Assembly: GCF_023055435.1 (NCBI RefSeq)
Contig: NW_025964358.1
Location: 1,550,001 to 1,614,000, forward strand
From: Haliotis rufescens
Taxonomy: Eukaryota
Direction: 5' to 3'
DNA: 64,000 nucleotides
The translations under genes were made by a program, and so were the position numbers. Below, piece by piece: positions 1 through 64,000 of this stretch (the first letter of the stretch is position 1; every line of letters begins with the position of its first letter). The notes below the pieces were generated by a model. The model saw only the letters and a list, made by a program, of their open reading frames with translations. It was not told where the DNA came from and made no database searches.

Positions 1-25
1 GAATTTGTTTCTGTTTTTACATTAG

Positions 26-95
26 GACTTCAAAATGGAGAGGAAACGTTTGATGGAAGTGACCACGCTCTTAAAGGACAACCAGGAATCACTAG
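26..95 (+). CDS. Internal coding exon of a B30.2/SPRY-like protein (DFKMERKRLMEVTTLLKDNQESL-G), probably coiled-coil
   Basis: Pyrimidine tract + TTAG acceptor (24-25) and G|GTAAG donor (96). Open frame; its phase-1 end fits the exon at 288. Upstream exons would lie before the window. Confidence 0.65.
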
Positions 96-287
96 GTAAG
101 ATTCATTATGTTAATCCTCTGGAGCCAAGCTCGATGTGTCATGTCGACATGCAGTCTAGGTTGCGGATGACTGCACATTGTCATGTAAAATACCTAGAGA
201 AATATCGATGCTTTGGTACTTGCCAACGTACGCGTTATTGTAGTCATGAAATGATTCTGAAATACATTGAGTTTTCTCTTCTTTCAG

Positions 288-338
288 GAATATACTTCCT
301 GGATGCCAGAAAGATTGACCGGTCATCTATCCTTCAGT
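288..338 (+). CDS. Internal coding exon (G-IYFLDARKIDRSSILQ-) of the same gene
   Basis: Strong acceptor TTTTCTCTTCTTTCAG|G and donor T|GTAAGT; 51 nt, phase 1/1. Joins in frame to both neighbours (T+GT = Cys at the join to 5860). Confidence 0.7.
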
Positions 339-379
339 GTAAGTACATGCAACGTATGTTACTGTTGTCATAGCCTGTC

Positions 380-1540
380 GTGGAGGTAGGGCTACAATAT
401 AGCCTCACTCCATTGATTAGGGAAGGCAGAGATACAATATACCATTCCTCCACTCTTTTTTTTTGTGTGTGTGGGGGTGGGGGGGTGTGTGGGGTGGGGG
501 GGGGGGGGGGGGGTGAGGGTTGATATACCCTTACTCCATTAATTAGGGAAAGAAGGGCTACAATATACCGTTATTTCGTTCATTATGGGAGGCAGGGCTG
601 CAAGGTACCCTTATTTCATTAATTAGGGGAAGCAGGGCTACAATATACCCTTATTTCATTCATTGGGGGAGGCAGGGCTGCAATATATACCCTTATTTCA
701 TTAATAAGGGAGGCAGGGCTGCAAGATACCCTTATTTCATACATCAGGGAGGCAGGGCTGCACGATACCCTTATTTCATACATCAGGGAGGCAGGGCTGC
801 AAGATACCCTTATTTCATACATCAGGGGAAGCAGGGCTATAATATACCCTTATTTCATTAAAAAGGGCAAGCAGGGGTACAACATACCCTTATTTCATTA
901 ATTAGGGGAGGCAGGGGTACAACATACCCTTATTTCATTAATCAGGGGAGGCAGGGCTGCAAGATACCCTTATTTAATTAATTTCGGGAAGCAGGGCTAC
1001 AATATACCCTTATTTCATTAATCAGGGGAGGCAGGGCTGCAAGATACCCTTATTTCAAAAATCAGGGGAGGCAGGGCTGCAAGATACCCTTATTTCATAC
1101 ATCCAAGTAATTTTTCTGAAAACCTCAAATTACTGATACCCTTCTTTCATTAATTAAGGGGGGCATGGCTTCAAGATACCCTTATTTCATTAATCAGGGG
1201 TTGGTTGGTTGGTTGGTTGTTTAACGCCTCACTCCGCAATATCCCAGCTATATGACGGCGGTCTGTAAATAATCGAGACTGGACCAGACAATCCAGTGAT
1301 TGACATCATGAGCATCGATCCACGCAACTGGGATCGATGACATGCATCAACCAAGTCAGCGAGTCTGACCACCCGATCCCGTTAGTCGCCATTTACGACA
1401 AGTATAGTCACCTTTTACGGCAAGCATGGGTTGCTGAAGACCTATTTTACCCCAGAATCTTCACGGGTCCATTCATCAGGGGAGGAAGGGCTACAAGATC
1501 CCCTCCCTCCATTTATTAGCGGAGGCAGAGCTACACTACA
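380..1540. repeat. 40-bp minisatellite (ATACCCTTATTTCATTAATCAGGGGAGGCAGGGCTGCAAG), intronic, interrupted by SINE A
   Basis: Direct tandem repetition with degenerate edges. Confidence 0.9.
1201..1469 (-). mobile_element. SINE-like family A, full-length copy inserted in the 40-bp minisatellite
   Basis: Matches the other A copies. On the - strand it begins GACCCGTGAAG and ends in (AACC)n. TSD CATTAATCAGGGG (1188-1200) / CATTCATCAGGGG (1470-1482). Confidence 0.85.
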
Positions 1541-2518
1541 CCAGATAGGTGGGGTGGGTATGTAAATTTACACCGTGATGATCAGGTAATTTAGGTAAAA
1601 CTTACACCATCCAGCTTGTGTCAAGTGAAGTGATGGGGATTTGTAATCAGCAGGCATACTATTTTCATGGGTTGAATGTTCGAATTCAGAGATCAGTGGA
1701 AATGGCTTTATATCCAAGAAATTTTCCTGAAAACCTCAATTTACCAGATAAATACCACTATGAGTACTACATTTTTTCACATTTTGAAGGTCTGTTTAAC
1801 AAATGTCTTGATAACTGATTAAATAATCCAGAGTCTAATAGGCTAATTTTAGTTTCATTTCACTCCATATACCTTCTAGGTGTTGATAAATAAACACCAG
1901 TTTGCTTTTTTCTTAAAAGCTTTGAGTTTCTGTGAAAACTGTAAAACATCACAATATTACAAAACAGGATATGACCAAAGTTACTTTGTTTTTGTAGCTT
2001 ACGTGTTTTTACAGCTTGCATTCAAGGAGGCTCCGTGGGGTGAACTCATTTCTTGCATGTATTTGGATACAAGAAAAATTAAAACAATCCATATTATCTC
2101 ATATATGAACTCATCCGACAATATAGGCAGGGACACACTTAAACAAAGAATATTCTAATACTTACATCTGCTCATCAACTTGGCAGGGCTTCACTTCATG
2201 AGGTATTATCAAGTCGCTCTCAGCATCATAGACCAAAGTTGCATTGCAACCCCACCCTTTTGACGGAAAATTACACTTTTGAAGTGCCAAACATTCGGGC
2301 AACTTGGGAATATTGACGTCTACCCTCTATCGTATTCACAAGTCGCCATTTGGTCTGTTCATTGAGAATCTGTCTATGTGGCATTCTTTAATTTAGCGTG
2401 TGCTTAGCTTAAAGGCATTTTTGGCGCGGCTTCTCGTTGCAAATGCGCCTCAGCCTTACTTTCAAGACATTATAGCTCTCGCTACTTGAAATATCACGTC
2501 GTAAGAATGAATGAAGGT

Positions 2519-2788
2519 CGGTTGTTGTCGGTTTTGTTGTTTAACGCCGTACTCAGCAATATTCCAGCTATATGCAGCGGTCTGTAAATAATCTTGTCTT
2601 CACCAGACAATCCAGTGATTAATATCATGAGCATCAATCCACGCAATTGGGATCGATGACATGCATCAACCAAGTCAGCGAGCTTGACAACCAGATTCCG
2701 TAAGTCGCCTCTTACGACAAGCATAGTCGCCTTTTACATATGGGTTGCTGAAGACCTATTGTACCCCGGACCTTTTCTTCACGGGTCT
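2519..2788 (-). mobile_element. Family A copy
   Basis: Near full-length match to 1201-1469, with the same 5' terminus (CACGGGTC on +). Confidence 0.85.
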
Positions 2789-3662
2789 ATCGCCTGATTA
2801 ATTAGCGAAGAAAGCTGAATGTGTGCCAATACGTATTGAGTGAAAACAAGCCTTTCCGCCAATGAGAAATATGACCTACGGTAATGTAACAAAATTTAAA
2901 GTGCGATTTTCAAGAAATGTACATTTTCTTTGCGATAAACATCATCATTGGGTTTAAAAATGGGGGAAATTCTACAGTCAGGTGACTGCGAACGTAAAAT
3001 TTAGCAGTGACCTTGGTCGATGGCCCTTTAAATACTTCATCTGCACGTACTCTTCTTTCAGTTCGAGCCGGTAATGTTGGTACGCTCCAAAACGCTACTA
3101 AATATATAATCGCTCGCGCTCATCTAAATGCCGATCCTCAGTCACTTTCTGACAACATGACCAAAACGCAATTAATAATTTGAATTACTGTAAGTCATAT
3201 TCCTTATCAGCGAAATGTCCAGTTTTCGATTTATAAGTATCAGCACTCATGCAGCTAACTTCGTTAATAAATAATCGCGATATTTCGTGACTCCATGTCA
3301 GGAGGCGAGGACTATAGTTCCCCTATTATTTGTCGGTAGTATATTTCACGTGCATCACACAGGGTAGACTCACGGTGTGGTCCAACAAGAACTCTGATAT
3401 GTTTGAAGCTGTAAGACTGTCAGCCCTTCACTTGATGGGTCAAGATAATCTATAAAGGAGCCAGCAAAAAGAAAATGTGTTAATTGTATGACGTACAGGC
3501 AGGTACAGTGAATTGTTCAACATTCTCCTCATGTTGTTACCATGAACACTGTTAACTGTGTCGTGCCTGTGTGAATCAGTTCGATTGTATTATTATTATT
3601 CTATTTCTGAAAAAATCGCCGACTTATTGACACTTGACAATATACACTCACAAACTTTCTTA

Positions 3663-3727
3663 TGGTTTGTTTGTTGGTTGGTTAACGCCGCACTCAGCAA
3701 TATTCCAGTTGTATGATGGCGGTCTGT
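3663..3727 (-). mobile_element. Family A 3'-tail fragment
   Basis: GTTAACGCCGCACTCAGCAATATTCCAG...GGCGGTCTGT matches the A tail. Confidence 0.7.
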
Positions 3728-5859
3728 TATAGATACACTACCCGTCGCTCACATGTAAATACACAACGTATCAGATGATTATTCCAATGTTATAGAACTA
3801 GCATTGCTACACGTTGAACATGCCGTAGACAATGTGTGTGGCCCCATTCTCCAAATACATGAACATCTGGGTTCCCTGGTCAAGATTTAAGACACTGGAA
3901 CTTCCACATGTACGTCCTGTCATTCCGCCTACTGACCTGTAGATGCGTTGAGCCTGACCAAGCGATCCATGTAATCGCCTCTTGGCTGCTGAGGAAACAT
4001 ACTGTGGCCCAGAATCACCATGCCGTTAATTAGAAGAACATGCATGCCAAGTTAAGTAGGATGATGCCCCCCCCCCCCCCCCCCCTCCACACACACACAC
4101 ACACCTTGTTTGGCTCCATGGTACACCCCGTTATAGCGCGCAAAGCAACGAAGTTGACGATCGAAATGACACGGTAGGATGACAGTGGCCATTTTAAGTT
4201 TGATGTAACTTCCATAGTTTATTCAGGAAAGAAAGCCAAAAGATGGCCGAGGCATGAATAAAAAATGCAATGTGTGCTAATAAGTAAACCTAATATTATT
4301 TTGGTATCATTCCACCAATTTCCCCAATGAAGTAGGCAAATACTCATTCACTCACCACCCACGCGAACAGCTGCAATAATAGTACTGGTAATTTTATAAT
4401 AAGCAACAGTAAAACACTCACTCTCATGTTATGTCATGTTATTTTATGGAAAGGGTTTTGTCGATAGGATTTACAATATTTCAATCGTTTCTAACGGAAA
4501 ACGCTATTTCACAACCTCTTATTACACTTATTCAATATTCCTTACCTTCACATATTACATCGGGAAACCACAGTAAATAGCTAGCGTTATAGATTAGTAT
4601 TTACAGATTTTATTTGGATAATTGTGGTTTGCGACCATTGACAGAAATTGTAAAAAATATTTCTTATTGATTATAATCAATAAAATAAATGATCCCGATT
4701 CCATGGTCACTCGTGTGATCACAACATGGTACAGTTAGTTGGGTTCAATTTCCACTCTTAGTACCCTCTCAGTGGTATAATAGAACTTTTTCCATGCACT
4801 GACACATGTACTAAGCTTAACATCCGAGTTTCAAATAACCAACGATAGTCTTAGAGTAAACTTTGATTTGCGACTATGATTTTTGAGAAATAAATACGTA
4901 ATTTCATTGGTCGGTCAAAGTTCGAGAATGGTCGTTCTGGCGTGACCTGTAATGAGGATGTCCTCAGCGGCAGCGAGAACTCGTATCCGATTTGAAGAGA
5001 TTGAGGTAATCTAGGCATGTGATTAATCCTGTTTTGTTTATTTAAAGCAGTAATTGTTTATTGTTAAGCAAGTTTATCTGTGCAGCCGTTGAAATATACA
5101 GCTACTCGACGATTCGTCTCGTATCAAAACACAGACTGTGTACTCGCGGGCAGATGACCACGGAGTACGCTGATCACTGTGTCGGATTAACAAGACTGGT
5201 TAATGAGTGATTTCGGTAATTTGTTCTTCACGGGTCTTATTGTTGGTGTCCTCTACTGACGATGCTGCCTAACCATACTATCATCCATCGTCAACCCTTG
5301 TGCGTCCTGCAACGTGCCACACAATACTTCACCAGCTTCTAGATGACGTCACCAGGTCACGTGACACTGTGATCTCAACATTGACATGCAATCTACATGT
5401 TCCTCATTATACCACGTTCATTAGTGTCTCTGTTATAACACGGTGTACATTGTGATTGCGTCTGTTCGCCCACTGTGTGATTGTCGTGCCCAGTATATCC
5501 CCACGTATTTGTAATTCAGAATCTCAACTGCAAATATTTCTGATTTGTGTGACGTAATTTAATTGATGTTGATGTCTTGTGTCTGCCGTTCTGAATAATT
5601 TGCGCACTACACGCACTACACCTGTCACTTACTAATTCTACAGTCAGGTTAAAGGATTATCAGTGAATCCAATGTAAACACATAGATCCAAGGTATTACA
5701 CAGTAGGTTTTATGTTCTTACTATTCCACTGTGATTATATTATACTGTTTGTATATTAGTACATTGTCAATTTCTTTCATTTAAATATCATTATAGAACT
5801 AGACTATCACTATTTGTCTTATGTTTTATTCACAAGTAAACAACATTCATATGTTGTAG

Positions 5860-6515
5860 GTATACATCTGAAGTATGACAAAGACAGAGTCAATCTCGAC
5901 AAAGTCCACATCAACACAGAAGGAGACCTAGTCAACAGGAAGTCGGACACCAGACCTGCAGGGGAAGGGAGACTGAAGATGTACTGTGGCACATGTAGCA
6001 CTGCCCCCCTCCCCCGGGCTGGCTGTCCCCAGTACTGGGAGGTGGTAAACAGGGTCAGTCTGGACAAACCACTCACATGGAACTGGCTCATCCTGGAGGT
6101 AGGGGTGTGTCAGGAGGAGCAGAGGGACGTGTCTCATTGTATCAGTGAACAACCCAGCACCTGCTGTATGCGGGTCTCCCACTGTCCTACACACGGCGGG
6201 ATATGCAGGGAGACATGGAAGGAGGGGAAGCGTGTGCTGTGTCTGCCTGACACTCTCCCCAACACAGCAAGGACATTACGCACACTACATTACGGTGTTG
6301 TCTATGATGACGCCAGGAAGAAGATTGTCTTCATTGATGTGAAGGAGAACAAAGTGATGTCGAGGTTAGACAATGTAGACTCCAGTCAGCCACTGTGGCC
6401 GATGTTCGGGGTGTATAATCCATCTGTCCTCACTGTCAGCATGACACTTGTAGTGGGCAGCGACATCAACATGACAGAGGAGAAGAAAGCAATGATTGTC
6501 AAGGCGCTGTCGTGA
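5860..6515 (+). CDS. Terminal coding exon, B30.2/SPRY-like domain (TRIM/butyrophilin-type C-terminus)
   Basis: Acceptor TGTAG at 5855-5859; non-repetitive ORF ending at TGA 6513-6515. Motifs QYWEV, LEVGV, YGVVYD..KKIVFIDV and PLWPMFGV follow the SPRY pattern (YWEV / W.VGV / GV.LD...L.F / PL.P.F). Confidence 0.8.
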
Positions 6516-6714
6516 TGGTCACAATGATTGTCAAGGCGCTGTCGTGATCGTCACAATGATTGTCAAGGCCCTGTCGTGATGGTGACAGTTATTGTCAAGG
6601 CCCTGTCGTGATGGTGACAATGATTGTCAAGGCACTGTCGTGATGGTGACAATGATTGTCAAGGCGTTGTCGTGATGAGGACACTGATTGTCAAGGCGTT
6701 GTCGTGATGGTGAG
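6491..6714. repeat. 32-bp minisatellite (~7 copies) overlapping the SPRY gene stop codon
   Basis: AATGATTGTCAAGGCGCTGTCGTGATGGTCAC repeated at 6491, 6523, 6555, 6587, 6619, 6651 and 6683. Confidence 0.9.
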
Positions 6715-7437
6715 AATGATGGTGATATGAACACACATAGATTTCTGGAAGACACTCACTGCTCAGGAACAACTGCGGACTGTGGGGAATGCAATCAATA
6801 TCAATCTGTTTAAAGTGTTTATATCTTTTGGTTTTAAGTAAATTATGTTGTATGCGATAAGTATATTTAGCACAAAATATCAAATTTATATTTAAATACA
6901 CTCTCAAGCATTTCTTTAAGACATTTTGCTACAACAATTCCTTTTGATCATTTCTTACGACAAAATTCCAGAATGTATTTTACACGCGCTTCAGTGGAAC
7001 GCAAAAAACATACATGCACCCCGAGTGGTACTCCAGCAACGAATTTATCTTACCAACATGTTTTAAACTCATTGCAAAAGAATTAAAACAAATCCAAAAT
7101 TGATGGAAAACAGCTGTTCGAGTGAGCTGAGGTTAAATTTAGCTATGTCAGCGACGTTGCGTGACTCGAAAAAAATAGATCATGGGTTTTTTTTCGCTTC
7201 GAAGCGTGGAATAAGGGACTTGTTCGTTCCCACAGAAATCACGTACAGCTTGTCTTGTTCGAGGCGGAGCATAAGGAATTTATTCTGCCGCTCAAAAATT
7301 TGATTTGTCTCCCAGACGGGATACATAGATTTTTATCAAGATAACGTGATACAATCAGATCTCATCACTCTGACATGGTGTGGTGAGGTGAAATGAGGTT
7401 TAACGTCGCGTTCAATAATATTTCACTTACATTGCGA

Positions 7438-7481
<44 letters not shown>

Positions 7482-8579
7482 GCGTGTGTGTGTCTCACAC
7501 CAACACCGTCAAAACATTTGGTTTTTTGTTGTTGTTTTTTGTGCGGGTGGGGGGTGGGGGGGTGGGGGGGTGGGGGGGGGGGGGGTTATAGTGGACTAGC
7601 CTCTGAAATAAGGCAGCAAACCACGGAAGGCTGTCAGGGGGGATTACACCCAGTTCGAGAAAATCATCATTCAATCATAGATATACCTTTACAGGAGAGA
7701 ACGCTATCTTCTCAGTGCTGCACAAGTCTTTGTTTGATTTAGAAAAGGGTGTCTTTAGTGTGTTCTTATATCAATCCTGTGATTGCGTCTCAACCATTGC
7801 TTATTACACAATGCTCTACATTCGATGTCATGTCGAGGTCAGACTCGTTACACCTGCCACTAACTTATAGATTTTGGTCCAGAAACTGAACTCTCATCTG
7901 ATGGAAAACAACCAACTACACCACGTGCACACACTGACGATCCTTTCGCTCAAACAGAATCTTGAATGACGAGTTGATTACAGATTTTACGAACACTTCC
8001 AGACTCTTCCAGACTTCCTGATTTTTTAGATACAGACTTGAGAGAACACGATTGACCGTAGCCTTACTACAAGTTGTGACCACAAAATAATTTAATGGTC
8101 TCTGCTACAAGGTTGCCCTGTGTGTTTAGTAAGCCTGCCCTTATAGCATCCAAGTCTAGATAAGTGAACTCTACGCCAGTCTTACAGGGACGACTTGTTC
8201 TTATTATTTACTTGATCTACAAATTATCAAATAAGCTTGAGTTCAGAGTCTGAACACATGAAATGAGCTACACGTATTTTACTCACTCACTCACCCACTG
8301 ATTCACTCACCACTAACTCTGATTCACTGGCTCACTCTCTCACCCACTCGCTAACTCACCAAACCACTCATCAACTCACTCTCATTCACTCGCTCATCTT
8401 TGATCAATATATGTCGACTGTAATTATTTCCCATTAAACACAGTTACGCGACGAAATATGTTTTTTATGGAATAATAATCACTGACCTAACCAGAAATAC
8501 CAGTTTTGTAATATTTCATGTCCGAATAAACATATGTTCTTTACTGTAAACAATGGTTATTTTGTAACCGTCGACATGT

Positions 8580-8771
8580 GGAATAGGTCTTCAGCAACCC
8601 ATGCTTGCCTCAAAAGGTGACTATGCTTGTCGTAAGAGGCGACTAACGGAATCGGGTGGTCGGGCTCGCTGACTTGGTTTGATGCATGTCATCGTATCCC
8701 AATTGCTCGGGTCGATGCTCATGATGTCAATCACTGGATTGTCTTGATTATTGCTGAGTGCGGTGTTAAAC

Positions 8772-8836
<65 letters not shown>
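8580..8836 (+). mobile_element. Family A copy (internally deleted) ending in a long (CA)n microsatellite
   Basis: GAATAGGTCTTCAGCAACCCATGCTTG...GCTGAGTGCGGTGTTAAACAA, followed directly by (CA)n. Confidence 0.8.
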
Positions 8837-8839
<3 letters not shown>

Positions 8840-9086
8840 TAAAGCATAACAAATTTACGCAGAGTTGTCTCCCTTGGGCACGCCAGAAACCTGATCGTGG
8901 GTTCCAATCCCGACTCGCACCGATTATATTTCTAGGCTTGTCAGCACCATAACTGTGCTCGTAGGTTTAAACAAAGAAGTAAGTGTCTAAGACAGGCAGA
9001 ACTTCTGGCTTTCCACATTAAGCTGACACGTGGAATACAGTAAAATGCAGCGTTATACAACTCACTCACTCTGATCAAATTTGTAA

Positions 9087-10075
9087 TGAGCACTGATGGA
9101 TATCCTGTGACGCCCAACATCACCTTACACACACTAGTTTATATGTATATTTGTATATTCGTCAGCCTAAGATATGAGCACTGATGGATATCCTGTGACG
9201 CCCAACATCACCTTACACCCACTAGTTTATATGTATATTTGTATATTTGTCAGCCTAAGATTTGAGCACTGATGGTTATCCCCTGACGCCCAACATCACC
9301 TTACAACCACTAGTTTATATGTATATTCGTCAGCCAAAGATATGAGCACTGATGGATATCCTGTGACGCCCAACATCACCTTACACCCACTAGTTTATAT
9401 GTATATTTGTATATTCGTCAGCCTAAGATATGAGCACTGATGGATATCCTGTGACGCCCAACATCACCTTACACCCACTAGTTTATATGTATATTTGTAT
9501 ATTCGTCAGCCAAAGATATGAGCACTGATGGATATCCTGTGACGCCCAACATCACCTTACACCCACTAGTTTATATGTATATTTGTATATTTGTCAGCCT
9601 AAGATGTGATCACTGACGGATGTCCTGTGACGCCCATTATCACCTTACACCCACTAGTTTATATGTATATTTGTATGTTTGTCAGCCTAAGATATGAGCA
9701 CTGATGGATATCCTGTGACGCCCAACATCAACTTACACCCACTAGTTTGTATGTATATTTGTATATTTGTCAGCCTTAGATGTGATCACTGATGGATACC
9801 CTGTGACGCCCAACATCACCTTACACACACTAGTTTATATGTACATTTGTGTATGTTAGCCTAAGATATGATCACTGATGGATATCCTGTGACGCCCAAC
9901 ATCACCTTACACCCACTAGTTTATATGTATATTTGTATATTCGTCAGCCTAAGATATGAGCACTGATGGATATCCTGTGACGCCCAACATCACCTTACAC
10001 CCACTAGTTTATATGATTGTATAGTTGTATATGCGTCAGCCTAAGATATGATCACTGATGGATATCCTGTGACGT
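9087..10075. repeat. 88-bp tandem repeat (~11 copies)
   Basis: TGAGCACTGATGGATATCCTGTGACGCCCAACATCACCTTACACCCACTAGTTTATATG... with period 88 (9087 to 9175). Confidence 0.95.
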
Positions 10076-10169
10076 GAAACACACATGTCACATTGATACA
10101 ACATTAAGTCTGAGGTGAGGTATGCAAAGCGTGAAACAGACGTCACATTGATACAACATTGATTGGTCA

Positions 10170-10280
10170 AGTTTGCTCGTACTATCAGTCACTGGTTTGT
10201 ATGGTCAAGACTCAGTTATATAAAGGTCACGGCCTCATAGATGAAATATTGCTGAGTGTGACGTTAAACAATCAATATAA
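10170..10280 (+). mobile_element. Degenerate family A 3' fragment
   Basis: TCACTGGTTTGTATGGTCAAGACTC...AATATTGCTGAGTGTGACGTTAAACAA resembles the A tail. Confidence 0.55.
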
Positions 10281-10851
10281 ACGCATCTTTTAGGTCTACT
10301 GTAAAACCCTACAGTGAACAAGACTGGGGATGACGAACGGGTAAGGGGAACAACTCTTGTTGGCTTAATATTACTCAGATCTGTCAGAACATGTTCATCC
10401 ACAAGAGTGAGAGTCTCTCCTATGAAAGCGCATGTCCGTGTGTGTCTGTGCGTGCGTGCGTGTGTGCGTGCGTGCGTGCGTGCGTGCATGTGTGTGGCTG
10501 AATGTACCAGTCCGGACTGTATGTCTGTGTGTCTGTACTAATGTAAGGGACTGGAACTATAGGCGGCGGTTGAATTAAAGTTGTTAGGCTTGTGTGTGTG
10601 TGTGTGTGTGTGAGTGAGTGCGTGCGTGCGTTGGTGTGCGCGCGCGCGCGCTCTTGTATGTACGAGACTTGACTCACGAATAAGTGTTTTTTGTCAAAAC
10701 AGACTGAACTTATAAAGTTTTGTTATTGGCTGGGCTTATTAAATAATGTCTGTAAGGACTTATTTGAGTGTATGTTTATGTAAACAATATGTCGGTGGGT
10801 GTATTAACAGCTGATCGCCATGCTAGATGAACTGGCCACCGAGCACATCCC

Positions 10852-11741
10852 ACATGGGATGGATACCGGCTGTTGTCAGACAGAGGAAAAGTGGAGCAAG
10901 ACGATGGTGTCGCCTTGAGAACATGTCTAGTAGGTTAAACAAACACGTGTTTAACTGTGCTGATAGATACGCTGTAAATGGTTGTAAAAATTGGAATGGT
11001 AGGGTAAGAAAGAAGTTTACTAATATGGATTTAGGACATCTATTAAACGCTACAGGTTTTATTGATAAATTTTCTGTTTGTACACAGGTGGAACAATGGT
11101 GTAAGAATGAATATGTTACCCGTTGGAGTGATATGTTAAGAAAGGAAGAGGGGCGAAATGGGCTTAATAAATTGAGAATGTATCGATGTTACAAACAAGT
11201 ATATGGGACAGAATACTATGTTTCAAATAAGATGCCCAGAAACTATAGATCGGCACTAGCCAAGTTTAGATGTGGCGTGTCTCCTATTCGAGTGGAAACC
11301 GGTCGGTACGAAGGTGTGCCTGTCAACAATAGAAAATGTTTGCACTTTAATGACAGCGTAGAAGACGAGGGCCATGTTTTGTTTCACTGCGTATTATATG
11401 ACGATATCAGGGCAACTCTTTTTAATGAATGTATTGCTTAATCTTATAATGTTTTAGATATACCTGATATCGACAAACTTTGTTTAATTTTCAGTGACTC
11501 CAGTGTGTGTTTTATACTTGCCAAAGTCTGCTTTTTAATTCTTAATCGTAGAAAACATCTTTTATATGGATAACTTCTTACTATATCATCTTTATATCAT
11601 TTATGTATAAATTCTGTGATAATTTGTCTCTAATAATTCTATTGAATGGTTCTGTACATTCTATCTATGTCAAGTTGTACAAAGCTGTTTTATGTATGTA
11701 CAGAAGTGAGACGTTAATAAACTATTGTCTTTCTGTCTGTC
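10852..11741 (+). mobile_element. 5'-truncated non-LTR retrotransposon (RTEX-like LINE): C-terminus of ORF2 plus 3' UTR
   Basis: ORF carries MGW.P, W.RL..M..RL.K.VF, KLR.Y..YK, LAKFRCGVSPIRVETGRY and RKC...EDEGHVLFHC..Y..IR (degenerate C-terminal Cys/His motif of LINE ORF2). AATAAA and a (TGTC)-like tail near 11716-11741. Clade assignment is from recollection. Confidence 0.75.
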
Positions 11742-12499
11742 CCACGTCCATCGGACCAGAAGGACTGATGATGACGTTTGTTTAACAACACCCGGTAACC
11801 CAGGGGTCAGGCGGCCGGGAGACGTACATACTTACTTCAAATATACGTCTTTACTGATTAAATATTATATGTATCCAGATGCCAAGAAGTGATGTTCATC
11901 GTTAGTCAAGTCACACCATGATGCGCCCAGCAATTCCCTTCTCAAGTCATGATGTAAAGGTTACAAACAGATTCAATCGAAATCAAAACCAATCGTCACA
12001 GCAGGACCAGTGCCTGGTTGGACAAGGGCGCGTTCTCCCGTGTTGGTTGTGCACTATGTACGACTTGGGGAACGTACAATGACTATGTGGGTACTTAGAC
12101 TGTCAGTAAAATACTCTTCAGATTTGTCAGGCGCCTTCCACAGCAATGAGCTTCGATGTCCTTTCTTTCTAGTTTAACAAAATAATCACGGGCTTGACGC
12201 TTACAGCAATTGACAATTCTGACAGCGGTAAATATGCATATAAAACTATAGATTTTCCGCTACTGTGTTGAGAAAGAGTTCATTAAATGCAAATCGCGGA
12301 CTCCTGATGTAAGCGACCACTTAAGTGACATAATCGCTCCCAATGAAATCCCCCACTTGACTTAATATTTTATCGAACGTAATGTGTATGGAAAATAAGC
12401 CACAATATGAATCAATGCTCTCGTCTGTGTGTGAGCAGTTTCACCCGAGTGTACCGTCATTAACATTGTTGCCGGAATCGAGTACTCTTCATTGTAAAA

Positions 12500-14523
12500 C
12501 ACAAGTCATATTGACTGTAGCAGATATATCTCCGTTATTTATATTAACTGTAGCAGATATAGCTCCGTTATTCATACAGGGCAATACAATTCATATTGAC
12601 TGAAGCAGATATATTTCCGTTATTCATACAGGGCAATACAATTCATATTGTCTGTAGCAGATATATCTCCGTTATTCATATTGACTGTAGCAGATATATC
12701 TCCGTTATTCATACAGGGCAATACAATTCATATTGACTGAAGCAGATATATTTCCGTTATTCATACAGGGCAATACAATTCATATTGACTGTAGCAGATA
12801 TATTTCCGTTATTCATACAGGGCAATACAATTCATATTGACTATAGCAGATATATTTCCGTTATTCATACAGGGCAATACAATTCATACTGACTGTAGCA
12901 GATATATATCCGTTATTCATACAAGGCAATACAATTCATATTGACTATAGCAGATATATTTCCGTTATTCATACAGGGCAATACAATTCATACGAACTGT
13001 AGCAGATATATTTCCGTTATTTATACAGAGCAATACAATTCATACTGACCGTAGCAGATATATCTCCGTTATTCATACAAGGCAATACAATTCATATTGA
13101 CTATAGCAGATAACATCTCCGTTATTCATACAGGGCAATACAAGTCATTTTCACTGTAGCAGATAACATCCCCGTTATTCATACAGGGCAATACAATTCA
13201 TATTGACTGCAGCAGATATATCTCCGTTGCTCTGTACAGGGCAATTCAATTCATACTGACTGTAGCAGATAATATCTCCGTTGCTCAATACAGGGCAATA
13301 CCAGTCATATTGAATGTAGCAGATATATCTCCGTTGCACAGTACAGAGATATACAAGTCATATTGGCTGTAGCAGATATATCTCCGTTATTAATACAGGG
13401 CAATACAATTCTTATTGACTGTAGCAGATAACATCTCCGTTATTCATACAGGGCAATACAAGTCATTTCCACTGTAGCAGATAACATCTCGGTTATTCAT
13501 ACAGGGCAATACAATTCATATTGAATGTAGCAGCTATATCTCCGTTGCTCAATACAGGGCAATACAATTCATATTGACTGTAGCAGATATATCTCCGTTG
13601 CTCAATACAGGGCAATACAATTCATATTGACTGTAGCAGATATATCTCCGTTGCTCTGTACAGGGCAATTCAATTCATACTGACTGTAGCAGATATATCT
13701 CCGTTGCTCAATACAGGGCAATACAAGTCATATTGAATGCAGCAGCTATATCTCAGTTGCACAGTACAGAGATAAACAAGTCATATTGGCTGTAGTAGAT
13801 ATATCTCCGTTGCTTTGTAGAGGGCAATACAATTCATATTGACTGTAGCAGATATATCTCCGTTGCTCAATACAGGGCAATACAATTCATATTGACTGTA
13901 GCAGATATATCTCCGTTGCTCTGTACAGGGCAATTCAATTCATACTGACTGTAGCAGATATATCTCCGTTGCTCAATACAGGGCAATACAAGTCATATTG
14001 AATGCAGCAGCTATATCTCAGTTGCACAGTACAGAGATATACAAGTCATATTGGCTGTAGTAGATATATCTCCGTTGCTTTGTAGAGAGCAATACAATTC
14101 ATATTGACTGTAGCAGATATATCTCCGTTGCTCAATACAGGGCAATACAATTCATATTGACTGTAGCAGATATATCTCCGTTGCTCTGTACAGGGCAATA
14201 CAATTCATATTGACTGTAGCAGATATATCTCCGTTGCTCTGTACAGGGCAATTCAATTCATATTGACTGTAGCAGATAATATCTCCGTTGCTCAATACAG
14301 GGCAATACAAGTCATATTGAATGTAGCAGCTATATCTCAGTTGCACAGTACAGAGATATACAAGTCATATTGGCTGTAGCAGATATATCTCCGTTGCTTT
14401 GTAGAGGGCAATACAATTCATATTGACTGTAGCAGATATATCTCCGTTGCTCAGTACAGGGCAATACAAGACTAGTCATATGGACTGTAGAAGATATATC
14501 TCCGTTATCCAGTACAGGGAATA
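12500..14523. repeat. ~52-bp minisatellite
   Basis: CAATACAATTCATATTGACTGTAGCAGATATATCTCCGTT(ATTCA|GCTCAA|GCTCTG)TACAGGG repeated. Confidence 0.95.
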
Positions 14524-14870
14524 CGGGTGGACGTATTCGACACATCAACATGGGTGGATGTATTGACCATAACGGCATGGGTGGATGTATTAACCATAAC
14601 AGCATGGGTGGATGTATTGACCATAACGGCATGGGTGGATGTATTGACCATAACTGCATGGGTGGATGTATTGACCATGACGTCATGGGTGGATGTATTG
14701 ACCATAACTGCATGGGTGGATGTATTTACCATAACAGCATGTATGGATGTATTTACCATAACTGCATGGGTGGATGTATTGACCATAACGGCATGGGTGG
14801 ATATATTGACCATAACGGCATTGATGGATGTATTGACCATAACGGCATGGATGGATGTATTGCACATAAT
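14524..14870. repeat. 27-bp minisatellite (GGGTGGATGTATTGACCATAACGGCAT)
   Basis: Direct tandem repetition. Confidence 0.95.
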
Positions 14871-16098
14871 GTCATGTATCGATGCACCAGGTGAAACAGT
14901 TCATATTTTGAGCGAAAATGTTGATATATCGGGTGTAACAGTTTTGGGTTTTAGGAATGGATTGCTAGATGGAATATTTAACAGGGTTCTAGCGAAGCTT
15001 GTTTTTTAGGGTCAGACAAGCGAAGGGGACTGACCCCAAGATAACTGCATCACACACACAACGTGATCACATAACTGTCAGTTGAGGTAAAAAGGCGTGA
15101 AAGTGTTTCCGGGCTGCGTATTAGCGCTACAATTACGCGGTCGATACACAAGCATCGACTGGCAGGCCTCGCCGCACGCGCGCTCTCTGTGACGTCACCC
15201 AAGAGATGTCAAGTACCTGTCAACATACAGCTGAAGAGCTGAAGGCGATTTGATACGCCGACTACAATTACTTTTGCGTGTGGTGAGGACGGCTTTATGT
15301 TTGTACATTTTTAAAGAGGGTTGTATTCGAAATAGACATGAAAGAAAACGGTCGTGATTTGTTAAACGGAAGCGACTGTCAGAACAACTTCCGCTATCGC
15401 TGATTTGTTGCGGGCGGTTAAGACTGGGTCTGTGGATGTTGCACCCGCTTGTCAACAGGGCATATAACTCACGTGGAGGAGAGCCGTCAACACGAGATCC
15501 GGGAATACCAGAGAACACGACTCGACAATGCACGGGTTTGTTACACCGGATAGAAAGTATCCCAGCCGAGTAATAGATCTGTGATCAGTTGAAGAGTGGC
15601 TCTTCGCATTTTTTCCGTATTGAATACAAATGGAGTACAGCGTTAAAATTTAAGTTTAAAATAAATGTCCTCTAAAAGATGTTTATTTGACAATCAGTAC
15701 AATGCGAGCACAATCACTTGTGAGTCAGTGACGTCACATAATTATGACGCCATATTGTCGACCGACCAGCATTCTTGACAACTCGTGCAATTCCGAGAAA
15801 AGTCCTTGTTTCGAAAAAAACGAGAGTGGTGGTGTATGTCCGTCCGACCAGTCAACTTTCATGATTTTTATTAGACGGAGCACAAATACTTCATCCGTTT
15901 TATATTTTTATTTCATTTATTTATAAACTTATTTATTTCTATATTTTGGGGGGATGGATAGTCATGATTAACCAGCCGTGGGTTTTACCACAGGGGTAGA
16001 CGTCTATGACCTGCATCATTATGTCTTTTCAAGGAGGGTGAACCGAACACTGGGTACATCGTTCCACCGACAGTTAGCTGTCTGTGTGTCATAGTGTC

Positions 16099-16268
16099 AG
16101 GCGTGGCATGGGGTAATCTGGTGGTTCAAGTGTCCTCTCGTCACGCCAAAGACTAGGGTTCGATTCCCATAGAAGCCAATTTCCATTTCAGGTGTCCTCC
16201 CGCCATGATATTGGAGGCGTATTGCTAAATTGCTAAAAGCGTCGTAAAATATATTCAGTCGTCGCTCA
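16099..16268 (+). mobile_element. SINE family B, degenerate copy
   Basis: CTCGTCACGCCAAAGACTAGGGTTCGATTCCC ... GGTGTCCTCCCGCCATGATATTG ... GCTAAAAGCGTCGTAAAA. Confidence 0.7.
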
Positions 16269-16622
16269 TGCCTTCGACCACTGTTTTGCCTGGTCCAGAC
16301 TCGACAGCTAAAGTCTCCACATAAGCCTGGCTTCACGACTCTGAGCGTGACTGCCGTGACATGTCGCATACCTGAACCCATCTTATGCATGTAATTAGAC
16401 GAGGCCGTGAAAGACAATCCTCTGTGCGGGAGTGGCAGATGCTACAGGCTGTCGAATAGCGCGTAGGTGTGTCACTGTCACGTACAGATATACGGTGGCC
16501 ATGGTGGCGGCGTTTAGCTGCAGCTCATATACTTTGGTGGAGTGTTGGCTGGCGTGGGAGTTGGTTTCGTCGTCCCAAGTCTCGGCTTCAGTTGAATGTG
16601 AATCTTTTGGTCACGATCTATA

Positions 16623-18030
16623 GGAAATGGGACTTCCTTCTGTGTCAGTATTGGGCCTCAGTAAAATTGGTCATCCTTTAGTATTGGGACTGACAGTCAG
16701 TGAAATGGGTCATCCTTTAGTATTGGGACTGACGGTCAGTAAAATGGATTATACTTTAGTATCGGGACTGACAGTCAGTAAAACGAAACGGGTCATTCTT
16801 TAGTATTGGGACTGGTAGTCAGTGAAATGGGTCATCCTTTAGTATTGGGACTGACAGTCAGTAAACTGGGTTATACTTTAGTATCGGGACTGACAGTCAG
16901 TAAAATGTGTTATTCTTTAGTATTGGGACTGACAGTAAAATGTGTTATTCTTTAGTATTGAGACTGACAGTAAAATGGGTCTTTCTTTAGTATTGGGACT
17001 GACAGAAAAATGGGTCATCCTTTAGTACTGGGAATGAAAGTCAGTAAAATGGGTTATACTTTAGTACTGGGACTGACAGTGAGTAAAACGGGCCATTCTT
17101 TAGTATTGGGACTGGTAGTCTGTGAAATGGGGCATCCTTGAGTATTGGGACTGACAGTCAGTAAAATGGGTTATTCTTTAGTATTGGGACTGACAGTAAA
17201 ATGGGTCATCCTTTAGTACTGGAACTGACAGTGAGTAAAATGGGTTATTTTTTAGTATTGGGTCTGGTAGTCAGTGAAATGGGTCATCCTTTAGTATTGG
17301 GACTGACAGTCAGTAAAATGGGTTATTCTTTAGTATCGGGACTGACAGTCAGTAAAATGGGTTATACTTTAGTATCGGGACTGACAGTCAGTAAAATGGG
17401 TCATTCTTTAGTATTGGGACTGACAGTAAAATCGGTCTTTCTTTAGTATTGGGACTGACAGTAAAACGGGTCATCCTTTAGTTTTGGGACTGGTAGTTCG
17501 TGAAATGGGGCATCCTTTAGTATTGGGACTGACAGTCAGTAAAATGGGTTATACTTTAGTATTGGGACTGACAGTAAAATGGGTTATTCTTTAGTTTTGG
17601 GACTGACAGTAAAATCGGTCTTTCTTTAGTATTGGGACTGACAGTAAAACGGATCATCCTTCAGTATTGGGACTGTTGTTCGTGAAATGGGGCATCCTTT
17701 AGTATTGGGACTGACAGTCAGTCAAATGGGTTATACTTTAGTATTGGGACTGACAGTAAAATGGGTCATTTTTTAGTATTGGGACTGACAGTCAGTAAAA
17801 TGGTTCATTCTTTAGTATTGGGACTGGTAGTAAGTGAAATGGGTCATCCTTTAGTACTGGGAATGAAAGTCAGTCAAATGGGTTATACTTTAGTATTTGG
17901 ACTGACAGTAAAATGGGTCATTTTTTAGTATTGGGACTGACAGTCAGTAAAATGGTTCATTCTTTAGTATTGGGACTGGTAGTAAGTGAAATGGGTTATT
18001 CTTTAGTATTGGGACTGACAGTAACAGTAA
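16623..18030. repeat. 35/39-bp minisatellite (GTATTGGGACTGACAGTCAGTAAAATGGGTCATCCTTTA)
   Basis: Direct tandem repetition. Confidence 0.95.
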
Positions 18031-18545
18031 AATGTGTTAGCCGAGATTTTCTGTGAAATGGGTTTCCTTCTGTGTTAGCCGTGATTCTCAGTGAAATGGG
18101 TTTCCTTCTGTTTTAGCCGATATTCTCAGTGAAATGGGTTTCCTTCTGTGTTAGCCGTGATTCTCAGTGAAATGGGTTTCCTTCTGTGTTAGCCGTGATT
18201 CTCAGTGAAATGGGTTTCCTTCTGTGTTAGCCGTGATTCTCAGTGAAATGGGTTTCCTTCTGTGTTAGCCGAGATTCTCTGTGAAATGGGTTTCCTTCTG
18301 TGTTAGCCGTGATTCTCTGTGAAATGGGTTTCCTTCTGTGTTAGCCGATATTCTCTGTGAAATGGGTTTCCTTCTGTGTTAGCCGTGATTCTCAGTGAAA
18401 TGGGTTTCCTTCTGTGTTAGCCGATATTCTCAGTGAAATGGGTTTCCTTCTGTGTGAGCCGTGATTCTCAGTGAAATGGGTTTCCTTCCGTGTTAACCGA
18501 GATTCTTAGTGAAATGGGTTTCCTTCTGTGATAGGACTGGACGTC
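18031..18545. repeat. 38-bp minisatellite (GTGAAATGGGTTTCCTTCTGTGTTAGCCGTGATTCTCA)
   Basis: Direct tandem repetition. Confidence 0.95.
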
Positions 18546-19869
18546 GGTGAAATGTGATTGTTTTTATTTTGGAATAGTCACTTAAATGAATAATGTTCCT
18601 CTGAAAATAGAATTTTTCTACACATATTTTTTTAGGAGATCCTGAATGTCAAGCGAACGCATATCTATAAACTCCTAGGGAGACATGGTTGCGTTGTCGC
18701 GCTTTTATTAATTTTTGACACTTTTTTTGTAAGAGCGACATTGCGACCCTTCTAAGATTCCATACATATCATTTTGTAAAGCCCGAGCCATATTTTCTTG
18801 AAAACATTTGTTTGACTGTCAGAATCACAGTTACACACTTTCTTAAACGACTTCATGAAGATCAAATTAATTTTTGCGTGCCCCTACAATTTTACACAGA
18901 CTTCTTTTCAGATTTAACGCCGTTCTCTTTGTATGTGATCACCCGATACCGATCTGGAGGTCAGTGGGTGCATACATCCCGCCTAACGGACGCCCCCATA
19001 TTTCGATTATCTTTACAAACAGATTCGCTGTCGTCAACAACAGTCGTGTCCTGTCCCACCAAATATTCATCATGTGGAGGTATTGGCTGCCCCTTCTTCC
19101 AGTACTAATACATGTTACCTCCTTTCGATGGAGTACACAGCAGGGCTCGGTTTTCAGTTAATGCATCTCCTTATAGGTTATGTCCACTGAAGGCGACGAG
19201 AAATGCCGATGCACGTGACCCGCAAAGTCGGGTTCTTGTTATTCCACTTCTGACACCAAATGTTATGGTTGGTAGACACAACCGGAAGTTGTGGCCGAAA
19301 CCTGTATTCATATGATCAGCCAATCAAAGCCAAGCCTCCAGTATCGCACCTCGCGGGATAATCGCCCTCTACGTTTCAAGACAATCGACACGGAAATTAG
19401 AAGGTAATAAGCAGTGTGTTTTTATGTACGATTCCGTAAATGACTTTCATCCGGGAAGCCGAACTAACCACTGACAGTGCGTTTCACACAGCAATATGTG
19501 GTAGGGATGTTGAATTATATTACGTTGAGGGCAGTTAAATATTATCGTTTTCGTTTAACGTCTCAGTCATAAAAGTGTAAAAGATGTAGCTGGTTGTTGA
19601 TATATTTGCATCTCATAAGGAACATTACTTCCAGACTCTGGACGCCTTGACTGACGTTCATGTCGGGTAAACCGCCAGCAAAAGAAGATGTTCGCTTGAA
19701 AACTGGATGTGACCAAAATATTAAAACCGTTGTCTAAACTTTTCTTTGCCGAAACACTGCAAACGCAACTATGATGTTGTGTCAACGGCCCAATGGCGTT
19801 AACATGGGACAAGACGTAGCTGATGACCATCTACGTCGATGGGGTGACTGCGTTGCATATTGGTCATTG

Positions 19870-21865
19870 TAACACCTGATAAACCCCAACACTGAACACC
19901 TGAAATACTCCAAAACTGAACACCTCATATACTCCAACCCTGAACACCTTATATACTCCGACACTGAACACCTGAAATACTCCTACACTAAACACCTGAA
20001 ATACTCCAACACTAAACACCTGAAATACTCCAACACTGAACGCCTGAAATAGTCCAACACTGAACACCTGAAATGACCCAACACTAAACACCCGAAATAC
20101 TCCAACACTGAACACCTGAAATACTCCAACACTAAACACCCGAAATACTCCAACACTGAACACCTCATATACTCCAACTCTGAACACCTGAAATACTCCA
20201 ACAATGAACACCTCATATACTCCAACACTGAACACCTCATATACCCCTACACTCAACACCTCATATACTCTAACACTACACACCTCATTTACTCCAACAC
20301 TGAACACCTTATATACAACACTAAACACCTGAAATACTCCAACAATGAACACCTCATATTCTCCTACACTGAACATCTCATATACTCCAACACTGAACAC
20401 CTGATATACCACTGCACTGAACACTTCATATACTCCAACACTGAACACCTCACATACCCCTACACTGAACACCTCATATACTCCAACACTGAACACCTCA
20501 TATACCCCTACAATGAACACCTCATACACTCCAACACTAAACACCTCATATACTCCAACACTGAACACCCCATATACTCCAACACTGAACACCTCATATA
20601 CCCCTACACTGAACACCTCATATACTCCAAGACTGAACACCTCATATACCCCTACACTGAACACCTCATATACTCCAACACTGAACACCTCATATACACC
20701 AACTCTGAACACCTGAAATACTCCAACAATGAACACCTCATATACTCCAACACTGAACACCTCATATACCCCTACACTGAACACCTCATATACTCTAACA
20801 CTACACACCTCATTTACTCCAACACTGAACACCTTATATACAACACTAAACACCTGAAATACTCCAACAATGAACACCTCATATTCTCCTACACTGAACA
20901 TCTCATATACTCCAACACTGAACACCTGATATACCACTGCACTGAACACTTCATATACTCCAACACTGAACACCTCACATACCCCTACACTGAACACCTC
21001 ATATACTCCAACACTGAACACCTCATATACCCCTACAATGAACACCTCATACACTCCAACACTAAACACCTCATATACTCCAACACTGAACACCCCATAT
21101 ACTCCAACACTGAACACCTCATATACCCCTACACTGAACACCTCATATACTCCAAGACTGAACACCTCATATACCCCTACACTGAACACCTCATATACTC
21201 CAACACTAAACACCTCATATACTCCAACACTAAACACCTCATATACTCCAACACTGAACACCTCATATACTCCAACACTGAACACCTCATATACCCCTAC
21301 ACTGAACACCTCATATACCCCTACACTGAACACCTCATACACTCCAACACTAAACACCTCATATACTCCAACACTAAACACCTCATATACTCCAACACTG
21401 AACACCCCATATACTCCAACACTGAACACCTCATATACCCCTACACTGAACACCTCATATACTCCAACACTGAACACCTCATATACCCCTACACTGAGCA
21501 CCTCATATACTCCAACACTGAACACCTCATATACCCCTACACTGAGCACCTCATATACTCCAACACTGAACACCTCATATACCCCTACACTGAGCACCTC
21601 ATATACTCCAACACTGAACACCTCATATACCCCTACACTGAGCACCTCATATACTCCAACACTGAACACCTCATATACCCCTACGCTGAACACCTCATAT
21701 ACTCCAACACTGAACACCTCATATACCCCTACACTGAGCACCTCATATACTCCAACACTGAACACCTCATATACCCCTACACTGAGCACCTCATATACTC
21801 CAACACTGAACACCTCATATACCCCTACACTGAGCACCTCATATACTCCAACACTGAACACCTGA
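19870..21865. repeat. 24-bp minisatellite (ACTGAACACCTCATATACTCCAAC)
   Basis: Direct tandem repetition; contains a 525-bp higher-order duplication. Confidence 0.95.
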
Positions 21866-22277
21866 TATCCTAGGGCGTGTGGAGCATCGTTCCCATTCAA
21901 TGACCAAAGTGACATCGCTGGCACTTCAACTCATGTCCCGTTATCTCGTTACACCGACGTTAACCAGCGTTTTATCTCTTACTAGAGTTCAGAGTTTGGG
22001 GTCAGATTGTGAGCCCACTCTGAGACGTGATAACTTTACTGTTGATCTAATTACCAATGGCTGGGGATAAGGCCCTTTGACGTCATTGTGACGTCAGTTC
22101 ACTGTATACAAATTACATCATTAAGTAGCGATGAGTCTAACACCAGCGACGCCCAACTAGTGTCCCTAGTTGCTATGCTGGGTCACTTTTAAACATTTAC
22201 TTTAAAACTACACTGAAAAGGACCCCAGTGTTGCTTCGATGTCACACGAAAACAACCGAATCTTTAAAATGGGAGGG

Positions 22278-22634
22278 TCAGGTTAAATGGGGTTTCACGT
22301 CGCGTCCAAGATTATTGCACTAATATAACGACGTGCATGCACGTGTGTGTGTGTGTGTGGCTGCTTGTACTTGTTCGGACTGATGCCGATTTATAGTGCT
22401 AGCACACTGAGATACCATGCCGCAGTTTAACATGAATAATCCACTCAGACACAGTATACTGACTCCGAGCCGACCAGTCCTTGTTTTAGCCTCTTAATGC
22501 CGAGCGTCAGACAGGGTAACAACAAGTACCAAGTTTACAAGTTTAACGTCTTTTGGTATGATGCGGCCGGGGATCGAACCCAGGACCTTCCGCTCTCCGG
22601 GCGGACGCTCTACCACTAGACCACGGAGGCGATC
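22278..22634 (-). mobile_element. tRNA-derived SINE family C (MetaSINE-like central domain)
   Basis: A box TGGTCTAGTGG and B box GGTTCGATCCC. Body CATACCAAAAGAC..GGTACTTG..GACTGGTCGGCTCGGAGTCAG..CTAGCACTATAAA resembles the Meta domain of mollusc SINEs (recollection). TSD TAAAATGGGAGGG / TGACATGGGAGGG. Confidence 0.8.
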
Positions 22635-22913
22635 TGACATGGGAGGGAAGAAGAAAAAGTCCGCCTGTGAAATTATACACAAGAAGTAATAGTTTCATGT
22701 ATGGATAATGGTATCAATAACACTATCCTCTGGCGTTACATTGTGTTCATGACGTCACTAATCCTCTCACGTCATAACATGACACAATAAATTGTGTCAA
22801 TAATGAGAATTTCCATTCAGATTGGTTACCTTACTCACATCTCGACTGCACGGTAGGTAAAACTCTTCTCCGATAGTATGACGTAACATGGAAAAATTGA
22901 ACTCCCTCTGTTT

Positions 22914-23065
22914 GTGAATGAGTGAGTTTTGTTTTACGCCGCTTTTAACAATATTCCAGTCATATAACTGCGGGGGGCCCCAGACATTGGCTTCACACAT
23001 TGTACCCATGTTGGGAATCGAACCCGTGACGAGCGTGCGCTTTAACCACGAGGCTACCCTACCGC
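22914..23065 (-). mobile_element. SINE family B, older copy
   Basis: Colinear with the B consensus; small deletion in the tRNA part. Confidence 0.8.
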
Positions 23066-23534
23066 AACTCTCCCTGTGTAATATGTAGTTAATACCAGGT
23101 TTGTCACAAGGATTATTGACTCCCAATCTAGGTCAAGTCAGCGCGAACCATCAGCATGCAACCTGCTCCCTCATCTCAGGGGGGATTAGCAGTCCGATTC
23201 TTAAATCAGGCCACGGAAGCTTCCAAGAAACCATGAAATCAACTGATCCATCGGTTATCTCCCTTTGGTAATGGTATTCCATATCAGATATTGACCCAAA
23301 TGGATTGCCTGTCACGTATTTGCACTTCACGGTGGCGGTGTCGTCCTCTGCGGCTTTGGCGCATTGTCGTCATTGTCAACGTCTCCGAGGACCGACTTCA
23401 GATGTAGATATCCGCTGTCCGTCGGTGACGAAGACAGGCCAGAGAAACACACCTCATGGGTGACTAATGGTGTACAACGGAATATGATTGTCCTTGGGGC
23501 GGGAATGATATATGTACGATGTTGTCATCTAGAA

Positions 23535-23876
23535 GTTTCTTTCTTTCTTTCTTGTTTAACGCCGCACTCATCAATATCCCCACTATATGATGACGGTCTG
23601 AAAATGATCGTGTCTGGACCAGACAATCCATTGATTGACATCATGAGCTTCGAGGTACACAATTGGGATACGATGACATGCATCAACCAAGTCAGCGAGC
23701 CTGACCACCTGATCCCGTTAGTCGCCTCTTTCGACAGGCATAGTCGCCATTTACGGCAAGCATAGTCGCCTTTTACGGCAAGCATAGTCGCCTTTTACGG
23801 CAAGCATAGTCGCCTTTTACGGCAAGCATAGTCGCCTTTTACGGCAAGCATGGGTTGCTGAAGATCTTCACGGGTT
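23535..23876 (-). mobile_element. Family A copy with an expanded internal 22-bp module
   Basis: A consensus with five tandem GCATAGTCGCCTTTTACGGCAA-type units (23738-23847). Confidence 0.85.
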
Positions 23877-24499
23877 CATCTTTAAAAGTCCTGAATATAA
23901 TTATATATGGCAAGGGGGCGTGTGTGTGTTTGTGCGTGCGTGCGTGTGTTTTTGTGCGTGCGTGCGTGCGTGCGTGGGTACGTGCGTGCGTGCGTGCGTG
24001 CGTGTGTGTGTGTGTGTGTGTGGAGGTCGGGGGGTAGTGGGCAAGGATGTCAATATCCCAAATTTCCCGAATGTTTGACAAATCATTAGTAAAAGAGTAA
24101 TACCTTGTCTGTGGGACAAGTACTGTCAAACGGGTGGTCTTGCAATGACACCTGGGCATAGCAGGCCTAAAGAACGACACCTGGACGGGCTCGTCTCATG
24201 ATATCAACGCAATGTATTCAAATCTGCTCCTGTAATCAATGGAGAACTCTGTACAATACCAGGAGGATGAATTTCAACATGTGCCGTTAAAAAACCGGGT
24301 CCATGCAACCTTCTATATAATACATAGGTCATTAAGCATCTCAATTAGGGACATTAGGCGATGTCTTCCGAACAGATGGGCAGGTGTTGTGGTACAAATG
24401 AAATATACATCGAAATAGAACAGAAATTACAAATTAAAAGCAGAGGGATCTTCTTCCCCGTGTTTTGCATTAAATCGACTGTTCGGATTAATTCCCCAG

Positions 24500-25419
24500 G
24501 GGCCGCCTCCGTGGTCTGGTGGATAGAGCGTGTGTTCGTAGAGCACCTCCGTGGTCTGATGGATAGAGCGTGTGTTCGTAGAGCATCTACTTCGTCTGGT
24601 GGATAGAGCGTGTGTTCGTAGAGCACCTCCGTGGTCTGGTGGATAGAGCGTGTGTTCGTAGAGCACCTCCGTGGTCTGGTGGATAGAGCGTGTAATCGTA
24701 GAGCACCTCCGTGGTCTGGTGGATAGAGCGTGTGTTCGTAGAGCACCTCCGTGGTCTGATGGATAGAGCTTGTGTTCGTAAAGCACCTACTTGGTCTGGT
24801 GGATAGAGCGTGTGTTCGTAGAGCACCTCCGTGGTCTGGTGGATAGAGCGTGTAATCGTAGAGCACCTCCGTGGTCTGGTGGATAGAGCGTGTGTTCGTA
24901 GAGCACCTACTTGGTCTGGTGGATAGAGCGTGTGTTCGTAGAGCACATCCGTGGTCTGGTGGATAGAGCGTGTGTTCGTAGAGCACCTCCGTGGTCTGGT
25001 GGATAGAGCGTGTGTTCGTAGAGCACCTCCGTGGTCTGGTGGATAGAGCGTGTGTTCGTAGAGCACTTCCATGGTCTGGTGGATAGAGCGTGTGTTCGTA
25101 GAGCACCTCCGTGGTCTGGTGGATAGAGCGTGTGTTCGTAGACCACCTACTTGGTCTGGTGGATAGAGCGTGTGTTCGTAGAGCACCTCCGTGGTCTGGT
25201 GGATAGAGCGTGTGTTCGTAGAGCACCTCCGTGGTCTGGTGGATAGAGCGTGTGTTCGTAGAGCACCTCCGTGGCCTGGTGGATAGAGCGTGTGTTCGTA
25301 GAGCACCTCCGTGGTCTGGTGGATAGAGCGTGTGTTCGTAGAGCACCTCCGTGGTCTGGTGGATAGAGCGTGTGTTCGTAGAGCACTTCCATGGTCTGGT
25401 GGATAGAGCGTGTGTTCGT
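24500..25419. repeat. 40-bp minisatellite (CTCCGTGGTCTGGTGGATAGAGCGTGTGTTCGTAGAGCAC)
   Basis: ~23 highly homogeneous units. Confidence 0.95.
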
Positions 25420-25815
25420 TCACCATCAGTGTGTATCACCACCAGTATGTCCTGCCATCAGTGTGTCTCACCATCAATGTGTCTCACCATCAGTGCCTCT
25501 CACCACCAGTGCCCTTCACCAGCAGTGCATCTCACAAGCAGTGCATCTCACCATCAGTGTGTTTCACTGTCAGTGCATCTTACCCTCAGTGTGTCTCACC
25601 ATCTCACCCTCAGTGTGTCTCACCATCTTACCATTAGTGTGTCTCACCATCTTACCATAAGTGTCTCACCATCTCACCATCAGTGTGTCCCACCATTAAT
25701 GTGTCTCACCATAAGTGTGTCCCACATCTCACCCTCACTGTGTCTCACCATCTTACCATTAGTGTCTCATCATCTCACCATCAATGTGTCCTACCATTAA
25801 TGTATCACACCATCA
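25420..25815. repeat. Irregular short-unit repeat built on TGTGTCTCACCATCAG
   Basis: Recurrent TCTCACCATC / CAGTGTG motifs. Confidence 0.8.
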
Positions 25816-25934
25816 ATCATTAGAATACATGTTCAGGTGTGTTTTGAAAACAATACATTTGAATTATATCACGACATAACCAGTTGATAGGGGGGTTGAA
25901 TTCGAAGTAATGCGGGTCTTAGACCTCTACAGAC

Positions 25935-26140
25935 TGCTACCATAGTCCAGTCGTAGAGCGTCTGCCCAAAGAGCGGAAGGTCGGGGATTCGACTCCCGGC
26001 CGCGTCATACCAAAAGATGTTAAAAGATGGTACGTGTTGTTACCCTGCCTGGAGCTCGGAAATAATGGCGCTCGGAAAATAAGGACTGGTTCAGTCGGAG
26101 TCAATATACTGTATGGTATTCATGTAAAACACACACACAC
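25935..26140 (+). mobile_element. SINE family C, degenerate copy
   Basis: GTAGAGCGTCTGCCCAAAGAGCGGAAGGTCGGGGATTCGACTCCCGGCCGCGTCATACCAAAAGA... Confidence 0.75.
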
Positions 26141-26171
26141 TAAACAATTCATCACATATTTAGTAATTATC

Positions 26172-26438
26172 TGCCCGTGAAGATTCAGGTTAGAATAGGT
26201 CTTCAGCAACCCATGCTGTCCGTAAAAGGTGATTATGCATGTCGTAAGAGGCGACTAACGGAATCGGGTGGTCAGGCTCGCTGACTTGGTTGATGCATGT
26301 CATCGTATCCCAATTGTGTGGATCGATGCTCATGATGTCAATCACTGAATTGTCTGGTCCAGACTTGATTATTTACAGACCGCCGTCATATAGCTGGAAT
26401 ATTGCTGAGTGTGGCATTAAACAAGAAACCAACTAACC
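26172..26438 (+). mobile_element. Family A copy
   Basis: CCCGTGAAGATTCAGGTTAGAATAGGTCTTCAGCAACCC ... GCTGAGTGTGGCATTAAACAAGAAACCAAC. A further fragment lies at ~26740-26810. Confidence 0.85.
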
Positions 26439-28169
26439 TAATCTCACCTTGATAATACAGAAATGTCAACCATTACAATTTTTGGGGATACATTACGATG
26501 ACAAGTTTTGAACCAATCCCAGTGATACAATTATATTTAATATGTTGCAAATTTGGACCCAAATACATTGCCAGTAATTCAAACTTGATATTGACCTCGC
26601 GACAAGCAATGTCATATGTAGCAGGGTGGGGAGTCATTCCACAGATGACATCCTTACCTTGTCAGCTTGCTGACAGGGTTAACCTCTTTGGTTCGAATCC
26701 CATTACGGGATTATCAAGAAAGAGAATCACTTCTACAAATAATCACTGGATTGTCTGGTCCAGACTTGATTATTTACATACCGCTGTCATATAGCTGGGA
26801 TATTTTGGTGCTCAGGAACCTAGAAACATTATCAAAGAGAACCGGACAAATAAACTGAACATGCCGTCAAAAAAGTGCAATTAAAATAAAGATGGCGTAA
26901 ATGACTGTCACTGCTCAGTCTTGACCTATACAGGTTACAACACAATACGCTGGGGTCACGTCACAAACACGCCCTGACTCACAGAACGCGCTTATAACAA
27001 ACTTTCATCGATCGCCACTGAAACTTGATTCGTTAGGCCCTGTCTGATGGCGAACAGACGCTGTGACGCAAACACGGACTTAGATAGGAAATTACAAATG
27101 GTATTAAATATGGGCTACCTGGACTGTGAACAGGGACACACGTGCGGGGGACTTACTGGCTATTTCTGCCGCAGTTGTTGCCAGGTGGAAACAGAATCGA
27201 TATACACAGCTGTAATAAATCTCCTCTCCGTGGACAGCTAAGCTTGTAGAGCAACATCACCAACAACGTCACAAATATACGACGTCCCTGTCGCAGTTGG
27301 ATAAGATCAAAGCGCTACCGTGTCCGCACGGCTACGAGGATGACGGAGAGCTCTGAATACATCTATTTCTGCATGTAGTACATCAACTCAATGCCGCAGC
27401 TATCAGCGTAATGGTTGTGTTCAGTGAATGGCTCCTACGTCTACGGTAGCAGGATAAAACACAGGCTGAGACACAGCAAGGAAATACCTATATTTAAAAC
27501 GAGATGCTGTATGTTTTTATCCTAATTCTAAAGGGAGTTAATTGGTTTGGGTTGATAGATGGGTGCAGGATGGAAGCTGGACGCGGGGTGGGTACAGAGC
27601 AACAATTACCGTTACTACGCCATCACGTAGAGGAACATATAACACCAGTTTCCATTATCGTCGATTCCCATGAACGGATACCTGGTTCGTGTGGTGACAT
27701 GGGGATTGTTCCCTGTACAGGACGATCTGTCGGACTGCATAGACACGTGATAGGGTTGCATTCCAACTTTAATTCGAAAAACGAGGTATAAAATCATCTT
27801 TGGGCCCACAGAGTCTACATTATTTATAAAAAGGAAAGTAAAAATGCGTTTATCCAAATGAGAAAATAGTTTGTGCATTTTAATACATGCTTTTGAAATA
27901 ACATTAAATGTTTGGGTAAGATTAACATATGTCGATTTTAGAGTGTAACAAACATATGGATGATGCTGTGTTTGGTACGGAATTACTCATATTTCCTTAC
28001 CGTTCGAAATATCTACCTTTTTAACCCATTAAAGCCATACTTAGGTATACCTATTCATGTCAAGAGTCCAACAGTTGCAAGTGCAAGAGAAAGAAAAGTA
28101 GTTATCAACTATTTGAACATTGACCAATGTGTTTGCTGTAACCTAAACCTTTGACACTTTTAGTGGGCG

Positions 28170-28400
28170 ATCCGGATTAGAATAGGTCTTCAGCAACCCG
28201 TGCTTGCTTTAAAAAGACGGGACTAACGGAATCGGGTGGTCAGGCTCGCTGACTTGGTTGTTGCATGTCATCGTATCCTAATTGCATAGATTGATATTCA
28301 TGATGTCAGTCACTGGATTGCCTGGTCCAGGCTCGATTAGTTACAGACTGGCGTCATAGAGCTGGCATATTTCTTAATGCGGCGTTAAACAACAAATAAA
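28170..28400 (+). mobile_element. Family A copy (older, single hairpin module)
   Basis: Colinear match to the A consensus with more substitutions. Confidence 0.8.
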
Positions 28401-28739
28401 CATACGTTACAAAACTTTGACCATACCAACAGACTAACTCTATTTCACTCACATGTTAAGTTAACCTTAAAAAGACGTGTCACACTGTACATGTTAAACA
28501 CAGCAAACCGTCACATACGTTAGAGCGAACAAGGGATGTCGTTGTGACATCATTTGAACAGTATTGCAGCACTGTGTCAACATAGTGTGGGAGGAAATCC
28601 CGAAGTGACTCTGTCAGCCATATTGGAGAGTCGTCATTAGATCTTCTCATGTGCTCTGCCTCGATGTTACGTATGTATAAAGTCCTCTGTCAGCCATCTT
28701 GGAGAGTCGTCATCAGATCTGATCTAGCCAAGTCACGTG

Positions 28740-29970
28740 TATGCGTGTATTAAGTCCTCGGGTCTTCCCCTGATCAAGACACAGTATGTAATGTGTGTAT
28801 TAAGTCCTCGGGTCTTCCCCTGATCACAACCCAGTCTCAGTGTAATGTGTGTATTAAGTCCTCAGGTCTTCCCGGTGATCACAACCCAGTATCGGTGTAA
28901 TGTGTGTATTAAGTCCTCAGGTCTTCCCCTGATCACAACCCAGTCTCGATGTAATGTGTGTATTAAGTCCTCGGGTCTTCCCGGTGATCACGACCCAGTC
29001 TCGATGAAATGTGTGTATTAAGTCCTGGGTCTTCCCCTGATCACAACCCAGTCTCAGTGTAATATGTATATTAAGTCCTCGGGTCTTCCCGCTGATCACA
29101 ACCCAGTCTCAGTGTAACGTGTGTATTAAGGCCTCAGGTCTTCCCCTGATCACAACCCAGTCTCAGTGTAAGCATGTATTAAGTCCTCAGGTCTTCCCGG
29201 TGATCACGACCCAGTCTCGGTGTAATGCATGTATTAAGTCCTCATGTCTTCCCGCTGATCACGACACAGTATGTAATGCATGTATTAAGTCCTCATGTCT
29301 TCCCGGTGATCACGACCCAGCCTCGGTGTAATGCGTGTATTAAGTCCTCATGTCTTCCCGCTGATCACGACCCAGTCTCGGTGTAATATGTGTATTAAGT
29401 CCTCAGTTCTTCCCGCTGATCACGACCCAGTCTCAGTGTAATATGTATATTAAGTCCTCGGGTCTTCCCCTGATCACAACCCAGTCACGATGTAATATGT
29501 GTATTAAGTCCTCGGGTCTTCCCCTGATCACGACCCAGTCTCGGTGTAATGTGTGTATTAGGTCCTCGGGTCTTCCCGCTGATCACAACCCAGTCTTAGT
29601 GTAATGCGTGTATTAAGTCCTCGGGTCTTCCCGCTGATCACGACCCAGTCTTGGTGTAATGCGTGTATTATGTCCTCATGTCTTCCCCTGATCACAACCC
29701 AGTCTCGGTGTAATGCGTGTATTAAGTCCTCATGTCTTCCCCTGATCACGACCCAATCTCGGTCTTATGCATGTATTTACTCCTCGGGTCTTCCAGGAGA
29801 TCACGACACAGTCTTAGTGTAATGCGTGTATTAAGTCCTCGGGTCTTCCCCTGATCACGACACAGTATGTAATGTGTGTATTAAGTCCTCGGGTCTTCCC
29901 CTGATCACGACACAGTATGTAATGTGTGTATTAAATCGTCGAGTCTTCCCGGTGATCACGGACAGGACCT
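28740..29970. repeat. 54-55-bp minisatellite (GTAATGTGTGTATTAAGTCCTCGGGTCTTCCCCTGATCACAACCCAGTCTCGGT)
   Basis: Direct tandem repetition. Confidence 0.95.
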
Positions 29971-30315
29971 AATGTAATGTATTTGTCGTTTATTCATAAA
30001 CTGTGTCTCACTCCCCACATGTAAATGAAAACCCCGTGTTAGCGCGGTATTTATCATTCTATAAATAAGAAGAAAACTACGACGTTAGACGAATAACTTC
30101 CCCCATTATACTCTTTTATAGCACATGTTCGACTCCGTCAGGATAGAAAACTAAGTTTTATTGATAATCGAAATGTTTTATTGCGAAAAGATTTTTAAAG
30201 ATGGCGTTTAGTGACAATGATGTTGTAGGCAGGGTTGCAGACTCCCCGTCTGCAAGTGAAACTACAATTCGGGGGCTATCTGACGATCACCCATTCTGTC
30301 TGACACGCTGTTCAT

Positions 30316-30372
30316 GGGGGGTGAGGTGGGTGAGGTGGGTGAGGTGGGTGAGGTGGGTGAGGTGGGTGGGGC
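30316..30372. repeat. (GTGAGGTGG)n 9-bp G-rich repeat
   Basis: About 5 units. Confidence 0.85.
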
Positions 30373-30476
30373 CTTGTGATTGGAAGGAGGGTCAAGTCAG
30401 AGGTATTGGCGCAGTGCCACAAACGTACAACTGTATAATGCTAACCACGCAAGAACGGTTTCATTGTGGTGTTACG

Positions 30477-30758
30477 TGAGTGAGTGAGTGAGTTGGGTTT
30501 AACGCCGCTTTTAACAGTATTCCAGTTATATCGCGGCGTGTCAGCTTAATGTGGGAGGAAAGCCCGAAGTGATGCAGGTCTCAGACGTTTACCACTTCGG
30601 TGAAACCCACGAGCACGGGTATGGTGCTGACAAACCTAGAAACATAATCGGAGCGAACCGAGATTCGAACCCACAATCATAGGTTTCTGGCGTGCCCAAG
30701 GGACGCAACTCTGCACAGCGAATCGCGGCGCCTTAGACGACTGGGCCACCCGTGCCCC
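30477..30758 (-). mobile_element. tRNA-derived SINE family D (Leu/Ser-like head with an insertion between the A and B boxes)
   Basis: On -: GGGGCACGGGTGGCCCAGTCGTCTAAGGCG ... GGGTTCGAATC; (ACTC)n tail. Partial copies at ~8850-8960 (+), ~38845-38990 (-), ~55605-55863 (+) and ~63519-63587 (+). Confidence 0.8.
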
Positions 30759-30862
30759 TATGGTTTTAAGGTTTTGACTCATACGTCCACCGGAAAGGTG
30801 TCATTGCCTTGTTGCAATTATTTTGGTTACTGTGTTTATTTGTGTCAGATTCTCTCTAACAC

Positions 30863-31097
30863 GTGTTTGTTTTTGGTTGCTTGTTTAACGCCGAAATCAA
30901 CAATATTCCGGCTATATGACGGCGGTCTGTAAATAATCGAGTCTCGAATCCAATGACTGACATCATGATCATCGATAAACACGATTGGGATACGATGACA
31001 TGCATCAACCACGTCACCGAGCCTGACCATCTTATCCCGTTAGTACATCAAGCATTGGTTCCGGAAGATCGATTCTAACCCGGATTTTCACGGGGTT
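30863..31097 (-). mobile_element. Family A copy (diverged)
   Basis: Colinear match from tail to the CACGGG 5' end, with deletions. Confidence 0.75.
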
Positions 31098-31534
31098 TTC
31101 GACACTTGCTGGCTCGTGTTTCGACAACAGAAAAGAAACAGTGGTACCTTTGATTACACGTATTTCAGTGTAGTGTCGACATTTTTAGTTTTACCAGACA
31201 TAACACCTTAAGTCAGATTCCAACTACGGCTATGGGTGGTCTAGTCGTCTATGACGTTGCGGTGCGTATCAGGATCCTTGTAGTATAGTCGTGGTTCGAA
31301 TTCCAATTACTCACTTACCAGAATTTCCGGTTTGTCAGAACCATGTTCGTGGATTTACCAAAATTGTCAATGTCTATGAATGCATTATTTCGGGGTTCCC
31401 TTCCATATCAATCTACCTCGTCGTAAACTAAATGAAATACTGCTATGTGGACTTGAACATAGCTGTATGGCGTGGTCACAGAAGACTGGGTACTGACCAC
31501 CAACGAAGAGTAATGAGAAATTGGGTTTATCCAT

Positions 31535-31835
31535 TTTAATATACATGCATGTGCGTGCGTGCGTGCGTGCGTGCGTTCGTGCGTGCGTGTGCTAGTTCGG
31601 ACTTATACAAGTGTTATAGTGCGTGTACACTGAGATACTATTCCGCAGTCTAACAACAATACCGCACTCCGACGCATTATACTCCGACCCGCCCAATCCT
31701 TGTTTTAATCCCGAGCGCCAGGCAGGGTAACAACAAGTACCATTTTTTAACGTCTTTTGGCATGACGCGGCCAAGTGATCGAGCCACCGACCTTTCGCTC
31801 TTCGAGCAGATATTCTAACCACCACACCATGGAGA
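31535..31835 (-). mobile_element. SINE family C, degenerate copy (its head is duplicated at 32627-32720)
   Basis: CAGGGTAACAACAAGTACC..AACGTCTTTTGGCATGACGCGGCC matches the C body. A C-type tail fragment also occurs at ~7378-7440. Confidence 0.75.
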
Positions 31836-32019
31836 AGATGGCGATTGAAAAAGAGAAGAAGCCAATTTAGACATCAATCATTTATGTGACGTATAACATG
31901 AATGAGACATAAATCCAAGTAGTGTGTAATGTCGATGTTCAAAATATTACTCTGTTTGCCAGATTCAGACTTAGTAGCTCTGCAGTTGATTAGACGTAGA
32001 CTTGCGAATGTCGTACCTT

Positions 32020-34510
32020 ACTCTAGCCTGAAATTACGGCTGTCGTAACTCATATACTCTCGCCTAGACCTACGGCTGTCGTAGCTAATATACTCTCGCC
32101 TAGACCTACGGCTGTCGTAACTAATATACTCCCGCCTAGACCTACGGCTGTCGTAGCTAATATACTCACGCCTAGACCTACGGCTGTCGTAACTAATATA
32201 CTCTCGCCTAGACCTACGGCTGTCGTAGCTAATATACTCACGCCTAGACCTACGACTGTCATAGCTAATATACTCTCACCTAGACCTACGGCTGTCATAG
32301 CTAATATACTCTCGCCTAGACCTACGGCTGTCGTAGCTAATATACTCTCACCTAGACCTACGGCTGTCATAGCTAATATACTCTCACCTAGACCTACGGC
32401 TGTCGTAGCTAATATACTCACGCCTAGACCTACGACTGTCGTAGCTAATATACTCTCACCTAGACCTACGGCTGTCATAGCTAATATACTCTCGCCTAGA
32501 CCTACGGCTGTCGTAGCTAATATACTCTCACCTAGACCTACGACTGTCATAGCTAATATACTCTCACCTACACCTACGGCTGTCATAGCTTATATACTCT
32601 CACCTAGACCTACGGCTGTCGTAGCTCATTTTTTAACGTCTTTTGGCATGACGCGGCCAAGTGATCGAGCCACCGACCTTTCGCTCTTCGAGCAGATATT
32701 CTAACCACCACACCATGGAGAAGATGGCGATTGAAAAAGAGAAGAAGCCAATTTAGACATCAATCATTTATGTGACGTATAACATGAATGAGACATAAAT
32801 CCAAGTAGTGTGTAATGTCGATGTTCAAAATATTACTCTGTTTGCCAGATTCAGACTTAGTAGCTCTGCAGTTGATTAGACGTAGACTTGCGAATGTCGT
32901 ACCTTACTCTAGCCTGAAATTACGGCTGTCGTAACTCATATACTCTCGCCTAGACCTACGGCTGTCGTAGCTAATATACTCTCGCCTAGACCTACGGCTG
33001 TCGTAACTAATATACTCCCGCCTAGACCTACGGCTGTCGTAGCTAATATACTCACGCCTAGACCTACGGCTGTCGTAACTAATATACTCTCGCCTAGACC
33101 TACGGCTGTCGTAGCTAATATACTCACGCCTAGACCTACGACTGTCATAGCTAATATACTCTCACCTACACCTACGGCTGTCATAGCTAATATACTCTCG
33201 CCTAGAACTACGGCTGTCGTAGCTAATATACTCACGCCTAGACCTACGGCTGTCGTAGCTAATATACTCACGCCTAGACCTACGACTGTCATAGCTAATA
33301 TACTCTCACCTAGACCTACGGCTGTCGTAGCTAATATACTCTCACCTACACCTACGGCTGTCGTAGCTAATATACTCTCACCTAGACCTACGGCTGTCGT
33401 AGCTAATATACTCTCACCTACACCTACGACTGTCATACCTAATATACTCTCGCCTAGACCTACGACTGTCATAGCTAATATACTCACGCCTAGACCTACG
33501 ACTGTCATAGCTAATATACTCTCACCTAGACCTACGGCTGTCATAGCTAATATACTCTCGCCTAGACCTACGGCTGTCGTAGCTAATATACTCTCACCTA
33601 GACCTACGGCTGTCGTAGCTAATATACTCTCACCTACACCTACGACTGTCATACCTAATATACTCTCGCCTAGACCTACGACTGTCATAGCTAATATACT
33701 CACGCCTAGACCTACGACTGTCATAGCTAATATACTCTCACCTAGACCTACGGCTGTCATAGCTAATATACTCTCGCCTAGACCTACGGCTGTCGTAGCT
33801 AATATACTCTCACCTAGACCTACGACTGTCATAGCTAATATACTCTCACCTACACCTACGGCTGTCATAGCTTATATACTCTCACCTAGACCTACGGCTG
33901 TCGTAGCTCATATACTCTCGCCTAGACCTACGGCTGTCGTAGCTAAAATACACTCGCCTAAACTTACGACTGTCGTAACTTATAAACTCTCACCTAGACC
34001 TAGTACTGTCGTAACTCATATACTCTCACCTAGACCTAGTACTGTCGTAACTCATATACTTTCACTAAGACCTACAGCTGTCGTAACTCATATACTTTCA
34101 CTAAGACCTACAGCTGTCGTAACTCATATATTTTCACCTAGACCTACAGCCGTCGTACCTCGTATACTCTCACCTAGACCTACTATACGGCTGTCGTAAC
34201 TCATATACTCCCACTAAGACCTACAGCTGTCGTAACTCATATACTCTCACCTACAATACGACCGTCGTAACTCATATACTTAAACATAGACCTACGATTG
34301 TTGTAATGTAAGGATTTTATCATAGACTTACTGCTGTTCGGCGGTCGTAGCTCATATACTCTCGCCTAGACCTACGACTGTCGTAAGTCATATATTTTCA
34401 CCTGGACCCGTGGCTGTTGTAGCTAATATACTCTCGCCTACAAATACGACTGTCGTAACACATACTTAAACATAGACCTACGATTGTCGTAATGTACTGA
34501 CATTATCGTA
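32020..34510. repeat. 36-bp minisatellite (GCTAATATACTCTCGCCTAGACCTACGGCTGTCGTA), split by a tandem segmental duplication
   Basis: Arrays at 32020-32626 and ~32905-34510; the sequence between them repeats 31741-32020. Confidence 0.95.
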
Positions 34511-35989
34511 GACTTAATATAATTCGAATCGGATCAATTAACTTTAAATCACTACACCATACCTAGAAAATAAACAGAGCGACAGAATAGTTCAATATAC
34601 CAGAACTTGGGATGGTGTTTCAGTAAAGAGCAACACGCTCCTAAGGATACACCAGGTAAGGTATACTTGTGATACTCTAGTGACTGTATACCAGTCCCCG
34701 CTCTATTAGGCGCGGTCCGGAATTAATTTTGAGAAATGCTCACTCGGTGCAGAAATGTACCTATCATGCAGAAGTTCACATTTTCTGCAGAACCCTTGCA
34801 GAATTTTGCAGAAATGTACCTATCTTGCAGAAATTCACATTTTCTGCAGAACCCTTGCGGATATTTTGCATTTATCTTATCAAACACACTGCAGGGGTTT
34901 AACATGTGAGTCCAAAGCTGGTCTCAAAAGTGTAAACGGATATCGATTTCGTTTTGAAGTGAAGTTGACTTTTGTATTATTGCTTACCTAAAGTACATGT
35001 ACGTATGTTTACACTAGTCACCTCCAGATTTCCATCAATAAGCTTTTCTAACTGTGGATAACTTTATCATAAAGATGCCTGCCACAAGTCAAACAGGTGC
35101 AAAACAACGAAAATCACGAAAAACTAAACTTTAAAGTTTGCAGAATTGTCTGCAGAATTATCAAAATATGCTTGCAGAATTTGTATATTTTACCCATCGA
35201 ATTAACCGGGTACTAAAATACTCTTGTGTTCGCACCTGCCGCAGCTATGAAGACGTTACTTCAGAAATCGCGATGTACGAGGTCTAATTCCTTCAATTCT
35301 CTGAATAGAGCAAGACCCTTGCTTTTTACCAAAAAATCACCAAGCCACTTGTCTCTTATTACCCGGGCTGACAGACACAAGTGTCGTGTCATACCATGAC
35401 GTCACAAGTGAACGGTTGTCGGCGTTACTTGTCGCCTGGTCATGTGACTTCGCCGCGTGTTTGCGTGTCAAGCGTCGGTCAACCCTCAATTTCCAGCCTT
35501 AATTGTTCAATTGCTTCCAATTTAAACGACAAAAGGCGATTAATCCCCGAGTCAGACCAAGCAAGCTGATGATTAATCGAGCACCCGGAAAGAGGAAGCT
35601 GACTCGAATTTCATGAAATTCCTGCCGTAGCCTAGGTTACCTGGGCGCGAGGAAATAAGCATCAATCATCCGGAATCGCAGACCCTCCGTTAATGTGACG
35701 TCATGACGTAACGACATCACGACAGTTTAGGTCTCAGACAGTGTGTAAATCCAGTGTTGTACATCACACAAGTTTTTATAAGGCATATATCAATCGTATA
35801 ATTATGCAAGTCGCTAACATACCGAATTTTGCATTCAGTCGCCAATATATACCATATAATTAGACCGGTCGCTTATTTATACTGTAAACTGCAAATGATC
35901 GCTGTTACTTTATTCTGAATACGGTCGCGGATATATGCCATATTCTTAATCTTGTCGCCGATATGTACTGTATATCAGAAATGTACCTC

Positions 35990-37885
35990 ATATACGTCAT
36001 ATACTGCAACCGCTCGCTGATATATACCGTATACTGCAACCGCTCGCTGATATATACCGTATACTGCCACCGCTTGCTGATATATACCGTATACTGCAAC
36101 CTGTCGCTGTCATTTACCGTATACTGCCACCGCTTGCTGATATATACCGTATACTGCAACCTGTCGCTGATACATACCGTATACTGCAACCTGTCGCTGA
36201 TATACACCGTATACTGCAACCTGTCGCTGATACATACCGTATACTGCAACCTGTCGCTGATATACACCGTATACTGCAACCTGTCGCTGATACATACCGT
36301 ATACTGCAACCTGTCGCTGATATAAACCGTATACTGCAACCTGTCGCTGATATATACCGTAAACTGCAACAATTCGCTGATATATACCGTATACTGCAAC
36401 CTGTCGCTGATATACACCGTATACTGCAACCTGTCGCTGATATATACCGTATACTGCAACCTGTCGCTGATACATACAGTATAATGCAACCTGTCGCTGA
36501 TATACACCGTATACTGCAACCTGTCGCTGATATACACCGTATACTGCAACCTGTCGCTGATATACACCGTATACTGCAACCTGTCGCTGATATACACCGT
36601 ATACTGCAACCTGTCGCTGATATACACCGTATACTGCAACCTGTCGCTGATATATACCGTATACTGCAACCTATCGCTGACATACACCGTGTACTGCAAC
36701 CTGTCACTGATATACACCGTATACTGCATCCTGTCGCTGACATACACCGTATACTGCAACCTGTCGCTGATATACACCGTATACTGCAACCTGTCGCTGA
36801 TATATACCGTAAACTGCAACAAGTCGCTGATACATACCGTATACTGCAACCTGTCGCTGATATATACCGTATACTGCAACAAGTCGCTGTCATTTACCGT
36901 ATACTGCCACCGCTTGCTGATATATACCGTATACTGCAACCTGTCGCTGATACATACCGTATACTGCAACCTGTCGCTGATATATACCGTAAACTGCAAC
37001 AAGTCGCTGATATACACCGTATACTGCAACCTGTCGATGATATATACCGTATACTGCAACCTATCGCTGACATACACCGTGTACTGCAACCTGTCACTGA
37101 TATACACCGTATACTGCATCCTGTCGCTGACAAACACCGTATACTGCAACCTGTCGCTGATATACACCGTATATTGCAACCTGTCGCTGATATATACCGT
37201 AAACTGCAACAAGTCGCTGATACATACCGTATACTGCAACCTGTCGCTGATATACACCGTATACTGCAACCTATCGCTGATATATACCGTAAACTGCAAC
37301 AAGCCGCTGATATATACCGTATACTGCAACCTGTCGCTGATATATACCGTAAACTGCAACAAGTCGCTGATATATACCGTATACTGCAACCGCTTGCTGA
37401 TATATACCGTATACTGCAACCTGTCGCTGTCATTTACCGTATACTGCCACCGCTTGCTGATATATACCGTATACTGCAACCTGTCGCTGTCATTTACCGT
37501 ATACTGCCACCGCTTGCTGATATATACCGTATACTGCAACCTGTCGCTGATATATACCGTATACTGCAACCTGTCGCTGATATATACCGTATACTGCAAC
37601 CTGTCGCTGATATACACCGTATACTGCAACCTGTCGCTGATATACACCGTATACTGCAACCTATCGCTGATATATACCGTAAACTGCAACAAGTCGCTGA
37701 TATATACCGTATACTGCAACCTGTCGCTGATATACACCGTATACTGCAACCTATCGCTGATACATACCGTATACTGCAACCTGTCGCTGATATATACCGT
37801 AAACTGCAACAAGTCGCTGATATATACCGTATACTGCAACCTGTCGCTGATATACACCGTCTACTGCAACCTGTCGCTGATACAA
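35990..37885. repeat. 30-bp minisatellite (ATACTGCAACCTGTCGCTGATATATACCGT)
   Basis: Indel-free 30-bp period; decayed units on both flanks (~35800-35990 and ~37885-37950). Confidence 0.95.
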
Positions 37886-39174
37886 ATCTTATGTCACAAT
37901 CGGCCCCTGATATTCGCCGTATTCTTCATCGCGTCGCTGATTTAAACTAAAGGACTCTACACGGAGTGTTCTTTTCATTGTTCAAACGCCCCTGGCCATG
38001 TTCCACCGTACCTGAACACGGCTCTTCCTTCCCCCTCCCTCCCCTCGTCTGTAAAACACACAGAACTACGTGCCTGGACCCAGAAAACGATGTGTGCAAA
38101 TACATCACAGACGTCTGGAAGGGGCTTGCCGCACGGCGTCGATGATTGGCTGGCCTGTGTCAAGCACGTGCTGCAATAATGTTCCAGTTAGAGCACGGGG
38201 CGCACGTGCGGTCGGTACTCAGATTTTCCGGATGTGACATTCACGAATAGCACACTCAACACAATACTTGACATTGGGACTTTTGTATCAAACTGCAGAA
38301 AATATTTGTGAGTGCTTGTGTGCGGAGTGTAAACGTCTATCTTCAGTTCCGTGAAATGTGTCAAGATAAAATCAATGCTAAAGCAGACTTTTTAAATATT
38401 TTTATCGATGTGTATTAAACGAAATCAGACTGACTTTAGTGGACTGTGATCAATAGCTTAGTTCATTCCAGGGGCAGAGTCAAATCGACATTTTCCCTTT
38501 TTTGCATACATCTCTTCGTCTATGGATTGGCACTAGCCGAGTCCGTCTTTCATTTCACAACCACTTAAATGGTGTCTCTAGTTTTCGCCCATTTTTCATC
38601 TCTTTCCCTGTTAACGGAAACGTTCGTGTCAGTTTTATCTAATACTGACCAGCAGAAAAACGCAGCATCGCCACTTTCGGTTTTGAGGACGACCTAACTA
38701 CAATAAGTCTTCATAAATTTATATTAATTCATACTGCACGAGATCTACCCGCGCGCTCTAAAAGATTATGTATAAGACATAAATAGAAATGTTGATAATA
38801 TTAGATATATAGTTAAAGGAAACATCCTAAGTCAGAAATAGCGTGTGAGTAAGTTTGGTTTAACGCCGTTTGTAACAGTATTCCATTTCCATCACGGTGT
38901 GTCAGCTTGATGTGGGAGGGAAGCCTGATGCAGATATGTACCACTTTTTTTTCAAACCCACAGGCACGGGTATGGTGTCAACCTTTAGAATCAGAAAATA
39001 TTGCGATGATTAATTAAGGAAAAAAGATGCATGTGTTCTGATACTTATAAAGTGAAAACAAGCTATTCCAGCGATAGGTGATATGACTTACAGCAATGAC
39101 CAAAAATGCAAAGTGCGCTTATCAAGAATTATCCATTTTCTTCTTGATAAACATCATCATTGGGTTTTGATCAG

Positions 39175-39680
39175 GGTTTGTTTGTTTGTTTGTTGAGCGC
39201 CACACTGGCCTGTTTGACGGCGGCCTGTAAATAATCGGGTCTGAAAAAGACAACCCAGTGATTGATAGTATGAGCAATGATGTACACCGTCGGGGTATTG
39301 TGACTGCTGTTGGTTGGTTGGTTTGTTTGTTGTTTTACGCCGCACTCAGCAATATTCCAGCTATATGACGGCGGTCTGTACATAATCGAGTCTGGACCAG
39401 ACAATCCAGTGATAAATATCATGAGCAACGATCCACGCATTTGGGATACGATGACATGCATCAACCAAGTCAGCGAGCCTGACCACCCGATCCCGTTAGT
39501 CGCCTCTTACGACAAGCATAGTCACCTTTTGCGGCAAGAATAGGTTGCTGAAGACCTATTCTATCCCGGATCTTCACGGGTCCGGTGACATGCAATCACG
39601 CAAGTCACCGAACCTGACCACCCGATTCATTAAATGCCCCTTAAATCGCATCTTACGACCAGCACGGGATATATTCTAGC
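39175..39680 (-). mobile_element. Young family A copy (39308-39582) flanked by, and probably nested in, an older A copy
   Basis: Clean copy at 39308-39582. A degenerate A 3' half (39175-39305) and 5' half (39585-39680) sit on either side in the expected order. Confidence 0.75.
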
Positions 39681-40589
39681 CTGAAGAATAAAAAAAACCG
39701 CCATGCACTTGAATATATTTGTGCAATGTTCTGTGAAATGTCAGAATCGTTATATGGCTGTGTATTTTATTGTTAAACAATGATTGTAGCTGTGTTGCAT
39801 TGTTTCTGTTGGGATTCGGTAGACTCTCATTGCATTGTGTTTGGACAGTGATCAGTCGTCAGGGAGTTACTATATTTAGATGCTTGTGTGGTGTGTAAAC
39901 TCATGGTCCGCTATACCGCGGACGGTGTTAGTATGTTATGGCAACTTCTTTAATGTTCTAGTACCGTTAGCCTGGACACTGTATGGATATTTACAGTAGC
40001 TTGTTAGGCTGTATATATAGTGGAACAAGAGCGTGTTTACGGATCTCTCACGCATTTTCATCACATCGGAACCAGCCTTCATGTGAGGATCGCTTATCGT
40101 CCCTGATTCCCTGCCTAGCCAATCTCGGAAGTTTGACTTCTGTCAATGTATCTTATTATCACTGACTTTTGCTATCACATTGGGTTGATTTTTATTTGAT
40201 CCCGACCTCTGCCATCACATGTGTATTGCCATTGAATATTATGCTACCACTCTATTGTGTACTGTTAATTTTTAAAATACATTTGTTGATTGTTAAACCA
40301 TGTGTTGGTTGTTTGTTGGTTTCATACTATGTTCTTTTACGTACAGATTTCTGAGTTAGCGTATTGTTTCAATTTGGGAATCTACACGTAACAAATTCGA
40401 GTTAGATCTCGCAACGTCAATACTGGAATAGCGGTGTGAATTTATATATTTCTTATATTATATATTAACCTATTGGACGTTTTCTTGAGACATTTATACA
40501 GGTGTTTTGTTTTTTTCCGAGAAGCGTTAAAGTCAAGTGTTGGCAATAATTAAAAAACGTGTGCTTGAATTCTTTCTTTTTTCCATCTT

Positions 40590-40772
40590 TCTGACCAGGG
40601 GTTATTCAAAGCGAGCGTATAATCAGGCGGACGTTTGTACAAGGCGATCGGTTATTCAAGGTGGGCCTTTATTCAAAACAGGCGTTTATTCAGCGCGGGT
40701 GTTTATACAAGGTGGACGTTTAAACAAGGCGGGTGTGTATTTTATGCAGGCGTGTATTCGGGGATTTACGGT
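40590..40772. mobile_element. Possible end of a Tc1/pogo-like MITE with ~20-bp subterminal repeats
   Basis: Degenerate repeats of (CAAGGCGGGCGTTTATT) ending in TATTCGGGGATTTACGGT; no partner end found. Confidence 0.3.
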
Positions 40773-41277
40773 CCTATGAAATAACAGTATTCTGAGGGAG
40801 GGAGGAAGCACTGGCATTGCTTAAATCCTGAAGTGGCGTCCTGTCCTCACGCTGGGCAGTTGCATTTGAACAAGGGAGGTAATTGCTGTGGATGTTGAAT
40901 GGTATCTAATGTTATTGGTGTAAATGTTTAATACAGCTCACTTATAACATGCCATTGATGCCAGCCAGTGCTGTTGGGCAGGTTAGACAGATCCCCTATT
41001 GTCAGAATCAATCACGGCCTAATCTCTGGAGCCATTGGTTTGGGGATTTGATTAAGACACGTACAGTGTCAAATTTAAACAGGATTGTTATACCTTGTGC
41101 TAAGTGGCAGTGTGATTCGATTTAGATTTCTGGATTTCATCGCGTGTTTACTCAAGGCATAATAATCCATCACTGGGTGAGTTTTATGAACAAGCGAAGG
41201 AGGAACGGTTATTACACAATACATTTCTCTCCCCTAAAATTAAAACAACTAATTTTCCTGATGCTGATTGCATATGG

Positions 41278-41541
41278 TTGGTTCGTTTGTTGTTTATCGC
41301 CGCACTCAGCAATATTCCAGCTATATGACGGCGGTCTGTAAATAATCGAGTCTGGAACAGACAATCCAGTGATTGATATCATGAGCATCGATCCACGCAA
41401 TTGGGTTCGATGACATGCATCAACCGAGTCAGCGAGCCTGACCACCCGGTCCCGTTAGTCGCCTTTTACGACAAGCATAGTCACCTTCACGGCAAACATG
41501 GGTTGCTGAAGACCTATTCTACCCCGGAATCTTCACGGGTC
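41278..41541 (-). mobile_element. Family A full-length copy
   Basis: Full match; probable decayed TSD GATTGCATATGG / GGTTGCTTATGG. Confidence 0.85.
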
Positions 41542-41603
41542 GGTTGCTTATGGAATAGAGCTGGCTAGATTTGTTTCTATATGAAACAAGATTGGTTTTG
41601 TTT

Positions 41604-42022
41604 TAGGGCTGGGGTGGGTAACTCGGGTACTCGGGTCGGGTGGCTAATGAGTAGGACCCGGATACCCACAGGACTACCCGGACCCGTGGTTAGTCACGTG
41701 ATATATTGTTTAAAGATAAAACTTGTCTGGAACTCTATGGTTACACTACAAGTCACTTATGTTCGCAGTTCTTTCTGACAACTACACCCATTCCATCTGA
41801 TTTGTATATGTTTGAATAAAAATAAAACTTCAGTCAACTTCAGTGTATACACCAGATCGTTTTATACGTGTATCTAAACACATTTTGCCAGGACTACGGT
41901 CGAACTTTTCTCAATCTGACAGTTTGCACCTACCTTTTGAGACCTACAGCGCGTATCCGGGTAGGGTCAGGTAATAGGGGGTTGGGTACCCGGGTAGTAA
42001 ATTTGGACTCGTCCCAGCCCTA
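41604..42022. mobile_element. Non-autonomous hAT-type DNA transposon (MITE)
   Basis: TIRs TAGGGCTGGG / CCCAGCCCTA; 8-bp TSD TTTTGTTT / TTTAGTTT; many subterminal ACCCG/CGGGT motifs. An 8-bp TSD with TAGGG ends is typical of hAT elements. Confidence 0.75.
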
Positions 42023-42189
42023 TTTAGTTTTCATAAAATAACTATGGTCCACATTCATGTGGACACGTGAAGTACAGATGTATGGTAAGGTAATGGCAGT
42101 GAATAGCGGACAGGATTCAAACCGGGAGCGTTGAGGCTGCAATACGACTGTGAAGTCACGAGCAGGAGAACTGGTTGTTTGGCAATGTT

Positions 42190-43605
42190 GATGGTGGTTG
42201 TACGCCCCTCCCCGCTTGGTGGTGATAATACGCCCCTTGCTGTTGGGCAGTGATGATACGCCCCTCGCCGCTTGGTGGAGATGATACGCCCCTTCACGCT
42301 ATGCAGTGATGATACGCCCCTCGCCGCTTGGTGGAGATGATACGCCCCTTCACGCTATGCAGTGATGATACGCCCCTCGCCGCTTGGTGGAGATGATACG
42401 CCCCTCCCCGCTATGCAATGATGATACGCCCCTCGCCGCTTGGTGGAGATGATACGCCCCTCCCCGCTATGCAATGATGATACGCCCCTCGCCGCTTGGT
42501 GGTGATAATACGCCCCTAACCGCTATGCAGTGATGATACGCCCCTTGCCGCTTGTTGAAGATGATACGCACCTCCCCGCTTGATTGAGATGATACGCCCC
42601 TCGCCGCTTAGTGGTGATGATGCGCCCCTCTCCGCTTGGAGATGATACGCCCCTCGCCGCTTGATGGTGATGATGCGCCCCTCCCCGCTTGGTGGAGACG
42701 ATGCACCCCTCCCCGCTTGATGGAGATGTTACACCCCTCGCCGTTTGATGGAGATGATACGCCCCTCCCCGCTTAGTGGTGATGATGCGCCCCTCGCCGC
42801 TTGATTGAGATGTTACACCCCTCCCCGCTTAGTGGTGATGATACGCCCCTTCCCGCTTGATGGAAGGGGAATATGATGATACGCCCCTCCCGCTTAGTGG
42901 TGATGATATGCCCCTCCCCGCTTAGTGGTGATGATGCGCCCCTCGCCGCTTGATGGAGATGTTACACCCCTCCCCGCTTGATGGAGATGATGCGCCCCTC
43001 CTGTTTGACGGAGATGATACGCCCCTCCTCGCTTGATAGGTATGATGCGCCCCTCGCCGCTTGATGGAGATGTTACACCCCTCGCCGTTTGATGGTGATG
43101 ATGCGCCCCTCTCCGCTTGGTGGAGATGATGCGCCCCTCCCCGCTTGATGGAGATGATACACCCCTCGCCGCTTAGTGGTGATGGTGCGCCCCTCTCCGC
43201 TTGGAGATGATACGCCCCTCTCTTAGTGGTGAGGATACGCCCCTCCCCACTACGTGGTATTGATATGCCCCTCCCCGCTAAGTGGTGATGATACGCCCCT
43301 TCCCGCTTGATGGAGATGATACGCCCCTCGCCGCTTAGTGGTGATGATGCGCCCCTCTCCGCTTGGAGATGATACGCCCCTCCCCGCTTGATGGAGATGA
43401 TACGCCCCTCCCCGCTTGATGGAGATGATACGCCCCTCCCCGCTTGATGGAGATGATACACCCCTCGCCGCTTAGTGGTGATGATGCGCCCCTCTCCGCT
43501 TGGTGGAGATGATGCGCCCCTCCCCGCTTAGTGGTGAGAATACGCCCCTCTCGTAACCGGTGGTGATGATACGCCCCTCCATGCTTGATAGTGATGATAG
43601 GCCCC
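42190..43605. repeat. 28-bp minisatellite (GATGATACGCCCCTCGCCGCTTGGTGGA)
   Basis: Tandem repetition with a 56-bp dimeric higher order at the left end. Confidence 0.95.
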
Positions 43606-44076
43606 TTAATCAAACATAAAAGTTCACTAACCCATAGGTCATTGGTCAGTATAATTAGAACGTGGAAGATGAACCACTCCAGTTCCACAAGTCAAGCCAA
43701 TAACCAACGGAGCATGGTTATACCACCACTAGACTTATTACACTGGTGGTCAATTTGGATGTAGGCCAATGGGTACGTAACCTTTCTAATACTACCACTG
43801 TCCTTTGTCGACAGGTATTTAATAATAATTAACTTGTTTTCATCGCAATATGGCTGCAATATTGCCGATGCGATGTTAAATTTTATCTCACTCACTCTAA
43901 TACTACCACATGAGACAGTATTTCACCCCAGCTATTTTTCTGGGGCAAGACAGGTAATGTCAGTACGCACAATTGGGGAAGATTTGCTTATGGTCTATTT
44001 TTCTCTAAGAGTTGGACAAATATGATGTTATCGGCCAGTTTGTCTCAGCTTCTGATCGTCTTTCTGTAACCTATGA

Positions 44077-44427
44077 GGTGAGGTGAAATGGGGTTTAACG
44101 TCGCGTCCAAGGTTATTGCACTTATATAGCGACGTGCATGTACGTGTGTGTGTTTGTGTGGCTGCTTGTACTAGTCCGGACTGATGCCGATTTATAGTGC
44201 TAGCTCACTGAGATACCATGCCTCAGTTTAACATGAATACCCCTCTCAGGCACAGTATGCTGACTCCGAGCCCACCAGTCCTTGTTTTAGCCCCTTAATG
44301 CCGAGCGCCAGACAGGGTAACAACAAGTACAATCTTTTAACGTCTTTTGGTATGACGCGGCCGGGGATCGAACCCCGGAACTTCCGCTCTCCGGGGGGAT
44401 GCTCTACCACTAGACCACGGATGCGGT
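44077..44427 (-). mobile_element. SINE family C full-length copy
   Basis: Colinear with 22278-22634; (CACCT)n tail; TSD CTGTAACCTATGA / CCGTTACCTATGA. Confidence 0.85.
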
Positions 44428-44924
44428 CCGTTACCTATGAACCACAGATACGTTTGTTTGCTTGTTTGTTTGTTTGTTTGTTTACCGCCGTGGTCATCAA
44501 TATTCGAGCCATATGAATGCAGTCTGTAAATAATCGAATCTGGATCAGACAATCTATATATTATGGAATATTTGAGGACACCCACCCGGGACTTCCAAAT
44601 CAATCAGCCAATCGTGGAGTCTTTATACTTTGAAGAGCAGTATATCTGATTTCTTGATCTCAAAACCGATTTAAACATCAAGTTCTTAATGCAGATAAAT
44701 AAGGCCGCGCTGTTTATTGTTGGGTATATACCCTATTGTTTCTAAGGGTCATGGCACCTACACTCAAAGGGGAGTACCTTCGAATGAATAATTGTGGTCT
44801 GTGTGGGTTTTTACTTGTGCAAACCGAAATTTCCGTTTGCTTAGGGTTCACCTGACGCATCTTCCCGAGGCAAGGGAGTTAATTTTTAAAGTCAGTTAAC
44901 TCCCCTGCACCTGACGCGACCTTC

Positions 44925-45180
44925 TATGTTTGGTTGTTTGTTGTTTAACGCCACACTCAGCAATATTCCAGCTATATGACGGCGGCCTGTAAATAATCGA
45001 GTCTGGACCAGACAATTCAGTGATCTACACACCTGGGATGCGATGACATGCATTAACCAAGTCAGCGAGCCTGACCACCCGATCCCGTTAGTCGCCTCTT
45101 ACGACAAGCATAGTCGACAAGCATAGTCGGCCCTTACTACAAGCCTGGGTTGCTGAAGACCAATTCCACCCCGGAATCTG
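44925..45180 (-). mobile_element. Family A copy
   Basis: Colinear match to the consensus. A further tail fragment lies at ~44450-44560. Confidence 0.8.
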
Positions 45181-45189
45181 TCCCGGAGA

Positions 45190-47110
45190 CAGAATGTAAC
45201 AGAACGTAACAGAATGTGCGACAAAATGTAACAGAATGTATGACGGGATTGAGACAGAATTTGTGACGGAATGTGACAGAATGCGTGAATGTGACACAAT
45301 GCATGACGGAATGTGTGATAGAATGTGCACCTGAATGTGTGACAGAATGTGTGACGAGATACGTGACAGAATGCATGACGGAATGTGTGACAGAATGTGT
45401 CAAGGAATGTGAGACAGAACGTAACAGAATGTAGCAGAATGAGTAACAGAATGTATGACAGAAAGTGAGACAGAATGTGTAACAGAATGTGAGACAGAAT
45501 GTGTGACAGAATGTGAGACAGAATGTGTAACAGAATGTGTGACAGATTGTGAGACAGAATGTGTAACAGAATGTGTAACAGAATGTGTGACAGAATGTGT
45601 GACAGAATCTGTAACAGAAAGTGAGACAGAATCTGTAACAGAATGTGTGACAGACTGTGTCAAGGAATGTGAGACAGAACGTAACAGAATGTAACAGAAT
45701 GTAAAAGAATGTAAAAGAATGAGTAACAGAATGTGAGACAGAATGTGTAACAGAATGTGTGGTAGAATGTGAGACAGAATGTGAGACAGAATGTGTGACA
45801 GAATGTATGACAGAATGTGAGACAGAATGTGTGACAGAATGTATGACAGAATGTGAGACAGAATGTGAGACAGAATGTGTAACAGAATGTATGACAGAAT
45901 GTTTAACAGAATGTATGACAGAATGTTTAACAGAATGTGTGGTAGAATGTGAGACAGAATGTATGACAGAATGTTTAACAGAATATGTGACAGAATGTGT
46001 GGTAGAATGTGAGGCAGAATGTGAGACAGAATGTGTGACAGAATGTGAGACAGAATGTGCAACAGAATTTGAGACAGAATGTGAGACAGAATGTGTAACA
46101 GAATGTATGACAGAATGTTTAACAGAATGTATGACAGAATGTTTAACAGAATGTGTGGTAGAATGTGAGACAGAATGTATGACAGAATGTTTAACAGAAT
46201 ATGTGACAGAATGTGTGGTAGAATGTGAGGCAGAATGTGAGACAGAATGTGTGACAGAATGTGAGACAGAATGTGCAACAGAATTTGAGACAGTGAGTGA
46301 GTGAGTATGGTTTTACGCCGCTTTTAGCAATATTCCAGCAATATCACGGCGGGGGACACCAGAAATGGGCTTCACACATTGTACCCATGTCGGGAATCGA
46401 ACCCGGGTCTTCGGCGTGACGAGCGAACGCTTTAACCACTGGGCTACCCGACCGCCCCGAATTTGAGACAGAATGTGAGACAGAATGTGTAACAGAATGT
46501 ATGACAGAATGTTTAACAGAATGTATGACAGAATGTTTAACAGAATGTGTGGTAGAATGTGAGACAGAATGTATGACAGAATGTTTAACAGAATATGTGA
46601 CAGAATGTGTGGTAGAATGTGAGGCAGAATGTGAGACAGAATGTGTGACAGAATGTGAGACCGAATGTGAGACAGAATGTGAGAAAGAATGTGTGACAGA
46701 ATGTGTAACAGAATATGTGACAGAATGTGTGAAATAATGTGAGACAGAATATGTGACAGAATGTGTGAAATAATGTTAGACAGAATATGTGACAGAATAT
46801 GTGTGAATTAATGTGAGATAGAATGTGTGACAATGAGAGACAGATTGTAACAAATTGCGTGACAAAAAGTAAGTGAATGTGATAGAAGAGACACAGTGTG
46901 TCACAGAATTGACCAGAACGTAAATATGTGACACAAAGTGATAGAAGGTTAAAGAATCTGTGACAGAAGATACAATGTGTGAAAGAAGGTTACAGAATCT
47001 GTGACAGAAGATACAATGTGTGAAAGAAGGTTACAGAATCTGTGACAATAGGTAACAAAATATGAGACAGGATGTAACATGATGTGGGACAGAATGTGTC
47101 AAACAGAATG
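45190..47110. repeat. 12-bp satellite (GAATGTGTGACA) with a 216-bp higher-order unit, interrupted by SINE B
   Basis: Tandem repetition; the GAATTTGAGACA variant recurs at 46065 and 46281. Confidence 0.9.
46294..46458 (-). mobile_element. tRNA-derived SINE family B (~165 bp), young copy inserted in the 12-bp satellite
   Basis: On -: GGGGCGG..TAGCCCAGTGG (A box), GTC anticodon-like loop, GGTTCGATTCC (B box), (ACTC)n tail. Perfect 13-bp TSD GAATTTGAGACAG (46281-46293 / 46459-46471). Confidence 0.9.
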
Positions 47111-47313
47111 TGTTGTAGAATTTATGCTACAATGTAACCTTCTATACATATGTTTCAAAATGAGTGATTGAATTAAACGAAATCTGACGTTTTGAAACAG
47201 AATGTGAGATAGATTGTTGCTGAACTGTACTTTTATTTACACCCAGTCCGCTTTCGGTGGTAATCAGCGGTACAAAAAAAATCAGCAACATAATACATAC
47301 GCATATCTAATAG

Positions 47314-47478
47314 TGAGTGAGTGAGTATGGTTTTACGCCGCTTTTAGCAATATTCAAGCAATATCACGGCGGGGGACACCAGAAATGGGCTTCACACATT
47401 GTACCCATGTCGGGAATCGAACCCGGGTCTTCAGCGTGACGAGCGAACGCTTTAACCACTAGGCTACCCGACCGCCCC
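47314..47478 (-). mobile_element. SINE family B copy
   Basis: Nearly identical to 46294-46458; imperfect TSD ATATCTAATAG / ATCTCTAATAG. Confidence 0.9.
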
Positions 47479-47759
47479 AAATCTCTAATAGATACAAAAA
47501 CATCTTTGCCGAGCATGAATGCATATGTATACAGATTCACAAGGTAGCAATATATGTGCAATTCAATAAGTGGGTGGGTTACTTGATAGGTTTAAAAAAT
47601 GACATGATGATTCTGTTAAAGGCATTTAACAGAATATGTTGCAAACTGTGTGATACAGGTATACCAGGGTAGCCTAATCAAAACGCGGTTTCTTAAGGGG
47701 GTCTATACTCCCAATCTCCCAATCTGCACATATCTCGGTATATTTAAAGCAACAGTTAA

Positions 47760-47939
47760 TTTTGTTTGTTGTTTCACGCCGCACTTAGCAATTCTACATC
47801 TATCTGACAGGGGCATACCGAGTCATGACCAGACCATACAGTGATTGGTATTATGACCAACGGGCAATCGACAAAGTCACTGAGGTCGATCCAAGAGAGT
47901 TCGCCTCTTACGACCAGCCTGCAAGAGACTTATTCTAAC
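47760..47939 (-). mobile_element. Highly degenerate family A copy
   Basis: TTGTTTCACGCCGCACTTAGCAAT ... CGCCTCTTACGAC ... TATTCTAACC remain recognisable. Confidence 0.5.
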
Positions 47940-47942
47940 CTG

Positions 47943-48049
47943 TGCCCACTTGCACAAGGCGATCTTAGCGCTACGCCAAGGGTAAGCTTATGTTAAAGTA
48001 TGGGAGTTACGATCATCTTAGCGCTAAGATCGCTTTATGTAAGACGGCC
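47943..48049. mobile_element. Small MITE, possibly PIF/Harbinger-type
   Basis: ~30-bp imperfect inverted termini with a perfect core GCGATCTTAGCGCTA / TAGCGCTAAGATCGC; flanked by CTG / CAG. Confidence 0.55.
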
Positions 48050-48390
48050 CAGGTGTCCCCTTGGGGTTAAATAATCACTGCTAGGTTCACATAACCTCAT
48101 CAAACCTCAGCACACAAAACAAGCAGGTTGGAATGTCTTAACAACTGCCTACGTGTTTGTGTAACCCCGTAAGGCGTTACTGAAATAGTTCTAATTCCCC
48201 CATAGATAACATTTGTTTAAATGTAATTTCCTTGCATTCGGGTTAACAATAATTGTAAACCACCCCACAAGGGTTACAATCATTGTAAATCCTCTATGGG
48301 GAATTACAAACACTTCTGTACTTTTTTTGTTCTTTTTTTATTGTGGATGACGGCAATTGGACCTGTAATCTCACCTTTCGTGCTTAGTTT

Positions 48391-48559
48391 TGTAACCCAC
48401 TGTTTTCCCACTGAGCCACCAGGGCTGGTGATGGAATGTTCAATTTTACATGCCATGACTCCATGTCTTGGTATGTAACCCACTGTTTTCCCACTGAGCA
48501 GCCGGGGCAGGTGATGGAATGTTCAATTTTACATGCTATGACTCCATGCCTCGGTATGT
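48391..48559. repeat. 83-bp tandem duplication (2 copies)
   Basis: TGTAACCCACTGTTTTCCCACTGAGC... at 48391 and 48474. Confidence 0.85.
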
Positions 48560-49589
48560 TCCAAGGGTTTAAAATCTGAAGTAATCCCAAGGAGAAGTGG
48601 TTTCTCCTTTACGTAAATTAAACTGCCAAGGGCATACATTTTTCCGGAACTATGTCCCCCTTTAAATGTGGGAGTGTAATCTCATCATCCTGAAATGTAG
48701 TAGAGTTTATTATTACATACATATGACGATATCACCTGTCGCTGGAAGGTGCGTGTGGCAGAAAGGTAATACCTTGACACGTGACGTGTGGTCTGTCCCA
48801 CCCTCCCCGTGTAAGGCGCGTGGGTGAGCAGGAAGATGAGGGGGAGATACAACTTCGACTTTCGTGTATTACAGTCAGAAACACATAGACAATTTAATTA
48901 CGAGATAGGACTAGAAAATCGATAAGTCATATGCTGGTGTCCGCACACGGTGATCTAGCGAAGGTATACCTCATCGGTGAGACATTACATTACATTAACA
49001 AGGCCCAATGTCATCGGGCGATGGATAGTATTCCTTGTCAATACGCCAGGAGTTGTTCTTGGAATATTAGTAACTATTTTGAAAGACCTTTAATGGTAAA
49101 TTCACATCTGGTTATTCAATAGCGGCTCCGTGGTTGTTGATGACGTCACAAATAACTCTGTTGCCATGTTTGAGTCATGACTAGCGACATACATGCATCA
49201 AATGCGTGACGTCATCATGACGTCACCTTGCTATGTTGAAGACACCGTTGGTGCAGACAAAGCGTGTCTTATAACATTGTTTGTCTAAAGTGGTAGCGGA
49301 AAGGATTGTGCATCGTGAAGGTCAGGTGGATTATATGTTGTGTTGTCATCAGAAACGCAAAATAAATTTTACAATGAAGATCGAGGAAGTACGTCAATGT
49401 TATGCCGCTTGTGGTTTTCCGAACCCACACTCGACTATTTGTAGGCTGTCGTGAATATATCTGTCACAGTGTGCCTTTTGTACCTTCATATTAAGAAATT
49501 ATCGATATTTGATTCAACAATAGTGTACTATTATTAGGTCCGTGCCCACTTCAGTCTATCATATATTGGCTCTGCTTCTTTGACAATTA

Positions 49590-49765
49590 GAGGATTCCGG
49601 GGTAGAATAGGTCTTCAGCAACCCATGCTTGCAAATGATTGATCTCAATTGCCTGGATCGATGCTCATGATGTCAGTAACTGGATTGTCTGGTCCAGATT
49701 ATTTTACAGACCCCCGTCATATAGCTTGAATATTGCAGAGTGCGGCGTGAAACAACAAACAATCA
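49590..49765 (+). mobile_element. Family A copy with internal deletion
   Basis: GATTCCGGGGTAGAATAGGTCTTCAGCAACCCATGCTTG ... GAGTGCGGCGTGAAACAACAAAC. Confidence 0.8.
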
Positions 49766-52700
49766 ATTGTCAATCAGTTACCCCACAGCTGGTCTGTTAT
49801 TCCCGCTGTTTGTTTACGAAAGACCGCGAGCAGGATGTACCGCTTGGAGGAAAGTCCGAAGGTTGAGCTGGAAACTCCTCTCACCTCATGTATGTCTGAG
49901 CTGGAAACTGCTCTCACCTCACGTATGTCTGAGCTGGAAACTGCGCTCACCTTATGCATGCCTGATCTGGAAACTGCGCTCACCTCGGTTATGTCTGATC
50001 TGGAAACTGCGCTCACCTCAAGTATGCCTGATCTGGAAACTGCGCTCACCTCGTGTAGCTGATCTGGAAACTCCGCTCACCTCAAGTATATCTGATCTGG
50101 AAACTGCATTCACCTTATGTATGTCTGATCTGGAAACTCCGCTCACTTCGTGTATGTCTGATCTGGAAACTCCGCTCACCTCAAGTATGTCAGATCTGGA
50201 AACTCCGTTCATCACATGTATGTCTGATCTGGGAATTCCGCTCACCTCATGTATGTCTTAGCTGGAAACTGCGCTCACCTTATGCATGCCTGATCTGGAA
50301 ACTGCGCTCACCTCATGTATGTCTGAGCTGGAAACTCCTCTCACCTCATGTATGTCTGATCTGGAAACTGCGCTCACCTCGTGTAGCTGATCTGGAAACT
50401 CCGCTCACCTCAAGTATGTCAGATCTGGAAACTCCGTTCATCACATGTATGTCTGATCTGGAAATTCCGCTCACCTCATGTATGTCTTAGCTGGAAACTC
50501 CGCTCACCTCATGTATGTCTTATCTGGAAACTGCATTCACCTCATGTATGTCTTATCTGGAAACTCCGCTCACTTCGTGTATGTCTGATCTGGAAACTGC
50601 GCTCACCTCAAGTATGTCTTATCTGGAACTCCGCTCACCTCATGTATATCTGATCTGGAAACTGCATTCACCTCATGTATGTCTTATCTGGAAACTCCGC
50701 TCACTTCGTGTATGTCTGATCTGGAAACTCCGCTCACCTCAAGTATGTCTGATCTGGAAACTCCGCTCACCTCATGCATGTCTGAGCTGAAAACTGCGCT
50801 CACCTCGGGTATGTCTGAGCAGGAAACTGCGCTCACCTCATATATGTCTGAACTGGAAACTCCGCTCACCTCATGTATATCTGACATGGAAACTGCGCTC
50901 ATCTCGTGCATGTCTGAGCTGGAAACTCCGCTCACTTCATGTATGTCTGATCTGGAAACTGCGCTCACCTCAAGTATGTCTTATCTGGAACTCCGCTCAC
51001 CTCATGTATATCTGATCTGGAAACTGCATTCACCTCATGTATGTCTTATCTGGAAACTCCGCTCACTTCGTGTATGTCTGATCTGGAAACTGCGCTCACC
51101 TCATGCATGTCTGAGCTGAAAACTGCGCTCACCTCGGGTATGTCTGAGCAGGAAACTGCGCTCACCTCATGTATGTCTGAACTGGAAACTCCGCTCACCT
51201 CATGTATGTCTGACATGGAAACTGCGCTCATCTCGTGCATGTCTGAGCTGGAAACTCCGCTCACCTCGGGTATGTCTGAGCTGGAAACTGCTCTCACCTC
51301 ATGTATGTCTGATCTGGAAACTGCTCTCACCTCATGTATGTCTGATCTGGAAACTGAGCTCACCTCAAGTATGTCCGATCTGGAAACTGCGCTCGCCTCG
51401 GGTATGTCTGAGCTGGAAACTCCGTTCATCACATGTATGTCTGATCTGGAAACTCCACTCACCTCATGCATGTCTTAGCTGGAAACTCCGCTCACCTCAT
51501 GTATGTCTGAGCTGGAACTCCGCTCACCTCAAGTATGTCTGATCTTGAAACTCCGCTCACCTCGTGTATGTCTGATCTGGAAACTCCGCTCACCTCATGT
51601 ATGTCTGATCTGGAAACTCCGCTCACCTCAAGTATGTCTGATCTTGAAACTCCGCTCACCTCATGTATGTCTGAGCTGGAAACTCCGCTCACCTCATGTA
51701 TGTCTGATCTGGAAACTCCGCTCACCTCATGCATGTCTGATCTGGAAACTCCGCTCACCTCATGCATGTCTGACCTGGAAACTCCGCTAACCTCAAGTAT
51801 GTCTGATCTGGAAACTCCGCTAACCTCATGTATGTCTGATCTGGAAACTGCGCTCACCTCGTGTATGTCTGATCTCGAAACTCCGCTCACCTCATGCATG
51901 TCTGACCTGGAAACTCCGCTAACCTCAAGTATGTCCGATCTGGAAACTCCGCTCATCTCATGCATGTCTGAGCTGGAAACTGCGCTCACCTCGGTTATGT
52001 CTGATCTGGAAACTGCGCTCACCTCAAGTATGCCTGATATGGAAACTCCGCTCAACTCATTTATGTCTGATCTGGAAACTCCGCTCACCTCATGCATGTC
52101 TGACCTTGAAACTCCGCTCACCTCATGCATGTCTGACCTGGAAACTCCGCTCACCTCAAGTATGTCTGACCTGGAAACTCCGCTTACCTCAAGTATGTCT
52201 GATCTGGAAACTCCGCTCATCTCATGCATGTCTGAGCTGGAAACTGCGCTCACCTCGGTTATGTCTGATCTGGAAACTGCGCTCACCTCAAGTATGCCTG
52301 ATCTGGAAACTCCGCTCACCTCATTTATGTCTGATCTGGAAACTCCGCTCACCTCATGCATGTCTGACCTGGAAACTCCGCTCACCTCATGCATGTCTGA
52401 CCTGGAAACTCCGCTAACCTCAAGTATGTCTGATCTGGAAACTCCGCTCATCTCGTGCATGTCTGAGCTGGAAACTGCGCTCACCTCGGATATGTCTCAG
52501 CTGGAAACTGCGCTCACCTCAAGTATGCCTGATCTGGAAACTCCGCTCAACTCATTTATGTCTGATCTGTAAACTACTCCCACCTCATGCATGTCTGACC
52601 TGGAAACTCCGCTAACCTCAAGTATGTCTGTTCTGGAAACTCCACTCACCTCATGCAAGTCTGAGCTGGAAACTGCGCTCACCTCGTGTATGTCTGATCT

Positions 52701-52828
52701 GGAAACTCCACTCACCTCAAGTATGTCTGAGCTAGAAACTGCGCTCACCTCATGCATGTCTGAGCAGGAATTCCGCTCACCTCGTGTATGTCTGATCTGG
52801 AAACTCCGCTCACCTCATGCATGTCTGA

Positions 52829-52998
52829 GTGAGTGAGTGAGTGAGTATGGTTTTACGCCGCTTTTAGCAATATTCAAGCAATATCACGGCGGGGGACACC
52901 AGAAATGGGCTTCACACATTGTACCCATGTCGGGAATCGAACCCTGGTCTTCGGCGTGACGAGTTAACGCTTTAACCACTAGGCTACCCGACCGCCCC
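52829..52998 (-). mobile_element. SINE family B copy inserted in the 33-bp satellite
   Basis: Perfect 13-bp TSD CATGCATGTCTGA (52816-52828 / 52999-53011). Confidence 0.9.
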
Positions 52999-54034
52999 CA
53001 TGCATGTCTGAACTGGAAACTCCGCTCACCTCATGTATGTCTGATCTGGAAACTCCGCTCACATCATGTATGTCTGAGCTGGAAACTCCGCTCACATCAT
53101 GTATGTCTGAGCTGGAAACTGCGCTCACATCATGTATGTCTGAGCTGGAAACTCCTCTCTCCTCATGTATTTCTGAGCTGAAAACTGCGCTCACCTCATG
53201 TATGTCTTATCTGGAAACTGCGCTCACCTCGTGTATGTCTGAGCAGGAAACTCCGCTCACCTCATGCATGTCTGAACTGGAAACTCCGCTCACCTCAAGT
53301 ATGTCTGAGCTGGAAACTCCGCTCACCTCATGCATGCCTGATCTGGATACTCCGCTCACCTCGGGTATGTCTGAGCTGAAAACTGCGCTCACCTCGGGTA
53401 TGTCTGATCTGGAAACTCCGCTCACCTCATGCATGTCTGACCTGGAAACTCCGCTAACCTCATGTATGTCTGATCTGGAAACTCCGCTCACCTCATGCAT
53501 GTCTGAGCTGAAAACTGCGCTCACCTCGGGTATGTCTGAGCAGGAAACTGCGCTCACCTCATGTATGTCTGAACTGGAAACTCCGCTCACCTCATGTATG
53601 TCTGACATGGAAACTGCGCTCATCTCGTGCATGTCTGAGCTGGAAACTCCGCTCACCTCGGGTATGTCTGAGCTGGAAACTGCCCTCACCTCATGTATGT
53701 CTGATCTGGAAACTGCTCTCACCTCGGGTATGTCTGAGCTGGAAACTGAGCTCACCTCAAGTATGTCCGATCTGGAAACTGCGCTCACCTCGGGTATGTC
53801 TGAGCTGGAAACTGAGCTCACCTCAAGTATGTCCGATCTGGAAACTGCGCTCACCTCATGCATGTCTGATCTGGAAACTGCGCTCACCTCGTGTATGTCT
53901 GACCTGGAAACTCCACTCACCTCAAGTATGTCTGATCTGGAAACACCGACCACCTCAAGTATGTCTTATCTGGAAACTGCGCTCACCTCGTGTATGTCTG
54001 AGCAGGAAACTCCGCTCACCTCATGCATGTCTGA

Positions 54035-54200
54035 GTGAGTGAGTGAGTATGGTTTTACGCCGCTTTTAGCAATATTCAAGCAATATCACGGCGGGGGACA
54101 CCAGAAATGGGCTTCACACATTGTACCCATGTCGGGAATCGAACCCTGGTCTTCGGCGTGACGAGTTAACGCTTTAACCACTAGGCTACCCGACCGCCCC
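54035..54200 (-). mobile_element. SINE family B copy, duplicate of 52829-52998
   Basis: Same TSD, same private substitutions (AACCCTGG, GAGTTAAC) and the same downstream satellite variants. Confidence 0.9.
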
Positions 54201-55604
54201 CATGCATGTCTGAACTGGAAACTCCGCTCACCTCATGTATGTCTGATCTGGAAACTCCGCTCACATCATGTATGTCTGAGCTGGAAACTCCGCTCACATC
54301 ATGTATGTCTGAGCTGGAAACTGCGCTCACATCATGTATGTCTGAGCTGGAAACTCCTCTCTCCTCATGTATTTCTGAGCTGAAAACTGCGCTCACCTCA
54401 TGTATGTCTTATCTGGAAACTCTTCTCACCTTATGTATGTCTGAGCTGGAAACTGCGCTCACCTCATGTATGTCTGAGCTGGAAACTGCGCTCACCTCAT
54501 GTATGTCTGAGCTGGAAACTGCGCTCACATCATGTATGTCTTATCTGGAAACTGCGCTCACCTCGTGTATGTCTGATCTGGAAACTCCTCTCACCTCAAG
54601 TATGTCTGAGCTGGAAACTCCGCTAACCTCATGTATGTCTGAGCAGGAATTCCGCTCACCTCATGTATGTCTGAGCAGGAATTCCGCTCACCTCGTATAT
54701 GTCTGAGCTGGAATTTCCGCTCACGGCTGTTCGTGTGATTTCAGAGCAGGTATTCCACTCATTATGTATTTTATTATTCCTTGTTTATATGTTGGATACT
54801 AATTGTTCCGGAACAGCCGATGTTGTCCTTCATTCCTCCAAAGAACTGATTCCCTCGAGACGGCACGGTCTCAACTTTTCGAACTGTTGATTTCAGTTAA
54901 TTTTGTTTATGTGCTGTAATAGTCATTTCCACAGAAGCCCCGTGTAACCAGAATCGTGTTCTCTGTAACCTGATTAGGCCTACCTTAGTTAGCATGCAGT
55001 TGGTTTTAGGATTTTTTTTATGTTTCTTCTTCTAAAAACCTTAAAATTAGATCATTCTATTTTGTAACCTTTTTGTAAAAGCAGTAGGTAAAGGGCGAGA
55101 GGTGAGTAAATTTTCGAATTCTCCGTTTATCATTTGGTCTTTGTGACATGGGAGACGAATGTTAAACACTTTATAGTCACACACTGTTTGGAGCGGCATA
55201 GAAGCTATTGCATTATGAATGGTTTTCTTTGCTGCTATATCTCAAGCTTTGAGCGAATATTAACTGGGTATTTAGCAAGTATTAATTTAGTCAGGCAGGA
55301 AAATCGTTTGTGATATAATTTTAATGTGTTTCTAAAATATATATTTTCCCGGAAGTTACTATTTTTACGACATTTCTCGTGTTTAGGGTCGGCTGGAACC
55401 AAACGATACCAAATATTTCACCCCTGTGTCTTTTCATCACGTATACCCATCTATTCAAAGAGTAATTACCTCTCTAATTATAGATGTAATTACATGACTT
55501 GTATATAGGTAATTCATGTGCACACCATATGTATATATACTGCATGTAAATGAACTCTCGGTGGCCTATGTTCCTGAATAAACTCCTCTCTTCTTCTCTT
55601 CTAT

Positions 55605-55863
55605 CGTCAGGCGTATTTGGCTGTGCAGAGTTGCGTCCCATGGGCACGCGGGAAACATATGACCGAGGGCGCGAATACCGGCTCGCCCCGATTATTTTGT
55701 CAGCAGGTTAGGTTTGTCAGCACCATACCAGTATACTTTGATTTCATCAAAGTGGTAAACGTATAAGACCTGCACGCCGTAATTTAACTGGAATATTGTT
55801 AAAAAATGGCGTTAATCCCAACCACGGACCTATACAAGTCCGTGACCCAACTCACTCACTCAC
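55605..55863 (+). mobile_element. SINE family D, degenerate copy
   Basis: CTGTGCAGAGTTGCGTCCCATGGGCACGC ... TTTGTCAGCACCATACC ... CTGGAATATTGTTAAAAAATGGCGTTAA ... ACTCACTCACTC. Confidence 0.7.
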
Positions 55864-56211
55864 TTGAACGAACGAACGTACGGCTATTATCACGAGGTTT
55901 CTACAGTAACCTGTAACCATGACTGACTGAGCGATACCAGGTCTCCGGGGTGGGGGGGTGGGGGTGATACCCTGCCATCCTCGTTGCGTCACAGCTGATA
56001 TACACTTCATGGTCTGATGGGGGTAGGGTGGGGTGGGGTGGGGTGGGGCTGACCAAGGCTGAATGTATACCTAAGATGCCAATGACGTAACAGCGGCCGG
56101 CTAATCTCTCCGGCATGGATGGCGGGGAATGAGAAATGGGTGGTGCTGGGGGCTGGGGGTTTGGGGGGTGGGGTTGGGGGGTGGGCTGTGTGTGTGTGTG
56201 TGTATGTGTGT

Positions 56212-56242
<31 letters not shown>

Positions 56243-56724
56243 GGGGGGGGTAGTGAAGGTGATTGTTGTACTGATTTATCCCCCTTCTCCCGCTGACGTA
56301 ATAGTGCAGGCATTTCTCGTGCCACCCATCTCCACTCGCCCGTGCTCTCTGATAAGGACGAAATACGTTCTCCAGATGAGAGTCTTAACCGGGATTTTCA
56401 GACTATTGTTGCGAGCGGACTGGTTCCTCTCTTACCATCATCTCACGTCAGTGGATAAAGGAGAGATATTCCGCTATTTTCACCACGATTCCCAAGTGCA
56501 TTATTGCGTAATCCAGGAGCCAATGTACGAAATTATTCACTCGTTCGCCAAAAGAAAACTATGAGGACATGGCTATCTGAATTAAGAATTGTACGGAGTA
56601 ATCGTCAGCCCAGTGGTACACAATGGCGTCCTGGTAATACCCCCAATATCAGCACTGCCCTCAGACCTTCTTCAGATTATACCACAGTCCGCACCCTCAT
56701 CTGTCAACGCTGACTCCTCCTCCG

Positions 56725-57800
56725 CCCGCCCACCAAGGATAACACTGCTTCCTCCCTACCTCCATCAACCTACCAAGGATAATACTGCTTCCTCCCTACC
56801 TCCATCCACCCACCAAGGATAACACTGCTTCCTTCCTACCTACATCCACCCACCAAGGATAACACTGCTTCCTTCCTATCCCCATCCACCCACACCAAGG
56901 ATAACACTGCTTCCTCCCTACCTCCATTCACCAACACCAAGGATAACAATCCTTCCTCCCTACCTACATCCACCCATCAAGGATAACACTGCTTCCTTCC
57001 TATCCCCATCCACCCACACCAAGGATAACACTGCTTCCTCCCTACCTCCATCCACCCACACCAAGGATAACAATCCTTCCTCCCTACCTACATCCACCCA
57101 TCAAGGATAACACTGCTTCCTCCCTACCTCCATCCAACCACCAAGGATAATACTGCTTCCACCCTACCTCTATCCACCCACCAAGGATAACACTGATTCC
57201 TCCCTACCTCAATCCACCCACCAAGGATAACACTCCTTCCTCCCTACCCTCCGCCCACCAAGGATAACACTGCTTCCTCCCAACCTACATCCACCCACAC
57301 CAAGGATAACACTGCTTCCTCCCTACCTCCATCCACCCATCAAGGATAACACTGCTTCCTCCCTACCTCCATCCACCCACCAAGGATAACACTCCTTCCT
57401 ACCAACCTACACCCACCCACCATGGATAACACTGCTTCCTCCCTACCTCCATCCAACCACCAAGGTTAATACTGCTTCCACCCTACCTCTATCCACCCAC
57501 CAAGGATAATACTGCCTCCTCCCTACCTCCGCCCACCAAGGATAACACTGCTTCCTCCCTACCTCTATCCACCCACCAAGGATAATACTGCTTCCTTCCT
57601 ACCTCCGCCCACCCACCAAGGATAACACTGCTTCCTCCCTACCTACATCCACCCACCAAGGATAACACTGCTTCCTCGCAACATACATCCACCCACACCA
57701 AGGATAACATTGTTTCCTCCAAACCTACATCCATCCACACCAATGATAACACTGCTTGCTCCCTAGCGTCCTCCACAACTACACCCACCAAGGACAACTC
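56725..57800. repeat. ~40-bp C-rich minisatellite (CCAAGGATAACACTGCTTCCTCCCTACCTCCATCCACCCA)
   Basis: Direct tandem repetition. Confidence 0.95.
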
Positions 57801-58379
57801 AATTTCCTCCCTAAGCCCACCTACGAAATTCACTCTGCTTCCCTCCCCCCCCCCCCCCCCCCCCCAATCTGAAGTAACCTCCCTCTTCAAAAACCCCCAC
57901 CCTCATTCCCTACCTCAGGTAACCTCGCAAAGCACCGTCCCTCCCCAACACACGAGAGCAGTAAAATCCCCTGCGCTTGGTGTCGGCGCCTCGGCCCCAG
58001 CCATTTCTCTTTAATGACGCTTTTTTCATGTCAGCTGTTTTCAAGACGACAAAAGCAGCATGCGTCCTCGTCAGCCCACAGACTGCCTGGTGGTGAAGGC
58101 CTGGTGCTGTGCCATGCACACTGGACAAGCACGCCACAAGTGTGGACGGATAGCGGGGACAGCCACGGTGATGCAGATAGCTAGCCTTGTAATGATCAGA
58201 TGAAAAAGTCTCCTATAGTTTTGTAGTTCCTCCAGATAACGGTAGCAAAGTTGGGTCTTCAATATAGAAAATCAATACTGCATAGTGTTATCCCTGCGTT
58301 CACCGAACGTGCACCAGTGTGAACAAAATTAACAGTATTTCCTATAGCGTCGAAGACCGGGTCTATCGACCAGAGTTTT

Positions 58380-59040
58380 TGGAACAGACCATGTCAGTGA
58401 TTGCGGGTCGCGGTTCGATCAGAGGATAGAAGGGGTGATTTGCCAGTAGCCATCGGTCGCTTATGCCAGTAGCAGGGAGGGTTGAGCGGAGGAACACACA
58501 CTGATCTGCACCGCATAATAAGACCCTGCCAGTACTCGCTACATCTACTCGTGAAACAGCTACAAGTGGTCGGCCGCCTCGGCTCTGCCACCGAAATGAG
58601 CCAATTGGCTTTGGGCATGCGTATTTCGTCTGAAAGCTTTTGATCAAGATGGCGCTGGGTTTCGGACAGCCGCGTCTTGTGAGCAGACGATGTTCAGCAG
58701 GGCCCAGGAGTTACCTGCAGTATGTGGAGGAAAACCAACTATAAAACGCCGTGACAAGTTGATCAAGTTGTGAGAATTATGCGGTGTGTGAAATATTCCG
58801 ACGTGGGTTGGAAGTGAGAGAGACGACACAAGCTGTAAGCGCCAGTTGGCACCGTGGAGGCGAGGTGACACATAGACACCGCCACCCCGCCAGTCCTCCT
58901 TGCTCAGTAGGCCATACCATTGGGCAACAATAGAAATTGGATGAGTATCTTTGAGCGAAGGGATTGCTCAATTAAAGATTGTTCATGTTTATTTCGAGAT
59001 TTTGTGCACTTGTTCCCCTACCGTGTACCTTCAATGAAAT
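58380..59040 (+). promoter_or_regulatory. Probable promoter/5' UTR of the NALF-like gene
   Basis: Unique, CpG-retaining sequence upstream of the ATG. Palindromic double CCAAT (AGCCAATTGGCT, 58599-58610) and a YY1-type CAAGATGGCG (58645-58654). The TSS cannot be placed from sequence. Confidence 0.35.
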
Positions 59041-59598
59041 ATGCCAGATCTTCTAGGGAATGGGAACAGTAAGCAGTTATATCGCAGTTTGCCCCCCCTC
59101 CCGCGGGGCTTCGGTGGACGCCTACAGTGCCTACGGGGTCGACGCACACGGTATTGGCCTAGTGTGCTAGTGTTTCTACTGGTGACCCTGGAGAGTATTG
59201 CGCGTGGGTCGGTCCTAGCCAACACTTGCTCCTATCTGGGGTACTATCTTGATAATGTGTCTGTTTCCTCAACGCTCTACCCGTGCCTTAGCCTCACGAC
59301 TGATGTAAACAGACAGATTTGTGACAAGCAAGTTAAGGCGAGGACGAAAATGATACGCCGGAGTAACATACGGCTAAAATTGTGTTCCTCGTATCCTATA
59401 TATTCCCTTATCAGCGCTTCCAATCGGGAGAACCCCTGCAAAATCGCCGGTTCTATGCCGGATTGTACCAATTGTTTGGACAGACTTCTAGCTATAGACC
59501 AGGAGGTTGAACAAAGTATAACAGGCTTTCAGGACATTTTAGAACGGATGGATTGTACGGACCGCTATTCTGTAAAATGGAATTGTACGCATTGTAAG
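59041..59598 (+). CDS. NALF1: First coding exon of a NALCN channel auxiliary factor (NALF1/FAM155/NLF-1/Mid1 family)
   Basis: N-terminal hydrophobic segment (YWPSVLVFLLVTL), then a Cys-rich domain: LKLCSSYPIYSL and CTNCLDRLLAIDQEVEQSITGFQDILERMDCTDRYSVKWNCTHCK. This matches the family pattern C..C.......D.........F...L......YSVK..C..CK as I recall it. Donor AAG|GTAGGA at 59598/59599. The symbol is family-level, not proven one-to-one orthology. Confidence 0.85.
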
Positions 59599-61469
59599 GT
59601 AGGATAATTTATATACATTTGACACCATTATCAAACTGTGACAAGGCGTTTTTTGTCAAGTTGTCGAAACAGGCGCGATGCCTCGTGGCGGTGAACCACC
59701 TGTTGATCCAGCATAGCAATTGTGTTTCATATATTCTTCCTGGTTTTATTATTCATTACATATTTTCTTTCCCACGACAGTTTTTCCAGGTAGGTGTCGC
59801 TTGAAGACACTGGGAACCGTGTGGGGAGTTTGCGACAGACTGGGAGCGATTGGCTCATATTGTGTGACCTTCACTGGCACAGTTAAAGGTCACAAACCAA
59901 GCTCTGATGGAAACTATACTTGTGCATGTTTCATTTCAGAGGCCATATATTACATACACTACGGCTAGGGGCTGCATTAGTCCCCACCTGTTGCTCTCAT
60001 CACGCCGAGCCATCTTGATTTTATGTTTGTATTTCTCAAATGTTTTTCTCAACACAGGAAGCAATCAACCCAGTGGAATGGTAATTCTCCGCTTAATCAT
60101 CACTCCAACTATTGACAATATTCAAATGTACTCCGCAGCTGGCGAGGTGTGACTAAACTGGTGGCATTCGTCAAAAACAACAAAAACCAGTTTAGTTAGA
60201 GTATTAGTAGCAGGGCAGCTGTATACATGTTGATATTTTAACACAAACAAATGTGTTATTGTGTGGAGACACGTCTGATACATTAACTTGTATTGGGCTT
60301 GGTGATATTGGAACCATCTTCCCGACTTGTGTATAACAGCGATATTGCTTGACAACCCGACGTTATGTGAATCACGTGCCCAGCCCATCCACACCGTTCT
60401 GAACGCCCGGACAATGGTCAGACTAAACAACCAATTTATCATAGACCTGGCGAAGGAAAGCGATCTATTTGAGCAGCGGAGGAACACATTACCTCGATGT
60501 AACACGGTCCTCTTGAAGCGGAACCGGTTCACACGCGTTCTAATTTATGCTGTCATCATATGAATGAAACATATGATTGAGAAATATACACTAGAGTTGT
60601 CATTGGGTGACGTCAGTTGGGGCATATTGAAATTGGTTAGCCGAGATAAATATCCATATGGAATCAGACTATTTGATGACTCCAAAAAAAGTGACACTGA
60701 AGATTAGATAGATAGACAGAATATGGATAGAAGTAGCCTTGCTCCAAGGCTGTACTGAATGAGAAATCCATGGGTGTATAGTAATTCTATGCTTATAATA
60801 GGCAAGTCTAGATAAATGTACATACCCCAGTGTTTTGTAGGGACAATTCGTTCTTATTATTTATTTCGTTTAGAAATTATGATTTAAATTAATATTTATT
60901 GCCTTAGAGAGTTGTACAAGTCTAGGTAGAGAGTACGATTGTATTATGACCTGATTGGTTAAGACTATCGCCAAACAAAATGCCAGTATATTTATATATA
61001 TAGACATGGGCATAATGTAGTACCAAATAATGGTAAGGGAAAGGGAGAATTGTTCTTGACATAAACGATTCTGGATGGGAGACCGTAGTTGCTGTCCCAG
61101 GAGTGAATGAGACGACGGTGACCTACCGGGATTTATGTCTGTGTAGGTGACGTCGACCCTGGAGGTGAGGGTGCTGTCGCCTGTCCAGATGTCTGCATGG
61201 CCCTCGTCTGCCAGACTCATCTGCGCATCGATTGTTTGTTTGGTATAATTGCGGGTAATCGAAGCCCCAACTGTGGCAGTTGGTTTATTTGGACTTATCT
61301 GTAATCTTATTCTGTTCCATTTAACGATCGGTCTTGACCCTTCTCCGGATTCATGAGAAGCATCCATTCGTCGCGTGACTACATTCCCACCCAGCAGTCG
61401 AACCCCCCACAAGACCCCCCAACCCCCACCCCCACCCCACCCACACACACACATACACATGCGCACAGC

Positions 61470-62355
61470 GACCTCATCCATACAAGTCGAACCCCCTTCG
61501 ATGTCCACCACACCAGTCGAACCCCCCTCGATGTCCACCACACCAGTCGAACCCCCCTCGATGTCCTCCACACCAGTCGAACCCCCCCTCGATGTCCTCC
61601 ACACCAGTCGAACCCCCCCTCGATGTCCTCCACACCAGTCGAACCCCCCTCGATGTCCTCCACACCAGTCGAACCCCCCTTCAATGTCCTCCACACCAGT
61701 CGAACCCCCCTCGATGTCCTCCACACCAGTCGAACCCCCTCGATGTCCTCCACACCAGTCGAACCCCCCTCGATGTCCTCCACACCAGTCGAACCCCCCT
61801 CGATGTCCTCCACACCAGTCGAACCCCCCTCGATGTCCTCCACACCAGTCGAACCCCCCTCGATGTCCTCCACACCAGTCGAACCCCCCTTCAATGTCCT
61901 CCACACCAGTCGAACCCCCCTCGATGTCCTCCACACCAGTCGAACCCCCCTTCAATGTCCTCCACACCAGTCGAACCCCCCTTCAATGTCCTCCACACCA
62001 GTCGAACCCCCCTCGATCTTCTCCACACCAGTCGAACCCCCCCTCGATCTTCTCCACACCAATTGAACACCCCTCGATCTTCTCCACACCAGTCGAAGTT
62101 CCTCGATCTGCACCACAGCAAGCGAACACCCTCGATCTCCTCCTCCCCCTCGATCTCCTCCTCCCCCCTCGATCTCCTACACACCAGTCGAACCCCCTCG
62201 ATCTTCTCCACATCTGTCGAACCCCCCTCGATCTTCTCCACACCAGTCGAACCCCCCTCGATCTCCTCCACATCAGTCGAACCCCCCTCGATCTTCTCCA
62301 CACAAGTCGAACCCCCTCGATCACCTCCACACCAGTCGAACCCCCCTCGATGTCC
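61470..62355. repeat. 30-bp C-rich minisatellite (CACACCAGTCGAACCCCCCTCGATGTCCTC), in the NALF-like intron
   Basis: Direct tandem repetition. Confidence 0.95.
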
Positions 62356-62735
62356 TTATGTAATAAGTTACCGTACCAACAATGTAACAAGGTACTGTTA
62401 TCGTAATGTTATATTGTATGTAACAATCACGTCACGTTGTATCAGGTTGTCGCTACACTGTAACAAGTTTCATCATTGCAGATAGTGTCACATTGTAACT
62501 AGGTATCGTTATGACAGTGTTACATTGCAACGAGGTGCCGTTATATTTATGTTACATTGTAATGAGTTTCCGTTAGTATGACAGTACAGCGTAACCATTT
62601 ATTGTCACAATAATGTTACAAGTCTTATAGACTGACATCTAGTCTCTAAAATGAACATATCGTACAGAAAAAAAACAGTTGTTAAATTATTGAAAAGGAG
62701 ACCAGAGACTTTCTTCAGATACTGTAGAAATCTAG

Positions 62736-62972
62736 ACTTGCCAAACATTATAGACTTGCATGGGCTGTATTTGATATACTTGTATCAGGGTCTACTTGCC
62801 AAACATTAATATTATAGACTTTCATGGGCTGTATTTGATATATTTGCATCAGGGCCTACTTGCCAAACATTATATACTTGCATGGGCTGTATTTGATATA
62901 TTTGTATCAGGGTCTACTTGCCAAACATTATAGACTTGCATGGGCTGTATTTGATATATTTGTATCAGGGTC
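62736..62972. repeat. 58-bp tandem repeat (~4 copies)
   Basis: ACTTGCCAAACATTATAGACTTGCATGGGCTGTATTTGATATA... at 62736, 62794 and onward. Confidence 0.9.
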
Positions 62973-63674
62973 AGTAAGACTACAAGTATTTTTGCACCAT
63001 GGTTATTAAGTTGTAGTACATAGCAGGGCCATTGTGCAGAAGATAAGATAATGCAGCAATCCAATCGAGCAATGTTCCACGTTTTTTCACAGTAGTAAGA
63101 TTAAATGGAACTGAAAGACGATTGTCTCCCATGCCGTTTGGGAATTGCTTATTAACCAGTTATCGTTACACGTAATTGTACTGCGGTCATGTGGTTACAA
63201 TGTAACTGGCGATACATCTTGATGTCTTTGTTGCGTGAGAAGAAGTCACTGGATACTCCCTGCGACGTCAGTGACAGCGGGGAACAGCTACTGACGGTGT
63301 AGTTTTTGGAAGATAGGGAGACAAGGCACTGACATGCCGCCAAACTGGGGCCAAGGATAACGGATTCGCGAGAACAACTTTATTTTGATTACATGGTTGT
63401 ATACAGTCGTTTACCGTTGCATGCGACAGGTAACCGACCCAGGCGGTGCCCCTGGCCACGTGGACGATGACATCCTCTACGACGGTAGCAGACTTGCTTC
63501 ATCATGGGTGCATATTCAGGGGGACACAGGTGGCCCAGTCGCCTGAGGTAGCGTAATTCGATGTGCAGGGTTGCGTGGTCCATGGGAATTTCGGGTTAGA
63601 ACAGGTCACTGGTCTCATGCCCTTTGACAAGCAATGTCATATACCATATCTCCACTGATGTATCACGCCCCGTG

Positions 63675-64000
63675 TACAATTCTGTAAGGACACGACGATC
63701 ATTAAGCTACAGTTCTCTGCGGGACACAACTATCATTAAGCTACAGTTCTGTTAGGACACGACGACCATTAAGCTACAATTCTGTTGGGACACGACGATC
63801 TTTAAGCTACAATTCTGTCGGACACGACGATCATTAAGTTACAGTTCTGTTAGGGACACGACGATCATTAAGCTACAGTTCTATTGGGACACGACGATCT
63901 TTAAGCTACAATTCTGTCGGACACAACGATCATTAAGCTACAATTCTGTTGGGACACGACGATCTTTAAGCTACAATTCTGTCGGACACGACGATCATTA
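63675..64000. repeat. ~33-bp minisatellite (GGACACGACGATCATTAAGCTACAGTTCTGTT), runs off the window end
   Basis: Direct tandem repetition. Confidence 0.9.

Follow-up and report, generated by a model that had tools for sequence, protein, structure and literature searches.

As shown in Table 1, a retroposon lies on the minus strand of the window, the whole 64,000-nucleotide stretch of Haliotis rufescens DNA analysed here. The 5′ start of this copy (41541-41278), GACCCGTGAAG, is found exactly at position 41541. It belongs to family A, a group of retroposons of about 250-265 bp with a sharp 5′ end, target site duplications (TSDs), the tail of a Nimb/I-type LINE and no tRNA head. A BLAST search with this copy as the query revealed about 17 family A copies or fragments in the window, in line with the 16 or so counted in a preliminary description, together with six short tail-only matches of other families. 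With a covariance model, complete or partial heads were recognised at 12 sites in the window; the search gave 17 matches at E ≤ 1, four of which are extra repeat units or neighbours and one of which is marginal. The exact 5′ ends that had been read at 1469, 39582 and 41541 are correct, the end placed at 2788 is really at 2787, and the copies starting at 23877, 26172 and 31097 have near-exact ends. Of five window copies, a script recovered the TSD of one (at 1469), and that of copy 41541 was recognised by eye (10 of 12). No A box and no exact B box were found in family A, in agreement with the earlier reading; two B-box look-alikes, each with one mismatch, occur in the body. The head belongs to no Rfam family, and the sole Rfam match in the window is the tRNA-like head of another family. 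The hairpin previously noted in the head is present, but its GUAAGA is GUAAAA in copy 41541, and it had not been mentioned that a hairpin unit of 21-22 nt is duplicated in most family A copies, this one included. Among 37 spacers from an evenly spaced genome sample, about 25 have two units and 8 have one.

Table 1. Family A copies in the window, the predicted parts of copy 41541-41278, and related viral and LINE loci.
Feature	Position	Strand	Remark
Family A LP-SINE copy, two-unit subfamily, 264 bp	41278-41541	-	
Left TSD, abuts G1	41542-41553	-	10/12 identical to 41277-41266; by eye, not recovered by the TSD script
G1-A2, two unpaired 5′ nucleotides	41540-41541	-	G 14/19, A 17/19
Predicted pseudoknot stem S1, 5′ strand, CCCG	41536-41539	-	compensatory versions in other families
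Predicted loop L1, single U	41535-41535	-	
Predicted stem S2, 5′ strand, 7 nt	41528-41534	-	stem 2 of the preliminary description
Predicted stem S1, 3′ strand, CGGG	41523-41526	-	
Predicted loop L3	41515-41522	-	3′ end is the conserved AGAAUA
Predicted stem S2, 3′ strand	41508-41514	-	
Predicted stem E, 5′ strand, CCC	41500-41502	-	weak in this family, 4-8 bp in most of the others
Degenerate duplicate of hairpin unit	41479-41499	-	subfamily-specific
Predicted hairpin D, stem GUCGU/GCGAC, loop AARAG	41458-41472	-	single-copy fold; sequence fixed by the search seed
Conserved UAA and predicted stem E, 3′ strand (GGG)	41451-41457	-	
Body	41327-41450	-	no match to the intact LINE of the same genome
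Tail homologous to the 3′ terminus of the intact Nimb/I-type LINE	41292-41326	-	27/35 columns
Terminal (AAAC/AACC)n repeats	41278-41291	-	
Right TSD	41266-41277	-	by eye
Full-length copy	1202-1469	-	13-bp TSD abutting G1
Full-length copy	2533-2787	-	
Full-length copy	39315-39582	-	directly behind a fragment (39691-39583) of a related head-bearing element
Near full-length copy	26172-26438	+	
Copy with pseudoknot loop deleted	23548-23877	-	six to seven hairpin units
Decayed copy	30873-31097	-	
Viral contig, toti-like RdRp	L089		
Viral contigs, tombus-type RdRp	L109, L562		
Viral contigs, tetravirus-type capsid	L063, L561		
Viral contig, S-domain capsid only	L049		no polymerase match
Intact two-ORF LINE	L535:4214-9231	-	
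Minimal 57-nt predicted HDV-like ribozyme, almost no P4	L556:7214-7270 (G000:C2, about 22.5656 Mb; also L537-L555)	-	exact LINE 5′ end

Does the 5′ boundary hold across the genome? The exact head pattern has at least 14,528 matches in the whole genome (G000), and a reversed control has none. To avoid choosing copies by their 5′ ends, 60 stretches of 10 kb were sampled at even steps. These 600 kb contain 75 tail-bearing copies, 30 of which reach element position 1-6; some of the 5′ breaks at positions 41-95 are probably alignment splits at the duplicated hairpin unit. About one tail-bearing copy is found per 8 kb, which by rough extrapolation gives some 160,000 per genome, on the order of 100,000. 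The claim of TSDs is borne out in this sample, in which 19 of 31 near-full copies have a scoring TSD, within 2 nt of G1 in 15 of the 19 and at 8-27 nt in the other four. Since the TSDs abut G1, family A has no longer parent, and the tRNA-headed one considered in the preliminary description is not indicated. Conservation in family A is at background level one base upstream of G1 (the top base at position -3 is found in 7 of 19). It starts exactly 2 nt before CCCG in family A and also in two unrelated metagenome SINE families (n = 19, 18 and 14), and all three families have a purine at +1.

The conserved head of about 90 nt is predicted to form an H-type pseudoknot and a hairpin with a fixed loop. 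In the predicted layout, S1 has 4-5 bp, L1 is one U, S2 has 7 bp and L3 ends in AGAAUA, whose invariance is partly due to selection because AGAAT belonged to the search pattern. On the 3′ side of the pseudoknot, stem E is followed by an internal loop with UAA and by stem D, which closes the AARAG loop. The fold was tested with one real copy per family: each strand was paired with its own partner and, for comparison, with those of the other families. The p values given here are descriptive and only rank models, because the families are related and the choice of registers was made with the data in view. In a few bulged copies the automatic register was wrong, and these copies were kept in; four close relatives of the 18 were dropped in a reduced run. 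For S2, the duplex energy is -7.2 kcal/mol with own partners versus -2.7 with foreign ones (n = 18), and the number of pairs is 6.5 versus 4.1 (n = 19). In the non-viral alignment, S2 covaries, with 5 of 7 pairs changing on both sides and a score above those of all slid registers; stem 2 as first proposed is thus well founded. S1 forms 3.7 of 4 pairs with own partners and 3.3 with foreign ones (p = 0.0003, n = 19; p = 0.0001-0.0014 by duplex energies), and clean swaps were seen among families (GCCG/CGGC, CGCC/GGCG and UGCC/GGCA). S1 and S2 cross, and each favours its own partners, as expected of a pseudoknot. Stem E is moderately supported by its own-partner preference (p = 0.003-0.006 by duplex energy, 0.07 by pair count). 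The four pairs of stem D never vary; covariation could not show there, because the hairpin sequence was the search seed. Tighter pattern variants gave no new true site and four extra loci without the full fold, and no variation of stem D was found among them. The folding energy of the single copy 41541 is no better than that of shuffles (z = +0.87), so the structure rests on the comparison between families rather than on energy or on variants among dead copies.

The preliminary description was right in placing a conserved pseudoknotted RNA at the 5′ end, but it had the partners swapped. In the fold proposed here, CCCG would pair with the CGGG of the loop, while the partner of ACCC would be the GGG that follows CUAA. 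The closing stem proposed before, between the 5′ CCCG and the CGGG after CUAA, pairs no better with own than with foreign partners (p = 0.61-0.83), and the proposed GGGU/ACCC pseudoknot is not favoured across 18-19 unrelated families (p = 0.08-0.83). The earlier model is understandable, because the 3′ CGGG of family A can pair both ways. Nor do the copy variants preserve pairing as had been suggested: the copy at 31097 gains one stem-2 pair and loses another.

Family A is an LP-SINE as judged from its head, because the scallop LP head has the same hairpin core with different but complementary stems. LP-SINEs, in which LP stands for LINE promoter, occur in gastropods and bivalves, are about 255 bp long and have a head of about 70 bp shared with the LINEs Nimb-17_LMi, I-3_DR and RTE-9_CPB (PMC4758252, in the part cited here). 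Family A resembles the LP-SINEs described there (Hdi_LP, Hmi_LP, Oco/Oed_LP and Sgl_LP) in its length, its lack of a tRNA head, its LINE-derived head, its variable TSDs and its terminal tandem repeats; identity with the Hdi_LP/Hmi_LP consensus is not implied. By eye, the scallop LP head (suppl. Fig. S2 of the same paper) has compensatory S1, S2 and E stems around the common hairpin core. The duplicated hairpin unit distinguishes family A from the published LP-SINEs as far as the cited part describes them, and that part contains no structure, no partner LINE and no viral copies. It proposes that the head is a presumed promoter and notes the L1Tc promoter/ribozyme as a parallel. As a class, the element is already known, tRNA-less LP-SINEs with such a head having been published in 2016 (PMC4758252, same part), and its head sequence is likewise in print. 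The literature searched, which lay outside subscription journals, Repbase and Dfam, gave no description of the fold, its corrected pairing, the viral copies, the partner-type LINE or a leader combining ribozyme and motif, and a literature search by the letters of the motif returned only unrelated primers. RIME, NARTc, Bov-A and RTE-N also combine a LINE-derived 5′ part and a LINE-derived tail without a Pol III head, and the cited part of the paper covering them describes no such fold (PMC5786205). Unlike these elements, family A retains just one part of the LINE leader, its second module, without the ribozyme, and carries about 120 bp of unrelated body.

An intact LINE was reached in this genome through a variant motif pattern. 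It has a 444-aa ORF1 and an ORF2 with endonuclease, reverse transcriptase (RT) and RNase H domains, which is the make-up of the I/Nimb LINE group. The family A tail, correctly described before as LINE-type, aligns with the 3′ terminus of this LINE in 27 of 35 columns with a score of 36, while the best of 2000 shuffles scored 26. The family A head also matches the head of this LINE by BLAST, and the LINE is a candidate mobiliser of family A. It has at least 150 close relatives in the genome, many of which keep open frames of about 1230 aa, and this LINE family is therefore probably active. A search of RNA records with the LINE as the query gave no match on record. The LINE was ruled out as the direct parent of family A, as no body match was found. 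Because the stems of family A differ from those of the LINE, the LINE appears to be a relative of the head donor and not the parent. Other repeats in the window (at 22973, 30538, 46352, 47372, 52892 and 54094) share the last 43 bp or so of the tail; given this common tail end, the same LINE probably serves the tRNA-headed families of the window as well.

In the non-LTR elements R2 and L1Tc/ingi, an HDV-like ribozyme at the 5′ end sets the exact start of the RNA within read-through transcripts. The motif is present in 18 of 20 LINE stretches, and all 18 begin about 56 nt upstream of it at a common 5′ end. The upstream LINE head is present in 19 of the 20 stretches, and 15 of the 19 fit an HDV-like ribozyme descriptor; the query that chose these copies did not contain the ribozyme sequence. 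The Rfam HDV match on the LINE head is weak (28.5 bits, under the gathering score). The motif begins immediately after the last stem of this predicted ribozyme. Like the HDV-like ribozymes of non-LTR elements, the family A head contains a CUAA stretch, but it lacks P1, P3/L3 and P1.1 and would be a second, separate module. A literature search joining Nimb and self-cleaving ribozyme returned no match.

Is the motif confined to retroposons? A 17-nt seed found five viral contigs, and in all of them the seed lies near a contig end with AGAAUA and the stems upstream. In all six small viral contigs holding the motif, which represent five lineages, it is on the sense strand behind the last ORF. RNA-virus hallmarks were recognised in four of the five lineages, L049 being the exception. 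Behind its S-domain capsid gene, L049 has a 1217-aa ORF (L049:255-3905, minus strand), for which no Pfam or PDB match was found. The AGAAUA loop begins 25, 29, 42, 92 and 119 nt past the stop codon in the five lineages; the first three distances place the start of the knot about 5-22 nt downstream of the stop codon in the lineages concerned. Between the 3′ end of the motif and the end of the contig there are 27-119 nt. The chance that all five would lie in the last 200 nt in the sense orientation is about 1.5e-8, or about 1e-6 without L049. The stems are unique to each viral copy. L049 has a second, tandem copy cut by the contig end, and tandem heads were also found in L185 and L508. A covariance model built from 16 non-viral copies scored seven full viral sites at 40-72 bits, compared with about 17 bits for seed-only sites and 26 for the best other site (86 loci, 1.08 Mb). 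Since the hairpin seed is shared by selection, this gap comes from the pseudoknot half. With looser viral patterns, four of about 240 loci among the matches listed pass the stem filter, one of them already known, and the remainder is noise. A 212-kb DNA virus record also has a full motif, without a SINE body or tail, in the space between two genes (L079:9953-10029) and near an NAD-dependent DNA ligase gene; this intergenic copy says nothing on the mechanism.

A metagenome scan gave at least 123 motif sites, mostly in several unrelated SINE-like families. In one metagenome family (L242, L209, L220 and L162), the motif stands directly before a tRNA-like A box, as reported for scallop MESC SINEs. 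An HDV-like fold was sought upstream of the motif at 130 metagenome and viral sites, and the one poor, AU-rich fit was not accepted. In 596 Gb of prokaryote genomes, only seven matches were found (L564-L570). One of them belongs to a LINE whose ORFs include a zinc knuckle and an endonuclease (ORF1 and endonuclease). Two others, at contig ends, have a SINE-like body also present at a metagenome locus, a fourth precedes a long trinucleotide repeat, and three (L564, L566 and L567) are on ORF-poor contigs. They were rejected as bacterial copies, being probable animal DNA in bins, a judgement that for L564, L566 and L567 relies only on low GC or lack of ORFs. All seven records are likely to be contamination or chimeric contig ends with animal retroposon DNA. 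The motif thus seems to be essentially absent from prokaryotes and confined to eukaryote-associated sequence.

How are SINEs without a Pol III head transcribed, and how do they obtain exact 5′ ends? The only proposal for such a head has been a presumed promoter. Since the same covarying fold is present in the 3′ UTRs of RNA viruses, the motif must act as RNA. I put a probability of roughly 0.45 on the reading that the family A head blocks 5′-to-3′ exoribonucleases, so that read-through transcripts are trimmed to an exact start without a ribozyme. A shade more tentative is the wider proposal that the motif represents a new class of exoribonuclease-resistant RNA (xrRNA) common to unrelated RNA viruses and animal retroposons, and that host Xrn1 carves SINEs from read-through transcripts. 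Family A copies would be transcribed passively, as part of host transcripts. Once such a transcript has been decapped or cleaved, Xrn1 or Xrn2 would digest the upstream host RNA and stall at the knot, and the stalled digestion would leave an RNA of about 260 nt with a fixed 5′ end. The LINE ORF2 protein would bind the family A tail and insert the RNA through target-primed reverse transcription. For the LINE, whose ribozyme leaves an uncapped RNA, the motif would serve as a shield; in viruses, the product would be a non-coding 3′ subgenomic RNA. The LINE family itself is not copied after trimming to the motif, because none of its 18 motif-bearing copies starts at the motif. With an exoribonuclease block, a single mechanism would explain where the SINE begins and where the motif lies in viruses. 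A stop of reverse transcriptase would be expected to fall 3′ of the knot, not 5′.

The support for an xrRNA-like element is positional and comparative. According to the parts of the sources cited here, xrRNAs are found where flaviviral 3′ UTRs begin (PMC11702639), are often tandem (PMC8374639) and work outside their native context (PMC12397905). The viral motif copies described above share the 3′ UTR position and the sense orientation in 6 of 6 small contigs, and the tandem arrangement in L049. The xrRNAs of classes 1-3 are compact pseudoknots of 55-90 nt found early in the 3′ UTRs of unrelated viruses, sometimes in tandem, with a fixed 5′ boundary at the base of the fold (same three sources, in part), and the predicted motif resembles them in these features. 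The xrRNAs differ from it in secondary structure and in sequence. Classes 1 and 2 have a three-way junction with two pseudoknots, which does not match the single H-type knot and hairpin predicted here. Class 3, a single P1/P2 stem-loop with its apical loop paired to the 3′ end, was also rejected, since pairing of the loop with a downstream strand is not favoured (p = 0.08-0.83) and the loop pairs with the 5′ end. A further difference is the occurrence of the motif in cellular retroposons, since xrRNAs had been characterised only in viruses as of a 2021 review, in the part cited (PMC8374639). An H-type knot alone would not be enough, because known frameshift pseudoknots do not stall Xrn1 (PMC10321173, in part). 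The fixed hairpin loop may be the extra brace that a plain pseudoknot lacks. However, the many fixed loop bases suit a binding site or a catalytic core at least as well.

A binding site is the basis of the next reading, which is clearly less probable than a block to exoribonucleases. The motif may bind the translation machinery or a host protein, serving as a cap-independent enhancer of translation, both in the 3′ UTRs of viruses and in the leader of the uncapped LINE RNA. In SINEs, it would sit on ribosomes and capture nascent ORF2 protein, much as Alu uses SRP9/14 to sit on ribosomes. The place of the motif in the LINE is consistent with this, as it follows an HDV-like ribozyme whose uncapped RNA must still be translated. 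Two motif hosts have tombus-type RdRps, and 3′ cap-independent enhancers lie in tombusvirid 3′ UTRs. The fixed loop sequences and the restriction to eukaryote-associated sequence would also fit. However, SINEs are non-coding, and binding by itself does not account for the common start of three SINE families, at precisely 2 nt upstream of the knot, so that a second mechanism would be needed for the 5′ end.

A catalytic core, that is, a self-cleaving ribozyme of an undescribed class cutting just 5′ of G1, is unlikely. The sharp 5′ ends, the TSDs abutting G1 and the many fixed unpaired bases would suit such a cut, and linear RNA viruses, toti- and tombus-like viruses among them, do have ribozymes in their UTRs (PMC13725137, in part). 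In contrast, none of 41 SINE heads fits the HDV fold, a nested double pseudoknot P1-P2-P3-P1.1-P4 with a pyrimidine-rich L3 and a catalytic C, as the preliminary description had said, compared with 15 of 19 LINE heads as a positive control and 0 of 88 random G starts. No Rfam ribozyme model, those of hammerhead, twister, twister-sister, pistol and hatchet included, reached the gathering score in the window, and none matched the motif at E ≤ 5 in five loci or at E ≤ 0.5 in nine. The absence of an Rfam match and of an HDV fit is the reason for the low weight given to this reading. A comparison with the layouts of the hammerhead, hairpin, twister, pistol and hatchet ribozymes, also by way of Rfam, gave no fit either. 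All 18 motif-bearing LINE copies retain 56 nt upstream, which a cut at the edge of the motif would remove, and through such a cut a viral genome would lose its last 100-190 nt. The ribozyme release suggested earlier is thus weakened, as the LINE starts at a separate HDV-like ribozyme and viruses carry the motif uncut.

Equally improbable as the main explanation is an internal DNA promoter with its start at G1, any RNA fold serving a second purpose as in Pr77/L1TcRz: it has been proposed for LP-SINEs from position but is only presumed in the cited part of the source paper (PMC4758252), and the fixed start two bases before the motif with a purine at +1 in three families would agree with it, but it cannot explain the RNA-virus copies or the compensatory stems, and the LINE has the motif 56 nt in from its start, preceded by a ribozyme indicative of read-through transcription. 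Promoter activity would be a second function at most.

If the head does block Xrn1, it would be a cellular xrRNA, a kind uncharacterised according to the cited part of the 2021 review (PMC8374639), and a compact RNA-stabilising part. It would also represent a third way to make the 5′ end of a SINE, needing neither promoter nor ribozyme. If it instead recruits ribosomes or cleaves, it would still be an undescribed class of RNA moving among viruses, LINE clades and SINEs. The predicted HDV-like ribozyme and the motif of the LINE may together serve as a natural two-module leader for studying how uncapped retrotransposon RNA survives and is translated.

The head also forms tandem arrays. Six to seven 22-nt hairpin units are repeated at 23877-23548 of the window, the pseudoknot half is found in arrays of 44/87 bp, and a satellite of about 640 bp carries the motif (G000:C1:9113275-9114095; G000:C57:2176620-2191343). 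In three small-RNA runs from one related species, 40 reads fall on the SINE, one of them near the head, and no sense pile-up was seen at either LINE boundary. In one of the three runs, an abundant antisense small RNA of about 30 nt lies over the LINE pseudoknot (L556:7178-7207; 85 reads with one start), and it looks like a piRNA.
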